Shown here: in pieces, positions 1-64,000 of the stretch
How positions within the stretch are numbered: the first letter of the stretch is position 1
Layout of the letters: every line of letters starts with the position of its first letter
Source of the DNA: Dehalococcoidia bacterium
GTDB taxonomy: Bacteria > Chloroflexota > Dehalococcoidia > Bin125
Length of the DNA stretch: 64,000 bases
Direction of reading: 5' to 3'
NCBI GenBank assembly: GCA_965261715.1
Contig: OZ253471.1
Location: forward strand, 560,763 to 624,762
The notes under the pieces: generated by a model
The model's input: only the letters and a program-made list of their open reading frames with translations
What the model was told of the DNA's origin: nothing
Database searches by the model: none
Program-made: the position numbers and the translations under genes

Positions 1-93
1 GACTTCGGCGAGTACGTGTTGGCGATGGTCAACGACTCGACCCTGGACGCTCGTTGGACGACGGCGATTGAAGCCGTACGTGTCGGCGCGTAG
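1..93 (+). CDS. 3' end of an unidentified upstream CDS (partial; continues left of the window)
   Basis: Open frame running in from the window edge to TAG at 91-93. Only 30 codons are visible and there is no recognisable domain. Confidence 0.3.
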   Translation, partial: DFGEYVLAMVNDSTLDARWTTAIEAVRVGA

Positions 94-111
94 AGGATCA
101 CAGGTCTACTC

Positions 112-738
112 ATGGCTGACTCAGTTCGAGTCGAGCGTGCCCGAGCGGAGCGTGCCGAGGCTGGACGCAAAGCAACAGTAATTCGGGCGGACTCGCTTGA
201 GGACCGTGCAAAAAAGTCCGAGAAACAGGCGCGAGACCTGCGTGGGCATCTCGACATGCTTGCCGGCCGCCTGTCGAAAGCCGGCGAGGAAGTCGAGCCG
301 CTGCGCAACGAGCTGCGCGAGGTCAAGACCGAGCTGGAGTCCCTGCGCACGCAAGCTGCTGAGGCGACCGCGTCGGCGGAGTCCGCCAAGGCGCAACTGG
401 CCGAACTGAGCGCGCGCGCTGAATCGGCAGAGCTGGAGCGAGACCGCCTGCGCGGCGAACATCAGGCGCTGACCGAGAAGTCGACCTTCTACGAACAGGC
501 GGCCAAGGAGTCAACGTCCTCATTGGCCGCGGCGTCGGCGGCGCAGGTTGAGGCGGAGAGCAAAGCGAAGGAATTGCAATCGACCCTCGACGAGCGGCAC
601 GAGGAGTTCCGCCAGGAACGCAATCGTCTGAGCCGGGAGAATGAGCGGCTGCAAAAGCAAGTCGAACAGCTAGAGGCCGAAGTCGAAGCGTCGAAGGGCG
701 GACTGGGCGGCGTATTGCGTCGTCGATTTGGCGGTTAG
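112..738 (+). CDS. Coiled-coil hypothetical protein
   Basis: 208 aa that is highly A/E/R/L/K-rich throughout, consistent with a long coiled coil. No enzymatic motif seen. Confidence 0.5.
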   Translation: MADSVRVERARAERAEAGRKATVIRADSLEDRAKKSEKQARDLRGHLDMLAGRLSKAGEEVEPLRNELREVKTELESLRTQAAEATASAESAKAQLAELSARAESAELERDRLRGEHQALTEKSTFYEQAAKESTSSLAAASAAQVEAESKAKELQSTLDERHEEFRQERNRLSRENERLQKQVEQLEAEVEASKGGLGGVLRRRFGG

Positions 739-814
739 CGCTGCCCTCAGCCCATTGTGTAGCCCATTGTGGTAGCGCGATACTGCCGGGTGTCGGTTCG
801 GTAGTTACGATCAG

Positions 815-3800
815 TTGATGCAACGTCCCGACTTACGCACTGCCGCTGCCGAGCGTGTCATCGTGCTCGATGGCGCGACCGGCACGGGTTTGCAACTCCT
901 GGGTCTGTCACTTTCCGACTTCGACGGCCTCGAAGGCTGCAACGAAATTCTCAACATCTCGCGGCCCGACGCGGTGGCGTCGTTGCATGAGTCCTATCTC
1001 GAGGCGGGCGCCGACGCCGTTCTGACCAACACGTTCGGCGCGTCGACCATCACGCTTGGGGATTACGACCTGTCAGAGCGGACGCGTGAGATCAATCGGA
1101 CATCGGCAACCATCGCGCGCGGTGTCGCCGACCGATTCTCGACATCCGAACGACCCCGATACGTGCTCGGTTCAATCGGCCCCGGGACCAAGCTGCCCAC
1201 ACTCGGCCATGTGGGCTTCGATGAAATACACGCGGCCTATCTCGAACAGGCCCGAGGATTGCTCGATGGTGGCGTCGACGCACTGCTGGTCGAGACGGTC
1301 TACGACCTGCTGCAAGGCAAGGCCGCGATTCTGGCCTGCAAAGACGCCCTGGCCGAGTTCAACAGCTCCACGCCTCTGTTCGCGACGGTCACGATCGAGA
1401 CAACCGGACAGATGCTTGTGGGCAGCGAGATCGGCGCGGCGCTCACCGCGCTGGCGCCTCTCGGTCTGGATGGCATCGGGCTTAACTGCGCGACCGGCCC
1501 CGATCTGATGCATGAGCCATTGCGTCATCTGTCGGCCAATGCCGAGACGACGCTGCTCTGCTCGCCCAACGCCGGCCTGCCTCGCACCGAGAACGGGCAG
1601 ATGGTGTACGACCTGACCCCGTCGGCATTGGCCGAAGCTCATCGGACGTTCGTCAGCGAGTATGGCGTCGGCATTGTCGGCGGATGCTGCGGCACGACGC
1701 CGGAACATGTTCGCGCGATGCGCGAGGCGATGAACGGACTCAAGCCTGTCGAGCGACATCCGCAGCCGGAGGCCGGTGCTGCATCGTTATTCGTCTCGAC
1801 TCCGTACCGACAGGATGCGTCATTCCTGATCGTCGGCGAGCGCGCCAACGCGAACGGATCGCGGCGATTCAAGCGATTGCTGCAGAACGAGGAATGGGAG
1901 CAGATGGCGAATGTCATCCGCGACCAGGCCGCCGAAGGCGCGCACATCGCCGATATCTGCGTCGACTTCGTCGGCCGCGACGGTACGCCGGATATGGCCG
2001 AACTGGTCTCACGGGCGCGGGGTTTGTCGACGCTGCCACTGATGCTCGACTCGACCGAGCCGCAGGTGCTGGAGGCGGGGCTGAAGCAGTTGGGTGGCAA
2101 GGCGCTGGTCAACTCGATCAACCTCGAGGACGGCGGCAAGCGGCTCGATCAGACCCTCTCCACCGCGATCCGGTTTGGCGCCGGCGTGGTGGCGTTGGTG
2201 ATCGATGAAGTGGGCCAGGCGCGCACCTGCGAGCGCAAGCTGGAAATCGCGCGTCGGCTGTACAGAATCGCGACCGAGGACTACGGACTCGCGCCCGAGG
2301 ACCTGTTCTTCGACGCGCTAACACTACCGGTCAGTACTGGGCAAGACGACCTGCGCAAAGACGGCCTTGAGACCCTCAACGCCGTCGAGGCAATCTCGCG
2401 AGAGTTTCCGCGGGCTCAGACGATCCTCGGGATCTCCAACATTTCATTCGGCCTCAATCCGGCCGCCCGACAGGTGTTGAACTCTGTCTTCCTGCACGAT
2501 GCCGTGGAGCACGGTCTCAAGGCGGCCATCGTCCACGCGGCGCAGATTCTGCCGATCAATCGGATTCCAGAGGAACAGCTCAAAGCCGCGCGCCGATTGA
2601 TCCTTGATGAATGGGCCAAAGGCCCGGAAGGTCTCGTCGATCCACTTCAGGCGTTCATGGCGCTGTTCGAGGATCAGCAGGCGACCACGCAAGAGCGCGA
2701 CCGCCTTGAGGACCTGCCGCTGGACGAGCGATTGCACCGCCGAATCGTCGATGGCCAACGCGAGGGCCTGGAAGACGATCTCAACGAGGCGCTACAGAAG
2801 CGCGAAGCGATTCCGATCATCAACGATCTGCTGCTGCCGGCGATGCAGGAAGTCGGCGACCTGTTCGGCGCAGGTGACATGCAGCTGCCGTTCGTTTTGC
2901 AATCGGCGCAGACGATGAAGAAGGCAGTCGCCCATCTCGAGCCGCACATGGACAAGCTGGAATCGACCAGCAAGGGTTCCATCGTGCTGGCGACCGTGCG
3001 CGGCGACGTCCACGACATCGGCAAGAACCTGGTCGAGATCATCCTCTCGAACAACGGCTTCACGACGATCAATCTCGGTATCAAGCAGCCGATCTCAAAC
3101 ATCATCGAAGCGGCGATCGAACATAACGCCGACGCGATTGGCCTGTCGGGATTGTTGGTCAAGTCGACGCTGGTGATGAGAGAAGACCTGGAAGAGCTAA
3201 ACCGTCGCGAGCTGTCCGACCGCTGGCCGGTCCTGCTGGGCGGCGCGGCGCTGACCCGCAAGTACGTCGAGTGGGACCTGCGCAACACGTTCCACGGCGA
3301 CGTGTTCTACGGGTCGGACGCGTTCGAGGGTCTCAGGATCATGAACGCGATGAGCGATGGGATCGAGTTGGATACTGAGCCTGTCAAACCAGTAGTTACT
3401 GGTAGTGCTGGCCGGGTTCGATGGGGGGCCGATGCAAGAGGTGCAGTTGGGGTGGCTATGCCTCGTACGGCAACGATTCCTGACGCTCCATTCTTAGGGA
3501 CACGCGTGATACGTGGTCTGCCGCTGTCCGATATTTTCCCCTTCATCAATCGCACTGCGCTGTTGCGAGGACAGTGGGGGTTCAAAGGTCGCGATGCTGA
3601 GACGGTCACTCGGGCTGACCAGGTTCTCTCCGAAATCCAGCAGCAAGCGTTGCGCGACGGCATCCTTGAGCCTGCGGTCGTCTATGGATATTTCCCTGTT
3701 CAGTCCAAGGGCAAAACTCTGATTGTTTACGACACCGACGGCTCAGGCTCGCCGCTGCTCCAATTCTCGTTCCCCCGTCAACAAGGCAAGCAGGGACGCT

Positions 3801-4249
3801 GCCTGGCCGATTATTTCCACTCCGTCAAATCGGGCGAGATGGACGTGATCGGCTTCCACGTGGTCACAATGGGCCCGAGAGTCGGTGAATATGCTCAGCA
3901 GCTCTACGCCGATGACCGTTACCAGGACTATCTCTACTGGCACGGATTCGGCGTTGAGATCGCCGAGGCGCTGGCCGAGTACTGGCATCGGCGAATCCGG
4001 CAGGAGCTGAAGATCGATGGCTCCGACGGCGCGACGCCCGAGGAAATGATCAAGACGAACTACCAGGGCGCGCGCTATTCATTCGGGTATCCCGCCTGTC
4101 CCAACCTCGAGGACCAGGCCCTGCTCTGGCAATTGCTCGACCCGGAACGAATCGGCGTCTCGCTCAGCGACGAGTTCCAGATGCACCCGGAGCAATCGAC
4201 CTCTGCGATGATCGTGCATCATCCCGAAGCGCGATATTTCAGTATCTAG
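815..4249 (+). CDS. metH: B12-dependent methionine synthase (5-methyltetrahydrofolate-homocysteine methyltransferase)
   Basis: 1144 aa with all MetH modules in order. Homocysteine S-methyltransferase domain (GCCGTTP). Pterin-binding domain. B12-binding cap and Rossmann region (DVHDIGKNLV). C-terminal AdoMet reactivation domain. Confidence 0.95.
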   Translation: MMQRPDLRTAAAERVIVLDGATGTGLQLLGLSLSDFDGLEGCNEILNISRPDAVASLHESYLEAGADAVLTNTFGASTITLGDYDLSERTREINRTSATIARGVADRFSTSERPRYVLGSIGPGTKLPTLGHVGFDEIHAAYLEQARGLLDGGVDALLVETVYDLLQGKAAILACKDALAEFNSSTPLFATVTIETTGQMLVGSEIGAALTALAPLGLDGIGLNCATGPDLMHEPLRHLSANAETTLLCSPNAGLPRTENGQMVYDLTPSALAEAHRTFVSEYGVGIVGGCCGTTPEHVRAMREAMNGLKPVERHPQPEAGAASLFVSTPYRQDASFLIVGERANANGSRRFKRLLQNEEWEQMANVIRDQAAEGAHIADICVDFVGRDGTPDMAELVSRARGLSTLPLMLDSTEPQVLEAGLKQLGGKALVNSINLEDGGKRLDQTLSTAIRFGAGVVALVIDEVGQARTCERKLEIARRLYRIATEDYGLAPEDLFFDALTLPVSTGQDDLRKDGLETLNAVEAISREFPRAQTILGISNISFGLNPAARQVLNSVFLHDAVEHGLKAAIVHAAQILPINRIPEEQLKAARRLILDEWAKGPEGLVDPLQAFMALFEDQQATTQERDRLEDLPLDERLHRRIVDGQREGLEDDLNEALQKREAIPIINDLLLPAMQEVGDLFGAGDMQLPFVLQSAQTMKKAVAHLEPHMDKLESTSKGSIVLATVRGDVHDIGKNLVEIILSNNGFTTINLGIKQPISNIIEAAIEHNADAIGLSGLLVKSTLVMREDLEELNRRELSDRWPVLLGGAALTRKYVEWDLRNTFHGDVFYGSDAFEGLRIMNAMSDGIELDTEPVKPVVTGSAGRVRWGADARGAVGVAMPRTATIPDAPFLGTRVIRGLPLSDIFPFINRTALLRGQWGFKGRDAETVTRADQVLSEIQQQALRDGILEPAVVYGYFPVQSKGKTLIVYDTDGSGSPLLQFSFPRQQGKQGRCLADYFHSVKSGEMDVIGFHVVTMGPRVGEYAQQLYADDRYQDYLYWHGFGVEIAEALAEYWHRRIRQELKIDGSDGATPEEMIKTNYQGARYSFGYPACPNLEDQALLWQLLDPERIGVSLSDEFQMHPEQSTSAMIVHHPEARYFSI

Positions 4250-4324
4250 GCCGTCGGCGCGATAGGATGCGTTCGGTTGAACTCGACGCTACAGGGGGAC
4301 TGAGGCTGATGACGCAGGCGCTCC

Positions 4325-5677
4325 ATGGCTGATCTCTTCCGACCGCGTTGGCGCGAGGGCAACGACCCATTCCGCCGGCTGGTCGTACAGACCACGCTGC
4401 GATTCATGGAGGTTGAGGCCGCCGGCGGCATCGTCCTGGTGTTTGCCGCCGTCGTGGCGATGATCTGGGCCAACGTCGACTTCCACGCCTACGAGTCCTT
4501 CTGGCACGCACACATCAAGCTCGACCTGGTGATCTGGTCATTCGACCAGTCGCTGCAGCACGTCGTCAACGACGTGCTAATGGTCGTCTTCTTCCTCGTC
4601 GTCGGCGCCGAGATCAAACGCGAGGTCACCCACGGCGAGTTGCGCAGTGTTCGCCAGGCGGCGTTGCCGATCATCGCCGCGCTCGGTGGCATGTTGGTAC
4701 CGGCCGGCCTCTACGCGATCCTCAACGCAGGCGGCGACGGCTCCTCGGGTTGGGGCATTCCTGTGGCGACAGACATCGCCTTCGCGCTGGGCGTCCTGGC
4801 GCTGGTTGGACGCGGCGTACCTGTTCAACTTAAGATTTTCCTGCTCACGCTCGCCGTCGCCGATGACGTCGGCGGCATTCTGATCATCGCCATCTTCTAC
4901 TCGGAGTCGATCAAGTTCGAGTGGCTGTTGGGCATGGTTGGAGCGGTGGCGTTCCTGCTCCTGCTGAAGCAGTTTGGATTCCGCCACTTCGGCATTCATG
5001 CGCTCGGCGGTGTGTTCCTCTGGTTGACGCTCTGGGAGGCCGGCGTCCACGCGACGCTGGCCGGCGTCATTCTTGGCCTGATCGTCCCCGCCGACGCCCT
5101 GTATAACACCAAAGGCACGGGTCGGCGCATCGACTATCTACTTCAGCGACTGAGATATGTGGAAGAGGACCCTGACCCAGTGGTGCGTGAGCGGGACGCC
5201 CAGGAAACGCTGAGTAACATCCGGCATGTATCCCATGAAGCGACGAGTCCGCTCGAGCGTCTTGAGGAGGGCATGGCGCCGATCTCCGCGTTCATCGTGG
5301 TGCCAATCTTCGCCCTGGCCAATGCGGGAATCCACATCACCGGAGATAGTATTGAGGCGGCGCTCAGCTCCAACATTGCCTGGGGCATATTCATCGGCCT
5401 CTTGCTTGGCAAGTTTGTCGGGATTCTGGGCGTCTCCGCGCTGGCAATCAAACTGGGCATCGCATTCAAGCCGGAGCAACTGCGCTGGTCGCATCTGGCG
5501 GGTGCGGCGCTGCTGGCGGGTATCGGATTCACCGTGGCCATCTTCATCGCCAATCTCAGTTTCGACGCAGAGCAGACCGAGCTGCTCGAGGCGGCCAAGA
5601 TCGGTATCTTCGCGGCGTCCATCGTGGCGGCGGTATTGGGCTTCTCGGTCCTGCGTGGAGTCAAGCCACGTTTTTGA
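4325..5677 (+). CDS. nhaA: Na+/H+ antiporter NhaA
   Basis: 450-aa polytopic membrane protein. The N-terminal 'GGIVLVFAAVVAMIWAN' region and the overall NhaA-family pattern (FFLVVGAEIKRE, AVADDVGGILIIAIFY) match. Confidence 0.85.
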   Translation: MADLFRPRWREGNDPFRRLVVQTTLRFMEVEAAGGIVLVFAAVVAMIWANVDFHAYESFWHAHIKLDLVIWSFDQSLQHVVNDVLMVVFFLVVGAEIKREVTHGELRSVRQAALPIIAALGGMLVPAGLYAILNAGGDGSSGWGIPVATDIAFALGVLALVGRGVPVQLKIFLLTLAVADDVGGILIIAIFYSESIKFEWLLGMVGAVAFLLLLKQFGFRHFGIHALGGVFLWLTLWEAGVHATLAGVILGLIVPADALYNTKGTGRRIDYLLQRLRYVEEDPDPVVRERDAQETLSNIRHVSHEATSPLERLEEGMAPISAFIVVPIFALANAGIHITGDSIEAALSSNIAWGIFIGLLLGKFVGILGVSALAIKLGIAFKPEQLRWSHLAGAALLAGIGFTVAIFIANLSFDAEQTELLEAAKIGIFAASIVAAVLGFSVLRGVKPRF

Positions 5678-5887
5678 CCCGCGCCCTGGCCAATCTGAAA
5701 CAGGCCCATTGATGAGGGAAGAAGAAACGACGCCCAGCGCCGAGAACACAGGCGCAGAGTAATATTGCGCTACACTTCCGACGGCTAACCGCCGTTCGCG
5801 TCTCTGTGCGCGACCGCGATCTGGCCCTGATCGATATCAACAAGAACGAGCGCCGAAGAGCGCTGGACCAAACAGGAGGCGGAATTC

Positions 5888-6754
5888 GTGCAAGCGGTGA
5901 AATATGCCCGCGCCGGCAGCGTGGAAGAGGCAGTTAGCCTCCTGCAAAACGGAGGCGAAACCGCACGTCCGTTGGCAGGCGGAACCGATGTCATCGTGCA
6001 GGCGCGCGAGCGCACGCGGGACATCAACCTGTTCGTCGACATCAAGCACATACCCGAGCTGATGAATATTGAGTACTCAGCCGATTCCGGTCTCACCATC
6101 GGCGCGGGGACTCCGTGTTACCAGCTCTACGGCGACTCCACCATTTCGGATCTTTATCCGGCGCTGGTCGACTCGGCCTCGCTAATTGGTGGCACGGCAA
6201 TTCAGGGCCGTGCTTCTCTGGGCGGCAACCTGTGTAACTCCTCACCGGCAGCCGACGGGATTCCGTCGCTGATCGTGCTCGAGGCTCAGGTGGAAATTGC
6301 CGGGCCAAACGGTCGGCGGACCGTCGCGGTTGAGGACTTCTGTACCGCTCCCGGCCGCAACGTGCTGGAGGCCGGCGAAATCGTCGTCAAGCTCCACTTC
6401 CCGGTACCGGCCGAGGGCTCGGGCGCGCGATTCCTGCGCTTCATTCCTCGCAACGAGATGGACATTGCCGTCGCCAACGCCGCGACGCAGGTTCGCTTCG
6501 ACGGTGACGGGACTGTGACCTGGGCCCGCGTCTCACTCGGCGCGATTGCACCGACGCCATTGCTGGTCTCCGAGGCCGCCGCCGCGCTGGTCGGTCAGCC
6601 GCTCAGCGATGAGACGATCGCGGCTGCTGCCGCGGCGTCGAGCGCTGCGGCCAAACCAATCACCGACATGCGCGGCAGCATTCGCCAGCGGGTCCATCTC
6701 GCCGGCGTGCTCACCGAGCGCACCATCCGACAGGCCGCCGAGCGCGCCGCCTGA
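5888..6754 (+). CDS. Molybdenum hydroxylase FAD-binding (medium, CoxM/XdhB-like) subunit
   Basis: 288 aa with the FAD-binding PCMH-type fold motif 'AGGTDVIV'. It sits first in an M-S-L gene order. GTG start preceded by AGGAGG. Confidence 0.85.
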   Translation: MQAVKYARAGSVEEAVSLLQNGGETARPLAGGTDVIVQARERTRDINLFVDIKHIPELMNIEYSADSGLTIGAGTPCYQLYGDSTISDLYPALVDSASLIGGTAIQGRASLGGNLCNSSPAADGIPSLIVLEAQVEIAGPNGRRTVAVEDFCTAPGRNVLEAGEIVVKLHFPVPAEGSGARFLRFIPRNEMDIAVANAATQVRFDGDGTVTWARVSLGAIAPTPLLVSEAAAALVGQPLSDETIAAAAAASSAAAKPITDMRGSIRQRVHLAGVLTERTIRQAAERAA

Positions 6755-6792
6755 GCCATCAGATTCGATCGATTAACGGAGGAACATCTTCC

Positions 6793-7275
6793 ATGCCCAG
6801 CACCGAACACATCGTCGTGAGCTGCACCATCAACGGCGAGCAGCAAGTCTTTCTGGCCAACGAGCGCGACTCCCTGCTCGAGGCGCTGCGTGACCGGATC
6901 GGACTGACCGGCGCCAAAGAGGGTTGCAACAACGGCAACTGCGGCGCTTGCTGCGTCAACATGGACGGCCGGATCGTCAATAGCTGCCTCGTGATGGCAG
7001 CCGAATGCGAAGGCGCTGAGATCCGCACCGTCGAGGGACTGGCCACTGGCGACCAACTGTCGCCGTTGCAGAACGCCTTCCTTGAGCAGGCCGCGCTGCA
7101 GTGCGGCATCTGCACGCCGGGATTCCTCGTCGCTGCTGAATCGCTGCTCGAACAGAACTCCGACCCGACGGAACACGAGATCCGCTACTGGCTGGCCGGC
7201 AACCTCTGTCGCTGCACCGGCTACGACAAGATCATCAAGGCCGTCCAGCAGGCCGCTGGCCAGAGCGTCGTCTAA
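6793..7275 (+). CDS. Molybdenum hydroxylase [2Fe-2S] small (CoxS-like) subunit
   Basis: 160 aa carrying two cysteine clusters (CNNGNCGACCV and CGICTPGF...CRCTGY) typical of the CoxS/XdhC iron-sulfur subunit. Confidence 0.9.
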   Translation: MPSTEHIVVSCTINGEQQVFLANERDSLLEALRDRIGLTGAKEGCNNGNCGACCVNMDGRIVNSCLVMAAECEGAEIRTVEGLATGDQLSPLQNAFLEQAALQCGICTPGFLVAAESLLEQNSDPTEHEIRYWLAGNLCRCTGYDKIIKAVQQAAGQSVV

Positions 7276-7353
7276 CACCGACGGCTACACGCCGTCCGAT
7301 ATCGACGGTCATAGGCCGTCACACGTTGAGCACCACAAGAGAGGACTCCTCGC

Positions 7354-9654
7354 ATGGTCACCGCACAGTCGCAACCACAGTCCAGGGAAACCGAGCAGTA
7401 CAACGTCATCGGGACCCGACCGATCCGGCACGACGGTGTCGACAAGGTCACCGGCGCCGCGCAGTACGGCGCGGATCTGAGCCTGCCCGGCATGCTCGCC
7501 GGCCGCGTCCTGCGCAGCCCGCATGCCCACGCACGAATCGTCAGCATTGATACGTCCAAGGCCGAGGCTCTGGAGGGCGTGTTGGCAGTGATCACCAACG
7601 CCGACTTCCCCCGCGCCTCCGACGAGGTGATCGACACCGGCGAAGGCAGCGCTCAGCTCAACTGGGTGCTGGACAACGTCATCGCCTCGACCAAGGTGCT
7701 CTACAAGGGCCACGCGGTAGCAGCCGTCGCCGCGACCGACCACCACATCGCCGAGGACGCGCTCGAACTGATCGACGTCGAGTACGAGTTGCTCACGCCG
7801 GTCCTCGACGTCCGCGACGCCATGGTCGACGGTTCGCCGCTGCTCCACGACAGCCTGCACACGGGCGAAATGGACGGCTCCAAAAGCGACAACGCCAGCA
7901 ACACCGCGTCGCACCTACAGTTCGCCAAGGGTGACCTGGATGCAGGCTTCGCAGATGCCGACGTGGTCATCGAGCGCGAGTTCGAGACCTCGATGGCGCA
8001 CCAGGGCTACATCGAGCCACACAACGGCACCGCCTACTACCGCGCCGACGGCACGCTCGATATCTGGACCTCGACCCAGGGCGCATTCGTCGTCCGCGAC
8101 TCCGTTGCGCCGCTGCTCCAGCTTTCACCGTCGCGGGTGAAGGTGACGCCGATGGAGATCGGCGGCGGCTTCGGCGGCAAGATTCCCGTCTACCTCGAGC
8201 CACTGGCGGCGCTGCTCTCGCAGAAGACCGGCCGCCCGGTCCAGCTGACGATGAACCGCGAGGAAGTGCTGCTCGCCACAGGCCCGACCTCGGGCACCTA
8301 CATGCGGGTGCGCATGGGCGCGAAGCGCGACGGCACGCTGACTGCCGCCGACGTTCACCTGGCATTCGAGGCCGGCGCCTACCCTGGCTCGCCGGTCGGC
8401 GCCGGCGCGATGTGCGCCCTCGCCCCCTACGACATTCCCAGCCAGCGGATCGACGGCTACGACGTGGTCGTGAACAAGCCGAAGACCGCCGCCTACCGCG
8501 CACCCGGTGCGCCACAATCCGAGTTCGCCACCGAATCGGTGCTCAACGAGCTCGCCGAAGAGTTGGGCATCGACCCGCTTGAGATTCGGTTGCAGAACGC
8601 CTGCGAAGAGGGCGCTCAGCGTGCCGACGGCTTCACCTACGGCGTGATCGGCAATGTCGAGTGCATGACCGCTGCCCAGGAGTCGCCGCACTGGCAGTCG
8701 GAGCTCGAAGGCCCCAACCGCGGACGCGGCGTGGCCCACGGCTTCTGGTTCAACATCGGCTTCGAGTCCTCCGCTTACGCGCAGGTCAACGACGACGGCA
8801 CCGTTCCTCTGGTGCTCGGCTCGACCGACATCGGCGGCACACGAGCCTCGCTCGCGATGCAACTGGCTGAAACCCTCGGCATTTCGGCTGAGGAAGTGCG
8901 ACCGCACGTGGTCGACACCAACTCCGTCGGCTACACGCAGGTCACCGGCGGCAGCCGCACGACCTTCGCCGGTGGCTGGGCCGCCTACGAGACCGCCATG
9001 GACATCCGTCGCCAGATGGAAGAGCGCGCCGCCGTGATCTGGGAGTGCGACGCTGCGGACATCACCTACGGCGACGACGCGATCGTCCGCGGACCGGCCG
9101 ACGAGGATGGCAACGACCGCCAGTTCACCTTCAAGGAGCTCGCTGGCCAGCTCGCCTCGACCGGTGGCCGCATCGTTGGCCGTGCGGACGTCAACAAGAC
9201 CTCCAGCGGTCCCGCCTTCGCGACGCACATCGTCGATGTCGAAGTTGATCCCGAAACAGGCAAGGTGGATGTCCTTCGTTACACCGCGGTCCAGGACGCC
9301 GGCACCGCGATTCACCCCGCATACGTCGAGGGACAGATGCAGGGCGGCGTCGCGCAGGGCGTCGGCATGGCGCTGAACGAGGAGTACTACTACGACGACT
9401 CCGGCGATCTCAAGAACGCCAGCCTGCTTGACTACCGCATGCCGACCGCGCTCGACCTGCCGATGATCGAGCCGATCATCGTCGAGGTCCCGAACCCCGG
9501 TCATCCCTACGGTGTGCGCGGCGTCGGCGAAGTCCCGATCATTCCGCCGGCCCCGGCCATGCGCGCCGCCATCGCCAACGCGATCGGCGTGCACATGTCA
9601 GCGCTGCCGATGTCGCCGCGCGCCATCCTCGAAGCGACCGTGCTCGAGGAGTAA
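7354..9654 (+). CDS. Xanthine dehydrogenase-family molybdopterin-binding large (CoxL-like) subunit
   Basis: 766 aa with aldehyde oxidase/xanthine dehydrogenase a/b hammerhead and MoCo-binding regions. It has AYRAPG rather than the form-I CODH VAYRCSFR loop, so substrate is not assigned. Confidence 0.9.
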   Translation: MVTAQSQPQSRETEQYNVIGTRPIRHDGVDKVTGAAQYGADLSLPGMLAGRVLRSPHAHARIVSIDTSKAEALEGVLAVITNADFPRASDEVIDTGEGSAQLNWVLDNVIASTKVLYKGHAVAAVAATDHHIAEDALELIDVEYELLTPVLDVRDAMVDGSPLLHDSLHTGEMDGSKSDNASNTASHLQFAKGDLDAGFADADVVIEREFETSMAHQGYIEPHNGTAYYRADGTLDIWTSTQGAFVVRDSVAPLLQLSPSRVKVTPMEIGGGFGGKIPVYLEPLAALLSQKTGRPVQLTMNREEVLLATGPTSGTYMRVRMGAKRDGTLTAADVHLAFEAGAYPGSPVGAGAMCALAPYDIPSQRIDGYDVVVNKPKTAAYRAPGAPQSEFATESVLNELAEELGIDPLEIRLQNACEEGAQRADGFTYGVIGNVECMTAAQESPHWQSELEGPNRGRGVAHGFWFNIGFESSAYAQVNDDGTVPLVLGSTDIGGTRASLAMQLAETLGISAEEVRPHVVDTNSVGYTQVTGGSRTTFAGGWAAYETAMDIRRQMEERAAVIWECDAADITYGDDAIVRGPADEDGNDRQFTFKELAGQLASTGGRIVGRADVNKTSSGPAFATHIVDVEVDPETGKVDVLRYTAVQDAGTAIHPAYVEGQMQGGVAQGVGMALNEEYYYDDSGDLKNASLLDYRMPTALDLPMIEPIIVEVPNPGHPYGVRGVGEVPIIPPAPAMRAAIANAIGVHMSALPMSPRAILEATVLEE

Positions 9655-9673
9655 TACCAGACGTAGGCGGCAC

Positions 9674-9937
9674 GTGGTCACCGTCCTCATCCCTCAGCCG
9701 CTCAGGACCCTCACCAACGGTGAGGCTGTCCTGACGGCTGAGGGTCACAACATCCGCGCAGTCATCCGAGACCTCGCCCCGAAGTACCCCAAACTCGCCG
9801 AACGCCTGGTCAACGAAGGCAAAATCGGACGTGGCATCTCACTAGCCATCAACGGAGACGTAGTCTCAACGGGTCTAATCACCAAGGTCCCTGAGGGAGC
9901 CGAGATCGCAATCGTCCCGCAAATCAGCGGCGGCTAG
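9674..9937 (+). CDS. MoaD/ThiS-family sulfur-carrier protein (C-terminal Gly-Gly)
   Basis: GTG at 9674 begins about 87 aa ending in '...IVPQISGG*'. Small beta-grasp-like sequence lying 19 nt downstream of the Mo-enzyme large subunit. Confidence 0.65.
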   Translation: MVTVLIPQPLRTLTNGEAVLTAEGHNIRAVIRDLAPKYPKLAERLVNEGKIGRGISLAINGDVVSTGLITKVPEGAEIAIVPQISGG

Positions 9938-10569
9938 AGGAGGCGGGGCTGGTAGCCACGATCCCTCAAAGAGGCAATGTGAAGTCCAAAGACCAGAGAC
10001 GACCATGGGTCCATGCGTTTGCGCAACGAATGGAGTTCTGGTTCGCGGCATAGCAGTCCTGCATACTTGGAATTCGCCGAGAACTCTTCGGCTGCCGTGG
10101 GACGCACTGCGCCTGCAACTACAACTTCATGGACGATACCGATGTGTCGCGACGATTGGGGGGTGGCGCCATCGACGACCACGCCGATCGGTTCAACGCA
10201 TTTCGGCGGCTCGGTCGCCAACTCCTCAGAGATTTCGCGCAGAAGCGTGGAACGGACGAGATAGGAGAATCCTGGATTCCCAGGTTCCCAATCGATGTGT
10301 CCGCCAACCACCATGCTGATCCTCGACTGCAAGTCGGAGCGGCCCTCTCGGATTCGGCGGAAGACGTAGTACCCGCCGTTCATGCCGCGCACGAGTGCAC
10401 ACGGGATCGGCTGAACGAATTCGTCAGAAGATTCGGCCTCGTGTCTGGGCAGCCAGATCATGCCCGCGTCAGCTGCCTCAATGAGCCATTCAGCGGATGC
10501 CCAAGGAGTGAAGGCAGGCCGGTCCGTCAGCCAGAGACGGGGTAGACAGAGAACTTGCTGCTGAGCCAT
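9934..10569 (-). CDS. Nudix-like hydrolase (degenerate Nudix box)
   Basis: 211 aa. 'GGHIDWEPGNPGF...LLREISEELA' resembles the G-x5-E-x7-REUxEExGU Nudix signature but with non-canonical spacing. Its stop overlaps the convergent MoaD-like stop (CTAG). Confidence 0.45.
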   Translation of the reverse strand: MAQQQVLCLPRLWLTDRPAFTPWASAEWLIEAADAGMIWLPRHEAESSDEFVQPIPCALVRGMNGGYYVFRRIREGRSDLQSRISMVVGGHIDWEPGNPGFSYLVRSTLLREISEELATEPPKCVEPIGVVVDGATPQSSRHIGIVHEVVVAGAVRPTAAEEFSANSKYAGLLCREPELHSLRKRMDPWSSLVFGLHIASLRDRGYQPRLL

Positions 10570-10577
10570 GGCAACGC

Positions 10578-11318
10578 CTAGCCTTCCTCAATCGGGCTGG
10601 TCTCGAAAATGTTGAGGATGGTGTCTACGACGCCAGTAGCGGTCGTCAACGGCGTTGTCTCCTGTGTGCTGCTCGTGTCGATTCTCGTGAAGCCACTGAA
10701 AGAACTAGAGAATCTGCGTTCGACCTCCGCATACGCTTCATTCAGCTGCGTCAGAAACGTCTCGTTCATCGCTTGGCCAGGTTCGTCAATGAGTTTGTCG
10801 CTGTTCTCTCGGATCATTGATGTTTGGGGATCGGTAGTGAACAGCAACACGGCATCGATTTTCTTGCGCCAATGCTCGATTTGCAGAAAGCTCTGCACCT
10901 GGTCGCGTTCCTGCTCTGTGATTGTGTTTCGGGTCGCGAGCAGTTCGAACCATGCGAGCGCATCGAACAATCCGCGGTCCAAGATTGCTAGCGCGTACTG
11001 GTCGGAGCCGTGAAGTCCCTCAAGAACGTGCATCAGCGCGTAGGAAGCAGACCACGTGTTGAAGGCCATGAGATCGTCCTTCAAGAAGTAAGGAGTTCTC
11101 CTGGAAGCGCCCTCTGCCGGAGCCAGCACCTTGATGTCGCAGCGGCGGAAGAAATGGCGAACGATCTCAATGCATGAACTCTTTCCGCTCTTCGGCGTTC
11201 CTGCAAACTCCACAAAGACAGGTTGGGTTCGAGGATGGGCTTTCAACTGGCTCGAGACAGCTTGGGCGCGTTCTACGAGCTCCACTTTGTCCGTCATCGA
11301 GTGCTCCGCCTCAGGCAA
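10578..11318 (-). CDS. P-loop NTPase, probable nucleoside/nucleotide kinase-like protein
   Basis: 246 aa with Walker A 'GTPKSGKSS'. A later 'ILDRGLFDALAWF' segment is reminiscent of the ERS/DR motifs of dNK-type kinases. Sits 9 nt upstream of the Nudix-like gene on the same strand. Confidence 0.55.
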   Translation of the reverse strand: MPEAEHSMTDKVELVERAQAVSSQLKAHPRTQPVFVEFAGTPKSGKSSCIEIVRHFFRRCDIKVLAPAEGASRRTPYFLKDDLMAFNTWSASYALMHVLEGLHGSDQYALAILDRGLFDALAWFELLATRNTITEQERDQVQSFLQIEHWRKKIDAVLLFTTDPQTSMIRENSDKLIDEPGQAMNETFLTQLNEAYAEVERRFSSSFSGFTRIDTSSTQETTPLTTATGVVDTILNIFETSPIEEG

Positions 11319-11375
11319 CTTGTGCTCTCAAGTCTACTAGCACAAGCGGTCTTATTGTTGCGTGCTTTGCCAATT

Positions 11376-12608
11376 TCATTTCGAATTACTGGTCAGCACC
11401 GCGATTGAGGCTGTGAATCCGTGGAGGTAGTTTTCTCCTCCGACTGGTCCGATTTCTCCGTTGCAGAAGAAGCCGGCGGTTGGCACGGGACCGAAGATAT
11501 CGGACAGCGCCGTCGCGTCGTGATCGGGCTCACCGAAGAGCCCTCGGCCGCGGCCGTTGCAGGAGCAGAGCAGCGCTCCCAGAACCTCTTCCTCGGGATT
11601 GAGCGCGTCGCGCAAGTCTGACAAGCGGGTTCGCAAGTCATCATCGGCGGCCTGGGCGTCACGGAACTGGAATTGGAAGGTCTGGCCGACTCTGGGGATC
11701 GCGTTAATCGCGACGGTCCCTGCCTCGCGGTCGGCGCCCATGACGTTTCGGATCAGGAAGTCGCCGCGTTCGTGCGATTCCTTGTACTCGTCCATGGCCA
11801 GACCGACGAGCAGGTTGCGGGCAGCTCGCTCGCGAGTGGATTCATCCAGCGCAGAGAGAGTTTCTTGCAGCACTTCCAGCGCCGGGCGCGAGCCTAGCGA
11901 TTTGACGGTGTTCGCCTCGCATTCGGTCACGATCCACGGCTGACCAAGCGGCTCCGCACCTTGCGCGACCACGGGGCGCACTGAGACGCCTCGGAGTCCC
12001 ATCATCGCCGCCCCGGCCATGAGCGCTTGGTCGTCGATGAATACCGCGCAACCCTGCTGTTGTCGATGGGACGACGCCATCCCGCCGAGCAGCACGATCT
12101 CCGGTCGCAGCTTCTGCAGGTGCGAAACGAGCTGGTCGGTCATGATTGTGAACGGATTGCTGAACAGCAACCAGACTTCGGGGCCGTCCTCGATCGGAGC
12201 AAAGAGGTCGTCGGGCATGGTCTCGGGATCAATGGCAATCGGCGTCAGTTCTGCTCCGGGCAGCGACAGTCCCAACACGGCGATCGCCGAGCCCTCTTCC
12301 GCCTCCAGCGACGACCCGATCACGCTCTGACCCGACGCGCCGATCAGGTGGCGAGCGCCTGTCTCTTGCTTCAGTCGCGCGATAATTTCCGCGTAATGGC
12401 CGGTGTGGCGCGAGTCGACGAACACCAACAACAGGTCCGGAGTGGTCGTCAGATCCATGCCGCGCAAGGCGGAGTCGCAGGCTGCTTCCCACTCTGCTTC
12501 GAAGGCGACTGCGGCCGATGCTCCTGCGGTCGACATCTGCACTGTGGCCTGTCCAGGACCGCTCGAGCGACGAATCGTCTCGTCGGATGTTGACGGTTGG
12601 TTAGACAT
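11376..12608 (-). CDS. FIST-domain signal-transduction protein
   Basis: 410 aa whose overall pattern is FIST_N / FIST_C-like (...LLLVFVD..., ...FFCNGEIGPV...). This is a sensory-domain-only protein. Confidence 0.65.
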   Translation of the reverse strand: MSNQPSTSDETIRRSSGPGQATVQMSTAGASAAVAFEAEWEAACDSALRGMDLTTTPDLLLVFVDSRHTGHYAEIIARLKQETGARHLIGASGQSVIGSSLEAEEGSAIAVLGLSLPGAELTPIAIDPETMPDDLFAPIEDGPEVWLLFSNPFTIMTDQLVSHLQKLRPEIVLLGGMASSHRQQQGCAVFIDDQALMAGAAMMGLRGVSVRPVVAQGAEPLGQPWIVTECEANTVKSLGSRPALEVLQETLSALDESTRERAARNLLVGLAMDEYKESHERGDFLIRNVMGADREAGTVAINAIPRVGQTFQFQFRDAQAADDDLRTRLSDLRDALNPEEEVLGALLCSCNGRGRGLFGEPDHDATALSDIFGPVPTAGFFCNGEIGPVGGENYLHGFTASIAVLTSNSK

Positions 12609-12664
12609 TTGAACGTTCCGTTCGCTGAGGGTGCAGCTAGCAATCCAAAGGGTAACCTGCGGGT

Positions 12665-13672
12665 ATGACTACCATGACCGATACTTCCGAACCAACCGAC
12701 AAATCAGATTTATCCGACTTGCCTGATCAACCGCTGCCCCCCGGCGACGATCTTGATGAAATAGCCAAAGCCGCGCGAGCCCTCGCGCAGCGCGGCGGCG
12801 ACATCCTGATGGACCGCTTCCACGCCACAATCGAGATCTCATTCAAGGGCCAGAACGCTCACGACCCCGTGACTGAGGTTGACCACGCGATCGAAGACAT
12901 GATCCGCGACGAGGTGCATCGCACGTTCCCTGAGCATGGAGTGCTCGGTGAAGAGCGAGACAACGGCGGTCCACTTGACGCCGAAATTGTGTGGGTGGTT
13001 GATCCGCTCGACGGCACAACCAACTTCATCAATGGCATCGGCCTGTTTGCATGTTCGATCGGGATTCTTCACAACGGGACGCCGATCGCGGGAGCGCTTT
13101 GGCTACCGACCAATCGGTTCCTGACTCCTGGCGTGTACCACTCCAAAACAGGATACGGTCTGATGTTCAATGGCGAACTGGTGGACTGCGGCGCGCCGGC
13201 GCTCCAGGCAGCCTCGCGATTGAGCACTGTGCCTGCCGGAACCGGCGGCGTGACTGGTCCTGCGGGGCGACGCTTCGGCATCGCCCGAACATTCGGCAGC
13301 ACAGCGACCGAGTTGGCGCTGGCGGCCGAGGGCTCAGTGCAGATGGCGTTGTTCGATGGCGCGCGGATCTGGGATGTCGCCGGTGGTGTTTCCTTATGCG
13401 TTGCTGCAGGAAGGGCCGTCTACACCAAGACGAGACGCAGCGAAGAACGTTGGCGACCGTTCACGCGGTTCTGCGACAGAATCGACGGTCCGCCCCACAT
13501 GGAGCAGCTACGCAAGTGGAGCGATCCGCTGGTTGCGGGCGACCCGTCGGTGCTGCCGGAATCGGCGACGGCGCTGAAGAAGGAGCAGAGCGTCGCGGCG
13601 ACCGCCAAGCGGGCGGCCGTCAAGAGCGTGAAGCGAGCCTTCCCGAATCTGCCGCTGCCGTCGTATCCCTAG
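12665..13672 (+). CDS. Inositol monophosphatase-family protein
   Basis: 335 aa with the metal-binding motifs 'WVVDPLDGTTNFINGIGLFA' and 'WDVAGG' characteristic of the IMPase/SuhB family. Confidence 0.8.
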   Translation: MTTMTDTSEPTDKSDLSDLPDQPLPPGDDLDEIAKAARALAQRGGDILMDRFHATIEISFKGQNAHDPVTEVDHAIEDMIRDEVHRTFPEHGVLGEERDNGGPLDAEIVWVVDPLDGTTNFINGIGLFACSIGILHNGTPIAGALWLPTNRFLTPGVYHSKTGYGLMFNGELVDCGAPALQAASRLSTVPAGTGGVTGPAGRRFGIARTFGSTATELALAAEGSVQMALFDGARIWDVAGGVSLCVAAGRAVYTKTRRSEERWRPFTRFCDRIDGPPHMEQLRKWSDPLVAGDPSVLPESATALKKEQSVAATAKRAAVKSVKRAFPNLPLPSYP

Positions 13673-13699
13673 CGCCGCGTTTCCGCTCAGAGAGCTCTT

Positions 13700-14040
13700 T
13701 GCGTAAGTCCCCTTCTCCCCCCTTGCGGGGGAGATGCCGAAGGCAGAGGGGGGGACTCCCCATCTCAATGCCTGTCTGGTCGCTGGCCGAGCCCCCCCTC
13801 TCTGTCACTCCGTGACAACTCCCCCCGCAAGGAGACCTTTGAATAAGTCCCCTTCGCCCCCCTTGCGGGGGAGATGCCGAAGGCAGAGGGGGGGCTCCCC
13901 ATCTCAAGGCCTATCTGGTCGCTGGCGGCGGACCCCCCCTGTCACTCCGTGACATCTCCCCCCGCAAGGGGGGGAGAGGGGAATCATGAGTTTTTCGAAG
14001 GTCTCCGCAAGGGGGGAGAGGGGATAGGCGAGTTTTGCAA
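13700..14040. repeat. GC-rich palindromic tandem repeat (140-bp unit, about 2.4 copies)
   Basis: The unit 'ccccttgcgggggagatgccgaaggcagaggggggg(a/c)tccccatctcaa...gtcactccgtgaca(a/t)ctccccccgcaagg...' is seen directly. Exact 140-bp spacing (13721 vs 13861). Contains perfect hairpins with GCAA/TTGC loops. Lies between convergent gene ends. Confidence 0.8.
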
Positions 14041-14048
14041 AGGCCTCT

Positions 14049-14972
14049 TCAGGCGTGGACGACCGGTAGGACCTCATCGAACAGGCGCTGGGACTGATAC
14101 ATGATCGCGTCGTCGCCGCGAGCTAGCGGCCGCATGATGAACTTGCTGACCCCAGCTTCGCGATATTCGTTGACTCTGCTCAGAATGTCCTCGGCGCTGC
14201 CGACAGCCAGGTAGGTGTCCGGGTTGATCTCGGGCAGTCGAGCCTTGATTCCGGCGATCTGCGCCTGCACATCGTGGTCGTCCCACGAGCCGAAGTGGTA
14301 GCCGAAGCCGGCGCCGAAGTGGTCTGGCTCATAGTCGGTGCGGCCCGCCTCAGCGAGCGCGGCCTTGATCTGGTCGATCACGGGCTTGACTTCGTGCGCC
14401 GACTGAATCCCCGCGACCCAACCGGTTCCGATCCGCGCGGTCCGGCGGATCGCCGCTTTGCTCGCGCCGCCGATCCAGAGCGGCAGCGGGTCCTGCACCG
14501 GTCGCGGCGAGATCGAGGCATTGTCGTATTGGAAATGCTCGCCGTGATAGGTGAACGATTCCTCGTTCCACAGTCCGTTGATGACGTCCAGCATCTCGTC
14601 GGCGATCGGGCCGCGACCGCGCATCGTACGGTTGGTCACTTTCCATTCCGGGGCGAACGCGCCACCCACGCCGAACGCCGGCAGCATGCGACCGTTGGAG
14701 AGAAAGTCAATCGTCGCGCACTGCTTGGCCAGCACCAGCGGGTCGCGGAAGCCGACGACGACGACGTTCATGCCAAACTTCAGCTTCTCGGTCCGCGCGG
14801 CCATCGCGGCCATGAAGGTCATCGACTCGAGCATCGGCTGGGTCGAGATCAGGCGGTCGGTTTGCCAGATCGAATCGACATTGTGCTCTTCGCAGAGGTC
14901 GATCCAGCGCCACATGGTGGCCACGTCGGAGAAGGGGAAGTTGGCCAGTCCCATTCCGATCCGGTCGCTCAT
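14049..14972 (-). CDS. LLM-class (luciferase-like) flavin-dependent oxidoreductase, probably F420-dependent
   Basis: 307 aa. The TIM-barrel LLM pattern is present (GMGLANFPF..., GRMLPAFGVGG, KFIMRP). Confidence 0.8.
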   Translation of the reverse strand: MSDRIGMGLANFPFSDVATMWRWIDLCEEHNVDSIWQTDRLISTQPMLESMTFMAAMAARTEKLKFGMNVVVVGFRDPLVLAKQCATIDFLSNGRMLPAFGVGGAFAPEWKVTNRTMRGRGPIADEMLDVINGLWNEESFTYHGEHFQYDNASISPRPVQDPLPLWIGGASKAAIRRTARIGTGWVAGIQSAHEVKPVIDQIKAALAEAGRTDYEPDHFGAGFGYHFGSWDDHDVQAQIAGIKARLPEINPDTYLAVGSAEDILSRVNEYREAGVSKFIMRPLARGDDAIMYQSQRLFDEVLPVVHA

Positions 14973-14999
14973 GGTCGGTACCTCCAGCTTTGCTTTTGT

Positions 15000-15689
15000 T
15001 TATGCCTTCAGGCTAAACGGTGGGTAGCGGTCGGTGATCAGCATGGCCATGTAAGCCCCGACGCGGATCGCGTAGCGATTGACTCCCACCACGTAGTCGA
15101 ATAGCTGTCGGGGATACCGCCCCGTCGCCAGGATCGCGAACCAGGCAACGATGATCGCCAGCAGCGCGACCACCCCTGCAATGACCAACACGACGTAATG
15201 CGGAATGGCAAGTAGCCACTTGACGATGGGAAGGAAACGGTTCAACTGTTCCGCGTCAGGATAATCCAGATCCAGATGTACCGACTGCTCGTCGTCCGTT
15301 GCCGGATACTTGTCGGTGAGCAGCGAGGCGTAGGCCAGGATCCGCGTCTCAAAGCGCATCAGCTCGAGCAGGAAGTCGAACCACCAGCGCGGGTACTTGC
15401 CTCGGAACAGCAGCATCAGGACCAACGGCAGGAAGAAGGCGGCCGCGTAGCCGCCGCTCCAGTCGTCGCCTGATATCCAGCCTTCGGATGCAAAATAGAG
15501 GAAAATCGCCGGCGCCGCGGGCAACAGCGCCGAGACAATCAGAATCGGAATGATGAACGGGAGTCGCAGCAGGGTGCTGAGACGTTCCAGGCTCTCGGGA
15601 TAGTCGACTTCCAGTCGGGCCGGATACCGGTCGGGTGAGTGTTCCACAGAGTGTTCCTCCCTGTCGGCTGACGCGGGGTTATCACGCAC
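15000..15689 (-). CDS. Membrane protein with repeated (G/D)RYP motifs (DUF4389-like, from memory)
   Basis: 229 aa with two hydrophobic segments and three 'K/RYP' motifs (DKYPATDD, GRYPRQLFDY, DRYPPFSL). The domain name is a recollection, not a search result. Confidence 0.45.
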   Translation of the reverse strand: MRDNPASADREEHSVEHSPDRYPARLEVDYPESLERLSTLLRLPFIIPILIVSALLPAAPAIFLYFASEGWISGDDWSGGYAAAFFLPLVLMLLFRGKYPRWWFDFLLELMRFETRILAYASLLTDKYPATDDEQSVHLDLDYPDAEQLNRFLPIVKWLLAIPHYVVLVIAGVVALLAIIVAWFAILATGRYPRQLFDYVVGVNRYAIRVGAYMAMLITDRYPPFSLKA

Positions 15690-15744
15690 AGCGTGTGAGC
15701 GGGAGCCAAAGGTAACAGGAGCGCGGCAGCAGTTGGCAGCACGG

Positions 15745-16155
15745 CTAGGGAAGGGGACGGATCACGGACAGGAACCGTCGCCAGCTGCGCCGCGGCGATT
15801 CCCCACATCGTTGGAAGGTTGGAATCTGATCGAGCAGCGACGATAGCTTGACGTTCTCCAAACGGCCGATCTGTTTCTTCAGCCGAGTACGTTTGACCGT
15901 GATGATCTTGTCGATCATGAGCCAACTCAGCCTGTCGAGGCCGTTTTGTTGCGTCGGCTGAACCGGCTGGCGAAAGAGCGGAGCTTCTTGAGAGTCAGGA
16001 TTGCTCGTGAAGAGACAGACTGTCACCGACTCAAGAGCCGAAAAGTACTCATGTTGAAGCACGACGCCCGGTCGTCCTTTGGACGTGTAGTCGCCGCCGC
16101 CTTCTACGAACCAGATCTGACCGCAGGTCGCGGGATCCCTGGTCGATTGGTTCAT
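15745..16155 (-). CDS. PemK/MazF-family endoribonuclease toxin homolog
   Basis: ATG at 16155 gives 'MNQSTRDPATCGQIWFVEGGGDYTSKGRPGVVLQHEYFSALESVTVCLFTSNP...IDKIITVKRTRLKKQIGRL', which matches the MazF/Kid pattern (GxIwxVdf...K.RPxvVlq...TvvvxplTS...idqirTvdk.RL.k.iGxL). The ORF track's TTG start at 16167 is replaced by the in-frame ATG. Confidence 0.65.
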   Translation of the reverse strand: MNQSTRDPATCGQIWFVEGGGDYTSKGRPGVVLQHEYFSALESVTVCLFTSNPDSQEAPLFRQPVQPTQQNGLDRLSWLMIDKIITVKRTRLKKQIGRLENVKLSSLLDQIPTFQRCGESPRRSWRRFLSVIRPLP

Positions 16156-16416
16156 TAAGGCTGTCAACGAACGCTACATCCTCTGCCTCCTGCGGGCTAT
16201 GAGCGATCAGCATCGATTGGCGGCGGGCTTCCACGGCGAATGCGGGGTGAGCTGGGTCGGGCAATCTTGGATCGGCTACGCGGGACCGGCGGCTGAATAG
16301 ACGCGAGAACCGTTCGCGTCCACGCCGGAGGGACAGTATCGCGTTCGGGTAAACGGCCACTGGACTCTCCTTAACTGCCGATGCTTGTCGAACGTACGCC
16401 TGCACAAATGCCGATG

Positions 16417-16968
16417 TCAAGAAGTCCCATCGGTGTCCAGGCGCATCGGACGCTGCCAGAATCCGACATCCCAATAACGGTCGAACTTGCGACCGGCTTC
16501 CTTCCATACGCCTGTGAGCGCGTATCCGCGACTCTCGGTCAGGGCGACTGAGGCTTCGTTGGGCAGTGTGATCAGGGCGAACAATTGATGCAGTTCATCG
16601 ACCTTAAGCAGTTCGTCATACAGCGCACTCCAGAGCCTGGTTCCGAGGCCGCGGCCGACCACACCCGGCAACAGGTACACGCTGGTCGCGACGCTGCTGT
16701 TGTATGCGGCCTTGGGATAGAGCGGGCTGGAATAGGAGTGGCCGACGATGCGGCCGTCCGTCTCGACGGCGACCATGACACGATACGGCCCGGTATCGGA
16801 ATAGTTCGCGAACCACTGGCGCTTGGTCTCGACCGTGTGCGGCTCGGTGTCGAAGGTCGCCGGTGAGGTGAGAATGTAGTGGTTGTACAACTCGGCGAGT
16901 TGTTGCACGTCGGCGTCGACGGCTGAGCGGATCGTGAGAGCGTCGGTCATGGGAGCATCCGTGTGCAT
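16417..16968 (-). CDS. GNAT N-acetyltransferase (phosphinothricin acetyltransferase-like)
   Basis: 183 aa. 'IRSAVDADVQQLAELYNHYI...TFDTEP' and 'VGRGLGTRL' (acetyl-CoA binding Q/RxxGxG/A) are typical of the PAT/bar-type GNAT family. Confidence 0.8.
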   Translation of the reverse strand: MHTDAPMTDALTIRSAVDADVQQLAELYNHYILTSPATFDTEPHTVETKRQWFANYSDTGPYRVMVAVETDGRIVGHSYSSPLYPKAAYNSSVATSVYLLPGVVGRGLGTRLWSALYDELLKVDELHQLFALITLPNEASVALTESRGYALTGVWKEAGRKFDRYWDVGFWQRPMRLDTDGTS

Positions 16969-17034
16969 AGAAACGCGAAACGGCGGATCCGCAGATCCGC
17001 CGTCAGCGTAAGTGAACTGCGATTGGTCGACGAA

Positions 17035-17943
17035 TTACCCGCCGACGACGTTGCCGGCTTCGATCGCGGGTCGGAAGACGCGTTCCATTTCCTCGGCAGC
17101 GCGTTCGACCGTCCACATCTCGGTGCCGCTCAATTCGCGGATCAATTTGTACTGGCTGTAGAGTCCGATGTCGTAGCCCATCGCACGGATGACCTGGCCG
17201 TTAAGCCAGTCCGACTGATCGGAAGCCATGTAGGCGATCGGAACCGCGACGTTGGCCGGTGAGCGGCGCGGGTCGACGATGGCCTCAGAGTCTTCGTCGA
17301 AGCCGCGGCTGCGCCGCTCCTCGGGCACCGTGTCGGTCATCCGCGTCGATGCGCCTGGGCCGATCGCGTTCGAGGTCACGCCGTAGCGTCCGAGTGCGTT
17401 GGCGCAGCTATAGGTGAAGCCAACGATGCCGAGCTTGGCCGCGGCGTAGTTGGGCTGACCAGGAGCGCCGTGCAAGCCCGAGCCGGACGTGAAGTTAATC
17501 AGCCGGTAGTGGCCCTCGCGGTTCGCGCGCCAGTAGATCGAGGCGTACTTCGTCGTGTTGAAGGTGCCCTTCATATGCACCGCGACGACGGCGTCCCATT
17601 CCGCTTCGGTCATGTTGAAGACCATGCGGTCGCGCAGGTTGCCGGCGACGTTGACCAGGATGTCCAGCCGACCATACTCATCCAGCGCTTGTTGGATGAT
17701 GCCTTCGGCTGCGTCGTAGTCGGCGACCGAGTTGTAGTTGGCGACGGCGTCGCCGCCGGCGTCGCGGATCGCTGCGACGGTTTCGTCGGACGGGCCGGCC
17801 TCGCCGCCCGTGCCGTCAACCGCTCCGCCGAGGTCGTTGACGACGACCTGGGCCCCGTTGGCGGCAAGCAGTTTGGCGACTTCCGAACCGATCCCGCGAC
17901 CGGCGCCGGTCACGATTGCGACACGATTGTCAAGCAATGCCAT
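17035..17943 (-). CDS. SDR-family oxidoreductase (MFE-2 dehydrogenase-like), paralog 1
   Basis: 302 aa with TGAGRGIG Rossmann motif and YxxxK catalytic motif (YAAAK). Confidence 0.85.
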   Translation of the reverse strand: MALLDNRVAIVTGAGRGIGSEVAKLLAANGAQVVVNDLGGAVDGTGGEAGPSDETVAAIRDAGGDAVANYNSVADYDAAEGIIQQALDEYGRLDILVNVAGNLRDRMVFNMTEAEWDAVVAVHMKGTFNTTKYASIYWRANREGHYRLINFTSGSGLHGAPGQPNYAAAKLGIVGFTYSCANALGRYGVTSNAIGPGASTRMTDTVPEERRSRGFDEDSEAIVDPRRSPANVAVPIAYMASDQSDWLNGQVIRAMGYDIGLYSQYKLIRELSGTEMWTVERAAEEMERVFRPAIEAGNVVGG

Positions 17944-17980
17944 GATGTTGATTCCTTCCCATTGCTCCGAACAGAATCGA

Positions 17981-18889
17981 CTAACCGAAGAATCCGCCGC
18001 CGCCTGCGACGGCCGGCTTGAACAGTTCTTCCATCTGCTCGCCCGCGCCTTCGACGCTCCAGCGCTCGGTGCCGCGCACCTGGCGAATCACGGCGGGCTT
18101 GTTGAAGAGCTGCAGCTCGTACCCTGAAGCGCCGATGATCTGACCGTTGAGCCAGTCCGACTGCTCGGAGGCCATGTAGACCAGCGGCACCGCGACGTTC
18201 GCTGGTGAGCGCTCCGGGTCTTCCTCGGTCGAGTCGCCGATGTCGCTGCCCGCGCGCCGTCGATCCTCGGGAACGGTGTCGGTCATACGGGTCGAGGCGC
18301 CCGGCGAGATCGCATTAGCGGTCGCGCCGTAGCGCGGCAGCGCGTTGGCGCAGCTATAGGTGAAGCCGACGATGCCCATCTTGGCCGCCGCGTAGTTGGG
18401 CTGGCCGGGTGCGCCGAAGATGCCGGAGACCGACGAGAAGTTGATCAGTCGGTAGTGACCCTTGCGCTCGGAGCGCCAGTGGATCGAGGCGTACTTGGCC
18501 AGGTTGAAGTGACCCTTCATGTGCACATCGACAACGGCGTCCCATTCCGCCTCGGTCATGTTGAAGACCATGCGGTCGCGCAGGATACCCGCCGTGTTGA
18601 CAACGATGTCGAGGTCGCCGAAGTTGTCCAGCGCATCCTTGACGATGCTCTCGGCGGCGTTGTAGTCGGCGACCGAGGCGTAGTTGGCGACGGCTTCGCC
18701 GCCTGCGTCGCGGATGGCCGCAACCACTTCATCGGCGGGCGCCGCAGCGCCGCCGGAACCGTCAACGGCGCCACCGAGGTCGTTGACCACGATCTTCGCG
18801 CCTTGTGAAGCAAACAGCTTGGCCGTCTCGGCCCCAATTCCACGTCCGGCGCCGGTGACAATCGCCACTCGGCCGTCAAGCATCCCCAT
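17981..18889 (-). CDS. SDR-family oxidoreductase, paralog 2 (tandem duplicate)
   Basis: 302 aa that can be aligned end-to-end with 17035..17943, about 70% identical by eye. Same TGAGRGIG and YAAAK motifs. Confidence 0.85.
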   Translation of the reverse strand: MGMLDGRVAIVTGAGRGIGAETAKLFASQGAKIVVNDLGGAVDGSGGAAAPADEVVAAIRDAGGEAVANYASVADYNAAESIVKDALDNFGDLDIVVNTAGILRDRMVFNMTEAEWDAVVDVHMKGHFNLAKYASIHWRSERKGHYRLINFSSVSGIFGAPGQPNYAAAKMGIVGFTYSCANALPRYGATANAISPGASTRMTDTVPEDRRRAGSDIGDSTEEDPERSPANVAVPLVYMASEQSDWLNGQIIGASGYELQLFNKPAVIRQVRGTERWSVEGAGEQMEELFKPAVAGGGGFFG

Positions 18890-19020
18890 GTGGTGTTCCT
18901 CTCAGCCCGCAGCGCTATTTATTGAAGCTCGCGGAAAAAATTCACAGGTGGGCACAGGTTACCATCGCGCGTTCGACTTCCCCCTTGGAGGCTGTCCAGG
19001 AAGTCGTCATACCTCAAATT

Positions 19021-19173
19021 CCGTCATACCCGCGCTCCGCCGCCGGTATCTCGCTGTGCTTGGCACGAAAGTCAGGAACCTGCTGTGAGATCGAATCGGG
19101 CGCAGTTCCTCGGATGCGAGCGTCGGTGCAGCACTCGGCGAGATTGCCGCGACGGAGCGCGGCAATGACGGAG
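19021..19173. mobile_element. MITE-like element, copy A (about 153 bp)
   Basis: Left end 'CCGTCATACCCGCGCTCCGCCGCCGGTATCTCGC' and right end '...GCGAGATTGCCGCGACGGAGCGCGGCAATGACGGAG' form imperfect terminal inverted repeats of about 34 bp, each itself containing a hairpin. Three more copies are in the window. Confidence 0.6.
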
Positions 19174-19189
19174 TTGATTTGGGCATCTG

Positions 19190-19549
19190 TTAGTGCCGAG
19201 GGCCGCGCCGATTCGGATCAGGCATCGAGTCAGACAACTTGCGTGAGCCGGGCGTCTCTTCGATCACCGGCTCGAACAACCCGAGCTGGGGTGGACCCGT
19301 CAGCACGCCGGCCAGCGTGCCCTGAGCGTGACCCCTGCGGAACGCATCCGATTGCGTCCAGGCATGAAAGGCCGACACGTCTTCCCACGCCGAGTAAGAG
19401 ATGTAGTCGCCGGGTTCCGCGCCGCGGAGGAGCATGAATTGCACGAATCCCGGGACCTCCTGGAGATAGCTTTCGCGCTCTTTCCAGATCTGCTCCCACT
19501 CGGCCTCACGCTCGACAGTGACACTGAAGCGGTTCATCGCCAGATACAT
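19190..19549 (-). CDS. Antibiotic-biosynthesis-monooxygenase (ABM) domain protein
   Basis: ATG at 19549 (GAGG upstream) gives about 119 aa starting 'MYLAMNRFSVTVEREAEWEQIWKERESYLQEVPGFVQFMLLRG...YISYSAWEDVSAFHAW', a ferredoxin-like ABM pattern. The ORF track's 5' extension is Arg-rich and rejected. Confidence 0.6.
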   Translation of the reverse strand: MYLAMNRFSVTVEREAEWEQIWKERESYLQEVPGFVQFMLLRGAEPGDYISYSAWEDVSAFHAWTQSDAFRRGHAQGTLAGVLTGPPQLGLFEPVIEETPGSRKLSDSMPDPNRRGPRH

Positions 19550-19627
19550 GGTTCGCCTCAAATTCAGAAGAAATTCAAAGGGGTTGCGCCGTTCCGCGGA
19601 TCCGCCCGGCGCATAGACTGAGTCTAA

Positions 19628-19999
19628 ATGAAGCGCCGAATCCTCCTGTTCGCATTTCTCACAGCGGCGGTAGCAGTAGCGGTCCTCCTGCGGACGGCGT
19701 CTCCCAACGACGAATCCACGACAGTCGCTCAGCCCGCCCCACTCGTGGATCAAGCGACTGCTCTCGCCCTTGTCGACGATTGTGCCATCGCGCCCGAGCA
19801 GGCGCCGCAGTTGGCCTCGTCCGACGCGGCGCAGCCCATCCCTGTGTCGCCGCTCGCGGTCGCCGACATGGCCGTGTCGCGCACTGCCGATATCCGTGCC
19901 GAGACGGTCGCCCCCACGCCCGAAGCGACAGTCCCACGACCACAACGTCAGTCCCTCCGCATCACGATTCGGCCCCCTCCCGCGTCATCCTCTGCGTAA
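19628..19999 (+). CDS. Secreted hypothetical protein (signal peptide, Ala/Pro-rich)
   Basis: 'MKRRILLFAFLTAAVAVAVLL' signal-like N-terminus. No other similarity recognised. Confidence 0.35.
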   Translation: MKRRILLFAFLTAAVAVAVLLRTASPNDESTTVAQPAPLVDQATALALVDDCAIAPEQAPQLASSDAAQPIPVSPLAVADMAVSRTADIRAETVAPTPEATVPRPQRQSLRITIRPPPASSSA

Positions 20000-20056
20000 C
20001 CGCTTTCCCGGACCCTGCACGGACGAACCGTGCAGCGAAAGTGTGACTCTGTGAAG

Positions 20057-20587
20057 ATGCTCTTGCCTGTGACGGCATTGCTGGCGCTCGCGATTGGGCT
20101 CAGCGCCTGCTCGGGGACGAATTCAGCCGCCATCGACCAACTCCGAGCCGACACTGCACGCGCCACTGAGGCCGCCCAGCGAGCCCAGGTGCTGGCGGCG
20201 TTGGAGCCGCTCAATCCGCTGCAATACCACCAGCTCGACCGGATGATCCTCGAAGACCAACACATCGCCGCCGACGCCGTGATCTGGGCAACCAGGGCTC
20301 GTGAAGCGCTGGCATGGGTCGACTGGCCGCACGAGCTCCAGGACCACGTCAAGCAATACGCCGAGTGGCTTGATGCGCTGCTCGCCAGGTTCCGCGAAGA
20401 CGATGCGATCTCTGCCTCGGAGCCGTCCAAGATCGTTCACGCGCTGGCCCATACCTTCGAGGCGACGCTCGAAGCCTGGCTCAACAATGAATCCCTCCCT
20501 GCCGTTCCGGCTCTAGCCGGACTGGAGCCTCCGATGCACAGCGATAGTCATAACGACAATGGCCAAGTCGACGAACACAGCGAATAA
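20057..20587 (+). CDS. Lipoprotein, hypothetical
   Basis: 'MLLPVTALLALAIGLSACSG' shows a lipobox (LSAC). The rest is helical with no recognised domain. Confidence 0.45.
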   Translation: MLLPVTALLALAIGLSACSGTNSAAIDQLRADTARATEAAQRAQVLAALEPLNPLQYHQLDRMILEDQHIAADAVIWATRAREALAWVDWPHELQDHVKQYAEWLDALLARFREDDAISASEPSKIVHALAHTFEATLEAWLNNESLPAVPALAGLEPPMHSDSHNDNGQVDEHSE

Positions 20588-21233
20588 GTGGCGTCTGCTC
20601 GCAGCGCTCGTACTGGGAGCGGCCGCCTGCTGGTTGCTCGCGCCTAGTGCGTCGGCGCATGCCGCGTTTGAGTCGTCCAACCCGGGGTTTGCCGAAATCC
20701 TCGCGGAGTCTCCATCCGAGATCAGCGTCCGTTTCACCCAGGAGCTATTTCGTCGAGAAGGCGCGAATTCGCTCGAATTGCAACAGGTCCACGGCGATGT
20801 CGTAGACGAATGGGATCTGCCGGGAACGGAAATCAGCAACGATGATCGTCATGTGATGCGACTCACCGTTGACGTCGAGCTGCCTCCAGGTCGATATCTC
20901 GTGTCCTGGAGAAACCTGTCCGCAGAGGATGGGGATTCGGATTCCGGACTCTATCCGTTCTACGTGTCGAAAGGACCGACGGCAGAGGAGAGCGAATCGG
21001 ATCGCCAACTCGCTGCGGAGCTGCTGATCACCTATCCAGGCGACGAGGTCGAGCAATCGGAGTCTGAGGTCGCGAGTCCCACAGCACCTCCGATTGTCGT
21101 GAGAGCCGAGTCGCCGAGCGATGCGAGTCTCGGTGTTGGACCAGTTATCTGGTTCATCGTCGGCATCGTTGCCGCGCTCACACTCTTGGCGACCCTGATA
21201 CTCCACCGAATCAACCGCAGGCAAGTCGAATGA
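20559..21233 (+). CDS. CopC-domain copper-binding protein with C-terminal membrane anchor
   Basis: Signal peptide then mature N-terminal His ('ASA|HAAFESSNP'). CopC-like beta-sandwich pattern (ISVRFTQEL...YLVSWRNLSAEDGDS). C-terminal TM helix. Confidence 0.6.
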   Translation: MAKSTNTANKWRLLAALVLGAAACWLLAPSASAHAAFESSNPGFAEILAESPSEISVRFTQELFRREGANSLELQQVHGDVVDEWDLPGTEISNDDRHVMRLTVDVELPPGRYLVSWRNLSAEDGDSDSGLYPFYVSKGPTAEESESDRQLAAELLITYPGDEVEQSESEVASPTAPPIVVRAESPSDASLGVGPVIWFIVGIVAALTLLATLILHRINRRQVE

Positions 21234-22240
21234 GCCTGCGATCTGTCACGCTGTCGCTGTTCGCGCTGGCAACCCTGTTCGCGGCATGCGGCGGAGGCGG
21301 TGACACAGACGTCGAGCGACGAATCCCCGCTCCGGGGACCTTCATCTTCACGCAAGGCGTCGACCTGTGGATCCAGGACGAACAGGGCGCCCGACTCCTC
21401 ATCGCTGCCGGACAGGATCAACAGCTCCTGCAACCTGCAATCTCGCCCGACGGCACGCGCGTGGCATACATCGTCTTCCAACTGACCCAGGCTGAAGGCG
21501 CGACGATCGGCGCCGATCTTGCCATCGCGGCTCTCGACGATCCCAAACAAGAGATCGTCGTTCAACATGCGCGACAAGCAGAGTTTGTCTGGAATCCGCG
21601 CTGGACGCCCGATGGCGGATCGCTCATCTTCACACACGAACCGGGCGAGCTGCTGATCCGGGTCGCACGGCTCGATCTGCAGCGTCGCGAGGTGGAAATC
21701 GTGCGCGAAGACGCGCGAGACGCTGATATCTCGCGGGACGGCGCCATGCTCGTCTTCGTCAACGCCCCGTACAGCGGCGATCCACACCTCGTTGTGCGGG
21801 ATCTGATGGACGGCTCGGAGACCGTGCTCGATCCGGACCGGGAATGGCAACCGAGACCCTTCCGCATTCCTCGTTTCATGCCGGACGGAGACGCCGTCGT
21901 CTTCACGGCGGGACAGTTCCTGCCCCAGGTGTCCACCAAGGTTCTCGGTTTCAACGGACCTGAGGACATCTGGCTGGTCGATCTCGACACTCTCCAGCTA
22001 CTTCAGATCGCCGCGATTGGCGAGGACCAACCCGATTTCGCGCTATCCGACGACGGACGCCATGTGCTCGTGATGGGAGCATTCGGCATCTATCTCGTCG
22101 CCACAGATGCTGCCGATCCGCCCTACGCCATTGCACCGGGCGAGTTTCACGGCGGCGTCGATTGGGTCGGCAGCGTCGGTGAAGAGGAGTGGGCAAGGAT
22201 TCGCGAGTCTGTCTTCGAGGTTCAGGACTCCTCGCGATGA
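21230..22240 (+). CDS. TolB-like beta-propeller lipoprotein
   Basis: Lipobox 'LFAACGGGG'. Repeated 'SPDG/TPDG/SRDG/MPDG...V(F/Y)' PD40-type propeller blades. Its ATG overlaps the upstream stop (ATGA). Confidence 0.6.
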   Translation: MSLRSVTLSLFALATLFAACGGGGDTDVERRIPAPGTFIFTQGVDLWIQDEQGARLLIAAGQDQQLLQPAISPDGTRVAYIVFQLTQAEGATIGADLAIAALDDPKQEIVVQHARQAEFVWNPRWTPDGGSLIFTHEPGELLIRVARLDLQRREVEIVREDARDADISRDGAMLVFVNAPYSGDPHLVVRDLMDGSETVLDPDREWQPRPFRIPRFMPDGDAVVFTAGQFLPQVSTKVLGFNGPEDIWLVDLDTLQLLQIAAIGEDQPDFALSDDGRHVLVMGAFGIYLVATDAADPPYAIAPGEFHGGVDWVGSVGEEEWARIRESVFEVQDSSR

Positions 22241-24438
22241 AACGCCCGGGCTTGCTCGCTCTGGTGGCGGCGGCGTCAATCGCCGTGATGCTCGTGTTCT
22301 CCGGCCATGCCGAGGCCCACGCGCTCCTCTCGCGCGCCGACCCGCCGATCAACGCCTCGCTGCGCGAGTCGCCGACGCGGATCACCCTGTTCATGACCGA
22401 GCGACTGCAGCGCAGCCACAGCTCGGTGAGGATTCTCGATAGCTCCGCTCAGCGCCGCGAAATCGGCGAAACCGAGTTCTCCGACGCCGTGCCGACACAG
22501 ATGAGTGTCCGCGTACTGCGACTCGATCCCGGCGTCTACACCGTGGTCTGGGAGACGCTATCCGAGGTAGATGGTCATACGTGGACCGGCTCGTACGTGT
22601 TCTCGGTGCTGAATCCCGACGGATCGGCTCCCGCAGGCAGCGGCGTGACCGTCGACCTCAATCGTCCCGGCCCACCGGTTGCGGCCGACGCCGTCGTGAA
22701 GGCAGTTGGACTAACGGCCCTGGTGCTCTTTGTTGGCGCGGTGGCGATGTCGTTCATCCTGCGACCCTCGCCGCTATCGACGCTCCTGCCACTGATTGCC
22801 ACGACCGTCGTGATCGGCGTCGCAACAACAGGCTACGAAGCAATCGCGGGAGCGCTGCGTTTGGGCGACGTGGGCTTTCTCGGAGATGTCCTCTTCGACA
22901 CGCGCAATGGACTCTGGCTCCAGCAGCGCTGGTACACGCTTGTTGTCGCGGCGCTGGCGCTGAGCTTGCGCTTCATCCGTCCGGCGGCGCTCAACGACCT
23001 CAGATTGCGCTCGCTCCTGTTCGTGCTGGCTATTGTCTGGCTGGCGTCCACTTCCGCGATCTCGCACGGCGCGGCCGTCGGCTCAGGCTGGATCTGGGGC
23101 ACGCTGTTTGATGCATTGCATCTGTCAGCCGCTGCGATCTGGATCGGTGGTCTCGTCAGCCTGCTCCTGACCCTCAGAACACACCCGGACCACCGCGTTG
23201 AGATGGTCCGGCGATTCTCCATTGTGGCCGCCGCAACTGTGCCAATCCTCGCCGCGGCTGGCCTGCTCTCGGCATTGATCCAGATTCCACAGGTCGATGG
23301 CATCTTCGAGACCGATTGGGGCCTGGCGTTCCTGGTCAAGATCGGTGTCCTGATTGCGCTCTTCGCTGCCGCCGGCGCAAACGCGTTCCTGTTGCGACCC
23401 CGCGACGCTGCGTCGGACGGCCGTAACAACGTGCTCAAAGAGCGTTTCGCGCGGCTCATGCGCGTTGAAGCCGTGTTGGGTCTGGCGGTGATCGCCGCCT
23501 CCGCCGCATTGACCCAACTGCCATCGCCGGCCAGCGCTCAGCCCGATGTCGAGCAGAAGGACAACACGGTCGTCGAAACCGTGGCTCGCGGCGACATCGT
23601 CGCGTCGCTGGAGATCTCGCCCAATCTGGTCGGATTCAACACATGGACCGCGACGATCGATGGTCCGCAGGACAACCCGGTAGAAGATCTGTTGCTGCGC
23701 TTCCGCTACCAGGACCCGAGCGTCGGGCCGGTCACGGTGGCGGCTGAATCTGTTGGCGATGGACACTTCCGACTTGAGGGCGCGTACTTCGGTCTGCCCG
23801 GCGAGTGGACCATCGAGATGGAGATGCGTCGGGCGTCGGGCGACGATCTCGTCGTCGCTCTCCTGAGCGACGTGGAATCCAGCTTCCAGGCGTCGCCGTT
23901 TGCCGTCGATAGCGGTGGCGCGCTGGGATTGCCGCTGACGCAAATGGATTGGAACGGCGTCGGCGCGCTGTGGGCGTTCGTGATTGGCGGATTGGCCTGG
24001 ATCAATCGCCCTCGCCTTCGTTCCGCGTTCGGACCGCGAGCCGCCGACGGCGCGTTCGTGATGGGCTTGCTCGGCCTCATTCTGGCGGTCGTGCTGCTGA
24101 CCGGCTTGCATGTCGAGCCCGGTCGAACCTTGGCCAATCCGGTCCAGCAAACGGCCGATTCCGTGCAGCGGGGATCGGCATTGTTCGCCGCCAATTGCGT
24201 GTCCTGTCACGGAGATACCGGCGCCGGCGACGGTCCGTTGGCCGATTCCTTGCCAGCCCCTCCGGCCAACTTCACGGTGCATGTCCCATTCCATCCGGAC
24301 GGGGTGCTCTTTGCCTGGATCACGGACGGGATTCGCGGTACCGGGATGCCCGCCTGGTCACCGCAACTCTCGGACCAGGAGCGCTGGGATCTGGTCAACT
24401 TCTTGCGGGACAACTTCGATGTTCCCGTCCCTCAGTGA
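22237..24438 (+). CDS. CopC-CopD fusion with C-terminal cytochrome c domain (copper resistance/uptake)
   Basis: Signal peptide then 'A|HALLSRADPP' CopC domain. Eight or more TM helices form a CopD-like region. C-terminal 'CVSCHGDTGAGDGP' is a CxxCH heme c motif. ATG at 22237 overlaps the previous stop (ATGA). Confidence 0.8.
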   Translation: MKRPGLLALVAAASIAVMLVFSGHAEAHALLSRADPPINASLRESPTRITLFMTERLQRSHSSVRILDSSAQRREIGETEFSDAVPTQMSVRVLRLDPGVYTVVWETLSEVDGHTWTGSYVFSVLNPDGSAPAGSGVTVDLNRPGPPVAADAVVKAVGLTALVLFVGAVAMSFILRPSPLSTLLPLIATTVVIGVATTGYEAIAGALRLGDVGFLGDVLFDTRNGLWLQQRWYTLVVAALALSLRFIRPAALNDLRLRSLLFVLAIVWLASTSAISHGAAVGSGWIWGTLFDALHLSAAAIWIGGLVSLLLTLRTHPDHRVEMVRRFSIVAAATVPILAAAGLLSALIQIPQVDGIFETDWGLAFLVKIGVLIALFAAAGANAFLLRPRDAASDGRNNVLKERFARLMRVEAVLGLAVIAASAALTQLPSPASAQPDVEQKDNTVVETVARGDIVASLEISPNLVGFNTWTATIDGPQDNPVEDLLLRFRYQDPSVGPVTVAAESVGDGHFRLEGAYFGLPGEWTIEMEMRRASGDDLVVALLSDVESSFQASPFAVDSGGALGLPLTQMDWNGVGALWAFVIGGLAWINRPRLRSAFGPRAADGAFVMGLLGLILAVVLLTGLHVEPGRTLANPVQQTADSVQRGSALFAANCVSCHGDTGAGDGPLADSLPAPPANFTVHVPFHPDGVLFAWITDGIRGTGMPAWSPQLSDQERWDLVNFLRDNFDVPVPQ

Positions 24439-24527
24439 ACTCTGGCTAGCTGGTACGCTGGAGCCAACCGATCCAGACGGACGCTGCTCGAATCCTGGGC
24501 TGCGCTGTCCCCTGACAGGAACAGATC

Positions 24528-25562
24528 ATGGTCTCCGCGATTGAGAACCCGGGCCTCAACCTTGACTGGCTGAACCTCGAGACCGACGATGATTTCGATA
24601 TCCAGGTGGGACGCAAGGGCGTCACGCTGCAGTCGATCAACCAGCGCATGGCTGGCGTCGAAGGCGTTGACGAAGCGAACTGGCGCTCATTCGCGCCTCG
24701 CGGCATCGAGGCCGACCCGCGCTCCAACGCGCACGCGCGGCAGTACCGCGACAAAGGCGATGTCTGGTCCGAGTCGGCGATGCTGCTCTACGAAGAGGCG
24801 CTGCAGCGCCAGTGGTCGTCGGCCCGTGACATTCCCTGGGACACGATCGGCGACCAGCCCGACGACATCGAAAAGGCAATGTGCACCCTGTGTACGTTCC
24901 TGACTCAGGTCGAATTCATCGCCGGCGACGTCCCCGGTCGGTTCCTTGAGTCTGTGCACCCCGACTTCTTCGAGTCGCAGCTCTTCCTCGGCACCCAGTT
25001 GATGGACGAAGCCCGACACCTCGACGTCTTCCGCAAGCGCGTACTGGTCAACGGCGGCGGCATGTCGCCGGCCGGACTCGGCGCAGTCGGCCTGCTCGCG
25101 ATCGACGACTTCACCGAGATGACCACAATCCTCCACCTCTTCGCGGAGGGTCTGGTCCAGTCACTGTTCCGCATGGGTGAGCTGATTGGTCAGAACGAAG
25201 CCGAGAAGCGCATGTTCCGACTCTCCGCGCAGGACGAGTCGCGGCACCTCGCCTTTGGCGTCACGCACACCAAGTACACCGTCGAGACGCAGCCCTGGCG
25301 CAAGGAAGAACTGCACCACTACCTCGACATCAACGAGGTTGTGCAGAACACGCAGGCCGGCCTGACCACCAACCCGATCACGGGCGAGGCCCTGGCCGTG
25401 CTCGCCGGCGGTGGCATCGAGCACCTGGACGAGGGTTACAACCTCGTCATGCTGATGCGCAAGAAGCAGATCAACGAGTACTACCACCGCCTACAGGTGG
25501 TCGGCCTCGGTGACCGCCTCCACCGGATGTCGCCCGACATGCGGGCGCTGATCACCGTATAG
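24528..25562 (+). CDS. AurF-like ferritin-fold diiron oxygenase
   Basis: 344 aa containing two E...DExRH diiron motifs: 'LTQVEF...LMDEARHLDVF' and 'LFAEGLVQ...AQDESRHLAFG'. Confidence 0.7.
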   Translation: MVSAIENPGLNLDWLNLETDDDFDIQVGRKGVTLQSINQRMAGVEGVDEANWRSFAPRGIEADPRSNAHARQYRDKGDVWSESAMLLYEEALQRQWSSARDIPWDTIGDQPDDIEKAMCTLCTFLTQVEFIAGDVPGRFLESVHPDFFESQLFLGTQLMDEARHLDVFRKRVLVNGGGMSPAGLGAVGLLAIDDFTEMTTILHLFAEGLVQSLFRMGELIGQNEAEKRMFRLSAQDESRHLAFGVTHTKYTVETQPWRKEELHHYLDINEVVQNTQAGLTTNPITGEALAVLAGGGIEHLDEGYNLVMLMRKKQINEYYHRLQVVGLGDRLHRMSPDMRALITV

Positions 25563-25565
25563 CCC

Positions 25566-25661
25566 CGAACAAGCGCAGATTTGTCGGAACGTTGCCGAAC
25601 ATGTTCTGCTGAAAACCGAACAAAACCGAACAAAACCGAACAGAATCGAACGAATCTGAAC
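25566..25661 (+). repeat. Phased 10-bp direct-repeat array, (C)CGAACA unit, 8-9 copies
   Basis: 'cgaac' occurs at 25566, 25586 (ggaac), 25596, 25617, 25627, 25637, 25647 and 25657 (tgaac), a strict 10-bp period. The stretch is A/C-rich and G-poor and lies 41-136 nt upstream of the ATG at 25702. Confidence 0.7.
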
Positions 25662-25701
25662 GCGTCAAGAGCAGATCACCCCGAAGAAGACGGGAAATTC
25701 C

Positions 25702-26976
25702 ATGCCGCCTCTCTCTCCTGCCCAGAACATGCGCGCCCAGGTCCGCGGTTGGCCCGCCGAGCTGATCAAGCGGGTCGAGAACTCGAGCACCTCGGGACGC
25801 CAGATCGACAACATCCTCAACATCTCGATCGAACCGGATCGGGTCAGCAAGTGGCTTGAGTTCATCGAGAACAATCCTGAGCACCCGTTAGCGGGAGCGC
25901 AGTTCATCATGTTCGAGGACGGTGGCGAGACAGGACTCAAGCCAACGGCGTCCGAAGACGGCATGCGCCTCAGCGACGTCGACATCGGCTCCTACGGCCA
26001 CGTGCCGGATGTCTGGAAGTTCCGCAACGATCTGCCACGTGGCACTCGTCCGGTTCCCGGCATGTACATGCCCGCGGGATACGCGATTTACGACCGAGCC
26101 GAAGTCTGGGCCGAAGGCGTCTCCGACCTGTACGAAGACGCGATCCGCGACCGCTGGATTCCCGCGACTGACCTCGATTGGGATAACCGCGAAGAACTAG
26201 CGCCAGAGGTCGAACGCGCCACCGGTCAGATCTGCGCGGTCTATTCCACCTATGGCATCGCCGAGCAGAAAGTGATCTCAAAGTGGCTGGAGGAGATCTC
26301 CTACGGCTTCCACGAGGTCAAGCTGTTCCTGGCGACGCAGGTCTACGATGCCGGCCGCAAGGTCGAGGCATTGCGCAAGCGCGCGCTGCACGGCTCCGGG
26401 ATCATCGGCAAAGCGCCGCTCTCGGATGTCTCCGAAGCCTGGTACAACGCCCTGACCTTCACCGACATGATTATCGCGCTTGACGTGGTCTACAAGTCCT
26501 ACGAGTTGACCGCCTTCGAATGCGCGACCGACTGGGCTCGCTCCGACTTCGACCGCGACCTCTTCGCCCGACTCGCCGAGGACAGCAAGCGTCACCTCGA
26601 CTACGGCCTCAAGCACCTCCAGTGGTACAACCGCTACGCCGAACGAGCCGAGATGGAACTGCCGATTTTCTTTATCAAGGCTGAAGGCGGTCTCGCCTCC
26701 GAGATGGCGCAGTCGCCGCTCGAGCGCGAAGCGCTGGCCGTGCTCTACGCGGACGGCGTGGAGCGGCTCGACGCCGGCGTCGAGGGCTTGCGCAAGCTGC
26801 GCGAGAAGCAGTACCAGGATTACCTGCATCGCCTACACGAGCACGGCTTCAACCGGATCGGCGAGGTCGCGGGCATTCTTGGTCTGGCGACCCAGGACCC
26901 GCTGCTCAAGGCGCTGACTCCAGAAGCGCTGACCGAAGGCGCGGCCGCCGGTACCACGGCCACGGATCGCGACTAG
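25702..26976 (+). CDS. AurF-like diiron protein paralog with a degenerate first metal motif
   Basis: 424 aa that align with 24528..25562. The second motif is intact (LAEDSKRHLDYG) but the first is replaced (VYDAGRKVEAL, no His). Confidence 0.6.
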   Translation: MPPLSPAQNMRAQVRGWPAELIKRVENSSTSGRQIDNILNISIEPDRVSKWLEFIENNPEHPLAGAQFIMFEDGGETGLKPTASEDGMRLSDVDIGSYGHVPDVWKFRNDLPRGTRPVPGMYMPAGYAIYDRAEVWAEGVSDLYEDAIRDRWIPATDLDWDNREELAPEVERATGQICAVYSTYGIAEQKVISKWLEEISYGFHEVKLFLATQVYDAGRKVEALRKRALHGSGIIGKAPLSDVSEAWYNALTFTDMIIALDVVYKSYELTAFECATDWARSDFDRDLFARLAEDSKRHLDYGLKHLQWYNRYAERAEMELPIFFIKAEGGLASEMAQSPLEREALAVLYADGVERLDAGVEGLRKLREKQYQDYLHRLHEHGFNRIGEVAGILGLATQDPLLKALTPEALTEGAAAGTTATDRD

Positions 26977-27014
26977 CCTGGTCCGGGCGCCAGGCCTCCG
27001 CGTATCATTGCGCC

Positions 27015-27809
27015 GTGAATCAGCCCGAGATTGAGCTGAACTACGAGATCGCCGGCCCGGCCGACGGGATGCCGGTGCTGTTCGTCCACGGCATCCTGAC
27101 CTGTCGTGCGCATTGGTTGCTGAACCTTCCCGCGTTTCACGATGCGGGATACCGCAGTATCACCGTCGATCTGTTCGGTCACGGTTCCTCGCCCGCGCCG
27201 GAAGATGAGGACGCCTACCACCCCGACCGCTACATCAATCGCTTCAGCGCGCTACGAGAGTCGGTCGAGGCAGAGCGGTGGTTTGTGGTTGGACAGTCCC
27301 TCGGCGCTGCGTTGACGCTGAACTACGCCATGTCCAGGCCCGATGAGGTGATCGCACACGTGGTCACCAACTCGCACTCCGCATTCGGTGAACCGAACCG
27401 AATCGGCAACCCGGAAGCAGCGCGGGAGCGCGCCCAAATGATGATCGACGGCGGCATCGACGCCGTCATGAAGCATCCACTCAATCCGCGTCGGGCCAGG
27501 GCGTTCGATGCCCAGCGTCGGCTGCAGTTCGACGACGCCATGTTGCTCAGCACACCAATCGGCATCGCTCGGACGATGCTGCACACATCGCCGTACACAC
27601 CGTTGCGACATCGACTACCGTCGAATCCGGTGGACACGCTCCTGGTCGCCGGCGATCGCGAAGAAGCATTCATGCCGGCGCGCGAGTGGGTTGAGGCAAA
27701 CGCCGCAAACTTCCGTGTCGAGCGAGTGTCGGCGACCCATGCGGTCAACATCAGCGCCGCCGACGATTTCAATCGAATTTCCTTAGAATTCTTGGGTGAG
27801 TACATGTAA
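27015..27809 (+). CDS. Alpha/beta-fold hydrolase
   Basis: 264 aa. 'PVLFVHGIL' oxyanion region and nucleophile elbow 'VVGQSLGAAL' (GxSxG). Confidence 0.75.
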   Translation: MNQPEIELNYEIAGPADGMPVLFVHGILTCRAHWLLNLPAFHDAGYRSITVDLFGHGSSPAPEDEDAYHPDRYINRFSALRESVEAERWFVVGQSLGAALTLNYAMSRPDEVIAHVVTNSHSAFGEPNRIGNPEAARERAQMMIDGGIDAVMKHPLNPRRARAFDAQRRLQFDDAMLLSTPIGIARTMLHTSPYTPLRHRLPSNPVDTLLVAGDREEAFMPAREWVEANAANFRVERVSATHAVNISAADDFNRISLEFLGEYM

Positions 27810-27837
27810 CTGAGCGGCGGGGCTGGAAGGTGGACGC

Positions 27838-29772
27838 GTGGAGGAAGCCGTAGATTTCACGCCCCTGCTCCTGGTCAGCTTGCTGGCAGTGGTAGTTCCT
27901 TTCGTTGCCTGGCGACTGACAGGGGGATTGCTACCCGCAGTCGCCGGTGAGGTGCTGGTTGGAATCATCTTCGGCGAGCCGCTACTGGGCTTCATCACCG
28001 GCGACAACGAATGGCTGACATTTCTTGCGCTGTTCGGCTTCGCCTATCTGATGTTTCTCTCCGGGCTTGAGATAAACCTCAGCTTGCTGGGTCAGTCGCC
28101 GGGGCGTCGCTGGTACATACCGCGGGTCGCGCTGAGGCATCCCCTGATCTCTGGCGCAGTGCTGTTGGTGTTGGTTGTTGCGTTCACGTTCGTGGCGTTG
28201 CGTCTCATGAGCGCGGTCGGGTTGATCACCTCGAATCAAATTCCCATGCTGCTCTTCATCCTGATCGCCACAGCGGTCGGCGTCATTGTGCCGGTGTTGA
28301 AGGATCGTCCGGATCTGGGCCGGATGGGACAATCGCTTCTGGTCGGTGGCTTCCTGCTCGAGTTTGTAGCGATCGTCGGGGTCGGTGTAGTTGCCGCGCT
28401 TGAACGGGAGGGGATCAGCTGGAAGATCATCCTCATTCTGGCCGTCCCCGCAGCGCTGGTGCTGATGATCTGGTTGTCGAGAGTTGGGAGCGGGCGGTTT
28501 CCCATCATCCCGCGGACGATGCACGAGCTCGCCCAGACCTCTTCCCAGCTAAAGATCCGCGCGTCGCTGGCGTTGCTCGTCATCTTTGTCGCGTTGTCAC
28601 AGGTCGCTGGTACCGAGATGGTCCTGGGCGCCTTCGTGGCCGGTCTGGCGGTGACGGTCGTGTCACCGCGGCACGGGTCTTCGTTGCGCGGCAAGCTCGA
28701 CGCGCTCGGCTACGGGTTCTTTGTTCCCATCTTCTTTATCCACGCCGGCGCGACACTCGACCTGGGCGCTGTCTTTGACTCAACGGACTCGTTGATCCTG
28801 GTGCCCGTGTTGCTTCTGGTCGCGTTCGGGGCCAAGCTGGCGCCGTCATTGTTGGGACTAGTGCCGGCCTGGGGCTTCCGCTCAGGCCTCGCCGGAGGCT
28901 TCTTGCTGAGCGCCAATCTCTCCCTCGTGCTTGCGGCGGGAGCGATCGCGGCTGATCTGGGCGTGATTGACGGAGGTCTACACGGCGCGCTGTTGCTGAT
29001 GGCCCTGCTCACGACCGTGCTGGCCCCGCTGATGTTCTCGACCATCGCCGGTCGGGCTCCGGCGCAGGAAGATGGACACACACTGATCATTGGCGGCGGA
29101 GAGCTCGCGAAGACTCTGACCGAGCGACTGTTGGCGGCGGGACAGCGGGTCATCGTGCTGGATCGTGATCCAAACGCCGCGGCGCGTTGGGCGCCGCTCG
29201 GCGTGGAGAGCGTGGTCGGCGATCCTCTGGATGCACTGACGCTGGTCAGCGTGCGGCTGTTACATACGGACGTGGCGGTTATTGTCGACTTCGACCATCC
29301 CGACCAGGTGGTTGGCTACACCAGATCGATGCGGCGGATTCACCCCACGCTGCGCGTCGTGACCTGGGTCTCGGAACCCGATCTTCAATACGACCACCTC
29401 GATGTCGAGGCGTACCTGTTGTCGGATGTCACCGCGTTGGCGCTGGAGGAAGCCGTGCTGCGGCCGTCGTTGCACGCGGCCCGCAGCGATCCCGACTCTG
29501 GCCTGGTCGAGGTGTCAATGCTGAATCGCGAAATGGATGGACAGACTCTGAGCGAAATCGACTTCGAAGGCGATGTCCGAGTGCTGGTCGTGATGCGGTC
29601 AGGCGAGATTACGGTCGCTAAGGGCGATACGGCGATCTTCCTGCACGATCGGTTGACCCTGGCTGGCGAGCCCCACGCAGTGGCGCTCATGAGCAGCCGA
29701 TTCCGGCAGCGCAGCAAGTATCGCTGGCTGATCGACGTGCGAGCAGTTCGCAGGTTCGAGCGCGAAGTCTAG
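27838..29772 (+). CDS. Cation:proton antiporter (CPA-type) with C-terminal RCK/TrkA domains
   Basis: 644 aa. N-terminal 12-TM Na+/H+ exchanger-like region followed by 'LIIGGGELAKTLTERLLAAGQRVIVLDRD' (TrkA-N Rossmann) and a TrkA-C-like tail. Confidence 0.8.
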   Translation: MEEAVDFTPLLLVSLLAVVVPFVAWRLTGGLLPAVAGEVLVGIIFGEPLLGFITGDNEWLTFLALFGFAYLMFLSGLEINLSLLGQSPGRRWYIPRVALRHPLISGAVLLVLVVAFTFVALRLMSAVGLITSNQIPMLLFILIATAVGVIVPVLKDRPDLGRMGQSLLVGGFLLEFVAIVGVGVVAALEREGISWKIILILAVPAALVLMIWLSRVGSGRFPIIPRTMHELAQTSSQLKIRASLALLVIFVALSQVAGTEMVLGAFVAGLAVTVVSPRHGSSLRGKLDALGYGFFVPIFFIHAGATLDLGAVFDSTDSLILVPVLLLVAFGAKLAPSLLGLVPAWGFRSGLAGGFLLSANLSLVLAAGAIAADLGVIDGGLHGALLLMALLTTVLAPLMFSTIAGRAPAQEDGHTLIIGGGELAKTLTERLLAAGQRVIVLDRDPNAAARWAPLGVESVVGDPLDALTLVSVRLLHTDVAVIVDFDHPDQVVGYTRSMRRIHPTLRVVTWVSEPDLQYDHLDVEAYLLSDVTALALEEAVLRPSLHAARSDPDSGLVEVSMLNREMDGQTLSEIDFEGDVRVLVVMRSGEITVAKGDTAIFLHDRLTLAGEPHAVALMSSRFRQRSKYRWLIDVRAVRRFEREV

Positions 29773-30599
29773 GCGGAGCGAAGAGTGTGCTCGGAGCCGA
29801 TGCCAGCGAGGTGTCCCAGATAGATCGGGACAAGCGGCAGCACGCAAGGACTGATGAAGCTGACAAAGCCGCCGGCGAACGCGATTGCGGCGGAACCGGC
29901 GTTGAGATCGAGCATACTGGTCGACGATCCGTCCGATCCGGCCAGCACATCGACGCCGAAACTGCCCAGCGCTTCATTGAGCACGACGACCCGGTCAAGA
30001 GCAATCAGCATCCCGACAAAGACGAGCAGCACGCCCGAGACGACCCCAATCAGCGGCATCCAGCGGTTTAACTTGCGCAAGAATTTAGTTGACGCGCCGA
30101 AGGTGGCGCCGACAATCAGGAATGGGATGCCGAGCCCGGCGGCGTAGCAGATCAGCAGGATGATGGCCTGGAGGAGCGAGGCGGAATCGAGCGCGAGCAC
30201 GAGGATGCCGGCCAGAATCGGTCCGACGCATGGAGTCCAGCCGACTGAGAAGGCCACGCCGACAACGACGGAGCGGCCGTAGTCAGCGGCGGCGCGTGTG
30301 CGTGAAGCCTCACCGATTGGCGCGGCACTGGAGCCTGCGGGTCCACCGACCTGGAAACTGCGGTACAGCAGCGGGATGGTGATCACCTCGGCAAGGTGCA
30401 GCCCGAGGATGACCAACAGGACGCCCGCGACACGCTGGAACCAGATCAGTTCCTCCTGGAAGGCGGAACCGAGTGCGCCAAGCAGAGCGCCGAGGGCGAC
30501 AAAGACAACGCTGAAGCCGAGCACGAACGAAGCCGCATGGAGAAAGACGACTCGTCGTGCTGTGGTCTGTCCGCCTACGGCCCCGGTCGCAATAGCCAT
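29769..30599 (-). CDS. ccdA: Cytochrome c biogenesis protein CcdA (DsbD-family thiol-disulfide transporter)
   Basis: 276-aa polytopic membrane protein with 'FVSFISPCVLPLVPIY' and 'SVGWTPCVGPILAGIL', the two conserved CcdA Cys motifs. Confidence 0.8.
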   Translation of the reverse strand: MAIATGAVGGQTTARRVVFLHAASFVLGFSVVFVALGALLGALGSAFQEELIWFQRVAGVLLVILGLHLAEVITIPLLYRSFQVGGPAGSSAAPIGEASRTRAAADYGRSVVVGVAFSVGWTPCVGPILAGILVLALDSASLLQAIILLICYAAGLGIPFLIVGATFGASTKFLRKLNRWMPLIGVVSGVLLVFVGMLIALDRVVVLNEALGSFGVDVLAGSDGSSTSMLDLNAGSAAIAFAGGFVSFISPCVLPLVPIYLGHLAGIGSEHTLRSA

Positions 30600-30644
30600 A
30601 CGGTCAGTCTACGCCAACTCCGAGGCCTCAGAGGCGGGCTGCGT

Positions 30645-31523
30645 CTAGTGCGAAACGCCCGCGTCCTCCTCGGCCGACAGCAGCGTCGCCATCACCGACT
30701 TCATACCAAGCCCGCGATTCTTGGCGCGATTCAGCGTGTCGCTGGCGGCTGACGCGATCGGTGAGGGAATACCAGCCTCGCGCGCCACTTGCACGGCCAG
30801 CGAGACATCCTTGGCCGCCCACTTGAGGAAGAATGACGCGTCGTCGAAGTTGCGCTCCAGCAGCGTCGGCATGTTGCGAACGTGCTGCTGGGCGGAAGCG
30901 ACGCTCATCACTTCGTACGCCTTGTGCGCATCGAGTCCGCCCGCTTCGGCGATCACCGTCGCCTCGATCAGCACCTGCATCGTGGCGATGCTGACCATGT
31001 TGTTAGCGATCTTGGTCAGCGCGCCCATGCCGAGTTCGCCCATGTAGAAGACGTGGTTGCCGATGCATTCGAGGACGGGCCTGTACTTGTCGAAGGCGGC
31101 CTTGTCGCCACCGACCATCACCGCGAGCTTCGCGTCGATCGCGCCCTGCACGCCGTTGGAGACCGGCGAATCGAGGAACGTCACGCCCCGTTCGGCGGCT
31201 CGCTCGGCGAGTAACTTCACGGTCGATGGCAGGTTGGTGGAGAGGTCGAAGCACACCAGCCCCGGCTGCGCGCCTTCCAGCAGACCATCGACGCCTCGCA
31301 GGACGGTCGTGACCTCAGCCGGACCTGGCAGCGATAACAGCGTGACCTCAGTCTGCGATGCGACTTCGGCGGGTGAATCTGCCCACGTTGCGCCGAGCTC
31401 AATCAAGTTCGCGGCGTGTTCCTCGACCAGGTCATTGACGACGACCCGATGTCCGCCCTTGATCACGTTCGCGCACATGGGGTTGCCGATATTGCCCACA
31501 CCGATGAAACCAACGTCCGCCAT
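30645..31523 (-). CDS. NAD(P)-binding 3-hydroxyisobutyrate dehydrogenase-family oxidoreductase
   Basis: 292 aa with 'VGFIGVGNIGNPMCANV' dinucleotide-binding motif and 6-phosphogluconate-dehydrogenase-like C-terminal domain. Confidence 0.8.
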   Translation of the reverse strand: MADVGFIGVGNIGNPMCANVIKGGHRVVVNDLVEEHAANLIELGATWADSPAEVASQTEVTLLSLPGPAEVTTVLRGVDGLLEGAQPGLVCFDLSTNLPSTVKLLAERAAERGVTFLDSPVSNGVQGAIDAKLAVMVGGDKAAFDKYRPVLECIGNHVFYMGELGMGALTKIANNMVSIATMQVLIEATVIAEAGGLDAHKAYEVMSVASAQQHVRNMPTLLERNFDDASFFLKWAAKDVSLAVQVAREAGIPSPIASAASDTLNRAKNRGLGMKSVMATLLSAEEDAGVSH

Positions 31524-31580
31524 GCTGGTGTCCTCTCTGCGCCGAACTCAACTTGGGGTTGCAGGGTACTCGCAGAATTT

Positions 31581-32003
31581 TCAGCCGTGCCGGTTGCGAT
31601 AGTGGCGGTCGTCGGGCATGGGCAAGTCGGGCGGCAGCGTTCGATGCGCTTTGTCGAGTAATGCAAACAGCTCAAGGGTGGCATCGAGTTTGTCGGTCAG
31701 TCCTTCAAGTAACAGACGGTCCTCATAGAAATTTTGGTGCGCGTCGTTGGCGGCTCCGAACAGGTCGACGATGCGTCGATCTCCGGTCTGTCTTCGTAGA
31801 TATTGGATGATCGACCAGCCGTCGGTGTGGCTCTCGTTGGGCCAGTTGCGCTCGGCGGCGATCTGTTTGACCCGGTGAGCGGCTGCGCCCCAGATTTTCT
31901 CCGAAGCTTGCAGCCGGTCGCCCTGCGCGATCATTTCTGCCGCGTGGTCCAGCATCCGCTGGCTGTGAACCGCGTGGCTCTCAATCGGTTCAGTCGTGGT
32001 CAT
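31581..32003 (-). CDS. Hypothetical alpha-helical protein
   Basis: The ORF is open to 32060. ATG at 32003 ('MTTTEPIESHAVH...') is preferred because it leaves a 77-bp divergent intergenic region. No domain recognised. Confidence 0.35.
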   Translation of the reverse strand: MTTTEPIESHAVHSQRMLDHAAEMIAQGDRLQASEKIWGAAAHRVKQIAAERNWPNESHTDGWSIIQYLRRQTGDRRIVDLFGAANDAHQNFYEDRLLLEGLTDKLDATLELFALLDKAHRTLPPDLPMPDDRHYRNRHG

Positions 32004-32080
32004 TCGTTTGCTCCGGCTCTCACTGGTCACCACGATACGAGATATGGGGTGCTGAGGCATGTCAGCGGTATCCTGCCTCG

Positions 32081-33289
32081 GTGAGTGAGCGTGAGCCTGA
32101 AGCAGCAGCGGCAGTAGGGACGTTGGATGGCGTCCGCGTGCTGGAACTGTCGGAAACCGCAGCGGGCGGCTATTGCGGAAGACTGCTGGCAGGTCTCGGC
32201 GCAGAGGTGACGATGCTGGAGCCGCATTCCGGCTCAGCGCTCAGACGCAAGGGCCCGTTTCGAGACGATGTGCCCGACCTTGAGGGCGGCGCGACGCATC
32301 TGCATCTCAATCGACGCAAGGGATCATTGCGCGTCGACCTGCGCACCGCGGCAGGTCGCCGGCTGCTCGACTCTCGGTTGGAAGAGGTTCAAGTGCTGAT
32401 TGTCGACGTGGACCGGCGTCGCTGGCGCGAGTTCGGACTGGATTTCGACGCCATTCGCACCACCCACCCAGACCTCCATCTCTGTTCGATCACGCCGTAC
32501 GGCATCGAGGGACCGAAGGCCAACTGGCTCGGTTCGGAGCTGACGCTGTACGCAGCGGGCGGCTACCTGCGAATCGGCGGAGAGCCCGATCGCGAGCCGG
32601 TCAAGGCGTGGGGCGAGCAGGGTCATCTGCAGGCTGGATTGCATGCAGCGTTGGGCATCGTCTCTGTGCTGTACGCCGATTCCCGTGGACAGCAAGTTGA
32701 CACGGCGATCTACGAGGCGCTGGCCTTTTTGCTGGGCGGGGGTTACCAACACGCGTGGTTCTCGGATTCAGAGCCGATGCGCAACGGAGCGCGACTGGTC
32801 GGATTTGGTCCCGGTCACCTCTATCCATCGACAATCCGGCCCTGCGCCGACGGCTGGGTACACGCACATTGCAACAATCGCTATCCCGAGGCCATGGCAG
32901 TGCTCTTCGATCAGCCACGACTCGCCGAGCCAAACCTGTTGGCGAGTCTGATGGGTCATGCGGACGAAGTGGATGAGTTGATGGCGCCGGTGCTGATGCA
33001 GACGCCACGCCGGGACGTGGTGAAGCGCGCCCAAGAGATCCGCATTCCCTTCACCGAAGTGTTGGCCCCATCGGAAGTCATGGCCGACGCCGACGGTCAC
33101 CATGCATCGAGAGACTTCTGGCAGACCATCGAGCATCCTCGAGGAGGCGAGTATCAGGCGTCAGGTCCGGCAGTGAGGTTTGGCAAGTCGAAGTGGGTCG
33201 ATGGCACGGCGCCGCACCTGGGCCAGGACAACGAGCGCCTCGGTTCGCCGGAGGAACGTGTTCGCTGGAGGCGCGCCGGTGTTGCCTGA
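32081..33289 (+). CDS. Family III CoA-transferase (CaiB/BaiF-type)
   Basis: 402 aa. 'GVRVLELSETAAGGYCGRLLAGLGAEV' N-terminal Rossmann region typical of the CaiB/BaiF family. Confidence 0.85.
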   Translation: MSEREPEAAAAVGTLDGVRVLELSETAAGGYCGRLLAGLGAEVTMLEPHSGSALRRKGPFRDDVPDLEGGATHLHLNRRKGSLRVDLRTAAGRRLLDSRLEEVQVLIVDVDRRRWREFGLDFDAIRTTHPDLHLCSITPYGIEGPKANWLGSELTLYAAGGYLRIGGEPDREPVKAWGEQGHLQAGLHAALGIVSVLYADSRGQQVDTAIYEALAFLLGGGYQHAWFSDSEPMRNGARLVGFGPGHLYPSTIRPCADGWVHAHCNNRYPEAMAVLFDQPRLAEPNLLASLMGHADEVDELMAPVLMQTPRRDVVKRAQEIRIPFTEVLAPSEVMADADGHHASRDFWQTIEHPRGGEYQASGPAVRFGKSKWVDGTAPHLGQDNERLGSPEERVRWRRAGVA

Positions 33290-34565
33290 ACCTCAGCTGG
33301 CGCCTTACGCCGACTCGCCCTGTCGCCCGTTGAGTGGGATTCGGGTGCTTGACTTGACGACTGCGGTGGCTGGACCGGTTGCCGCCTTGTTGTTGGGGGC
33401 GCTCGGAGCGGAAGTGCTGCGGATTGAGACTCCCTGGGCCCGACCTCCGCACCCGGCCTCGGCATTGCCGCACCGCGGCGATGGTCCCGATGAGCCCTGG
33501 AATCGTGAAGCGCGGCTGAACGAACTGGCCAACAGTAAGCGGTCGGTAGCGCTCAACTTGACCACTCCGGCCGGGCGCGAGGTCTTCCTGGATCTGGTCG
33601 AACACTCCGACGTTGTGCTAGAAAACTACTCGCCGCGGGTGATGGGCAACTTCGGACTCGAGTGGGACACGCTGAGCGCGCGCAATCCCCAGATCATCTA
33701 CGTGGCAATGCCGGCGTTCGGCAAGTCGGGTCCCTGGCGCGACCGCATCTCCTATGGACCGGGCATCGATGCGATGAGTGGACTGTCCTGGCTGACCGGC
33801 TATGCCGATGGCTCGCCGCTCAAGCCGGGCAACTTCTACTGCGACCAGAACGCCGGCCTGCATGCGGCGCTGTCGACGGTCGCTGCGATTCTGGCACGCT
33901 GCCGTGTCGGTGGACAGACCGTCGAATTGGCGATGCTTGAAGGCGAGCTGCAGCTCATCGGCGAGGCGATGGTGGGCCAGCAACTGTCAGGCCGGGAGCC
34001 GACGCGGATTGGCAATGAACACACCTCGGCAGCGCCGCATGGCGTCTATCCGGCGAAGCCAGTGCTCGATGATCCCGACTCATGGATTGCGATTGCCTGT
34101 CGCGACGACGCCGAGTGGGAGGCGCTGCTCAGCGTTTGGCAGGATCAAGCAGTGTCTTGCGACCTACGGTTCGCGACCGGACTTCGGCGTTGGCGACATC
34201 GAAGCGACCTCGATGCGCTGCTTCGCGAGTGGACGATGTTGTTCAATCCGATGGAATTGGCCAGTCGATTGCAGGACGCCGGTGCTCCTGCGTCGCCGGT
34301 GATGGGCGCCAGGACGCTGTTGCGTGACGAGCAGGTGCTGGCGCGACAATCGGTCGGTGGGCTGGCTCATCCGCAGGTTGGACTGTCGCCGGCGCCGCAG
34401 GCGGCCTATCGGATGTCCGAGACTCCGGCGCCGCCCAAGAACGCCGCGCCGCTGTTTGCGGTCGATACGGTCCCCGTGTTGCAGCAAATCTTGGGATACT
34501 CCGAAGAGCGGATCGCTGAACTGATCGAATCAGGTGCAGTCAGCGACCGATTGCGGCCCCGCTAA
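33279..34565 (+). CDS. Family III CoA-transferase (CaiB/BaiF-type), second copy
   Basis: 'GIRVLDLTTAVAGPVAALLLGALGAEV' aligns with the upstream paralog. Start placed at GTG 33279 (or 33258), overlapping the upstream stop. The ORF track's 5' extension is rejected. Confidence 0.8.
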   Translation: MLPEPQLAPYADSPCRPLSGIRVLDLTTAVAGPVAALLLGALGAEVLRIETPWARPPHPASALPHRGDGPDEPWNREARLNELANSKRSVALNLTTPAGREVFLDLVEHSDVVLENYSPRVMGNFGLEWDTLSARNPQIIYVAMPAFGKSGPWRDRISYGPGIDAMSGLSWLTGYADGSPLKPGNFYCDQNAGLHAALSTVAAILARCRVGGQTVELAMLEGELQLIGEAMVGQQLSGREPTRIGNEHTSAAPHGVYPAKPVLDDPDSWIAIACRDDAEWEALLSVWQDQAVSCDLRFATGLRRWRHRSDLDALLREWTMLFNPMELASRLQDAGAPASPVMGARTLLRDEQVLARQSVGGLAHPQVGLSPAPQAAYRMSETPAPPKNAAPLFAVDTVPVLQQILGYSEERIAELIESGAVSDRLRPR

Positions 34566-34587
34566 CCGACAAGAGAGGGAGGTGTTG

Positions 34588-34986
34588 ATGCCAATTCGAA
34601 AACCTTGGATTCAGCCGAGCGAAGAGTCGATTCGTGCGATTCCCGCCGTCCTCGGCGTCTATGAGATCGCCGACGCCGAGGGCAACTTGATCTACATCGG
34701 ACAGGCCGGAGGTCGCGAGCCGTTCGGTCTGCGCACCAGGATGGCGCTGCACTTCGGCGGCGACGATCCGAATCTAGTGTTGCGAGAGCGAGCGGCGCAA
34801 TTTCGCTGGGAGTCGAACCAGCAATACACGTCGAAGCGACTCGAGATGCTGATGCAGTTCCAGCGCGACGAAGGCGTTGAATGGCCGCCGGCGCATCCGG
34901 CGGGGGACTGGCGCGATACGCCGCAGCTCGGTCGGCTGCGTCGCTCACAGCCCCTCCGGCAATCGAGCGAGCAATCGAGCGAGTAA
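34588..34986 (+). CDS. Small GIY-YIG-domain protein
   Basis: 'VLGVYEIADAEGNLIYIGQAGG...RTRMALH...RWE' fits the GIY-x(9-11)-YIG ... R ... H ... E pattern of GIY-YIG nucleases. About 132 aa from ATG 34588. Confidence 0.5.
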   Translation: MPIRKPWIQPSEESIRAIPAVLGVYEIADAEGNLIYIGQAGGREPFGLRTRMALHFGGDDPNLVLRERAAQFRWESNQQYTSKRLEMLMQFQRDEGVEWPPAHPAGDWRDTPQLGRLRRSQPLRQSSEQSSE

Positions 34987-35030
34987 TCGAGCGGGCAATT
35001 GAGTGGGCATTTTAGTGGGAAGTGGAGGAT
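34960..35030 (+). repeat. Decaying 12-bp tandem repeat (caatcgagcgag x about 5)
   Basis: Seen directly: 'caatcgagcgag caatcgagcgag taatcgagcggg caattgagtggg cattttagtggg aagtggagga', ending in the acd ribosome-binding site. Confidence 0.5.
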
Positions 35031-35034
35031 TCCG

Positions 35035-36204
35035 ATGGATGTCTTGATGTCGGAAGAACAGCGGATGATCACGCAGGCCGTGAAGCGATTCGTGCGCGAG
35101 GAGGTGCAGCCGCTGGAGCGCGATCTCGATCCCGACGCGGTAGAACTCCCGCCGGGGGAGCTGGATCGGCTCAAAGGCATCGTCCAGCAGATGGGTTTGT
35201 ACCACATTGACGTGCCCGAGGACTATGGCGGGCCCGGTATGCCGCTCACCACGCGCGGTCTCGTGGCCGAGGAGATGTCTCAGCATCGGGCGGGCTTATA
35301 CCTGCCCTGCTACGGGGCCTTCGGCTCAGCCGGACTGGCACAGCTGTATGCCGCCACCGACGATCAGAAGGACCGCTACCTCTATCCGATGCTCAATGGC
35401 GAGAAGCGCGCCTTCTTCGGTCTGACCGAGCCGTCGGGCGGATCGGACCCGGCGCGCGCGATTCAGACCAAGGCCGTAAAGGACGGCGACGACTGGATCC
35501 TGAACGGGTCGAAGCTCTTCAGTTCGGGCGCTGACCGCGCCGACTTCGGCCTGGTCTTCGCCCGCACCGATCCGTCCAAAGGGCGGCGAGGCATCTCCGC
35601 GTTCCTTGTGGACACGGACTCGCCCGGCTTCGAAGTCCGCCGCGTCGTGCACACCCTGCGCTCGGCAAACTATGGGACCGAGTTGTCGTTCGACGATATT
35701 CGGGTTCCGGCGGCAAATCTCCTCGGCGAGGAGGGCGGCGGATTCTCGTTGGCCAACGCCAATCTGACACGCCAACGGATTCCCTACTCGGCCACCTGCA
35801 TCGGCATCGCAGTCGCGGCGCAGGCGATGGCGATTTCGTACTCGCAGCAACGAGAGACATTCGGCGCCGCGCTTGCGTCGCGACAGGCGATCCAATGGAT
35901 GATCGTGGACAACGAGATCGACATCCGCACCGGCCGCATGATGTATCTCGCCGCCGCCGAAAAGTCCGAGCAGGACGAACCCTTCCGCTTCGAGGCGGCG
36001 ATGGCCAAGCTGACCTCAACCGAGGGCGCGAGCCGCGTCGTTGACCGCGCAATACAAATTCACGGCGGCATCGGCGTGACCAAAGACCTGCCGCTCGAGC
36101 GTTGGTATCGCGAGATGCGGATTCGCAGAATCGGTGAGGGTCCGTCCGAGGTGCAACGGATCATCATGGCGCGCGACCTGCTGGGTCGCGGTAGCAGCGG
36201 ATAG
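35035..36204 (+). CDS. Acyl-CoA dehydrogenase
   Basis: 389 aa from 'MDVLMSEEQRMI'. ACAD N/M/C domains present with catalytic-base region '...IQIHGGIGVTKDLPLERWYRE'. Confidence 0.9.
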   Translation: MDVLMSEEQRMITQAVKRFVREEVQPLERDLDPDAVELPPGELDRLKGIVQQMGLYHIDVPEDYGGPGMPLTTRGLVAEEMSQHRAGLYLPCYGAFGSAGLAQLYAATDDQKDRYLYPMLNGEKRAFFGLTEPSGGSDPARAIQTKAVKDGDDWILNGSKLFSSGADRADFGLVFARTDPSKGRRGISAFLVDTDSPGFEVRRVVHTLRSANYGTELSFDDIRVPAANLLGEEGGGFSLANANLTRQRIPYSATCIGIAVAAQAMAISYSQQRETFGAALASRQAIQWMIVDNEIDIRTGRMMYLAAAEKSEQDEPFRFEAAMAKLTSTEGASRVVDRAIQIHGGIGVTKDLPLERWYREMRIRRIGEGPSEVQRIIMARDLLGRGSSG

Positions 36205-36249
36205 TCTGCACAGGTTGCCGACGCTCGTACAGCGAGTCTGGAGTATGTG

Positions 36250-37011
36250 ATGAGCGAAATAATTGAAGTAGCGGTCGACGGCGCAGTGCGCACGGTGACC
36301 CTGAACCGGCCTGAGAAGCGAAACGCGCTCAACAGCGAAATGCTCGTTGAGCTTCACGCAGCATTCTCAGGCGAGCCGTCGCCGGAGGAACGCGTCGCCG
36401 TGATCCGCGCCAACGGATCGGTCTTCTGTGCCGGACTTGACCTCCGAGAGCGCGAAGAAGGGCTTCCCGGTGGCGATGTGTCAATCGAGCAGATGCTCGA
36501 CGCGATTCAGCACTGGCCACTGCCGGTGGTCGCGGTCGTCCAGGGTGACGCCATCGCCGGCGGTAACGAACTCGCGCTGCACTGCGACTTCGTCGTCGCC
36601 GATGTCGAAGCGAAGTTTGGTATGTCACTCGCGCAAATCGGTCTCGCGCCCTCGTGGTTCCTGGCCAAGAAGCTGTTGGAAGTCGCCGGACCGGTGGCCA
36701 CGCGAGAAATCCTGTTGCTTGGGGATCGAATCCCCGCCCGGCGAATGCACGAATGGGGTGTGATCGCAAGAGTGGCGCCGGACGGGGAACTGGAAGAGTC
36801 CGCTGACGCGATGATCGACCGCTTGAGTAAGAACGCGCCGCTCAGTCTCAGGGCAATGAAGGCGCTGATCGTGAGAGAGATGGATTTCCGCGATCACATC
36901 CCACACGAGGATGTCGACAAGCTGGTCGCGGCTACCCGGGTGTCGTCGGACGCGAAAGAGGGCATCCGAGCCTTGTTCGAGCGTCGACCGCCGGCGTTCG
37001 TCGGGGAGTGA
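36250..37011 (+). CDS. Enoyl-CoA hydratase/isomerase (crotonase fold)
   Basis: 'VAVIRANGSVFCAGLDL' and 'AVVQGDAIAGGNELALHCDF' crotonase signatures. Confidence 0.85.
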   Translation: MSEIIEVAVDGAVRTVTLNRPEKRNALNSEMLVELHAAFSGEPSPEERVAVIRANGSVFCAGLDLREREEGLPGGDVSIEQMLDAIQHWPLPVVAVVQGDAIAGGNELALHCDFVVADVEAKFGMSLAQIGLAPSWFLAKKLLEVAGPVATREILLLGDRIPARRMHEWGVIARVAPDGELEESADAMIDRLSKNAPLSLRAMKALIVREMDFRDHIPHEDVDKLVAATRVSSDAKEGIRALFERRPPAFVGE

Positions 37012-37162
37012 TTGACAATTCGTTGAGCCGGACGTACATTCATCGTGCGCGCTGCGGCTGAGGGCTAGCCGGCAACATGCCCAACAGGCCGTACACTTTG
37101 GCCATGCCCCGCTCTCCGGGTTTAGCGCACCGGACGCGGGGCCTTTTCACGAGCGTGCGATT

Positions 37163-37975
37163 TTGCTTCGAGTGTCAGTGTTTATCGACTATCAAAATGT
37201 GTATCAGCAGGCGAGAAGTACATTTCACGGCAATCGCTTAGAGAACAGCAAGGGTTCTCTTGGTCAAATCTCACCGACACGTTTGGGCAATTTGCTGTGC
37301 ACGCGGCATACTCCATTTCGTCCCTCTACTGACGTCATATTGAACGACGTGCGTGTGTACAGAGGCATGCCAAGTCCCAATAATCGAAGGACGTTCGAAG
37401 CTTGGGAGCGTCAGAGAAACAGCTGGAATCGAGACGGAGTAAGTTTGGTCACGCGACCAGTTGGCGGTTCAAGGACCGAACCGAGGGAGAAAGGAATAGA
37501 TGTGGAATTAGCTTTGGACTTCTTTGCAGGAGCCATCGACAAGTTATTCGACATAGGAATCTTGTTCTCTATGGATCGCGACCTAGCCCCTGCCGTCGAG
37601 AAGGCAAGCGCGCGGAATCCAAACTTAACGATTGAAACGGTTACGTGGTCGAATAGCTCTCCCGGGCGTGCATTCTCACTGGTAGATCAGGAATTACGGC
37701 GACAGCGGCGCATCTGGAACCATGTACTCGAGTTCGGTGACTATGACTCCGTGAGAGACACGACGAACTACACACTAACGAAGGGAAGCCGCAACCGCTG
37801 GCCCCGATCGTTCCCATCTGTAACGGCCCACGCGAGCGACGGCGTGAGCCGAGCAGACTTCATTCCAGCTAGGAGCCAAGAACTGGATCGCCCGGACGAC
37901 GGAAGGCGAAGCCTCCTGAGCTTCCGTCGAAGGCTCCTTCGACCACTGACGCTGTCGGAACAACTGATTGATTGA
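37163..37975 (+). CDS. NYN-domain (LabA-like, PIN-fold) protein
   Basis: 'MLRVSVFIDYQNVY...', 'EKGIDVELALDFF' and 'ILFSMDRDLAPAV' are the conserved acidic motifs of the NYN/LabA fold. 270 aa with a low-complexity C-terminal tail that overlaps the convergent hydrolase gene. Confidence 0.7.
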   Translation: MLRVSVFIDYQNVYQQARSTFHGNRLENSKGSLGQISPTRLGNLLCTRHTPFRPSTDVILNDVRVYRGMPSPNNRRTFEAWERQRNSWNRDGVSLVTRPVGGSRTEPREKGIDVELALDFFAGAIDKLFDIGILFSMDRDLAPAVEKASARNPNLTIETVTWSNSSPGRAFSLVDQELRRQRRIWNHVLEFGDYDSVRDTTNYTLTKGSRNRWPRSFPSVTAHASDGVSRADFIPARSQELDRPDDGRRSLLSFRRRLLRPLTLSEQLID

Positions 37976-39761
37976 CTACCGGTAGCAGCAGACGCGCGGC
38001 GCCTTCCCCTCCGACCATGACCGTGAGCGTGGCCTCGTCTCCCTGCGTCGGCACGACGAGGTTCTCGGCGTCGGCGCCGCTGATTGTGAGGCGCAGTCGT
38101 TCACCGACTCTCACGATGGCTGAGACCGGGTATAACTCCAGGCCGAGTCGCATCGGGTCGCCGGGTATGACCGGTGCGAGGTCGGCTTTGCTCCAGCTAT
38201 GCCAGAACGGGCCTTCGTGACCTCCGGGATCGTCGCCCACGCGGCGGTATTCGAAGTTGAGGAAGCCTTCCGAGAGATAGGCCGCGCCGCCGTCGGATGA
38301 GATCTGTTCGAGGGTGACCACAATCGCGCCGCGATCGGAATCCGTGGCGAGCTCCAGCTCCAGCGCTGGCCAGCCGGTGATTTCGATGTCCTCCGCCAGC
38401 GGCTCGGTGGTGAAGGAGAGACAGTGCTCCGCCCTGGCGTTGAGGTCGGTGGTGTTGATGTACATGTCATCGACGTAGTAGCTGTGGCGGGTCATCGGGC
38501 CCAGGCTGACGTCGTGATCGACCTCATACTCGATCAGGTCGGCGTCGGCCGGGTATGACTCCGACAGCCGTCCGTCAGATTTCAGCCAGTGGCTGCGATA
38601 GCGGGCTTCGGGCAGGGGCAGTCGAGGCGCCGCTTTCCACAGCGTCTCACCGGACGGTTCGCTGGCGGCGTAGTGGACCGGCGGTTCCTCCATGATCCCG
38701 TTGTCGATGTCCTTGAGCCAGAAGTCGAACCAGCGACGCAGCTCAGGGTCGCCACCCTGGCCGTGATTCCAGGGACCGACGATCAACTTCTTGGGCACGT
38801 CGAGCCGGTTGAACGCGTCGATCAGATAGCCCGGGAACGTGAGGTCCCACCAGCCGGTGACGATGTAGGTGGGCACGCCGCTGTCGTTGATCAGATCGCA
38901 GGAGTCGAACCAGCCGCTGGCGACCTCGCCCAGGCCAAGATCGGGACGGGGCCGACGGCGGGTCAGGCCATCGAACGACGACATTCGCGTGACATCGCGC
39001 GGGTCCATCTCTGAGAAGGTCTCAACCCAGCGGTAGCGATCGGGTGATCGCTCAGACTCGGCTTCTTCTCGCAGACGTTCGCCATCGGGCCCGTCAACCG
39101 GCGCCGCTGGTTCGTTCTCGGAAATGCCCTTGTGCAGCCGTTCCCAGACTCGGGCGAAGCTGCTGATCGCCAGGCCGCCGTCGACATAACAATGCGGCAA
39201 GCCGGGATACTGCGGGGCGATGCATTTGAGTCCCTTGGGCCGATTCGCAGCGGTGAAGAACTGCATCATGCCCTCGTAGGAGATACCAACCATCCCGACC
39301 CGGCCCGACGACCAGGTTTGCTCGCAGATCCAGTCGATCACCGCCGCCATGTCCTGCCCGGCTAACCAGGAGTCGCCGTATTCGGCGCCGAAGGACGCGC
39401 CGGTGCCGCGAATGTCGACCGAAACGAAGCGGTACCCGTGATGGATCAGATCGCGGGCGATGGGCCGCTCCTCGTATTGCGTGATCAGCTCTCCCGGCTC
39501 CCTGCCGCGCAATTCCTCGGCATAGCGGGCCACTGCCTTGCCGCCTTCGGCAACCTCGAAGGCGCGGCGGTAGGGCGTCGCGTGCAAGACCGTTGCTGTC
39601 TGCCCATCCAGCACTTGTCCGTTGATGGTCGGGTGCAGCACGTCAATCGCAATGCGACAGCCGTCCTTCATGGTGAGATAGAGGGACTCTCGTTCGTAGC
39701 CGTCCGCAACCTGCTCCGTGAATCTGTCATACACGCCGAGCATTGAACGCTTTGTAGTCAT
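37869..39761 (-). CDS. CocE/NonD-family (S15 X-Pro dipeptidyl-peptidase-like) alpha/beta hydrolase
   Basis: 630 aa. N-terminal alpha/beta hydrolase with nucleophile elbow 'MVGISYEG'. C-terminal beta-sandwich as in CocE/NonD. Confidence 0.8.
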   Translation of the reverse strand: MTTKRSMLGVYDRFTEQVADGYERESLYLTMKDGCRIAIDVLHPTINGQVLDGQTATVLHATPYRRAFEVAEGGKAVARYAEELRGREPGELITQYEERPIARDLIHHGYRFVSVDIRGTGASFGAEYGDSWLAGQDMAAVIDWICEQTWSSGRVGMVGISYEGMMQFFTAANRPKGLKCIAPQYPGLPHCYVDGGLAISSFARVWERLHKGISENEPAAPVDGPDGERLREEAESERSPDRYRWVETFSEMDPRDVTRMSSFDGLTRRRPRPDLGLGEVASGWFDSCDLINDSGVPTYIVTGWWDLTFPGYLIDAFNRLDVPKKLIVGPWNHGQGGDPELRRWFDFWLKDIDNGIMEEPPVHYAASEPSGETLWKAAPRLPLPEARYRSHWLKSDGRLSESYPADADLIEYEVDHDVSLGPMTRHSYYVDDMYINTTDLNARAEHCLSFTTEPLAEDIEITGWPALELELATDSDRGAIVVTLEQISSDGGAAYLSEGFLNFEYRRVGDDPGGHEGPFWHSWSKADLAPVIPGDPMRLGLELYPVSAIVRVGERLRLTISGADAENLVVPTQGDEATLTVMVGGEGAARLLLPVVNQSVVPTASVVEGAFDGSSGGFAFRRPGDPVLGS

Positions 39762-39856
39762 CAGGCCCCTCGTATTCTTCGCTGTGGAGGTTCGAACGGA
39801 TTGGTAATCTCAAGCTGCAAGGTACTCCGGCGCCGCAGTGTTCACGGGAGGGCGTC

Positions 39857-41134
39857 ATGACAACTTCAATGCCGGCAGCGCCTCAATCGCTGGATGAAGT
39901 AGACATCACGTCAACCGACGCCTTCGTGCAGAATGGCTATCCCTATCCGCACTGGGCCTACCTGCGAGAACATGCGCCCGTCTACTGGTACGAGCGGCCG
40001 GGCATCGCGCCGTTCTGGGCAATCACCAAGTACCACGACATCCAGCGCATCTCGCGTGACCCCAAAACGTTCTCCAACGACACAGACATCACGATTCGCG
40101 CTGATCCTGAGGAAATCGACCAAACCGGTTCCACGCAGACGCATCACCTGCTTCAGATGGACCCGCCCGAACACGCCGAGTACCGCTCGTTGGTCAATCG
40201 CCGGTTCACGCCGCGCGGTTTGAGCATCCTCGAAGACCGTATCGACGAAATTTCGTCCGGCATTGTTGATCGAGTCGCCGCTGAGCTGATTGACGAGATC
40301 TCGCATCGCGGACAAGCGGAGTTCGTAGCCGACGTGTCCGCCCGACTGCCGTTGACGGCGATCTGCGAGCTGTTGGGCGTTCCTCGCGAACGCTGGGACG
40401 ACATCCATGTCTGGACCGACGAAACGATCGGAGCTTCGGACCCGGAGTTCCAGAAGGGTCGCACGCGGCGAGAGACCGCGCGAGGCGGCGCGCAAGCTCT
40501 GTTCGGTTACTTCATGCAACTCGCAGAACAGAAGCGCCGGCAACCCGCCGACGACCTGATGACTACCCTCGTCCAGGCCGAACTCAACGGCGAACCGCTC
40601 AATGCCGTTGACCTGCTCTCCTACGCCTTCATTCTCATCCTCGGCGGCAACGAGACTACGCGAAACGCCACCAGTGGCGGCCTGCTGGCTCTGATCGAGA
40701 ATCCTGAACAGATGCAGAGGCTGCGGGCTGATCGATCCCTAATCGACAGCGCTGTCGAAGAGATCCTCCGCTGGACCTCACCGATCATCCACTTCGGACG
40801 CCTGGTCACCGAGGACGTCGAGATCGGTGGGCAGCACATCGCCGCCGGCGAAAAGGTAGTGATGTGGTATCCGTCGGGCAATCGGGACGAAGAGGTCTTC
40901 GACGATCCTGACCAATTCAATGTCGGCCGAGATCCGAACGAACACATTGCATTTGGCGGGTTCGGCGAACATTTCTGTCTGGGCGCTAACCTGGCCCGGC
41001 TGGAGCTGCGCTCGATCTTCACTCACATCCTCGACCGGCTCGACGAGATTGAACTCAGCGGTGATGTGGAACGCCTGCGGTCGGGTTTCGTCGGCGGGAT
41101 CAAGCATCTGCCGATCAGCTTCACCGCTGCCTGA
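39857..41134 (+). CDS. Cytochrome P450
   Basis: 425 aa. Heme-thiolate loop 'FGGFGEHFCLGANLARLE', ExxR 'EEILRW', I-helix 'ILGGNETT'. Confidence 0.9.
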   Translation: MTTSMPAAPQSLDEVDITSTDAFVQNGYPYPHWAYLREHAPVYWYERPGIAPFWAITKYHDIQRISRDPKTFSNDTDITIRADPEEIDQTGSTQTHHLLQMDPPEHAEYRSLVNRRFTPRGLSILEDRIDEISSGIVDRVAAELIDEISHRGQAEFVADVSARLPLTAICELLGVPRERWDDIHVWTDETIGASDPEFQKGRTRRETARGGAQALFGYFMQLAEQKRRQPADDLMTTLVQAELNGEPLNAVDLLSYAFILILGGNETTRNATSGGLLALIENPEQMQRLRADRSLIDSAVEEILRWTSPIIHFGRLVTEDVEIGGQHIAAGEKVVMWYPSGNRDEEVFDDPDQFNVGRDPNEHIAFGGFGEHFCLGANLARLELRSIFTHILDRLDEIELSGDVERLRSGFVGGIKHLPISFTAA

Positions 41135-41216
41135 TCCGTCCGGTCGTCGTTGATGCCGTCGATTTCGATACGCTGAACTCAAGCAGGCACAGAGTTCCCA
41201 GTGAAGGGATCACGCC

Positions 41217-42488
41217 ATGACGACGATGACGAGCGCGCTCGATCAGATCGATCTGGTCACGCCCGAGCTCTATGGACAGCGCGGCTATCCGTGGGAGGAC
41301 TGGGCGCTGTTGCGTCGCGAAGCGCCGATCTATTGGTACGACCGGCCCGACGTGACGCCATTCTGGGCAATCACCAAGTACGACGACATTCAGCACATCT
41401 CTCGCGATCCCGAGACCTTCATCAGCAGCAAGCGTCTGGTCATCCGCTCGGCGGGTTCGGGCGACGGCGGCGCTAATGATCCGTCGCTGACCGTCCCCAA
41501 CCTGATCAACATGGACCCACCCGAGCACGGCAAGTACCGCTCGGCGACCAATCGTCGGTTTTCGCCTCGCGGAATGCGATTGTTGGAGGACCGAATCGAT
41601 CAGATCGGCGAACAGGTAGTTGACGAGGCGGCCGCTCACCTGGTCAATCAACTGACTGACCGTCGCTCGGCCGACTTTGTCCGAGATGTCGCGGCCAAAA
41701 TGCCGATGGCGGCCATCTGCGAGCTACTCGCAGTCGAGCGCGATTCGTGGGAGGACATCTTCCGTTACACGAACGAGTTCCTGGGTTCGGAGGATCCTGA
41801 GTATCAGCAAGGTCGTACGCGTCGCGAGACGTGGCAAGCCGGGATGCGTGGCTTGCAGGTTTACTTCACGGAGCACATCGCTAGAAAGCGTCGCGAGCCG
41901 GATGACAGCGTGATGACCACGCTGGTGCAGGCGGAGATCGACGGCGAGCCGATTCCGGATCACGAGATCCTCTCGTACGCCGTCTTGCTGATCCTCGCCG
42001 GCAACGAAACGACGCGAAACGCGACCTCGGGCGGGCTGCAGGCGTTGATCGAGCATCCCGAGCAATATGAGCGACTTCGCGACCAGCCGGAGTTGCTCGA
42101 CAGCGCGGTCGAGGAAATGCTGCGCTGGACGTCGCCGGTCGTCCACTTCGCCCGGACCGTGACCAAGGACACCGAAGTGAGCGGCGTCCCGATGAAAGCC
42201 GGCGAGACGCTGGCCATGTGGTATCCGTCGGCCAACCGCGACGAGGACGTGTTCGAGAATCCGGACGACTTCGACATCGCACGGACGCCGAATGAGCACG
42301 TGGCCTTCGGTGGCTTCGGAGAGCACTTCTGCCTCGGGGCAAACCTGGCACGTCTGGAGATGCGTTCAGTCTTTCGCCACCTGATTCGACGAATGGACGA
42401 CTTCGAGATCGATGGAGAGGTCGAGCGGTTGTCGTCGGGGTTGATCGGTGGGATTAAGCGTCTGCCCGTGTCGTACTCGGTGCGCTAG
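41217..42488 (+). CDS. Cytochrome P450 (tandem paralog)
   Basis: 423 aa that can be aligned throughout with 39857..41134 (same FGGFGEHFCLGANLARLE loop, 'EEMLRW', 'ILAGNETT'). Confidence 0.9.
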   Translation: MTTMTSALDQIDLVTPELYGQRGYPWEDWALLRREAPIYWYDRPDVTPFWAITKYDDIQHISRDPETFISSKRLVIRSAGSGDGGANDPSLTVPNLINMDPPEHGKYRSATNRRFSPRGMRLLEDRIDQIGEQVVDEAAAHLVNQLTDRRSADFVRDVAAKMPMAAICELLAVERDSWEDIFRYTNEFLGSEDPEYQQGRTRRETWQAGMRGLQVYFTEHIARKRREPDDSVMTTLVQAEIDGEPIPDHEILSYAVLLILAGNETTRNATSGGLQALIEHPEQYERLRDQPELLDSAVEEMLRWTSPVVHFARTVTKDTEVSGVPMKAGETLAMWYPSANRDEDVFENPDDFDIARTPNEHVAFGGFGEHFCLGANLARLEMRSVFRHLIRRMDDFEIDGEVERLSSGLIGGIKRLPVSYSVR

Positions 42489-42496
42489 GAATCCTC

Positions 42497-42596
42497 TGAA
42501 TAACTGCCATCGGTAGCCGCTCGGGGACCCCCCCTTCAGCCTTCGGCAGCTTCCCCCGCAAGGGGGGAAGCGGGAATCAGAGTTATTCAGAGCATT
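42497..42596. repeat. Small palindromic GC-rich element (about 100 bp) with terminal inverted repeats
   Basis: Flanks 'tctgaataact...agttattcaga' are inverted repeats. Core 'cttcccccgcaaggggggaag' is a perfect GCAA-loop hairpin. Related to the 13700 and 45530 repeat family. Confidence 0.5.
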
Positions 42597-42813
42597 CCTA
42601 GTGGTTCAGTTCCGTCCTTTGCTAGAGAGCGCCGTGCGGGGTTTGGCTTCACGCACGACCACGGTTCCTGTTTGACAGCCTGAGAAGCCATACGTACGAT
42701 CGTGTTGCGCGCTGCGGGTGCGATGGTCGTGACTGTCGTCAGCCTGCGCAATTGAGTACCCCGTCATCCGGCGTAGCGCACAGGAGGACGGGGATTTTCT
42801 TTATGCGGAGGCG

Positions 42814-43368
42814 ACATGATTCAGCGCGTGTCGCTGTTCGTCGACCTACAGACTTTCTATCACGGTGCGCGTCGGGCGTTCCATCGAGACATTGTGTGCC
42901 AAATCGACTCCAGCCCCTCTTGCCGATGAGCGGTTGCTGAGTGAGGTACGCGTGTATCGCGGAACGCCTCGATTGGGTGCTCCTGGATACGACGCGGTTC
43001 AACGCCAGCATGCGAGTTGGACGAACGACGGAGTGACTGTCGTCACTCGTCCACTTCGCCATAGAAACTATCGGTGGGTCGAAAAAGGAATCGATGTTGA
43101 GCTTGCACTCGACATCGTCCTTGGTGGAGTTGAAGGCCGATTCGATGTTGGAATTATATGTTCGGCCGACACCGACATGCTTCCGGCAATAGAGAAGATT
43201 CAGCGGCGAACCGACCTGATTTCGGCCCGCGTCGAAGCAGCCAATTGGTGGAATCCGCCTGAGCTTCAATTCCAGCTTGGCAGCGAAGCAGGAATCTGGA
43301 CGCATCGGCTTGACTCGCAGGACTACGAAAAGGTGCGAGATCCTCGCAACTACACTCGCCGGCGATAG
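42814..43368 (+). pseudogene. NYN-domain paralog disrupted by a frameshift
   Basis: ATG 42814 encodes 'MIQRVSLFVDLQTFYHGARRAFH...' (aligns to the N-terminus of 37163..37975) and stops at about 42919. The remainder ('VRVYRGTP...EKGIDVELALDIV...IICSADTDMLPAIEK') continues in the +1 frame to 43368. Confidence 0.6.
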
Positions 43369-43402
43369 TGCCCAAATGTCTTAGGAACGATTGGGCATGC
43401 AG

Positions 43403-44170
43403 CTACAATGTTGCGCCGCCGTCGACGGTGATTGTTTGGCCTGTGACGAAGACGTTTCGCTCGATGAGCGCGACGATGGCGTCGGCGCAGGTTTCGGGTG
43501 TCGCGACGCCTCTGAGTGGCGCGGTCTCTCCGAGTCTTTTGCGGCCGGCTTCGTAGGTGTCTTCTCCCAGACCTCCTCGTAGCCAGCGACCTTCGATGAA
43601 ACCGGGCGCGATGGTGTTGATTCGGATTTCGGGGCCCAGGACTCGGGCCAGGGATTTCGTGATCACGTTGACGCCGGCCTTGCTCGCCGCGTAGGGGATG
43701 CTGGAGCCTCCGCCTCCCGCGCCGGCGACACTGCTGACGTTGACGACTGCTCCTTCTCCGGCAGCTCGCATATGCGGTGTTGCTGCTCGGGTGCAGTTGA
43801 AGACGCCTCGCAGATTGGCCCCGATGATGTCGTCCCAGACTTCGTCGGTGACGGCTTCGAGATCGTTGTGGGCGATGAAATGGGTCATGCCGGCGTTGTT
43901 GACCAGGATTTCGAGGTGCCCGAACTCGTCAACCGCGGACTGGATTAGCCGGCGACAGTCTGCGTCGGAGCGGACATCTGCCTGGACGGCGATCGCAGCG
44001 CCGCCGTTGGCCTGGATCTCATCGACGACAGCTTGCGCCGCGTCGGCGCCGTGCATGTAGTTGACGACGACCGACGCTCCCAGCGAGGCGAGCAGTTTGG
44101 CGGTTGCGGCTCCCACGCCCGATGATGATCCGGTGACGACTCCGACTTTGCGATTGATGTCCATGACCAA
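43403..44170 (-). CDS. SDR-family oxidoreductase (FabG-like)
   Basis: 'VGVVTGSSSGVGAATA' Rossmann motif, 'NNAG' motif and 'YAASKAG' catalytic motif. Confidence 0.85.
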   Translation of the reverse strand: MVMDINRKVGVVTGSSSGVGAATAKLLASLGASVVVNYMHGADAAQAVVDEIQANGGAAIAVQADVRSDADCRRLIQSAVDEFGHLEILVNNAGMTHFIAHNDLEAVTDEVWDDIIGANLRGVFNCTRAATPHMRAAGEGAVVNVSSVAGAGGGGSSIPYAASKAGVNVITKSLARVLGPEIRINTIAPGFIEGRWLRGGLGEDTYEAGRKRLGETAPLRGVATPETCADAIVALIERNVFVTGQTITVDGGATL

Positions 44171-44220
44171 CCCTTCAATTGCACATGCAAGAGGCCGCTC
44201 CCGAAGAAGCGGCCTCTCGT

Positions 44221-44280
44221 GATTTGCGGGCCCCCTCCGTCACTTCGTGACACCTCCCCCAGAGGGGGAGGTTTGAGATG
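44221..44280. repeat. Palindromic GC-rich element (single unit)
   Basis: 'gtcacttcgtgac' and 'cctcccccagagggggagg' perfect hairpins. Same architecture as the 13700 and 45530 repeats. Confidence 0.5.
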
Positions 44281-44282
44281 GT

Positions 44283-45482
44283 CTAGTCGCCGCCGCCGGC
44301 TGCTGCGGCTGCTGCGAGACCCTGGGGCATGACTTCGGGGATGTCGATGTTGTAGAGCTTGGCCGAGTTCCCCCAGAGAATCTTGCGGCGAACCTCTTCC
44401 GACTGCCCTTCGAGGCCGTCTTCGATCGTCTCCTGCACGTTGCCGTAGAGGCAGGTCGGGTGCGGGAAGTCGGTCTCGAAGAGGATGTTGTCTTCGCCGA
44501 TGTCTTCGATCAGCTTGCGCGGGGCAATCTTCTCGAACCAGTAGCAGGCGGAGACCTGTCGGCGGAAGTAGTCCGACGGCATCATTTCGAACTCGGGGCG
44601 GGCCTTGCGCACGTCGGCGGCGAGGAAGTGGTAGTCGCAGCTTTCGAGGACGAACGGCACCCAGCCGATGCCGGACTCGACCGAGATGAACCTCAGCTCG
44701 GGGAATCGCGGCAGCACACCGGAGAGCAGCAGGTCGGTCAACTGCAGGCCGTTGGCCATGAAGAGGACGGTCGAGGTGCGGGCGTAGGTGACCTCCGGGC
44801 CGTCAACAGCGAGCCGGTCGGGCGTGAAGCCGTCGGTGAAGTCGCCGGAGCCGATGTGGAACGAGATTGGCAGGCCGGTGTCGGTCGCGATGTTCCACAG
44901 CGGATCCCAATGGTGGTCGCCGAGGAAGGGCTGGCCGTGCGACTGCGGGTCGCCGGTGAAGAGGATGCCGCGCATGCCCTTCTGGGCGACGCGCTCAATC
45001 TCCTTGACCGACTCCTCAATGTCCCAGAAGGGGATCGAGGCGTTGGCGACGAAGCGCTCTGGCGCGACGGAGATCCAGTCGATCTGGAAGTCATTCCAGG
45101 CGCGGACGCACTCAAACATCAGCTCGGGGTCCTTGAGCGAGAGGAATCGCTGCGAGGCAAAGCCGGCAACGTTCGGGTAGAGGACCTGCGCATAGACGCC
45201 GGTCTCGTCCATCAGCTTGATTCGCTCGTGGATGTCGAACGAGGCGGGGTGAGCTTCTTCGTAGGTCGGCGGCGAGCTGGGGAACTTGCCTTTCCAACCC
45301 GCGAAGACGCCGGAGGGCGCGGCCGCCACCTTCTCATCAGCGACGAACCAGGAGTTGATCCCCTTGTCGTCCTGCTTGACGTGCAACACCCGGTCGCCCC
45401 ACTTGGAGGAGACTCGGGACGTCCAAAGGTCGGCAGGTTCGGTGATATGGGTGTCGGCGTCGATAAATGTCTGGAACGCCAT
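44283..45482 (-). CDS. Amidohydrolase-2 family metal-dependent hydrolase/decarboxylase
   Basis: 399 aa. 'FIDADTHITEP' N-terminal metal-binding HxH-type motif and the TIM-barrel amidohydrolase pattern (ACMSD-like). Confidence 0.75.
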   Translation of the reverse strand: MAFQTFIDADTHITEPADLWTSRVSSKWGDRVLHVKQDDKGINSWFVADEKVAAAPSGVFAGWKGKFPSSPPTYEEAHPASFDIHERIKLMDETGVYAQVLYPNVAGFASQRFLSLKDPELMFECVRAWNDFQIDWISVAPERFVANASIPFWDIEESVKEIERVAQKGMRGILFTGDPQSHGQPFLGDHHWDPLWNIATDTGLPISFHIGSGDFTDGFTPDRLAVDGPEVTYARTSTVLFMANGLQLTDLLLSGVLPRFPELRFISVESGIGWVPFVLESCDYHFLAADVRKARPEFEMMPSDYFRRQVSACYWFEKIAPRKLIEDIGEDNILFETDFPHPTCLYGNVQETIEDGLEGQSEEVRRKILWGNSAKLYNIDIPEVMPQGLAAAAAAGGGD

Positions 45483-45529
45483 GCGAACTCCTTCGGATCA
45501 AGGCGCGAATCTGGATTGTGAACAGTGTA

Positions 45530-45956
45530 ACGACAGAGACAGTTCCTCGCTCCCCCTGCATGGAGACCTTTGCGTAACTCCTCTTCTCCGCTCTCGCGGA
45601 GACTTGCGCGTAAATCCCCTTCTCCCCCCTTGCGAAGACCTTTGAAAACTCCCCTTTGCCCCCCTTGCGGGGGAGATGCCGTAGGCAGAGGGGGGGCTCC
45701 CCATCCCCTGGCCTATCTAGTCGCTGTGCGCGGACCCCCCCTCTGTCACTCCGTGACATCTCCCCCCGCAAGGGGGGGAGAGGGGATTCGGGAGTTTTGC
45801 AAAGGTCTCCTTGCAGGGGAGATGCCGTAGGCAGAGGGGGGGCTCCCCATCCCCTGGCCTATCTAGTCGCTGTGCGCGGACCCCCCCTCTGTCACTCCGT
45901 GACATCTCCCCCCGCAAGGGGGGGAGAGGGGATTCGGGAGTCTTGCAAGGGTCTCC
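45530..45956. repeat. GC-rich palindromic tandem repeat (about 157-bp unit, about 2.5 copies)
   Basis: 'gagatgccgtaggcagagggggggctccccatcccctggcctatctagtcgctgtgcgcggaccccccctctgtcactccgtgacatctccccccgcaagggggggagaggggattcgggag' is repeated with a 157-bp period (45662 vs 45819). Same family as 13700..14040. Confidence 0.8.
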
Positions 45957-47666
45957 CTATGGAATCACCGGTTCGCCCGAGACGGCCTTGATGATGTCGA
46001 AATAGCTGATTACGACGATGAAGATCAGCAGCGCCGCGAAGCCCGCCATGTGGACCAGGCCCTCGCGCTCGGGGCTGATGCGCTTGCCGCGCCGGGCGAT
46101 CTCGATGAGCACGAACATGATCCGGCCGCCGTCGAGCATCGGTAGCGGCAGGATGTTGATGATTGCGAGGTTGAGCGAGATCAGGGCGGCCAACTCGATC
46201 AGGCGCGACCATCCAGCACGGTCGACGACCTCGCCGGTGACTCGGGCAATGCCGACCGGACCGGAGAGTTCGATCGGTTCACCACCGGCGATCCAGGAGC
46301 GGATGCGGTTGCGCACGAGGACGAACGTGTCGCGCGTTTGCGTCCATCCGGCGCTGACCGATTCTCCGAACGATGGACTGTCGCGGGCGGTGAGTCGCGA
46401 GGCGTTGGCGATGCTGATGCCGGTCGCTCCCTGGGGGACAGAGACTTTGAGACCCGGAGGCGGGAAGACCGGGTCGATGTCGAGCGCCGCATAGACGGCA
46501 GCCATGCGGACCGACTCTTCGATCGCGATGCTCAGCATCGTGTCGCCTTCCTCGGTGACGTACGTGACTCCACCGGGAAGGGCGAGCTCGATGCCCGCCC
46601 TGAGTTCCTCGGTCTCGATGCCCCAGGCGGCAATCACCGAGGAAGGTGGAACACCGAGGTTGTCGGAAATGTCGTGGACGGAGTCTCCCGGTTGGACGAC
46701 ATGAGTAAGCGGCTCGGGAGCGAGACGGGCGTGGACCGTGACGTCGAAGCGTTCTGACTCTCTCGACGCGCGGCTCGCCGTTAATGACGCGGCGGGTGGC
46801 CGTTCGATCGAGACCACCAGTTCTTCGCCCAGGTTCAACTGAATGGCTCGCGAGAGATCGCCGGCGTTCTGAATTGGATCGCCGTTGATCGCCACAATGC
46901 GGTCGCCGGCGCGAATGCCGGCCTGATGCGCCGGCGCTTGCTCGATGGTGCTGGTCACCAGCGCTGGACCGACCGAGACGTTGTCGGGAATCAGTGCGCC
47001 GACCGTGAACAGGATGATCGGCAAGACGGCATTGACGCCCGCGCCGGCGGCGAGGATGCCGATCCGCGTAAGACGCGACTTCGCTCCGAGCGATCGTGGA
47101 TCGATGCCAACGGTCAGTCCAAGGATTGAGGCTTCCCCATTGTCCTCAAGCAGAGACTTCCGATGCTCAGCCGTGGTTTTGTAGTTTTGTCGCGGCGGCG
47201 CATTCGTTTCATCGTCGCGCGGAGCCATGCTGAAGGTCCACGAGGTTTTGCGTCCGTCAGCCTCGTTGTGGTCGTACGAGATCTCCAGCTTGGGCTCACC
47301 GAAATTGCGGAGCACCTGTTCCAGGAACTGATCGGGGCTGACCACACGCTTGCCATTGATCTTGTGGATGCGGTCACCCGGGGCGAAGTGCTCGATCAGT
47401 CGGCTCTCGGGATCGACCTTGGTGATCAGCAGGCCTGATGCTTCCTCGCCGGTCAGCCGGACGAATCCGCCGATCGGCAACCAGTTCAAGGAGTAGACCG
47501 TCTCGCCAAATTGCCATCCCTTGCCAATCCGAGGCGGCAATCCGACACCAAACTCCTCGACGCGAACGCCGGCCAGTTTGGCGGCGACGAAGTGACCAAG
47601 CTCATGCAGGACCACGAGTCCAAGCAGTACGCCAATGAACGGGAGGACCGTGTTGATCAGGACCAT
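45957..47666 (-). CDS. rseP: RseP-like M50 site-2 zinc metalloprotease with PDZ domains
   Basis: 'VVLHELGHFVAAK' HExxH motif near the N-terminus, internal PDZ-like regions and C-terminal TM helices. Sits immediately downstream of dxr as in many bacteria. Confidence 0.85.
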   Translation of the reverse strand: MVLINTVLPFIGVLLGLVVLHELGHFVAAKLAGVRVEEFGVGLPPRIGKGWQFGETVYSLNWLPIGGFVRLTGEEASGLLITKVDPESRLIEHFAPGDRIHKINGKRVVSPDQFLEQVLRNFGEPKLEISYDHNEADGRKTSWTFSMAPRDDETNAPPRQNYKTTAEHRKSLLEDNGEASILGLTVGIDPRSLGAKSRLTRIGILAAGAGVNAVLPIILFTVGALIPDNVSVGPALVTSTIEQAPAHQAGIRAGDRIVAINGDPIQNAGDLSRAIQLNLGEELVVSIERPPAASLTASRASRESERFDVTVHARLAPEPLTHVVQPGDSVHDISDNLGVPPSSVIAAWGIETEELRAGIELALPGGVTYVTEEGDTMLSIAIEESVRMAAVYAALDIDPVFPPPGLKVSVPQGATGISIANASRLTARDSPSFGESVSAGWTQTRDTFVLVRNRIRSWIAGGEPIELSGPVGIARVTGEVVDRAGWSRLIELAALISLNLAIINILPLPMLDGGRIMFVLIEIARRGKRISPEREGLVHMAGFAALLIFIVVISYFDIIKAVSGEPVIP

Positions 47667-47837
47667 ACGCTCAGCGTACTAGTGGATGTCGTAGAGCGAT
47701 TGCTAGGGAAATCGAGGCTTGTATCGGAGTGAGAACGGGGACGGAGTATTTCGCCTATATCCTGTCGAGGCCTGACGGCGAACCTGTAGGGGCGTCCGTT
47801 GTGAAGGTGTCTCAGATGTCTCGCAACCCTCCGATTC

Positions 47838-47989
47838 CGTCATTCCCGCGCTCCGTCGCGGGAATCTCGCCGAGTGCTGCACCGGCGCACGAACCTCGGG
47901 AACCTCGCTCGCTTCCATCGCTCTGTCGGTTCCTGACTTTCGCGCCGAGCGCAGCGAGATACCCGCGGCGGAGCGCGGGTATGACGGAG
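47838..47989. mobile_element. MITE-like element, copy B (about 152 bp)
   Basis: 'CCGTCATTCCCGCGCTCCGTCGCGGGAATCTCGCCGAG...GCGAGATACCCGCGGCGGAGCGCGGGTATGACGGAG'. Both termini contain perfect 7-8 bp hairpins. The internal segment is inverted relative to copy A. Confidence 0.6.
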
Positions 47990-48030
47990 GTAGAGACTCT
48001 GCGACTGGAGTGAGCAGCCAGCCAGCACGG

Positions 48031-49203
48031 TCAAACGGCGGCGGCGATTCTTCCTGTGGTGAACCCGCGAGCCCAGGCGTCGGCGGCGTCGATGGCTTCG
48101 ATGTTGGGATTCTTTGTGCTGCGGTGTGCGTCCATGGTCTGGTTCACGTAGTCGGCGATTTCTGTGAACCCGATCCGACGCTCAAGGAAGGCCTCGACCG
48201 CGATCTCGTCGGCTGCCGCCATCGCGGCTGGGTAGGTTCCGCCGGCTCGGCCAGCCTGTTGCGCAAGCTTGAGGCACGGGTAGCGGTCAAGGTCCGGCCG
48301 CGAGAAGTTGAGCGTGCCCACAGAGGCGAGGTCAAGCGGCTCAACTGTTGGCTCCAGCCGTTGCGGATATGAGAGCGCGAGCTGGATCGGGAGCTTCATG
48401 TCAGGATAGCCAAGCTGCGCCTTGACCGAGCCGTCTCCGAATTCCACAAGCGAGTGAACGATTGATTCGGCGTGCTGCACGATCTCCACGCGCTCGTAAG
48501 GGACGTCAAAGAGCCACTTGGCCTCGATCGTCTCCATGCCTTTGTTCATTAGCGTGGCGCTGTCGATCGTGATCTTGTCGCCCATGTTCCAGGTGGGATG
48601 GTTGAGCGCCTGCTCGGGCGTGACATCGGCAAGTTGGTCGGCAGGCAGGTGACGCAGCGCGCCGCCGGACGCCGTCAGCAGGATGCGGCGGATCTCATGG
48701 CCGTCCTCGCCCCACAGGCACTGCCAGATGGCCGAGTGCTCGGAGTCGACCGGTCGCAGTTGGCCGCCGCCGCGATCAACAGCGTCGCGGACGAGCTGCC
48801 CGGCCATCACGACGACTTCCTTATTGGCCAGCGCGACCGCGCCGCCTCGTTCCAGTGACATCAGCGTTGGTTCCAGGCCTGCGCGTCCAGCAGTACCGAC
48901 GACCAGGACATCTCCGTCTGGATCTTCTGCCATGGCGTCCATCGGCGTGACGGTCGTCCCGCTGTCGGTGGCGATCTGTGACAGTCGCTGTTCGTCCTCA
49001 CTGGCCGCCCAGAGATATGTCGGGTGAAACTCGTGCGCCTGCGCTTCGAGCGCATCGAGGTTGCGTCCGGCGGCGAGTCCGAGGACGTTGAAGCGTCCAG
49101 GCATGGCGCGCACGACGTCCAGCGTCTGCCGGCCGATGCTGCCGGTCGAGCCAAGCAGTACGAGATTGATCGGAGCGTCGGTCACGATAGTTACGCCGTC
49201 CAT
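48031..49203 (-). CDS. dxr: 1-deoxy-D-xylulose 5-phosphate reductoisomerase
   Basis: 'LVLLGSTGSIGRQTLDVV' NADPH-binding N-terminus. Full-length Dxr pattern. Confidence 0.9.
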   Translation of the reverse strand: MDGVTIVTDAPINLVLLGSTGSIGRQTLDVVRAMPGRFNVLGLAAGRNLDALEAQAHEFHPTYLWAASEDEQRLSQIATDSGTTVTPMDAMAEDPDGDVLVVGTAGRAGLEPTLMSLERGGAVALANKEVVVMAGQLVRDAVDRGGGQLRPVDSEHSAIWQCLWGEDGHEIRRILLTASGGALRHLPADQLADVTPEQALNHPTWNMGDKITIDSATLMNKGMETIEAKWLFDVPYERVEIVQHAESIVHSLVEFGDGSVKAQLGYPDMKLPIQLALSYPQRLEPTVEPLDLASVGTLNFSRPDLDRYPCLKLAQQAGRAGGTYPAAMAAADEIAVEAFLERRIGFTEIADYVNQTMDAHRSTKNPNIEAIDAADAWARGFTTGRIAAAV

Positions 49204-50087
49204 TGCAAGAAGAAGAATACGACGGGCAGTCCGAAGAGGAGCGAGTCGAGCCGGTCGAGCACGCCGCCATGTCCGGGAATGAGATTGGAGGAGTCCTTGA
49301 CGTCCATCGCTCGCTTGAACAGCGATTCCGCCAGGTCGCCAATCTGTGAAGCGATCGGCAGCACAATGGCGAGCAACACGAGCGGCCAGATTTCAGCATC
49401 GAGGTTGAGGATCTGGTCTAACGCGATCGTCGCCCCGAACCCGCCCAGCCAACCAAAGATCGCGCCTTCGACGGTCTTGTTTGGAGAGACCGAGGGCGCA
49501 AGTTGGTGTCGACCAAGCAGGCGACCGCCGGCATAGGCAGAAGCGTCGGTGGACATGATGGCCAGCACGGCCAGGAGCATCCAGTCGGTTCCTTGCTCTG
49601 AACCGCGAACGGCGATGAACGTCGCGCCGGGGATGGCGAGGTACGCGGTCGCCGCAAGCATCGCGAGTCCACGATTGAGGATTGGCTGGAGCTGGTCAGG
49701 GCGCGGTTGTTCAACCGTGCGGACGGCGGCGGTTGTCGTGACCGCGGCGATACCGATGATCCCGGCGAGGATCGGCCAGAGCAGTGGGATGTTGGCGTCG
49801 GCCGTGGCGACCCCGATGATCGCGCCAGTCGCCGCGACGGCAACGAGGAACAGCGCGCTGCGAATCTTGAGTTTTACGATGACCGCGATCTCGCCCAGCG
49901 CAACGACCAGACTCAACGCCATCAACGCTGAAAACAGCGGTCCACCGATCAAGATGGCAGCGATGATAATCGGCATTCCGACCGCCGCGCTGGCCAACCG
50001 TAGACCGAGGCTGCTGCCGAACAGGCGGTCACGCATCGCGGTCGCCTTCGTCGTCAACCTCGTCGTCCGCCGAACGTCGCTGGCCAA
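49191..50087 (-). CDS. cdsA: Phosphatidate cytidylyltransferase
   Basis: 298-aa polytopic membrane protein with C-terminal 'GHGGVLDRLDS' CTP-transferase signature. Confidence 0.8.
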   Translation of the reverse strand: MASDVRRTTRLTTKATAMRDRLFGSSLGLRLASAAVGMPIIIAAILIGGPLFSALMALSLVVALGEIAVIVKLKIRSALFLVAVAATGAIIGVATADANIPLLWPILAGIIGIAAVTTTAAVRTVEQPRPDQLQPILNRGLAMLAATAYLAIPGATFIAVRGSEQGTDWMLLAVLAIMSTDASAYAGGRLLGRHQLAPSVSPNKTVEGAIFGWLGGFGATIALDQILNLDAEIWPLVLLAIVLPIASQIGDLAESLFKRAMDVKDSSNLIPGHGGVLDRLDSLLFGLPVVFFFLQWTA

Positions 50088-50173
50088 GAATGACCCCGAT
50101 CACCGTAAAGACGAGCGCGTAGCAACCGCCCGGGCCGGGCGCCATGATTTCTTGTCGTCTTGCGTGAGGTGGG

Positions 50174-50974
50174 TTAATCGCCATTGGCGGGTCGTCCGCC
50201 GAAGTTTCTGGTCCGATTCGCGTACTCGGCCAGGGCATGATCCACGTCTTGCTCGCGGAAATCGGGCCAGAAGGTGTCGGAGAAGACGTACTCCGCATAG
50301 GCGGCCTGCCAGAGCAGGAAGTTGGAGATGCGTTGATCCCCGCCGGTGCGGATGATCAGGTCGGGGTCGGGCAGCTCGCAGGTGTAGAGGTAGTCGGAGA
50401 GGGTGCGTTCACTGATGTCTTCCGGCCGGACGCCATCTGCGACGATGCGGCGCACTGCATCGACGAGCTCCGCGCGGGCGCCGTAGTTGAAGGCGACACA
50501 GACGGTCATCCGGTTGTTGTGTTGCGTCAGCTGGATCGCTTCGTCGATCTTGCGGCGGAGGCGAGCGTCGAGTGCATCGATTCGGCCGATGTATTGCAGC
50601 TTGACGCCGGCCTCGTGCAGCGGCTTGACCTCGCGGTCGATGGTCGAGGAGAGGATGCGCATCAGTCCCCGTACCTCGGGCCGCGGGCGCTTCCAGTTCT
50701 CGGTGGAGAAGGCGAACAGCGTGAGACAGCGGACGCCGCGTTCGGCGAAGGACTCGATGGCGGCGCGAATGTTCTCAGTTCCGGCGCGGTGCCCGTCGGT
50801 TGGGCGCAGCCCGCGCTGAGCTGCCCAGCGACCATTGCCGTCCATAATGACGGCGACGTGCTCGGGGATGTGAGCCTCAGCCAAGCTCTCCGCGGCGTGG
50901 ACGCCATTGGTGGAGGGTGTGATGACGGCGTGACTGGTTGGCAGAGTGATGGTAGAACCGGATCGATTTGACAC
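50174..50974 (-). CDS. uppS: Isoprenyl transferase (undecaprenyl-diphosphate synthase)
   Basis: 'HVAVIMDGNGRWA' and 'LTLFAFSTENWKRP' cis-prenyltransferase signatures. Confidence 0.9.
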   Translation of the reverse strand: MSNRSGSTITLPTSHAVITPSTNGVHAAESLAEAHIPEHVAVIMDGNGRWAAQRGLRPTDGHRAGTENIRAAIESFAERGVRCLTLFAFSTENWKRPRPEVRGLMRILSSTIDREVKPLHEAGVKLQYIGRIDALDARLRRKIDEAIQLTQHNNRMTVCVAFNYGARAELVDAVRRIVADGVRPEDISERTLSDYLYTCELPDPDLIIRTGGDQRISNFLLWQAAYAEYVFSDTFWPDFREQDVDHALAEYANRTRNFGGRPANGD

Positions 50975-50977
50975 GTA

Positions 50978-51550
50978 CTAAACCTCGAGGAGCTCTTGCT
51001 CCTTCTGACTGCCCACAGCATCAACTTTAGCGATGAACTGGCTGGTCAGAGTGTCGAGTTGGGTTTCTGCTCGGTGTTCCTCGTCCTGGGACAGGTCGCC
51101 ATCTCGCTGCATATGGCGGAGGTCGTCGTGGATGTGGCGTCGCACATTGCGGATAGCAACGCGCGACGCTTCAGACTTCTGGTGCACCACCTTGACCAGG
51201 TCACGTCTTCGCTCCTCGGTCAGCTCGGGCAACGCGAGCCGAATCAGGATGCCGTCGGACTGTGGATTGATTCCGATGTCGGAGGTCTGGATGGCTTTGG
51301 TGATCGGGTCGAAGGCGTTCTTGTCCCACGGCTGAATCGCAATCAGGCGGGCCTCCGGGGTGGAGATTGTCGCCAGTTGATTCAGTGCCATGGTGGTTCC
51401 GTAATAGTTGATTCGCATCTGGTCGACGAGCGAGGTGTGGGCCCGACCGGTGCGCACAGCCATCAGGTCCTGTTGCAGTGCGCTCAGCGCGCCGGTCATG
51501 CGGGAGTTCGCGTCGTCGAACGCCAGGTCAAGGAGCTCGTTGTCGGACAT
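50978..51550 (-). CDS. frr: Ribosome recycling factor
   Basis: 190 aa with the full RRF pattern ('...VRTGRAHTSLVD...IRNVRRH...'). Confidence 0.9.
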   Translation of the reverse strand: MSDNELLDLAFDDANSRMTGALSALQQDLMAVRTGRAHTSLVDQMRINYYGTTMALNQLATISTPEARLIAIQPWDKNAFDPITKAIQTSDIGINPQSDGILIRLALPELTEERRRDLVKVVHQKSEASRVAIRNVRRHIHDDLRHMQRDGDLSQDEEHRAETQLDTLTSQFIAKVDAVGSQKEQELLEV

Positions 51551-51582
51551 GTCGCGCTCCTGTGGATGGTTCGGCGGGATGG

Positions 51583-52341
51583 TCAGCCGGCCAAGACGGT
51601 GGCTCCATGATCGACGCGCGTACCGGCCAGTTTAAGGTCGGGGCCGTCGATCACCGTGCTCACGATAGCGTTAGGCGCTTCGATGTTGAACACGACGATG
51701 GGCAGCGAATGTTCTTCGCAGAGTGCCAGCGCCGAGGCGTCCATCAAGACCCCAAGATTCTGCTGCAACGCCTCCCGATAGTTGAGTCGTGCGTAACGCT
51801 TGGCGTCGGGATACAGGGCCGGATCGGCGGTATAGACGCCGTCGGTGCCGTGCTTGCCCATCAGCAGTTGGTCGGCGTCGAGTTCAATGCCACGCAGCGC
51901 CGCGGCAGTGTCGGTGGTGACATAGGGATTGCCGGTTCCACCGACGCAGAGCACGATGCGCCCCTTTTCCAGGTGACGAATCGCGCGGCGGCGAATGAAG
52001 ATCTCCGCCACCTGGCGGACTTGTAGCGCCGACATCGTCCGCACTTCGCAGCCGGTCGCTTCGATCGCGTCCTGAAGCGCGAGCCCGTTGATGATGGTGG
52101 CAAGCATGCCGGCGTAGTGCGCGGTCGCCTCAGTCATGCCCAGCTCGCTGGCCAGCCGGCCGCGGAAGAGATTGCCGCCACCGACCACGACGCCGATTTC
52201 GACGCCGCGATTGCGGCATTCGACAATCTGCCGGGCGACCTCGTTGAGTGCATCCGAATCGATTCCGGAGTCGCGCTGTCCCTGTAGCGATTCACCGGAG
52301 ACCTTGAGGACGACTCTCGGCGTTTGCCGTTGGTCGGTCAC
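51583..52341 (-). CDS. pyrH: UMP kinase
   Basis: GTG at 52341 gives 'VTDQRQTPRVVLKVSGESL...GVVVGGGNLFRG'. The ORF track's 100-codon 5' extension is Arg-rich and rejected. Confidence 0.9.
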   Translation of the reverse strand: MTDQRQTPRVVLKVSGESLQGQRDSGIDSDALNEVARQIVECRNRGVEIGVVVGGGNLFRGRLASELGMTEATAHYAGMLATIINGLALQDAIEATGCEVRTMSALQVRQVAEIFIRRRAIRHLEKGRIVLCVGGTGNPYVTTDTAAALRGIELDADQLLMGKHGTDGVYTADPALYPDAKRYARLNYREALQQNLGVLMDASALALCEEHSLPIVVFNIEAPNAIVSTVIDGPDLKLAGTRVDHGATVLAG

Positions 52342-52391
52342 TGCGCGCCCCGATTCGCTGAGTCCAACAGATACGGGTCGAAGATGATCTG

Positions 52392-52886
52392 CTACTCGCC
52401 CATCTCGTAACGGGTGAAGCGGGCCACTTCGATTCTCTCGCCGATCGAGGCGATCACATCGTTGATTCGGTCGGCGATGGTCTGCGAGCCGTCGCGGATG
52501 AACTCCTGGTCGAGCAGCGCGACGGCGTCTTCGCTCGCGTCCGTCGGCATGTCGTCGGTGCTGACGGCGGTTGGGTTCATCGAGGCGATCTGCATGGCAA
52601 TGTCGTGAGCGAGATCCTTGAACGGCTCGGTCTTGGCGACGAAGTCGGTCTCGCAACGCAGGTCGACCAGGACGCCGATGCGTCCACCGTGGATGTAGCT
52701 ATGGATCAGCCCCTGGCTGGTGGCCCGGTCGGCTCGCTTGTTGGCAGTGGCGATGCCCTTTTCGCGCAGCACGAGACGGGCGCGTTCGATGTCGCCGTTC
52801 GTCTCGGTCAGGGCCTGGCGACAGTCCATGACGCCGGCGCCGGTTTCGGCACGAAGTTCCTTGATTTGATCAATCGTTACGGGCAC
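52392..52886 (-). CDS. tsf: Elongation factor Ts (short form)
   Basis: 'ITIDQIKELRAETGAGVMDCRQAL' UBA-like N-terminus and 'DFVAKTEPF' core motif. Confidence 0.8.
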   Translation of the reverse strand: MPVTIDQIKELRAETGAGVMDCRQALTETNGDIERARLVLREKGIATANKRADRATSQGLIHSYIHGGRIGVLVDLRCETDFVAKTEPFKDLAHDIAMQIASMNPTAVSTDDMPTDASEDAVALLDQEFIRDGSQTIADRINDVIASIGERIEVARFTRYEMGE

Positions 52887-52981
52887 GTTGCTGGCTCCTC
52901 AGGTAGTTGGTTGGGCTTGGAGTTGGATTGCCACTGGACATGCAAGTGGGCATGCAAGTGGCGTGATGTGTGTCTTGTGAC

Positions 52982-53737
52982 TCAGTTCGCGGCAACAGGC
53001 TCCGCGGACGACATCTCTTCGTAGGCTTCTTCACCCTCAACTGCGCTCTGTAGCATCATGCCGCCGGACTGCGCCGCTTCGGCAATCTGCGAGGTCAGCA
53101 GCCGGACGGCGCGAATCGCGTCATCGTTAGACGGGATCGGGTAGTCGACGAGGTTGGGGTCCGAGTTGGTGTCACAGACGGCGATGATTGGAATCTTCAG
53201 CCGGCGAGCCTCGGCGATTGCGATGTGTTCTCGCGGGACATCCACGACGAAGAGTGCGCCTGGCAAGGTGGTCATATCGCGCAGACCGCGCAGGTAGCGG
53301 TGCAGACGCGTGAGCTTGTCGCGCAGTTTCAGCGCTTCCTTCTTGGGCAGGAGGTCGAGTTGACCGGCCTCTTCGCGCCGTTCGAGCTCGATCATGTAGT
53401 CAACGCGCTTGCGAATCGTCTGGAAATTGGTCAGCGTGCCGCCGAGCCAGCGCGTGACCACGTACGGCATGTTGGCGCGATCGGCCTCGTTGCGGATCAC
53501 ATCCTGAGCCTGTCGCTTGGTGCCGACGAACAGAACCTGTTGTCCCGACGCGGAGAGTTCGCGCGCGAACTCGGTGGCGTCGTCAAGCCGGGTCACGGTC
53601 TGGGCGAGGTCGAGGATGTGTACGCCGTTGCGCGCGCCGTAGATGTACGGCGCCATTTTTGGATTCCAGCGTCCGGTCTGGTGACCGAAGTGGACTCCGG
53701 CTTCCAGCAGGTCGCGCATTGAGATCGATGTCGTCAT
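52982..53737 (-). CDS. rpsB: 30S ribosomal protein S2
   Basis: 'SMRDLLEAGVHFGHQTGRWNPKM' N-terminus, with start placed at ATG 53737. rpsB-tsf-pyrH-frr synteny. Confidence 0.9.
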   Translation of the reverse strand: MTTSISMRDLLEAGVHFGHQTGRWNPKMAPYIYGARNGVHILDLAQTVTRLDDATEFARELSASGQQVLFVGTKRQAQDVIRNEADRANMPYVVTRWLGGTLTNFQTIRKRVDYMIELERREEAGQLDLLPKKEALKLRDKLTRLHRYLRGLRDMTTLPGALFVVDVPREHIAIAEARRLKIPIIAVCDTNSDPNLVDYPIPSNDDAIRAVRLLTSQIAEAAQSGGMMLQSAVEGEEAYEEMSSAEPVAAN

Positions 53738-53904
53738 CCGGCTCCTCAGATGGTTCAGTCGTAGAGTCACGTCGAACTGGTCCCGCAGGCGGGCATTCGC
53801 ATCAAGTATAGGGGTGTGGTCGCAATACGCGCACCGAATCCGGCTTCGTGATAACTTGCAGGTGTTGTCTGATATCGCATGGTGTTTTTGCGCGGAGGAA
53901 GTAC

Positions 53905-54222
53905 GTGCCCCGCTACGTCTACGAGTGTTTTGAATGTGGCCACACGGTTGAAAAGTTGGAGGGATGGAATGCGCCCGCGCAGCAACCCTGCACGGAGTGC
54001 GAGCACACCCTCCAGCGAATCCCGGTCGCCCCAGCGATCGTCTTCAAGGGTTCCGGCTGGTACTCGACCGATAGCAGGAAGAGCAACTGGAAGTCGCGAC
54101 GCGACGAAGATCGCGGCGAAGACGGCGGCTCTGAGTCGGACGGCAGGTCCGAGTCGGATGGCGACTCTTCGAGCGAATCCGACTCCGGCGAGCGAGAAGC
54201 ATCGGCCGCTGCGGCGGACTAG
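53905..54222 (+). CDS. FmdB-family zinc-ribbon protein
   Basis: GTG 53905 (GGAGGA at -12) gives 'MPRYVYECFECGHTVEK...QPCTECEHTLQR', a CxxC...CxxC zinc ribbon with a D/S/E-rich tail. Confidence 0.7.
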   Translation: MPRYVYECFECGHTVEKLEGWNAPAQQPCTECEHTLQRIPVAPAIVFKGSGWYSTDSRKSNWKSRRDEDRGEDGGSESDGRSESDGDSSSESDSGEREASAAAAD

Positions 54223-54273
54223 CCTCCTCAATCCCAGCATTTCTTCACGAAGCAGCTCTTCAGGGCCCCGTCC

Positions 54274-54738
54274 ATGAGGATCGTGTTGCAGCGCGTGACA
54301 CAGGCGTCAGTGTCCGTCGACGGCGAAATCGTCGGCGCCATTGATCGCGGTCTGTTGATTCTGGTCGGGGTCGCCGAGGGCGACGAAGGGGCGCAAGCCG
54401 AAGCGCTGGCCCGGAAGGTGGCGGGCCTGCGGATCTTCGCGGACGGAGAGGGTCGCTTCAACGAGAGCCTCCTGGACATCCGTGGTTCGGCACTGGTCGT
54501 CAGCCAGTTCACACTCCACGCGGACGTGCGCAAAGGCCGGCGTCCGAGCTTCACCGGGGCGGCGCGACCAGAAGCTGCGGAGCCGCTGGTTGATTACTTC
54601 GCGGGGTCGCTGCGAGAGCAGGGAGTCCCGGTCGAGACTGGCGTGTTTGGCGCGATGATGTCGGTGGCGCTCGTCAACGACGGACCGTTCACCGTCGTGA
54701 TTGATTCGGCTGATCTTGAGCGACCGCGTCGCAGCTAA
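54274..54738 (+). CDS. dtd: D-aminoacyl-tRNA deacylase
   Basis: '[17 protein letters not shown]...LLILVGV...SQFTLHAD...GPFT' is the Dtd signature (SQFTL, NDGPFT). Confidence 0.9.
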
Positions 54739-54746
54739 CTCGATTC

Positions 54747-54899
54747 CCGTCATTCCCGCGCTCCGCCGCGGGAATCTCGCCGAGTTCTGCACTCCACGTC
54801 CATCAGGCGCCCAACCTTCCAGCCACAATCATCCAGCCGCCAAGCGGCATCCGAGTTGCTTGCAGCGAGATACCCGCGGCAAGCGCGGGTATGACGGAG
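54747..54899. mobile_element. MITE-like element, copy C (about 153 bp)
   Basis: 'CCGTCATTCCCGCGCTCCGCCGCGGGAATCTCGCCGAG...GCGAGATACCCGCGGCAAGCGCGGGTATGACGGAG' lying between the dtd stop and the nadC stop. Confidence 0.6.
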
Positions 54900-54934
54900 T
54901 GGAGACGGATATGAGGGAGCCTTATGAACAGCCC

Positions 54935-55846
54935 CTAGTCCGGTGCGATCTCGAGGGCGATGTCCAATGCGATATCGAGCGACGGAGCTGAGTGCGTGAG
55001 TGCGCCCAGAGAGATGTAGTCGACTCCGGCGCGGGCGATGGCGGGAATTTGCTCGATCGTGATGCCGCCGCTGGCCTCGGTCTTGGCGTTGTAGACGCGG
55101 GCGACTTCTACGGCCGGTGGCAGGTCGTCGATCGCGAAGTTGTCGAGCAGCAACGAGCTTGCTCCGGCGTCTAGAGCCTCACGCGCCTCGTCGAGATTGA
55201 CGACTTCGACTTCAACGCCGGTGGCGGGACCGACGTTGGCGATGGCTGCCGCGACGGCGTCGGCGAGAGTGCCGCCGGACTGCCGGACCGCGGCGATGTG
55301 GTTGTCCTTGATTAGCACGCCGGACGCCAGTGAGTCGCGATGATTGAGTCCGCCACCGCAACGTACGGCGTATCGCTCGGCGGGACGGAGGCCGGGCGTG
55401 GTCTTTCGAGTGTCGAGAATCTTGGTCCGTGAACCGGCGGCGGCGACTGCCTGAGCAGTAAGCGTCGCTGTCCCGCTCAGGCGCTGTAGCCAGTTGAGCG
55501 CGGTGCGCTCCGCTCGCAGCAGAGGATCCAGTTGACCGCCGACAATGGCGATCTGCTGACCGGCCGAAATTCGGTCGCCATCGCTCACTTCAGGCAGGAA
55601 GCGCACGTCTGGATCGAGCGCGGCGAATGCTGCCAGAGCGAAATCGAGCCCGCAGACCACACCGTCGGCGCGCGCCGTGAGGTGGGCATTGCCCTGTCGC
55701 CAGTCGATCCATCTGCTGAGCGAACTGGTCGTGACGTCGAAATCGGCCCGATCCTCGGCGAGGGTCGCGTCGACCAGGCGTTGGACGATGGTGAGATCTA
55801 AAGCGGTCATTCGTGGGCCAACTGCCAATAGCTGTGTTGTTGCCAA
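54935..55846 (-). CDS. nadC: Nicotinate-nucleotide pyrophosphorylase (carboxylating)
   Basis: 'GVLIKDNHIAA' and the QPRTase pattern. Overlaps nadB upstream. Confidence 0.9.
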   Translation of the reverse strand: MATTQLLAVGPRMTALDLTIVQRLVDATLAEDRADFDVTTSSLSRWIDWRQGNAHLTARADGVVCGLDFALAAFAALDPDVRFLPEVSDGDRISAGQQIAIVGGQLDPLLRAERTALNWLQRLSGTATLTAQAVAAAGSRTKILDTRKTTPGLRPAERYAVRCGGGLNHRDSLASGVLIKDNHIAAVRQSGGTLADAVAAAIANVGPATGVEVEVVNLDEAREALDAGASSLLLDNFAIDDLPPAVEVARVYNAKTEASGGITIEQIPAIARAGVDYISLGALTHSAPSLDIALDIALEIAPD

Positions 55847-57303
55847 GCCGTGTCCGACTGGGGATGGTCAAGACGCAGGTGAGCTCCACGAGTTTCGGTT
55901 CGGCGCAGCGCTGCCTCGGTGATCAGACGGGCCGTGAGCGTGGCCAGCGGGAGCGATGGATCGGCCGACTCATCGCTCGAGTGGGACCACTCGCCGAAGC
56001 GGTCAACGGCGGTTTGCAGACCGTTGGCGGTTCGCGTGATCCCGACACACTCGTTCATCGTGGTGCGCAGGTCATCCCACGACGGTGCGGCAGATAGTCG
56101 ATGCCAGCGAGTTAAGTGAACGTCCTCCGGGCGCGCTGTCGCCCGCCCTGGGTCGCGGCGAATCGCATTGACGGCGCGTGTCGAGAAGACCGCTGCCTCG
56201 AGCAGCGAGTTGGAGGCAACGCGGTTCGCTCCATGAGCGCCGGTCGAGGCGCACTCTCCGGCTGCGTAGAGTCCATGCACGGTCGTTCGGCCATCAATGT
56301 CCGTGTAGACGCCGCCCATGTGGTAATGCGCCGCAGGTGCAATCGGAATCGGGCCGGCTGTGATGTTGTGTCCATGTTCAAGCGCTCCGCGATAGACCCC
56401 AGGGAAGCGTTGACGCAGGTAGTCGGGATCGCGGTGTGAGATGTCGAGCATCACATGGTCTGTGCCATCGCGTCGCATGATCTCCGTGATGGCCTGCGCG
56501 ACGACTGAACGCGGCGCCAGCTCGGCGTCGGGATGGACTTGAGTCATGAATTGGTCGCCGACCGCGTCAAGCAGCACCGCTCCGTCGCCTCGCAGCGCTT
56601 CGGAGATCAGAAATGCGCTGCCCTCGCTGACCAGCGTCGTTGGGTGAAACTGCACAAACTCGACATCGCGAACCACCGCGCCGGCGCGGAAGGCCAGCGC
56701 GACACCGTCGCCGGTTGCGTTGGCGGGGTTCGTTGTGGTTCGATACAGCGCGCCCGCGCCGCCGGTCGCGAGGATGACCGCGTCGGCGAGGACGGATTCG
56801 TGCTGGTCGGTGATTGCGCCGACACAGCGCCCAGCCTCAATCGCCAGGTCCGTCACGGCTACGTCGGTTCGGACATCGACATTGGCCTCCGACAGGCGCT
56901 TCGAGAGGGCGGACTGAATATGCAGACCCGTCTGGTCGCCGCCTGCGTGCAGGACTCGGGGGGTGGAGTGCGCTCCCTCATTCGCGAGCGCCAACCGGCC
57001 ATCTCGGTCCCGGTCGAATTCGACTCCAAGATCCAACAGACGATCGATAGCCGCCGCGCCGTCGGCGGTCAGTGTCTGGACGGCGACCGGGTCACAGAGT
57101 CCGGCGCCGGCGCGAATGGTGTCGGCCGCATGAATGGCCGGATCGTCGAGAGCGGTGACGGCCGCGGCGATACCGCCCTGTGCTCGCTGGGTGTTGGTTT
57201 CTTCCAGCGCAGACTTGCTGAGCAGCGTGACATCGGCAAATTCTGACGCCAATAGCGCGGCATTGATGCCGGCCAGCCCGCTGCCGATGATCAGGATTCG
57301 CAT
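55807..57303 (-). CDS. nadB: L-aspartate oxidase
   Basis: 'MRILIIGSGLAGINAAL' FAD-binding N-terminus and 'HYHMGGV' flavoprotein motif. Confidence 0.9.
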   Translation of the reverse strand: MRILIIGSGLAGINAALLASEFADVTLLSKSALEETNTQRAQGGIAAAVTALDDPAIHAADTIRAGAGLCDPVAVQTLTADGAAAIDRLLDLGVEFDRDRDGRLALANEGAHSTPRVLHAGGDQTGLHIQSALSKRLSEANVDVRTDVAVTDLAIEAGRCVGAITDQHESVLADAVILATGGAGALYRTTTNPANATGDGVALAFRAGAVVRDVEFVQFHPTTLVSEGSAFLISEALRGDGAVLLDAVGDQFMTQVHPDAELAPRSVVAQAITEIMRRDGTDHVMLDISHRDPDYLRQRFPGVYRGALEHGHNITAGPIPIAPAAHYHMGGVYTDIDGRTTVHGLYAAGECASTGAHGANRVASNSLLEAAVFSTRAVNAIRRDPGRATARPEDVHLTRWHRLSAAPSWDDLRTTMNECVGITRTANGLQTAVDRFGEWSHSSDESADPSLPLATLTARLITEAALRRTETRGAHLRLDHPQSDTAWQQHSYWQLAHE

Positions 57304-57342
57304 CGCGTCGTCTGTATTGGGTCGTAGCTGGGTCGCGGCCGA

Positions 57343-58560
57343 CTAAGTGATCGCCAGCATGCGATCGAGCGCAACGCCGGCCCACTCGCGGGTCTCGTCG
57401 TCGACTGTGATCGGATTGACCACGCGGCCCTCGACCAGCGATTCGGTCACCCAGGCCAGGTATGCAGGATGAATCCGGTACATCGTCGCGCAGGGGCAAA
57501 TGACGGGGTCGAGGCAGAAGACGGTTTTGCCCTCGTGGGCAACCTCTTCGTTCAGTCGGTGGACCAGGTTGATCTCGGTGCCGACGGCGTAGACGCCGGG
57601 AGGCCCGTTGCGGACGTAGTTGATGATGAACTCTGTTGAACCGTCGGCGTCGGCTGCGGCGACGACGGGTTCGGTGCATTCGGGGTGCACCACGACGCGG
57701 ACGCCAGGGTGCTCTTGCCGCGCACGTTCGATCTGTTCGACGCGGAAGCGGATGTGGACCGAGCAGTGACCCTGCCAGAGCAGGATCTTGCTATCGGTGA
57801 TTCGCTTCTCAGTCAGGCCGCCCAGTGCTTTGCGCGGACTCCAGACAGCAGTCTGCGTCCTCGGGTCGATACCCAGGCGCTTGCCGGTGTTGCGTCCGAG
57901 GTGCTGGTCGGGGAAGAAGAGCACCTGGTCGCCCTGCTCGAAGGCCCACTCAAGGACGGCAGTCGCGTTCGATGACGTGCAGACCGCTCCACCGTTCTTG
58001 CCAACGAACGCCTTCAGCGACGCGGCGGAGTTCATGTATGTGATTGGGATGACACGGTCCGTGTCAACAACCTCGCTGAGGTCATCCCAGGCGTCGTAGA
58101 CGTCCTCGGGCCGAGCCATGTCGGCCATCGAGCAGCCAGCAGCGAGGTTTGGCAGGATGACGGTCTGCGCAGGGGTCGTCAGGATGTCGGCGCTTTCGGC
58201 CATGAAGTGGACGCCGCAGAAGATGATGTAGTCGGCCTCGGAGCTGTTGGCTGCTTGCTGCGCCAGCTTGAATGAGTCGCCGCGGAAATCGGCGAACTCG
58301 ATGATGTCATCGCGCTGGTAGTGATGACCGAGGATCACGAGTCGGTCGCCAAGCTTGGCGCGTGCGGCGCGGATCCGCTCTCGGAGCTCGTCGCCGGACA
58401 GCTTCAGATAGTGCTGCGGAATCTCCGGCTGCCAGTCGGGCAGGTGCGGCTCGGCGGCGAGCGGGATGGTGGCAATGTCGGTTTCGCAGGCTTCGTCGGG
58501 CAGGTTCGGCGGGAGAATCTCCGGGACGAAGTTGGTCTCGACGACGACGGCTTCAGTCAT
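57343..58560 (-). CDS. nadA: Quinolinate synthase
   Basis: 'ILGHHYQRDDIIEFADFRGDSFKLA' and 'IFCGVHFMAESADI' NadA signatures. Long-N-terminus type. Confidence 0.9.
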   Translation of the reverse strand: MTEAVVVETNFVPEILPPNLPDEACETDIATIPLAAEPHLPDWQPEIPQHYLKLSGDELRERIRAARAKLGDRLVILGHHYQRDDIIEFADFRGDSFKLAQQAANSSEADYIIFCGVHFMAESADILTTPAQTVILPNLAAGCSMADMARPEDVYDAWDDLSEVVDTDRVIPITYMNSAASLKAFVGKNGGAVCTSSNATAVLEWAFEQGDQVLFFPDQHLGRNTGKRLGIDPRTQTAVWSPRKALGGLTEKRITDSKILLWQGHCSVHIRFRVEQIERARQEHPGVRVVVHPECTEPVVAAADADGSTEFIINYVRNGPPGVYAVGTEINLVHRLNEEVAHEGKTVFCLDPVICPCATMYRIHPAYLAWVTESLVEGRVVNPITVDDETREWAGVALDRMLAIT

Positions 58561-58583
58561 GGCTGGCTCTCAGACCGGTTACT

Positions 58584-58619
58584 TAGTGTCAGAGTGACAC
58601 TATCAATGACAAATAGTGT
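58584..58619. promoter_or_regulatory. Two overlapping palindromes in the nrtR-nadA intergenic region (candidate NrtR operator)
   Basis: Seen directly: AGTGTCA-gag-TGACACT (58584..58600) and ACACTAT-caatgacaa-ATAGTGT (58597..58619), lying 24-59 bp upstream of the nadA start codon. Confidence 0.45.
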
Positions 58620-58715
58620 TGCAAATCTGGGCCGCACTTGTCAAGAGTTGACAAACGAATCGTGCGAGATCGTGGAGTGATTCGCTCTCGACATAAGACC
58701 GGATATGGCTGCCGA

Positions 58716-59390
58716 TCAGGAACGGTTGCTGAATTGGTAGAGACGCGCCGGACGGTGTCGTCCGTCGGTCCGCATCTCCGACGTGGCGCTAATGAAGTCG
58801 GTTGCCAGCAGGCGCCGGCGGAAGTTTCGCTTGTCGAGCGGGCGACCGAGGATCGCCTCGTACACCTCCTGCAATTCGCGCATCGTGAACTGGGGAGCCA
58901 GCAACGAGTAAGCGGCGTCGGTGTATTGAAGCTTGTTGATTAGCCGCGTGCGGGCGACATCAAGCACCTGCTCATTGTCGAACGCCAGGGGTGGGACGTG
59001 GTCCAGGTTCCACCAGGCCGGGCGCCAGGCGGTGCGCTGGGCCAGCCGCACGCGGGAGGGATCGACCAGCGCGAACCAGGCCACGCCGACGCTGCCGTCA
59101 TCGGACGCAGGGTCGAGGTCGCCAAAGGTATAGAGCTGCTCCAGGAACAAATCGGTGACGCCGGTCTCCTCCGCCAGCTTGCGCACAGCCGCCTGCTCAA
59201 GCGACTCGCCGTGTTGCAATGCGCCTCCGGGGATCGCCCATTGGCCTTCCTCCGGCGGAGCGGATCGCTCGATCAGCAGCACCTGCAGCGCACCGTCAAG
59301 GACCGTGAATATGACAACCAGAACAGCGACGGCGGGCCGTCGCGCATCCGTCCGTAGTGTGTCGTGCGCGCGCGTGGTCTCGGTGGTCAT
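58716..59390 (-). CDS. nrtR: NrtR-type Nudix-related transcriptional regulator of NAD metabolism
   Basis: N-terminal Nudix domain ('GGALQHGESLEQAAVRKLAEETGV'). C-terminal about 90 aa helical region ('...LQEVYEAILGRPLDKRNFRRRLL...') as in NrtR wHTH domains. Adjacent to nadABC. Start set at ATG 59390 ('MTTETTRAH'). Confidence 0.7.
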   Translation of the reverse strand: MTTETTRAHDTLRTDARRPAVAVLVVIFTVLDGALQVLLIERSAPPEEGQWAIPGGALQHGESLEQAAVRKLAEETGVTDLFLEQLYTFGDLDPASDDGSVGVAWFALVDPSRVRLAQRTAWRPAWWNLDHVPPLAFDNEQVLDVARTRLINKLQYTDAAYSLLAPQFTMRELQEVYEAILGRPLDKRNFRRRLLATDFISATSEMRTDGRHRPARLYQFSNRS

Positions 59391-59394
59391 CGGA

Positions 59395-60807
59395 CTATGT
59401 CTTGGCCGGCTGGCCCTGCAAGCTTCCCAGGGCTGCCTGGCCGGCCAAGCTGCCCAGAGCCGGCTGGCCCTGCAGACTCCATGCTCCGACGCGAGTGACA
59501 GCAACGGTGAGCATGTCGCCTGCCCGATACTCGCCAATCGGCGCGTCGAAGTGGACCAGCTTCATTGTTCGGGTGCGACCGGTGTGACGTTCCATGCCGT
59601 CGGCGTCGGATGGCTTGGTCGATTCCAGCAGGACTTCGACATCGCTCAGCAAGTAGCGATTGTTGATCCGGAACGAAATCTCGCGCTGCAACTCCTCGAC
59701 CCGGTGAAAGCGCTCCATCTTGATCTCGTGCGGTACGTCGTCGGGCTGGTTCTTCTGAGCGAAGGTCCCGGTGCGCGGGCTGTACGCGGCGACATGCACC
59801 TTGTCGAAGCTCAGCTCCTCAAGCAGGTCATAGGTGTCCTGGAAATCGGACTCGGACTCACCTGGGAAGCCAACGATGACGTCGGTCGAGATGCTCACAT
59901 CCGGCCAGAGCGAACGGACCTTGTCCACGCGCTCGCGGAACTGCACGACGCTGTAGCCGCGTCGCATGTTGGTCAGGACATCGTCCGATCCGGCCTGGAC
60001 CGGCAGTGAGAACGCTTCGCAGACCTTTGGCAGTGCGGCCATGCCTTCGAGGATGCGGTCGGTCATGTCGGGCGGATAGCTGGTCAACTGTCGGATGCGC
60101 TGCAGGCCGGGCAGGTCGTGGATGGCGCGCATGAGGTCCGACAGGTCGGCGTGGTCAGTGTCGGGGTCAACCGGCGGCTGGTCCTTGCCGTACGCCTCGA
60201 CGGTCTGTCCGAGCAGCGTCACCTCGCGCACGCCGCGCTGAGTATGCGCCTCGATCTCGCGGGCGATCTCATCGATCGATCGGGAACGCTCGCGTCCGCG
60301 CCGCAGCGGGACGATGCAGTAGGTGCAGAACTTGTCGCAGCCCTCGACTACGGGCACGAACGCAGTCGGACGGGTCTCATCCGGAAACACGTCGGCCCAA
60401 CCTGCCGGCCAGAACTCGCCGCCGTCATCCTCGACCTCGGGCAGACCCGGCAGGTCGAGCAGATTGACGACCTGATCGAATCGCTGCGGCTGGGCCCAGG
60501 CGTCGACGAAGGGGAACCGTTTGGTGATCGGGTCGTCGCCGCGAGCGGTGTGCGGTCCGACCATGCAGCCCATGACGGCGATGCGCAGGTCGGGGTTGGC
60601 TCGCTTGAGGTGCTTCAGTGAGCCGAGCTTGGCCTGCGCTTTGTCCTCGGCGTGCTGGCGTATCGCGCAGGTGTTGAGCACGATCAGATCGGCATCGCGG
60701 GGCTGATCTGTGGGGTCCATGCCCAGGCGTCGCAGGCCGGCCGCCAGCTTGGCGGAATCGGCCGTATTGACCTGGCAACCGACGGTCCAGATGTGGTACT
60801 GAGGCAT
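59395..60807 (-). CDS. miaB: tRNA-i6A37 methylthiotransferase
   Basis: 'CQVNTADS' (MTTase N-terminal Cys) and radical-SAM 'CDKFCTYCIVP'. TRAM C-terminal region followed by a repetitive GQ(P/A)ALGSL tail. Confidence 0.9.
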   Translation of the reverse strand: MPQYHIWTVGCQVNTADSAKLAAGLRRLGMDPTDQPRDADLIVLNTCAIRQHAEDKAQAKLGSLKHLKRANPDLRIAVMGCMVGPHTARGDDPITKRFPFVDAWAQPQRFDQVVNLLDLPGLPEVEDDGGEFWPAGWADVFPDETRPTAFVPVVEGCDKFCTYCIVPLRRGRERSRSIDEIAREIEAHTQRGVREVTLLGQTVEAYGKDQPPVDPDTDHADLSDLMRAIHDLPGLQRIRQLTSYPPDMTDRILEGMAALPKVCEAFSLPVQAGSDDVLTNMRRGYSVVQFRERVDKVRSLWPDVSISTDVIVGFPGESESDFQDTYDLLEELSFDKVHVAAYSPRTGTFAQKNQPDDVPHEIKMERFHRVEELQREISFRINNRYLLSDVEVLLESTKPSDADGMERHTGRTRTMKLVHFDAPIGEYRAGDMLTVAVTRVGAWSLQGQPALGSLAGQAALGSLQGQPAKT

Positions 60808-60839
60808 GATTTCTCGGTGCTAGTTTGTGGCGGTTCGTC

Positions 60840-60929
60840 TGGCGGAGGGTGAGGGATTCGAACCCTCGACGGAGTTTCCCCCGAACCCGCTTAGCAGGCG
60901 GGCGCACTAGGCCACTATGCGAACCCTCC
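60840..60929 (-). tRNA. tRNA-Ser (anticodon GCT)
   Basis: Reverse complement folds as a cloverleaf: GGAGGGT acceptor, GG in the D-loop, anticodon stem CCCGC/GCGGG with loop CTGCTAA (GCT), long variable arm, GGTTCGAATCC T-arm, encoded CCA. 90 nt. Confidence 0.85.
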
Positions 60930-61015
60930 ACCTATGAGATTAGCAGCGGGCGAGCCATATGCTGCGCTGAAGACTGTACTAAGCAGCTCAGGGAGCACTT
61001 TGCGCGATTGGTGGT

Positions 61016-61984
61016 TTGATGATGCGGGAACGTCTCAGCAGACTCGTAGGCAACCTCGGCGGATTGCTCCGCGTCCCCGAACCGAGGCATGTGCAGGCGC
61101 TGCTGTCGAATCGCTGGATGCCGATGATCGGAGCGTTCCTCGCGATTGTGGTTGCTCTGGCCGTCGCGGTGCCTCTGGCGTTGGGGACGAAAAGCGATGA
61201 GAACGATCCATTCGTGCTGAAGTCGGAGGACGGCGCGCGATTCGTGGCCGAGGTCAACGGTTCTGGCGAAAACTGGGTACTGCTGGGCCACATGTATCGG
61301 ACTAAAAACACGAACCCGACCAATCGACGCATCTGGGACAAGCTCGCCGAGCGCCTCGTCACTGAGGGCTATCGAGTGCTGCGCTGGGACTTCCGTTGCC
61401 ACGGCGCCACGCCCTGCGTCTACAGCAAGCGCCAGATCGAGGATGTGCCGGATATCTACCTCGAATGGGAGGCCGCGATTGACTACGCGGTGGACGAGGG
61501 CGCCGAACAGATCTTTGGCATTGGCGTCAGCATGGGCGGCACCAGCCTGATGCAGGTGGCGGCCTATCGGACAGAGTTCACCGCAGTCAGCGCAATCTCG
61601 AGTCCCAACATCTTCCCCAACAAAGCGCCGAAAGACTCAGATCGCGGCGGCGATGATTTCGATCGACTCGACGGACTCGCCAACGTCGCCGATATCCAGG
61701 TACCCAAGCTGTACATGGTCGGGGCCAGGAATCAGTGCTCATACTGGCAGTCGAATCGCTATTTCAAACGCGCAGGTGAGCCCGTGCGGCTAGTGATCTT
61801 CGAGACGGATTTACATGGCACGGAACTCCTTGACGAGGAAGAGATCGGTCCAGATGCGGTGCGAGAGGTTGTAAATTTCCTCGATAATCCGCACGGAATC
61901 ATCGGCAAAGAAAAGCGAAACGAAGCGCCGGACGCCGATCCCAGCGACGAGTGCTGGCCGCCTGAGGACGAAGAAGATGACTAA
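61016..61984 (+). CDS. Membrane-anchored alpha/beta hydrolase-fold protein
   Basis: 322 aa with an N-terminal TM helix, 'GIGVSMGGTS' nucleophile elbow and an acidic C-terminal tail. Confidence 0.5.
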   Translation: MMMRERLSRLVGNLGGLLRVPEPRHVQALLSNRWMPMIGAFLAIVVALAVAVPLALGTKSDENDPFVLKSEDGARFVAEVNGSGENWVLLGHMYRTKNTNPTNRRIWDKLAERLVTEGYRVLRWDFRCHGATPCVYSKRQIEDVPDIYLEWEAAIDYAVDEGAEQIFGIGVSMGGTSLMQVAAYRTEFTAVSAISSPNIFPNKAPKDSDRGGDDFDRLDGLANVADIQVPKLYMVGARNQCSYWQSNRYFKRAGEPVRLVIFETDLHGTELLDEEEIGPDAVREVVNFLDNPHGIIGKEKRNEAPDADPSDECWPPEDEEDD

Positions 61985-62009
61985 ACGGGTGTCTCAGATC
62001 TGCAAGATT

Positions 62010-62160
62010 CGTCATTCCCGCGCCCTGTCGCGGGAATCTCGACGAGTCCGGCGCCGACGCTCGAACCTGAGGAACCGCGCCCGTTTCAATCGCTCAGCCG
62101 ACTCCTGGCTTTCGTGACGAGCACTGCGAGATACTCGCGGCGGAGCGCGGGTATGACGGA
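62010..62160. mobile_element. MITE-like element, copy D (about 151 bp)
   Basis: 'CGTCATTCCCGCGCCCTGTCGCGGGAATCTCGACGAG...GCGAGATACTCGCGGCGGAGCGCGGGTATGACGGAG'. Confidence 0.6.
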
Positions 62161-62282
62161 GATCGATATCGGGCGGCCTTTAAGACGCTTTCAAGATCGC
62201 AATGCCGTCTTGCTGATTCGATCGCCCAGGCGCCCGTAGAGCCGGATTGCTCCAGCGTGTTCGCCGACCACGTCAAGCGTGA

Positions 62283-62489
62283 TCAGGACTGGTCGCGGCG
62301 GCGATTGAGGATTCTGTGTATGAGCGGAACCAGCACGATCACGGCAACGGCGCCGACGATGACGCCGACCACGACATCGATCGTCAGGCTGAGGATGACC
62401 ATCAGCGCGATTCCGACCAGCGGGGCGAGGAATCCGGCTTTGGCGGCGATCTGGCCCTGTCGTTTTGGACTGAGCGGATCGTCGCTCAT
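62283..62489 (-). CDS. Small membrane protein, hypothetical
   Basis: 68 aa with one strong TM segment ('LVGIALMVILSLTIDVVVGVIVGAVAVIVLV'). It lies 9 nt downstream of sucD. Coding status is uncertain. Confidence 0.35.
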   Translation of the reverse strand: MSDDPLSPKRQGQIAAKAGFLAPLVGIALMVILSLTIDVVVGVIVGAVAVIVLVPLIHRILNRRRDQS

Positions 62490-62498
62490 GAAGCTTGC

Positions 62499-63419
62499 CT
62501 ACTCCGCTGCGCCTGGAGGTTGGTACTTGTCCGCCTCTTCGAGAACGCGGCGCATCGTCGAGCCGATCTCTGCGGGGCTGCGTGAGATCACCGCTCCGGC
62601 TGCTTCGAGCGCGGCGAGCTTTGCTTCGGCGGTGCCGGCCTCGCCCTCGATGATGGCGCCGGCGTGTCCCATCCGCCGTCCTGGAGGCGCAGTCGCGCCC
62701 GCGATGAATGCGACGACCGGCTTGGTCATACTGCGCTTGATGTACGCGGCCGCGGCCTGTTCGGCCAGTCCGCCGATCTCACCGATCAGCACGACGGCGT
62801 CGGTGTCGGGGTCGTTCTGGAATCGGCGCAGGATGGCCTGTTGTTGTTCACCGATGATCGGGTCGCCGCCAACCCCAACGCAGGTCGACTGGCCGATGCC
62901 CGCGCGGGTCAACTGATCGACCGCCTCGTAGACCAGCGTGCCGGAGCGCGAGACGACGCCGACGTTGCCGGACATGAAGACATCGGGTGGGTGAATCCCC
63001 ACGCGGCACTTCGACGCCGGCTGAATGATCCCCGGGCAGTTGGGGCCGATCAGTTTGCTCTTGGAGCCGGCCAGCGCGGTGCGCACGCGGATCATGTCGT
63101 GGACCGGCACGCCCTCGGTGATGCAGACGATCAGCGGCACCTCAGCAGCGATGTTCTCGAGGATCGCGTCGGCCGCGCCGGGGGCGGGCACGTAGATGAT
63201 CGAGCAGTTGGCCTGCGTCTTCTCAACTGCTTCAGTGACCGTGGCATAGACCGGGAAGATGTGATTGGCGTGGGCGAAGTTTTCGCCACCGCGGAATCCC
63301 GGATGCACGCCCACGACCACCTTCGTGCCGTAGTCGAGAGAGCGTCGAATTTGGTTCTGACCCTCGTTACCGAGGCCCTGGATCATCAGTCGGGTGCGGT
63401 TGTTGAGAAGAATGCTCAT
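62499..63419 (-). CDS. sucD: Succinyl-CoA synthetase alpha subunit
   Basis: '[12 protein letters not shown]' N-terminus, the CoA-binding motif, and the phospho-His loop 'GHAGA'. Confidence 0.9.
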
Positions 63420-63431
63420 GCGCCGGTTCCT

Positions 63432-63490
63432 CGTTCGGGAGTGTTCGGTCTTGTTCGGGTTTGTTCGGATTTGTTCGATGCTGTTCGAAC
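63432..63490 (-). repeat. Phased 10-bp direct-repeat array, (C)CGAACA unit in sucD sense, 6 copies
   Basis: 'gttcg' occurs at 63432, 63442, 63452, 63462, 63472 and 63482 (exact 10-bp period). In sucD sense this reads ...UCGAACAGCA UCGAACAAAU CCGAACAAAC CCGAACAAGA CCGAACACUC CCGAACGAGG AACCGGCGC AUG. Confidence 0.7.
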
Positions 63491-63508
63491 CCAGCTACGA
63501 ACCGTTTG

Positions 63509-64000
63509 CTAGTTGTTGGACCGTGTTCGGCGCTTGCCGGACTTGGCCGCCTCGACCGCGAGCTCGGCCGCGTCACCAAGTTCGTCCGACGTCTGAATGT
63601 CGATGCCGGAATCGTGCAGCACTCGGCGGCCTTCCTCGACGTTGGAGCCGTTCAGCCGCACGACCAGCGGCTGCCGGATGTCGAGCTCCGTGACCGCGTC
63701 AACGACGCCCTCGGCAACGATATCCACGCGCGCGAGTCCGCCGAAGATGTTGATGAAGATCACCTTCACGTCGGGGTCGTTGACGATGATCCGCAAGGCT
63801 TCGATCACGCGGTCTTTGCGGTTGACCGTGCCGATGTCGAGGAAGTTGGCCGGCTCGCCGCCGTACAGCTTGAGCGTGTCCATCGTGGCCATGGCCAGGC
63901 CGGCGCCGTTGACGACGCAGCCGATGTTGCCGTCGAGCTTGATGTAGGAACCGATGTTGGCCTCTTCGGCCTCAATCTCGGTCGGATTCTCCTGAGAGCG
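63509..64000 (-). CDS. sucC: Succinyl-CoA synthetase beta subunit (partial; 5' part lies beyond the window)
   Basis: C-terminal part of SucC ('...[14 protein letters not shown]...'). It reads from the window edge down to the stop at about 63509. Confidence 0.85.

What the first reader, a model, noticed from the sequence alone, without database searches (positions are those of the whole stretch)
25566..25661. About 100-bp array of CCGAACA repeated with exact 10-bp periodicity directly upstream of a start codon
Between the two AurF-like genes the motif CGAAC recurs at 25566, 25586, 25596, 25617, 25627, 25637, 25647 and 25657 ('accgaacaaaaccgaacaaaaccgaacagaatcgaacgaatctgaacg'). That is one copy per helical turn.

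The stretch is A/C-rich and almost G-free, and it ends about 40 nt before the ATG at 25702.

Phased A-tract-containing direct repeats of this kind can be any of three things: (a) intrinsically curved DNA acting as an UP-like promoter element; (b) a tandem binding array for a direct-repeat-recognising regulator such as an OmpR/PhoB-type response regulator; or (c) an unstructured CA-rich translational enhancer in the leader RNA.

I do not recognise it as a described motif.
Basis: seen in the sequence. Interest (0 to 1): 0.7.

Follow-up and report, generated by a model that had tools for sequence, protein, structure and literature searches.

The report
Decamer-repeat spacer between operon genes
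A short run of CCGAACA repeated every 10 bases fills the gap between two co-transcribed genes, recurs at a second gene pair in the same window and in related Dehalococcoidia genomes, gains and loses whole units between strains, and most likely acts on the messenger RNA in front of the ribosome-binding site rather than as a promoter or regulator-binding site.

Summary
The repeat is real. Five contiguous units (CCGAACAAAA x2, CCGAACAGAA, TCGAACGAAT, CTGAAC) lie at 25616-25661 with exact 10-nt spacing, and three looser copies lie upstream. No shuffle reproduces this.

It is not unique. A six-unit array of the same heptamer lies on the minus strand at 63488-63433. It fills the sucC-sucD spacer and ends 13 nt before the sucD ATG, directly against the Shine-Dalgarno sequence. 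No promoter can fit downstream of it, so it must be transcribed.

The window is Dehalococcoidia-class Chloroflexota. In that lineage CCGAACA-N3 arrays recur, nearly always on the sense strand, ahead of unrelated metabolic genes.

The arrays are labile:
- Array 1 is missing from the three closest orthologous loci.
- The sucD array ranges from 0 to 6 units.
- It differs by one exact 10-nt unit between strains 97.7% identical.

Where the sucD array is kept, it is far more conserved than synonymous sites.

Best reading (about 0.45): a transcribed, A/C-rich, ACA-bearing intercistronic leader module that evolves by unit slippage and serves translation initiation.

An UP element or curved-DNA promoter and an OmpR/PhoB-type activator array are disfavoured. 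A pause or Rho-loading array, or near-neutral repeat DNA, remain open. No described family matches.

The parts
24528..25562 (+). Upstream gene of array 1: ferritin-like (weakly R2lox-like) protein, 344 aa, stop TAG at 25560-25562
   Evidence: ORF list. Same gene call on the sister-strain contig. Weak NCBIfam R2-like ligand-binding oxidase hit.
25565..25606 (+). Loose 5' part of array 1: CCGAAC at 25565-25570, CGGAAC at 25585-25590, CCGAAC at 25595-25600. The last overlaps the palindrome GAACATGTTC (25597-25606), which is an inverted copy of the core.
   Evidence: Sequence; coordinates.
25616..25661 (+). Contiguous array 1: five decamer units with exact 10-nt period (CCGAACAAAA, CCGAACAAAA, CCGAACAGAA, TCGAACGAAT, CTGAAC)
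   Evidence: TRF period 10. Pattern statistics. Coordinates.
25662..25701 (+). 40-nt stretch between array 1 and the start codon, holding a purine-rich Shine-Dalgarno-like GACGGGAAA
   Evidence: Sequence. No sigma-70-like promoter or terminator in 24300-26000.
25702..26976 (+). Downstream gene of array 1: ferritin-like paralogue, 424 aa (28% identical to the upstream gene)
63509..64000 (-). 3' part of the succinate--CoA ligase beta subunit gene (sucC-like), stop TAG at 63511-63509
   Evidence: Pfam and NCBIfam. Stop coordinate. Full gene on the sister-strain contig.
63486..63503 (-). Two inverted copies of the core (GGTTCG at 63503-63498 and 63491-63486). The second forms the palindrome GTTCGAAC with the first array unit.
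   Evidence: A small 6-bp hairpin GUUCGA/UCGAAC appears in the minimum-free-energy fold.
63433..63488 (-). Array 2: six decamer units with exact 10-nt period on the minus strand (TCGAACAGCA, TCGAACAAAT, CCGAACAAAC, CCGAACAAGA, CCGAACACTC, CCGAAC)
   Evidence: TRF. Pattern search. Coordinates.
63420..63432 (-). Shine-Dalgarno GAGGAA (63432-63427) and spacer, directly abutting the last unit of array 2
   Evidence: The 33 nt upstream of the ATG are identical in L133/L134 although 4-fold sites have diverged 0.46.
62499..63419 (-). Succinate--CoA ligase alpha subunit gene (sucD), 306 aa, ATG at 63419-63417
   Evidence: NCBIfam NF004230 at 392 bits, above its cutoff of 336. Pfam.

Best explanation
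The CCGAACA-N3 decamer array is a transcribed, sense-strand module. It makes up most of the intercistronic spacer in front of the ribosome-binding site of the second gene of a two-gene unit (ferritin-like A/B; sucC/sucD).

It belongs to a lineage-specific family in Dehalococcoidia-class Chloroflexota: a conserved heptamer, three variable bases, a strict 10-nt register, and an A/C-rich, G/U-poor composition.

Proposed mechanism, acting in cis on the mRNA: the array gives a low-structure stretch carrying ACA motifs immediately 5' of the Shine-Dalgarno sequence. This stretch serves as a landing or standby platform, or translational enhancer, for de novo initiation on the downstream cistron. The array grows and shrinks by slipped-strand gain or loss of whole 10-nt units, which changes spacer length between strains.

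Shown:
- the repeat and its statistics;
- a second array abutting a Shine-Dalgarno sequence;
- sense-strand bias;
- lineage specificity of the heptamer;
- unit-number variation;
- loss in close relatives;
- strong conservation of the sucD array where it is retained.

Inferred:
- that it is within the transcript (from position; no RNA data);
- that it affects translation initiation;
- that slippage is the mutational mechanism.
For: Position:
- Array 2 ends 13 nt from the sucD ATG, against GAGGAA, and fills the 89-nt sucC-sucD spacer.
- Array 1 starts 3 nt after the upstream stop codon and ends 40 nt before the ATG.
- No promoter-like or terminator-like site is found in 24300-26000.

Strand:
- In Dehalococcoidia loci, 10 of 11 arrays lying between co-directional genes are sense-oriented, by my own gene calls.
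- Nine downstream same-strand genes are confirmed by Pfam, and they are unrelated enzymes.

Family:
- Position 7, left free in the search pattern, is A in 86% of Dehalococcoidia hits against 21% in other taxa.
- The spacers vary in Dehalococcoidia hits.
- Both period-10 arrays of three or more units in the window share this heptamer.

Selection on the sucD array:
- Window and L131 differ at about 5% of aligned positions, plus whole-unit indels.
- The proximal 33 nt are identical to L133, while 4-fold sites differ by 0.45-0.46.
- L060 keeps the cores at the same site with entirely different spacers.

Slippage: L130 and L131 are 97.7% identical, encode the same SucD protein, and differ by exactly one 10-nt unit.

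RNA properties:
- No significant predicted structure (z +1.0 and -1.1).
- Five ACA motifs lie directly upstream of each Shine-Dalgarno region.
- ACA motifs just upstream of a Shine-Dalgarno sequence are experimentally shown translation enhancers in Salmonella (PMC3879156).
- Deleting either array in silico raises the energy needed to open the ribosome-binding site by about 2.5 kcal/mol.
Against: - There are no transcript data, so the RNA-level role rests on position only.
- The in-silico accessibility benefit is weak: the native sequence ranks at the 7th and 25th percentile against random genomic inserts.
- That benefit disappears across orthologues. With arrays the opening energy is 8.9-11.4 kcal/mol; without arrays it is 7.9-13.1.
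- The element is dispensable. The three closest orthologues of array 1 lack it, and the sucD array is absent from L128/L129, L136 and L137.
- A translational enhancer gives no reason for an exact 10-nt register or for an invariant GAAC.
- Related arrays also lie in frame inside coding low-complexity linkers and 100-400 nt from start codons in other genomes.
- L130 differs from L131 in the array at or above the synonymous rate. Constraint is therefore uneven.
Confidence: 0.45

Rival explanations
1. Near-neutral repeat DNA. The array is a lineage-specific decamer minisatellite or dispersed small repeat (MIRU-like) that seeds in permissive intergenic and linker sites. It expands by slippage and is tolerated mainly in the orientation that gives harmless, unstructured RNA. 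It has no function of its own.
For: - It is absent from the closest orthologous loci, and a REP-like element occupies the same site in L121/L122.
- The sucD array ranges from 0 to 6 units, with a one-unit indel between strains.
- The 5' units have decayed in L133 to CCAAC, CAAAC and TGAGC.
- L130 and L131 differ in the array at 9%, against 5-6% at third codon positions.
- Arrays are embedded in coding linkers.
- Decamer arrays with composition-matched cores are as common or commoner in viral contigs: 6 for CCGAACA against 28, 6 and 17 for controls.
- Ribosome-binding-site accessibility does not differ between orthologues with and without the array.
Against: - Independent arrays in one lineage share the same heptamer while their spacers differ (window arrays).
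- The 33 nt before the sucD ATG are identical, and the whole array is about 5% diverged, at 0.45 four-fold divergence.
- Cores are retained with fully diverged spacers in L060.
- There is a strong sense-strand bias.
Confidence: 0.2
2. A platform for transcription-translation coupling on the nascent transcript. Three non-exclusive forms are considered.
- Each unit places G at -10, a pyrimidine at -1 and G at +1, which is the consensus elemental pause. The array would then be a row of RNA-polymerase pause sites ahead of the start codon.
- The C-bearing, G-poor repeats form a Rho-loading (rut-like) site. This would make transcription of the downstream cistron depend on its translation.
- An unknown lineage-specific RNA-binding protein or small RNA reads the heptamers.
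For: - Every unit, including the variants CCG, TCG and CTG, keeps one YG step exactly 10 nt from the next.
- The pause motif is -10G, -1Y, +1G, and it is enriched at translation start codons (PMC10268239; PMC5234074).
- This reading would explain both the exact 10-nt register and the strand specificity.
- The composition is C > G and the RNA is predicted to be unstructured.
- A conserved heptamer with variable spacers is the usual signature of a site read by a trans-acting factor.
Against: - The pause match carries little information. Any 10-nt repeat with a single G preceded by C fits it. The invariant AAC after the G is not explained, and -11 is C rather than G.
- The arrays are A-rich rather than C-rich (C 26-36%).
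- No candidate factor or complementary RNA was found in the window.
- None of this is testable from sequence alone.
Confidence: 0.2
3. A DNA operator array. A direct-repeat-binding protein coats the decamers on one face of the helix and represses or blocks transcription into the downstream gene. Candidates are an OmpR/PhoB-type winged-helix regulator, a LexA-like protein using CGAACR half-sites, or a ribbon-helix-helix protein of the ParR type.
For: - The period is exactly 10 bp, and where units are missing the spacing is 20 or 21 bp.
- GAAC-N6-GAAC resembles the half-site arrays of OmpR-family regulators and the CGAACR half-site of the Gram-positive-type LexA box (my own knowledge, not tested here).
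- Inverted core copies lie at the 5' edge of both arrays.
Against: - The arrays lie inside operons next to the Shine-Dalgarno sequence, so an activator geometry is impossible for array 2.
- The downstream genes share no theme.
- The arrays are lost in the nearest relatives and vary by strain.
- The near-exclusive sense orientation is not expected of a symmetric DNA site.
- CGAAC-N4-GTTCG is not enriched in the window: 60 matches against 56.5 expected.
- No SOS gene was found in the Dehalococcoidia loci screened.
Confidence: 0.1
4. Intrinsically curved DNA acting as an UP-like promoter element for the downstream gene.
For: Array 1 has three A4 tracts phased at 10 bp.
Against: - No -35/-10 candidate lies in the 40 nt downstream of array 1.
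- Array 2 leaves 13 nt before the ATG.
- Array 2 and its relatives have only A2-A3 runs.
- The flanking genes are co-directional and closely spaced.
Confidence: 0.03

Closest known systems
C/A-rich and ACA-motif translational enhancers upstream of Shine-Dalgarno sequences (GcvB target sites in dppA, yifK and others in enterobacteria)
   Same: - Single-stranded A/C-rich sequence immediately 5' of the Shine-Dalgarno sequence.
- Several ACA trinucleotides: 5 before each ribosome-binding site here, 4 in dppA.
[quoted passage not shown]
   Different: - Here the ACAs sit in a strict 10-nt tandem repeat with an invariant GAAC core.
- The arrays are intercistronic and vary in number between strains.
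- The lineage is different.
- No enhancer activity and no small-RNA partner has been shown.
Mycobacterial interspersed repetitive units (MIRU-VNTR)
   Same: - Small repeats inside polycistronic operons that are transcribed with them.
- Present or absent between related genomes.
- Copy number varies between strains (PMC3184786).
   Different: - MIRUs are 40-100 bp units with short ORFs overlapping the flanking genes, and they have G+C-rich inverted repeats.
- Here the unit is 10 nt, has no ORF and no stable structure.
- No target-site duplication was seen.
Direct-repeat operator arrays of OmpR/PhoB-family response regulators (pho boxes, tor boxes, GlnR boxes)
   Same: Short conserved cores repeated head-to-tail about once per helical turn, in 2-6 copies (my own knowledge).
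   Different: - Those arrays lie at or upstream of the -35 region of promoters of a coherent regulon, and they are conserved at orthologous promoters.
- These arrays lie between a stop codon and a Shine-Dalgarno sequence, ahead of unrelated genes, and they are evolutionarily labile.
Consensus elemental transcription pause (-10G, -1Y, +1G), enriched at translation starts
   Same: Every unit supplies G(-10), C/T(-1) and G(+1) on the non-template strand, close to a start codon (PMC10268239).
   Different: - Known pause sites are single, not tandem.
- The fit is low in information and leaves the conserved AAC unexplained.
- No pausing data exist for this lineage.
Rho utilisation (rut) sites
   Same: An unstructured stretch of 50-100 nt with C > G and regularly spaced pyrimidine-C steps, exposed once the upstream ribosome terminates (my own knowledge).
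   Different: - The arrays are A-rich rather than C-rich.
- rut sites have no fixed heptamer.
- Rho dependence was not tested.

Membership tests
C/A-rich / ACA translational enhancer | Located in the mRNA immediately upstream of the Shine-Dalgarno sequence | tested here: met
   By position only. Array 2 abuts GAGGAA 13 nt before the ATG. Array 1 ends 40 nt before its ATG. Both lie between co-directional genes with no promoter-like site. No RNA data.
C/A-rich / ACA translational enhancer | Contains ACA motifs in an unstructured context | tested here: met
   There are 5 ACA in each motif-bearing region. Fold z-scores are +1.0 and -1.1, i.e. no significant structure.
C/A-rich / ACA translational enhancer | Raises translation of the downstream gene | not testable with these tools
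   Only a proxy was possible. The energy to open the ribosome-binding site falls by about 2.5 kcal/mol with the array in place. There is no consistent difference across orthologues.
MIRU-like intercistronic VNTR | Lies within operons and varies in copy number or presence between strains and species | tested here: met
   The sucD array has 0-6 units among relatives, and L130 and L131 (97.7% identical) differ by one 10-nt unit. Array 1 is absent from L121-L125.
MIRU-like intercistronic VNTR | Unit of 40-100 bp carrying a small ORF that overlaps the flanking genes | tested here: not met
   The unit is 10 nt. The spacers contain no ATG-initiated ORF, and the downstream reading frame is closed just before the ATG.
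OmpR/PhoB-type direct-repeat operator | Direct repeats about one helical turn apart | tested here: met
   Exact 10-bp period.
OmpR/PhoB-type direct-repeat operator | Placed at or upstream of the -35 region of a promoter it controls | tested here: not met
   No promoter-like site was found. Array 2 leaves 13 nt before the ATG.
OmpR/PhoB-type direct-repeat operator | Conserved at orthologous promoters of a functionally coherent regulon | tested here: not met
   The arrays are lost in the closest relatives. The downstream genes are unrelated enzymes.
OmpR/PhoB-type direct-repeat operator | Bound by a response regulator | not testable with these tools
LexA (Cheo-type) box | Inverted repeat CGAAC-N4-GTTCG upstream of SOS genes | tested here: not met
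   Only direct repeats are present, plus a palindrome with a 2-nt spacer. The pattern is not enriched: 60 matches against 56.5 expected. No recA or lexA was found in the Dehalococcoidia loci screened.
UP element / curved-DNA promoter module | A/T-rich or phased A-tract DNA at -40 to -60 of a promoter | tested here: not met
   Array 1 has phased A4 tracts. There is no downstream promoter, and array 2 leaves no room for one.
Consensus elemental pause | -10G, -1Y, +1G on the non-template strand | tested here: met
   All 11 contiguous units of the two arrays satisfy it by construction of the repeat. The motif definition comes from PMC10268239.
Consensus elemental pause | RNA polymerase dwells at the site | not testable with these tools
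   This needs NET-seq or in-vitro transcription.
Known RNA families (Rfam 15) | Match to a curated covariance model | tested here: not met
   There was no match at gathering score in the window other than a tRNA, and none in 15 related loci. Around array 1 only chance-level hits appeared, at E of 1.5 or more.

The most novel reading that the evidence does not exclude
The CCGAACA decamers are read by a lineage-specific trans-acting system. This could be RNA polymerase itself, pausing at each C|G step (tandem -10G/-1Y/+1G sites), or an unknown RNA-binding protein or small RNA. Under this reading the arrays form a post-transcriptional or co-transcriptional 'speed-bump' code. It would set the output of the second cistron of two-subunit enzymes and of many metabolic genes in soil and marine Dehalococcoidia, and unit number would act as a fast-evolving tuning knob.
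Probability: 0.15. Interest if true: 0.75.

Novelty: new variant of a known kind. Interest (0 to 1): 0.45.

Why it matters
Dehalococcoidia-class Chloroflexota are abundant, mostly uncultured, and almost nothing is known about how they control gene expression.

The element has four features that together invite experiment:
- a recurrent heptamer with a 10-nt register;
- location on the sense strand in front of ribosome-binding sites;
- strong conservation where it is kept;
- gain and loss of whole units between strains.

It would be a simple, countable cis-element for studying how such organisms set the ratio of two subunits encoded in one operon. If the pause or trans-factor reading holds, it would be a rare case in which the helical-turn-sized register of a repeat reflects the size of the RNA-DNA hybrid rather than DNA geometry.

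If the element is only tolerated repeat DNA, it is still a useful strain-typing marker (VNTR) for these genomes. It is also a caution that 10-bp periodicity next to a start codon need not mean a promoter or regulator site.

Tried and rejected
- Rfam. Gathering-score search of the whole window and of 15 related loci, and a permissive search around array 1, found nothing relevant.
- RNA structure. Neither spacer folds better than shuffled sequence.
- Promoter and terminator scan of 24300-26000 found none.
- LexA idea. The core equals the CGAACR half-site of the Gram-positive-type SOS box (recalled from memory). No enrichment of CGAAC-N4-GTTCG in the window. No recA or lexA in the Dehalococcoidia loci screened; the only recA hits among all held loci were in an Acidimicrobiia and a Limnohabitans locus.
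- Universal-motif idea. The metagenome scan returned 120+ arrays from very diverse taxa, G+C 0.32-0.73. Composition-matched control cores were as frequent or more frequent in viral contigs: 6 against 28, 6 and 17. The breadth therefore reflects the general abundance of decamer minisatellites, not a universal factor.
- 'The array keeps the ribosome-binding site open'. Supported weakly within the window but not across orthologues.
- Mobile element with defined ends. The flanks of the two window arrays share nothing beyond the motif. Alignment of array 1 with longer array-bearing elements of other genomes (L101, L056) shows only patchy similarity.
- The HTH protein whose gene carries arrays in other genomes has no homologue in the window. 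Its Pfam and PHROG matches are generic HTH domains.
- ECF-sigma -35 (GGAAC) readings of the units: inspecting the sequence showed no matching -10 at the right spacing.
- Complementarity of CCGAAC to the tRNA T-arm, and identity to the 5S rRNA loop C motif. Both were recalled from memory and not pursued, because they are short, untestable here, and have no mechanistic support.
No genome-wide count per genome could be made.
Full report
**1. The observation**

The sequence at 25560-25705 reads tag-cCCGAACaagcgcagatttgtCGGAACgttgCCGAACatgttctgctgaaaa-CCGAACAAAA-CCGAACAAAA-CCGAACAGAA-TCGAACGAAT-CTGAAC-gcgtcaagagcagatcaccccgaagaagacgggaaattcc-ATG.

- Exact CGAAC occurs at 25566, 25596, 25617, 25627, 25637 and 25647. 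The copies reported at 25586 and 25657 are GGAAC and TGAAC.
- Five units at 25616-25661 are spaced exactly 10 nt apart. The three upstream copies are spaced 20, 10 and 21 nt.
- Tandem Repeats Finder gives period 10, 4.0 copies, 93% matches.
- Four CGAAC at 10-nt spacing, with up to 2 mismatches, occur 5 times in the window and never in 100 shuffles.
- The stretch 25612-25661 is A27 C13 G7 T3. It is A/C-rich and G-poor but not 'almost G-free'.

**2. Surroundings of array 1**

- The array lies between two co-directional genes: 24528-25562 (344 aa) and 25702-26976 (424 aa). The same gene calls exist on a public contig from a sister strain.
- Neither protein matches Pfam. The first has weak R2-like ligand-binding oxidase hits. 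Neither has a significant relative among solved structures. Relatives are named 'ferritin-like domain-containing protein'.
- The two are paralogues at 28% identity, with paired E...D/E-x-x-R-H motifs. 'AurF-like' is therefore unverified. 'Ferritin-like di-metal protein pair' is the safe description.
- Upstream are CopC, a beta-propeller protein and a CopC-CopD-cytochrome c fusion. Downstream are an alpha/beta hydrolase and a cation/proton antiporter.
- No sigma-70-like promoter or intrinsic terminator is predicted in 24300-26000.
- The spacer RNA is no more structured than shuffled sequence (z +1.0).

**3. A second array in the same window**

Tandem Repeats Finder and the pattern search also flag 63433-63487. 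On the minus strand it reads TAG-caaacGGTTCGtagctgGGT-TCGAACAGCA-TCGAACAAAT-CCGAACAAAC-CCGAACAAGA-CCGAACACTC-CCGAAC-GAGGAAccggcgc-ATG.

- The upstream gene is the beta subunit of succinate--CoA ligase. The downstream gene is the alpha subunit, at 392 bits against a cutoff of 336.
- The array fills the 89-nt spacer, and its last unit touches the Shine-Dalgarno sequence 13 nt before the ATG.
- No promoter can fit downstream of it. It must be part of the sucCD transcript unless sucD is not expressed.
- This one fact removes the UP-element reading and any activator geometry.
- Both arrays are on the sense strand. Each sits between genes for two related or interacting subunits. Each is preceded by an inverted copy of the core: GAACATGTTC for array 1, and GGTTCG twice, the second forming GTTCGAAC with the first unit, for array 2.

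**4. Whose genome this is**

- L060, a sponge-associated 'Chloroflexi bacterium' contig, is syntenic with 59.5-63.9 kb of the window at 79-80% nucleotide identity.
- The window's REP-like repeats are shared with several 'Dehalococcoidia bacterium' genomes.
- Homologues of the window's proteins come from Chloroflexi, Dehalococcoidia and Tepidiforma.
- The window is 98.3% identical to the circular 3.53-Mb contig ERZ25071132:ctg820257_75x_c in the sucD region and about 99% identical in the ferritin-like region (L120). It is therefore a sister strain of that contig, not the contig itself.

**5. The motif elsewhere**

- Most hits are trivial: (CCGAA)n runs or identical-unit minisatellites, many in actinomycetes.
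- 22 hits come from Dehalococcoidia or Chloroflexi genomes and look like the window arrays.
- Position 7, left free in the search pattern, is A in 86% of these hits against 21% elsewhere.
- The spacers differ at two or more of four positions in 14 of 22 of these hits, against 23 of 97 elsewhere.
- The lineage therefore carries a family defined as CCGAACA plus three variable bases at a strict 10-nt register.

Context of the Dehalococcoidia arrays:

- By my own codon-usage gene caller, 10 of 11 arrays between co-directional genes are sense-oriented. Most of the others face the gene they precede or lie in a 3' region in sense.
- Nine downstream same-strand genes are confirmed by Pfam. They are an aldehyde:ferredoxin oxidoreductase, a luciferase-like monooxygenase, a HAD hydrolase, PEP carboxylase, two glyoxalases, an enoyl-CoA hydratase and an alcohol dehydrogenase. 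There is no regulon theme.
- Some arrays lie in frame inside low-complexity linkers of real proteins, encoding ...RTEPNKPEH....
- In some genomes the arrays are part of longer dispersed leader-like elements.

The core is not special globally.

- Composition-matched control cores gave 28, 6 and 17 decamer arrays in viral contigs, against 6 for CCGAACA.
- The many metagenome hits from unrelated taxa therefore carry no message.

**6. Evolution at the two sites**

Array 1:

- The orthologous spacer lacks the array in relatives with 91%, 88% and 85% identical downstream proteins. One carries a REP-like element there, and two have short unrelated spacers.
- A 79%-identical relative (L126/L127) has a degenerate version. 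It has 20/21/10-nt spacing and three inverted GTTCG(G) copies at its 5' edge.
- The sister strain is identical over the whole spacer.

Array 2, by unit count:

| Locus | Units |
|---|---|
| Window | 6 |
| L131/L132 | 6 |
| L130 | 5 |
| L133/L134 | 2 intact plus 3 decayed |
| L060 | 4 |
| L135 | 1 |
| L128/L129, L136, L137 | 0 |

- L130 and L131 encode the identical SucD protein and are 97.7% identical over 3.9 kb. They differ by exactly one 10-nt unit. This is strain-level unit gain or loss.
- The sister strain of the window differs only by a T/C swap at spacer position 10 of units 2 and 3.

Constraint on array 2:

- Four-fold degenerate sites of sucD differ by 0.45-0.49 between the window and L131, L133, L128 or L060.
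- Against that background the 33 nt before the ATG are identical in L133/L134. These 33 nt comprise two units, the Shine-Dalgarno sequence and the spacer.
- The whole array differs from L131 by about 3 substitutions plus unit indels.
- L060 keeps the cores with entirely different spacers.
- L130 and L131, in contrast, differ in the array at about 9% against 5-6% at third codon positions. L133 has let three 5' cores decay.
- The element is thus dispensable and fast-changing in unit number. Where it is retained, its Shine-Dalgarno-proximal part, and often all of it, is under purifying selection.

**7. Mechanism**

The facts that need explaining are these:

- the arrays are transcribed and sense-strand only;
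- they lie directly 5' of ribosome-binding sites within operons;
- they are A/C-rich, G/U-poor and lack stable structure;
- they have an invariant GAAC within CCGAACA;
- they keep an exact 10-nt register;
- they are lineage-specific;
- they are labile in unit number yet constrained in sequence.

The best-supported reading is a cis-acting leader module on the mRNA. It would help independent initiation on the downstream cistron, as a standby site or enhancer.

- Each array supplies five ACA motifs immediately upstream of the Shine-Dalgarno sequence.
- ACA motifs in exactly that position are demonstrated translation enhancers in Salmonella (PMC3879156).
- Removing either array in silico raises the cost of opening the ribosome-binding site by about 2.5 kcal/mol.
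- The effect is modest, and orthologues with and without arrays do not differ consistently. I hold this mechanism at about 0.45.

This reading does not explain the exact 10-nt register or the GAAC core. Two other ideas might.

- Pause array. Each unit reproduces the -10G/-1Y/+1G elemental pause consensus, which is known to be enriched at start codons (PMC10268239; PMC5234074). This gives a natural reason for a hybrid-length register and for strand specificity. The match is low in information.
- Rho loading or an unknown heptamer-reading factor.

Together these are held at about 0.2. Near-neutral, MIRU-like repeat DNA (PMC3184786) stays at about 0.2. A DNA operator stays at about 0.1, and an UP element at about 0.03.

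**8. Comparison with known systems, and novelty**

- The element works most like the C/A-rich, ACA-containing enhancers of enterobacterial leaders.
- It evolves like an intercistronic VNTR.
- It is not a member of MIRUs (unit size and ORF criteria fail), of OmpR/PhoB or LexA operators (position, regulon and symmetry criteria fail), of UP elements, or of any Rfam family.
- I found no description of it in the literature searches.
- I rate it a new variant of a known kind, with interest 0.45. The lineage-wide heptamer-plus-register pattern is a genuine, testable regularity in a poorly understood phylum. Its function is unproven, and the element is demonstrably dispensable at both loci.

Noticed in passing
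window 13680-14047 and 45562-45956: REP-like elements are built of G-runs and C-runs (for example CCCCCCGCAAGGGGGGGAGAG). One includes a 146-bp unit duplicated in tandem at 97% identity. Related copies occur in several other Dehalococcoidia MAGs, and one occupies the orthologous site of array 1 in L121/L122.
   Followed up: partly
window 34958-35019 (+): A different tandem array of period 12, about 5 copies of GCAATCGAGCGA, ends directly at a GGAGGA Shine-Dalgarno sequence and the ATG at 35035. It is G-rich, unlike the CCGAACA arrays, and may overlap the end of the upstream ORF.
   Followed up: no
window 20559-26976: A conserved cluster runs CopC, a PD40 beta-propeller protein, a CopC-CopD-cytochrome c fusion, then two paralogous ferritin-like proteins that have no Pfam family and no solved relative. 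The synteny is kept in relatives. It may be an uncharacterised copper- or di-metal-linked oxidase system.
   Followed up: partly
L048 3294-4286, L052 5415-6314, L080 5625-6536, L043 7169-7999, L068 (minus strand): In other Dehalococcoidia the CCGAAC decamer arrays lie in frame inside low-complexity linkers of an N-terminal-HTH protein family and of a RecG-like helicase. There they encode ...PEPSRTEPNASE... / ...RTDPNKPEQ... A 10-nt DNA period is thus read in all three frames.
   Followed up: partly
L018 6828-7080, L009 5665-5830, L097 (minus strand, reverse-complement coordinates 7100-7290), L101 2366-2500 and 2620-2790, L056 5426-5600: In these genomes the CCGAACA arrays continue into other period-10 units (CCGATCAAnn, AAACCTGAAn). 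A conserved hairpin GATCTCCAG...CTGGAGATC or a block ...ACACACAGCAGATC... follows. L101 holds two copies, which suggests a dispersed composite leader-like element. None has an Rfam match.
   Followed up: partly
window 63459 and 63469; L315 9951 and 9961: The window is not identical to the public contig that encodes the same proteins: 98.3% identity over 11.5 kb. Within array 2 the only differences are a reciprocal T/C exchange at the last spacer base of two adjacent units, as if the two units had swapped places.
   Followed up: yes
L130 against L131/L132 (same metagenome, ERZ24894576): Three contigs encode the identical SucD protein but carry 5 or 6 repeat units in the sucC-sucD spacer. This is co-existing strain variation that could serve as a VNTR marker.
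   Followed up: yes
window 60843-60929 (-): A single tRNA gene is the only Rfam match in the window.
   Followed up: no
L110 (Acidimicrobiia MAG), about 200 nt upstream of recA: A canonical Gram-positive-type LexA box, CGAACgggtGTTCG, lies upstream of recA. It was seen while testing the LexA half-site idea and is unrelated to the decamer array held in that locus.
   Followed up: no

Follow-up and report, generated by a model that had tools for sequence, protein, structure and literature searches.

Phased CGAAC decamers ahead of sucD in a Dehalococcoidia bacterium: a labile, sense-oriented array with a possible role at the RNA level

Introduction

What is a run of six phased decamers doing between sucC and sucD, the genes for the two subunits of the Krebs-cycle enzyme succinyl-CoA ligase, in a Dehalococcoidia bacterium? 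The run was noticed in a first-pass annotation of a 64,000-nt stretch of DNA (hereafter the window), together with a second run of the same kind in a distant intergenic gap. From their position between co-oriented genes, either an RNA-level role or an internal promoter had been proposed. Here we describe the anatomy of both arrays, the family to which they belong and its turnover among relatives, and weigh what the sucC-sucD array may do. L-numbers are the labels of the loci from relatives and from other contigs that were compared; all features are collected in Table 1.

Results

Anatomy of the two arrays

In the sense of sucD, the array reads TTCGAACAGCA TCGAACAAAT CCGAACAAAC CCGAACAAGA CCGAACACTC CCGAACGAGGAACCGGCGC-ATG, and the order of elements across the junction is TAG, CAAACGGTTCGTAGCTGGGT, TCGAACAGCA TCGAACAAAT CCGAACAAAC CCGAACAAGA CCGAACACTC CCGAAC, GAGGA, ACCGGCGC and ATG. 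The first-pass annotation had transcribed this sequence correctly, and its description of six cores exactly 10 bp apart, followed by the ribosome-binding site (RBS) and the AUG, was confirmed. Its positions, 63432-63482, were 1 bp low, since the gttcg copies of the + strand start at 63433, 63443, 63453, 63463, 63473 and 63483. The array does occupy the sucC-sucD gap but does not fill it as had been stated, because it takes up 55-60 of the 89 nt and is preceded by 21 nt. Antisense copies of GTTCG are present in this 21-nt flank, which together with the first unit makes up GTTCGAAC. At the other end, the sucD ATG follows the last repeat after only 13 nt, taken up by the Shine-Dalgarno sequence (SD) and its spacer.

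The core bases are identical at 30/30 positions of the sucD array, and four of the five remaining unit positions are variable. No AUG, GUG or UUG start codon and no stop codon occurs in any sense frame of the six units, because U is nearly absent from them; the same near-absence explains how arrays can occupy an open reading frame (ORF).

The second array lies in the sense of its downstream ORF, 55 nt past the stop codon of a 344-aa ORF. It ends 40 nt 5′ of the ATG at 25702, placing it ∼25-40 nt from the SD/ATG. Isolated CCGAACA copies and a palindrome just past the upstream stop codon are possibly the seed material of this array, and one relative (L254) keeps tagcccccGAACAGGTTCgg at the position matching 25565..25606. 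As first described, the two arrays are of the same kind and both follow the sense of the downstream gene despite lying on opposite DNA strands.

The two ORFs of the second junction had been called an AurF pair, a label that we drop: neither the 344-aa nor the 424-aa ORF matches a Pfam family at E ≤ 0.001, and relatives are named ‘ferritin-like domain-containing protein’ in public sources. The pair is situated directly 3′ of a conserved CopC / PD40 / CopC-CopD-cytochrome c cluster (∼17-30 kb, in comparison with L250-L256), with an alpha/beta hydrolase and a Na+/H+ exchanger downstream. This setting suggests a copper-linked function rather than an AurF-type N-oxygenase.

Table 1. Features of the window and of compared loci (positions refer to the window unless a locus label is given)
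Feature	Position	Strand	Remarks
sucC, succinyl-CoA ligase beta subunit	63509..64000	-	3′ part; leaves window end
sucC stop codon TAG	63509-63511	-	
5′ flank of sucC-sucD array	63488..63508	-	21 nt, CAAACGGTTCGTAGCTGGGTT
sucC-sucD array	63433..63487	-	six CGAAC cores, exact 10-nt pitch
Array units, sense	63433..63487	-	TTCGAACAGC, ATCGAACAAA, TCCGAACAAA, CCCGAACAAG, ACCGAACACT, CCCGAACGAG
sucD Shine-Dalgarno GAGGA	63428..63432	-	adjoins last repeat directly; 8 nt 5′ of ATG
sucD ATG	63417-63419	-	
sucD, succinyl-CoA ligase alpha subunit	62499..63419	-	downstream cistron; CoA_binding, Succ_CoA_lig, Ligase_CoA
Upstream ORF of second junction	24528..25562	+	344 aa; no Pfam match
Isolated CCGAACA copies	25565-25571 and 25595-25601	+	just past upstream stop codon
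Palindrome GAACATGTTC	25597-25606	+	just past upstream stop codon
Second array	25617..25661	+	same family; CGAAC x4 + CTGAAC, 10-nt pitch
Downstream ORF of second junction	25702..26976	+	424 aa; relatives named ferritin-like
Third tandem array	34958-35019	+	unit GGCAATCGAGCG, 12 bp, ∼5 copies decaying toward 3′ end
tRNA-Ser (GCT)	60840-60929	-	sole Rfam/ARAGORN RNA gene in window
G/C-rich hairpin mosaic repeats	13940-14047 and 45540-45956		e.g. CTCCCCCCGCAAGGGGGGGAG with GCAA loop
Sense arrays between co-oriented genes	L047; L097		glyoxalase pair; tatC-UDG
Two successive sense arrays	L098		between SDR, SDR and enoyl-CoA hydratase
Arrays upstream of same-strand gene	L091; L106; L058		recG at L058
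Arrays in divergent gaps	L011/L021; L030		nearer same-sense gene: glyoxalase; S9 peptidase
Arrays downstream of same-strand gene	L031; L101		
Arrays inside ORF, sense	L041; L045; L072		P/E/Q-rich part of HTH_23 protein
HTH_23 ORFs	L041 3345-4286; L045 ∼5457-6314; L072 ∼5626-6536		

A family with a fixed core and variable spacers

An autocorrelation scan of the whole 64 kb at lags 5 to 15 gave a lag-10 signal at the two arrays only, and TRF assigned a period of 10 to both. The pattern CGAAC-N5-CGAAC-N5-CGAAC has six matches in the window, all within the two arrays, compared with 0.00 in 100 dinucleotide-preserving shuffles, which bears out the earlier judgement that a chance origin is unlikely.

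When one genome per species was scanned, at least 120 loci contained four phased CGAAC cores. Among the matches listed, those outside Chloroflexota were mostly tandem repeats without variation between units, or CGAAC pentamers, and 16 loci in Chloroflexota/Dehalococcoidia metagenome-assembled genomes (MAGs) carried the type seen in the window, with a fixed core and spacers that differ from unit to unit. Several of these 16 loci have a second array nearby, and the same core occurs at unrelated loci in several genomes. MAGs that share the array type include bins named SB066x_bin and RHO1/RHO2_bin; the array-bearing lineage is seemingly host-associated, the link to sponges being read from these bin names alone.

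The consensus of 109 units is R-N-Y-C-G-A-A-C-R-V (R 81%, N, Y 93%, C 99%, G 96%, A 98%, A 98%, C 100%, R 91%, V), with three spacer positions nearly free. T makes up 5% of these units against a background of 18-19%, A+C 74%, C 36% and G 21%. The CGAAC core was imposed by the search at loci found by pattern, but the Y and R flanks and the avoidance of T were not, and the pattern played no part in finding the two window arrays or the sucD orthologues. Across 235 kb of protein-anchored sequence, a sample unbiased by the CGAAC pattern, same-strand CGAAC pairs number 15, 8 and 10 at distances of 10, 20 and 30 bp and at most 6 at every other distance, with no pairs at 9 or 11 bp and no peak among inverted pairs.

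A search of the literature by motif words and of Rfam retrieved no description of such arrays; CGAACA has been reported as an unassigned methylated motif in hot-spring MAGs. A pattern scan of JGI metagenomes returned, among the matches listed, mostly generic near-perfect tandem repeats from unrelated environments. In viral contigs, control scans for four-copy decamer arrays found at least 120 with GCAAC, 63 with CAGAC and at least 120 with CGAAC. Since arrays with other cores of the same base composition are also common there, CGAAC arrays are not globally special. The generic phenomenon is ordinary; what is new is the combination, within one lineage, of a fixed core, variable spacers, strict sense-strand placement and an A/C-rich, U-poor composition.

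Strand rule and gene context

At the ∼12 independent loci that were informative once divergent gaps had been set aside, the array lies on the sense strand in every case (∼12/12) and never antisense; random orientation would give this with a probability of 2^-12. The sense orientation first noted at the two window arrays thus extends to every further locus of related genomes at which it could be judged. The proposal that both arrays sit inside operons fits the window, where the flanking ORFs are co-oriented with no predicted terminator between them, but it is not a rule of the family. Arrays also occur upstream of, downstream of and within same-strand genes as well as in divergent gaps (Table 1). 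Their distances to the start codon range from 13 nt to >300 nt, with some arrays 100-400 nt upstream of genes and 3 of the ∼15 family loci at ≤40 nt, and the downstream genes have mutually unrelated functions.

The arrays within coding sequence fall in the P/E/Q/N-rich C-terminal part of an HTH_23 (homeodomain-like) protein of ∼290-315 aa. Its homologues in three genomes adjoin metG, an aldehyde:ferredoxin oxidoreductase gene and a 2-hydroxyacid dehydrogenase gene, which suggests that the HTH_23 gene is mobile or dispersed.

Three loci carry additional phased decamers, CTGACCAAAA / TGTCCAAAAT, in three copies downstream of the CGAAC arrays of their long divergent gaps (L011, reverse complement 6090-6172; L021, 6463-6735; L030, 2790-2815). 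L011 and L021 also share a recurring motif, AAACACTGG(A/G)GATC, which is seen in L047 too. Together, the further decamers and this motif suggest composite intergenic modules. Neither the CTGACCAAAA/TGTCCAAAAT decamers nor AAACACTGG(A/G)GATC was found in the window. We rejected the idea that the window arrays are part of a larger mobile element, as the modules of L011, L021 and L030 (CTGACCAAAA decamers, AAACACTGGAGATC) are absent from the window.

Turnover among relatives

The closest SucD relatives in ENA, NCBI and Logan assemblies reach 93% identity, a 3.53-Mb ENA contig encodes an identical SucD, and the named, more distant matches belong to Dehalococcoidia, Tepidiforma and Chloroflexi. A relative of the ferritin-like ORF with 91% identity is encoded on OZ241982.1 (‘MAG: Dehalococcoidia bacterium’ chromosome). 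All relatives with a SucD identity of at least ∼89% (L001-L005) carry the sucC-sucD array, as does L051, for which SucD identity was not computed; copy number is 4-6. The junction of repeat and SD, CGAACGAGGAACCGGCGCATG, is also present in L001-L005, and the 21-nt flank is absent from L003-L005, where the sucC stop codon adjoins the array.

Copy number is polymorphic. Within one metagenome, contigs with an identical SucD have 5 or 6 units. Whole units have been gained or lost between L001-L005 and the window, and L001 has two units swapped relative to the window. At 86% SucD identity (L126) a single CGAAC copy is found at the junction, and at 75-79% (L127-L129) there is none. The array-free gaps of L127, L128 and L129 are 30-80 nt long, purine-rich (G 39-50%) and T-poor. 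Because these gaps are U-poor too, a long U-poor sucC-sucD spacer characterises the clade with or without the array.

At the second junction, relatives at 91% protein identity (L250/L251) have a G/C-rich, REP-like hairpin element in place of the array, those at 85% and 71% (L252/L256) have neither array nor hairpin, and the one at 79% (L254) has a relative of the array with a 20-bp period plus inverted copies. Conservation at orthologous junctions, which had been suggested as a check, is therefore split: at sucC-sucD the array persists in close relatives and is missing from more distant ones, and at the second junction it is already absent at 91% identity, having been lost or never gained. This mixed outcome marks the arrays as evolutionarily labile, with rapid gain and loss, rather than as conserved regulatory sites of those two junctions. 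One or two seed copies would thus give rise to an array, which slippage enlarges and which soon disappears again. A constant core next to spacers that differ within one array is, however, not predicted by plain slippage plus neutral decay.

Among the same relatives, L252/L253 carry five head-to-tail PaREP1-family genes of ∼142 aa each (15955-18107) and L250 carries one copy.

Signals and predicted RNA properties

A scan for sigma-70-like promoter hexamers, other promoter types lying outside its scope, found none in either gap, and no intrinsic terminator was predicted in either. The internal promoter proposed earlier is thus not borne out at sucD, where only the SD and its spacer lie between the array and the start codon. 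The only Rfam match in the window at gathering score is a tRNA, and relaxing the threshold to E ≤ 10 adds nothing but noise at the arrays.

On their respective strands, no 60-nt segment of the 64 kb is richer in A+C than the two arrays, which have 45 and 47 A+C of 60 compared with a mean of ∼30 (sd 4); A/C-richness is not a general property of intergenic DNA in the window. The predicted unpaired probability of the arrays is 0.62 and 0.60, compared with 0.39 and 0.40 for inserts of genome composition, and 0/200 and 3/200 random inserts reached the native value. The minimum free energy fold leaves the array largely unpaired. Composition and predicted single-strandedness fit an RNA-level role better than a promoter, which supports the RNA-level part of the earlier proposal.

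Several candidates were rejected. A stable RNA structure is not supported by fold z-scores of -0.46 and +0.87, which make the arrays no more stable than shuffles. Unmasking of the RBS by the array has no effect in silico: predicted accessibility of the sucD RBS is 0.43 with the array and 0.44 ± 0.09 with random inserts. Phased A-tract bending fails because most spacers of the family contain G or C and are not A-tracts. Complementarity to the tRNA T-loop, or an origin from tRNA, amounts to a GTTCGAA resemblance with no supporting stem or context.

Other repeats in the window and in compared loci

The third tandem array of the window overlaps with its first units the 3′ end of the ORF at 34534-34986, and ends at GGAGGA and the ATG (∼35036) of the next co-oriented ORF. 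As this 12-bp array also adjoins an RBS, tandem repeats at the RBS of a distal cistron recur with another unit length and composition. Among the G/C-rich hairpin mosaic repeats are two copies of a 146-bp unit, 97% identical to each other, and units of 36-42 bp; these repeats look like REP/BIME-type extragenic elements. Hairpins of the same type are found in the ferritin-pair gap of L250/L251 and in intergenic DNA of L011, L021, L030, L041 and L072.

Decamer arrays of AACGAACCNN with 5-11 copies and variable spacers are present in L036, L052, L055, L076, L093, L094 (Ferrovibrio MAGs) and L063. The genes that follow them are on the same strand, and most of these arrays sit in divergent gaps. They show the same architecture in Alphaproteobacteria; in this class, the LexA box repeats GAAC directly with a period of 11 bp. 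Phage-like contigs (L330, L355, L358, L367, L370 and others) and metagenome contigs (L133, L135, L164) contain (CGAACGCAAN)4 arrays, often two ∼225 bp apart and followed by short repeats of the GATAAA, GATACA or GAGAAG type. The phage-like arrays look like iterons or other protein-binding arrays.

Discussion

A possible single-stranded platform ahead of sucD

We tentatively read the sucC-sucD array as an RNA-level, slippage-generated, A/C-rich single-stranded landing (standby) platform ahead of the distal cistron. Replication slippage would lengthen or shorten arrays of this lineage-specific decamer family by 10 bp at a time. We infer that the array is transcribed within the sucCD mRNA, in which it would place ∼57 nt of A/C-rich, U-poor RNA directly 5′ of the sucD SD. 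This RNA is predicted barely to base-pair and its units offer no start or stop codon, and 30S subunits may load on it and reach the sucD RBS from there. If this loading affects expression, copy number would be an evolvable dial of sucD translation relative to sucC.

Sense-strand placement, an A/C-rich composition, predicted single-strandedness, fusion to the SD and the lack of a predicted promoter or terminator speak for this reading. Five as opposed to six units beside an identical SucD is the behaviour expected of a tuning repeat. Unstructured CA-rich 5′ tails are known to raise translation through ribosome standby in a length-dependent manner (PMC5934652). Standby sites and CA-rich enhancers (MS2 coat, tisB, synthetic CA tails; PMC5934652) likewise consist of tens of nucleotides of A/C-rich single strand 5′ of the RBS, and as their effect depends on length, so the length of the array varies between strains. 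Unlike the array, these systems have no repeated sequence-specific core. Classical standby also rescues a structured RBS, whereas the sucD RBS is not predicted to be sequestered, and many members of the array family are far from any RBS.

Several observations weigh against the platform. Its presence does not improve the modelled accessibility of the sucD RBS. With only 3 of ∼15 loci close to a start codon, standby cannot be the function of the whole family. Furthermore, a spacer that is merely unstructured needs no invariant CGAAC core, conserved G or Y/R flanks, and any benefit must be small, given array-free relatives at 75-79% SucD identity and an array-free second junction at 91%. We hold the platform at a probability of only about 0.3, as it leaves both the invariant core and the members far from an RBS unexplained. 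An invariant core, G included, at an exact 10-nt pitch implies some sequence-specific reader.

A possibly neutral repeat

The arrays may instead be nearly neutral variable-number tandem repeats (VNTRs), a reading that we find doubtful but take seriously. An A/C-rich seed beside a stop codon or RBS would expand by slippage, and arrays would survive only at harmless sites and in the harmless (sense) orientation, in which the units bring in neither start or stop codons nor structure. The turnover described above agrees with this reading: one CGAAC copy in L126 and none in L127-L129, quite different inserts at the second junction among relatives (a REP-like hairpin, nothing, or the relative with a 20-bp period), and whole units gained or lost between strains. 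Consistent with this, arrays are tolerated within a coding region, stand before functionally unrelated genes and have counterparts with other cores in large collections, and the third array of the window, with its 12-bp unit, adjoins an SD as well. What neutrality does not account for is the contrast within the unit. Slippage copies whole units, so neutral decay should strike core and spacer alike; instead, the core is 96-100% conserved and its Y and R flanks 93% and 91%, while three spacer positions are nearly free. At sucD, all 30 core bases agree and four of the five other positions vary, and the same core recurs at unrelated loci of several genomes.

Mycobacterial MIRUs are units of 40-100 bp that carry short ORFs overlapping the stop and start codons on either side. 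VNTRs of the MIRU type resemble the array in being intercistronic, sense-oriented and polymorphic in copy number between strains. The array differs in its 10-nt unit, which is not a multiple of 3, in having no ORF and in its architecture of core and spacer.

Candidate half-sites for a DNA-binding protein

It is unlikely, though arguable, that the array acts as DNA, with half-sites arranged head-to-tail on one helix face for a winged-helix protein (LexA-like or of the OmpR/PhoB type) that would serve as a roadblock or an upstream activator. Dehalococcoides LexA recognises a Gram-positive-type box. The exact 10-bp pitch, with no 9- or 11-bp spacings in the 235 kb, and a conserved 5-7-bp core with variable spacers are the properties of such an array. 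YCGAACR is the half-site of the Gram-positive LexA box, CGAACN4GTTCG; the identity includes the purine after CGAAC (R 91%). Alphaproteobacterial LexA binds GAAC direct repeats, GAACN7GAAC, and a cyanobacterial LexA orthologue also binds direct repeats (PMC3091678, PMC4234289), so the alphaproteobacterial box shares the direct-repeat arrangement with the array. In addition, many arrays of the family lie 100-400 bp upstream of genes, some in divergent gaps, comparable arrays in Ferrovibrio are placed likewise, and some phage contigs have CGAAC decamer arrays with variable spacers.

The spacing, however, is wrong for either LexA box, being N6 between direct GAAC cores (10-bp period) rather than N4 inverted or N7 direct, and the arrays have 3-6 copies instead of 2 and do not precede SOS genes. 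The LexA palindrome GAACNNNNGTTC (GAAC-N4-GTTC) is absent from the window and occurs twice in 427 kb of related loci, neither time at an array; no same-strand CGAAC pair has the 11-bp distance of GAAC-N7-GAAC in the 235 kb. Canonical LexA (SOS/Cheo) palindromes were rejected as an explanation because the arrays are direct repeats without them. Neither lexA nor recA was found among the related loci searched. OmpR and PhoB sites (ompF F1-F3, tor and pho boxes; in part PMC4832192, PMC4173790) resemble the array in their head-to-tail 5-7-bp core and spacer with a period of 10-11 bp, and can reach up to six contiguous half-sites over 60 bp, as the array does. These sites lie at or upstream of the promoter -35 and define a regulon, whereas the array has no predicted promoter, is found with diverse genes and turns over fast. 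There is neither room nor signal for a promoter between array and sucD, the sense rule holds even inside an ORF and 3′ of genes, T is strongly avoided at non-core positions, the downstream genes form no regulon, and sites are lost between close relatives; all of these argue against a DNA-level reader.

Less probable readings

Improbable, in our estimate, is a Rho loading (rut) site, at which Rho would terminate transcription when the downstream cistron is untranslated. A rut site is expected to be G-poor, unstructured RNA of ∼60-80 nt. The Rho primary site has a footprint of 57 ± 2 nt, with YC dimers joined by linkers of 9-13 nt, and %AAC, %ACA and %CA are among the descriptors reported to differentiate classes of Rho termination (PMC6144790). 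Like rut sites (PMC6144790), the array is richer in C (36%) than in G (21%), unstructured as predicted (0.62 compared with 0.39 for random inserts) and periodic in YC; with Y at -1 in 93% and C at 0 in 99%, each unit supplies one YC, and the six units with six YC, set roughly a Rho subunit apart, span ∼52-57 nt. A site of this kind could be functional in 5′ leaders, between cistrons and 3′ of genes alike, in line with the observed spread. Against this, the YC linker is 8 nt, a borderline failure that leaves the pitch slightly too short, Rho requires no GAAC, rut sites have no conserved repeated motif, and most arrays have only 3-4 units. Attenuating sucD relative to sucC would make no stoichiometric sense for a heteromeric enzyme, and no rho gene was found among the related loci searched.

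In Ferrovibrio and another alphaproteobacterium, same-strand genes are preceded by variable-spacer arrays of AACGAACC units, so a wider class is conceivable. Sense-strand decamer arrays of the GAAC half-site would then be a cross-phylum class of cis-element, read by a multimeric protein every 10 nt and setting, in each strain, the expression of downstream or operon-internal genes through a copy number governed by slippage. We regard this as a long shot; on DNA the reader may be a winged-helix filament resembling LexA, and on nascent RNA a ring-shaped or multidomain protein such as Rho. What probability these readings and the platform leave goes to another reader.

Implications

If the arrays are neutral, they would be useful as high-resolution VNTR strain markers for putative symbionts, and would caution that a periodic motif can look conserved and yet arise with no function specific to its locus. 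Because the core equals the LexA half-site of the phylum, a non-canonical binding mode of this global regulator, or a decoy for it, is possible. If the arrays do affect expression, the relative output of cistrons within operons could be adjusted by a simple, heritable element that mutates rapidly, i.e. a bacterial tuning-knob repeat that acts after transcription initiation in an uncultured, seemingly host-associated lineage.
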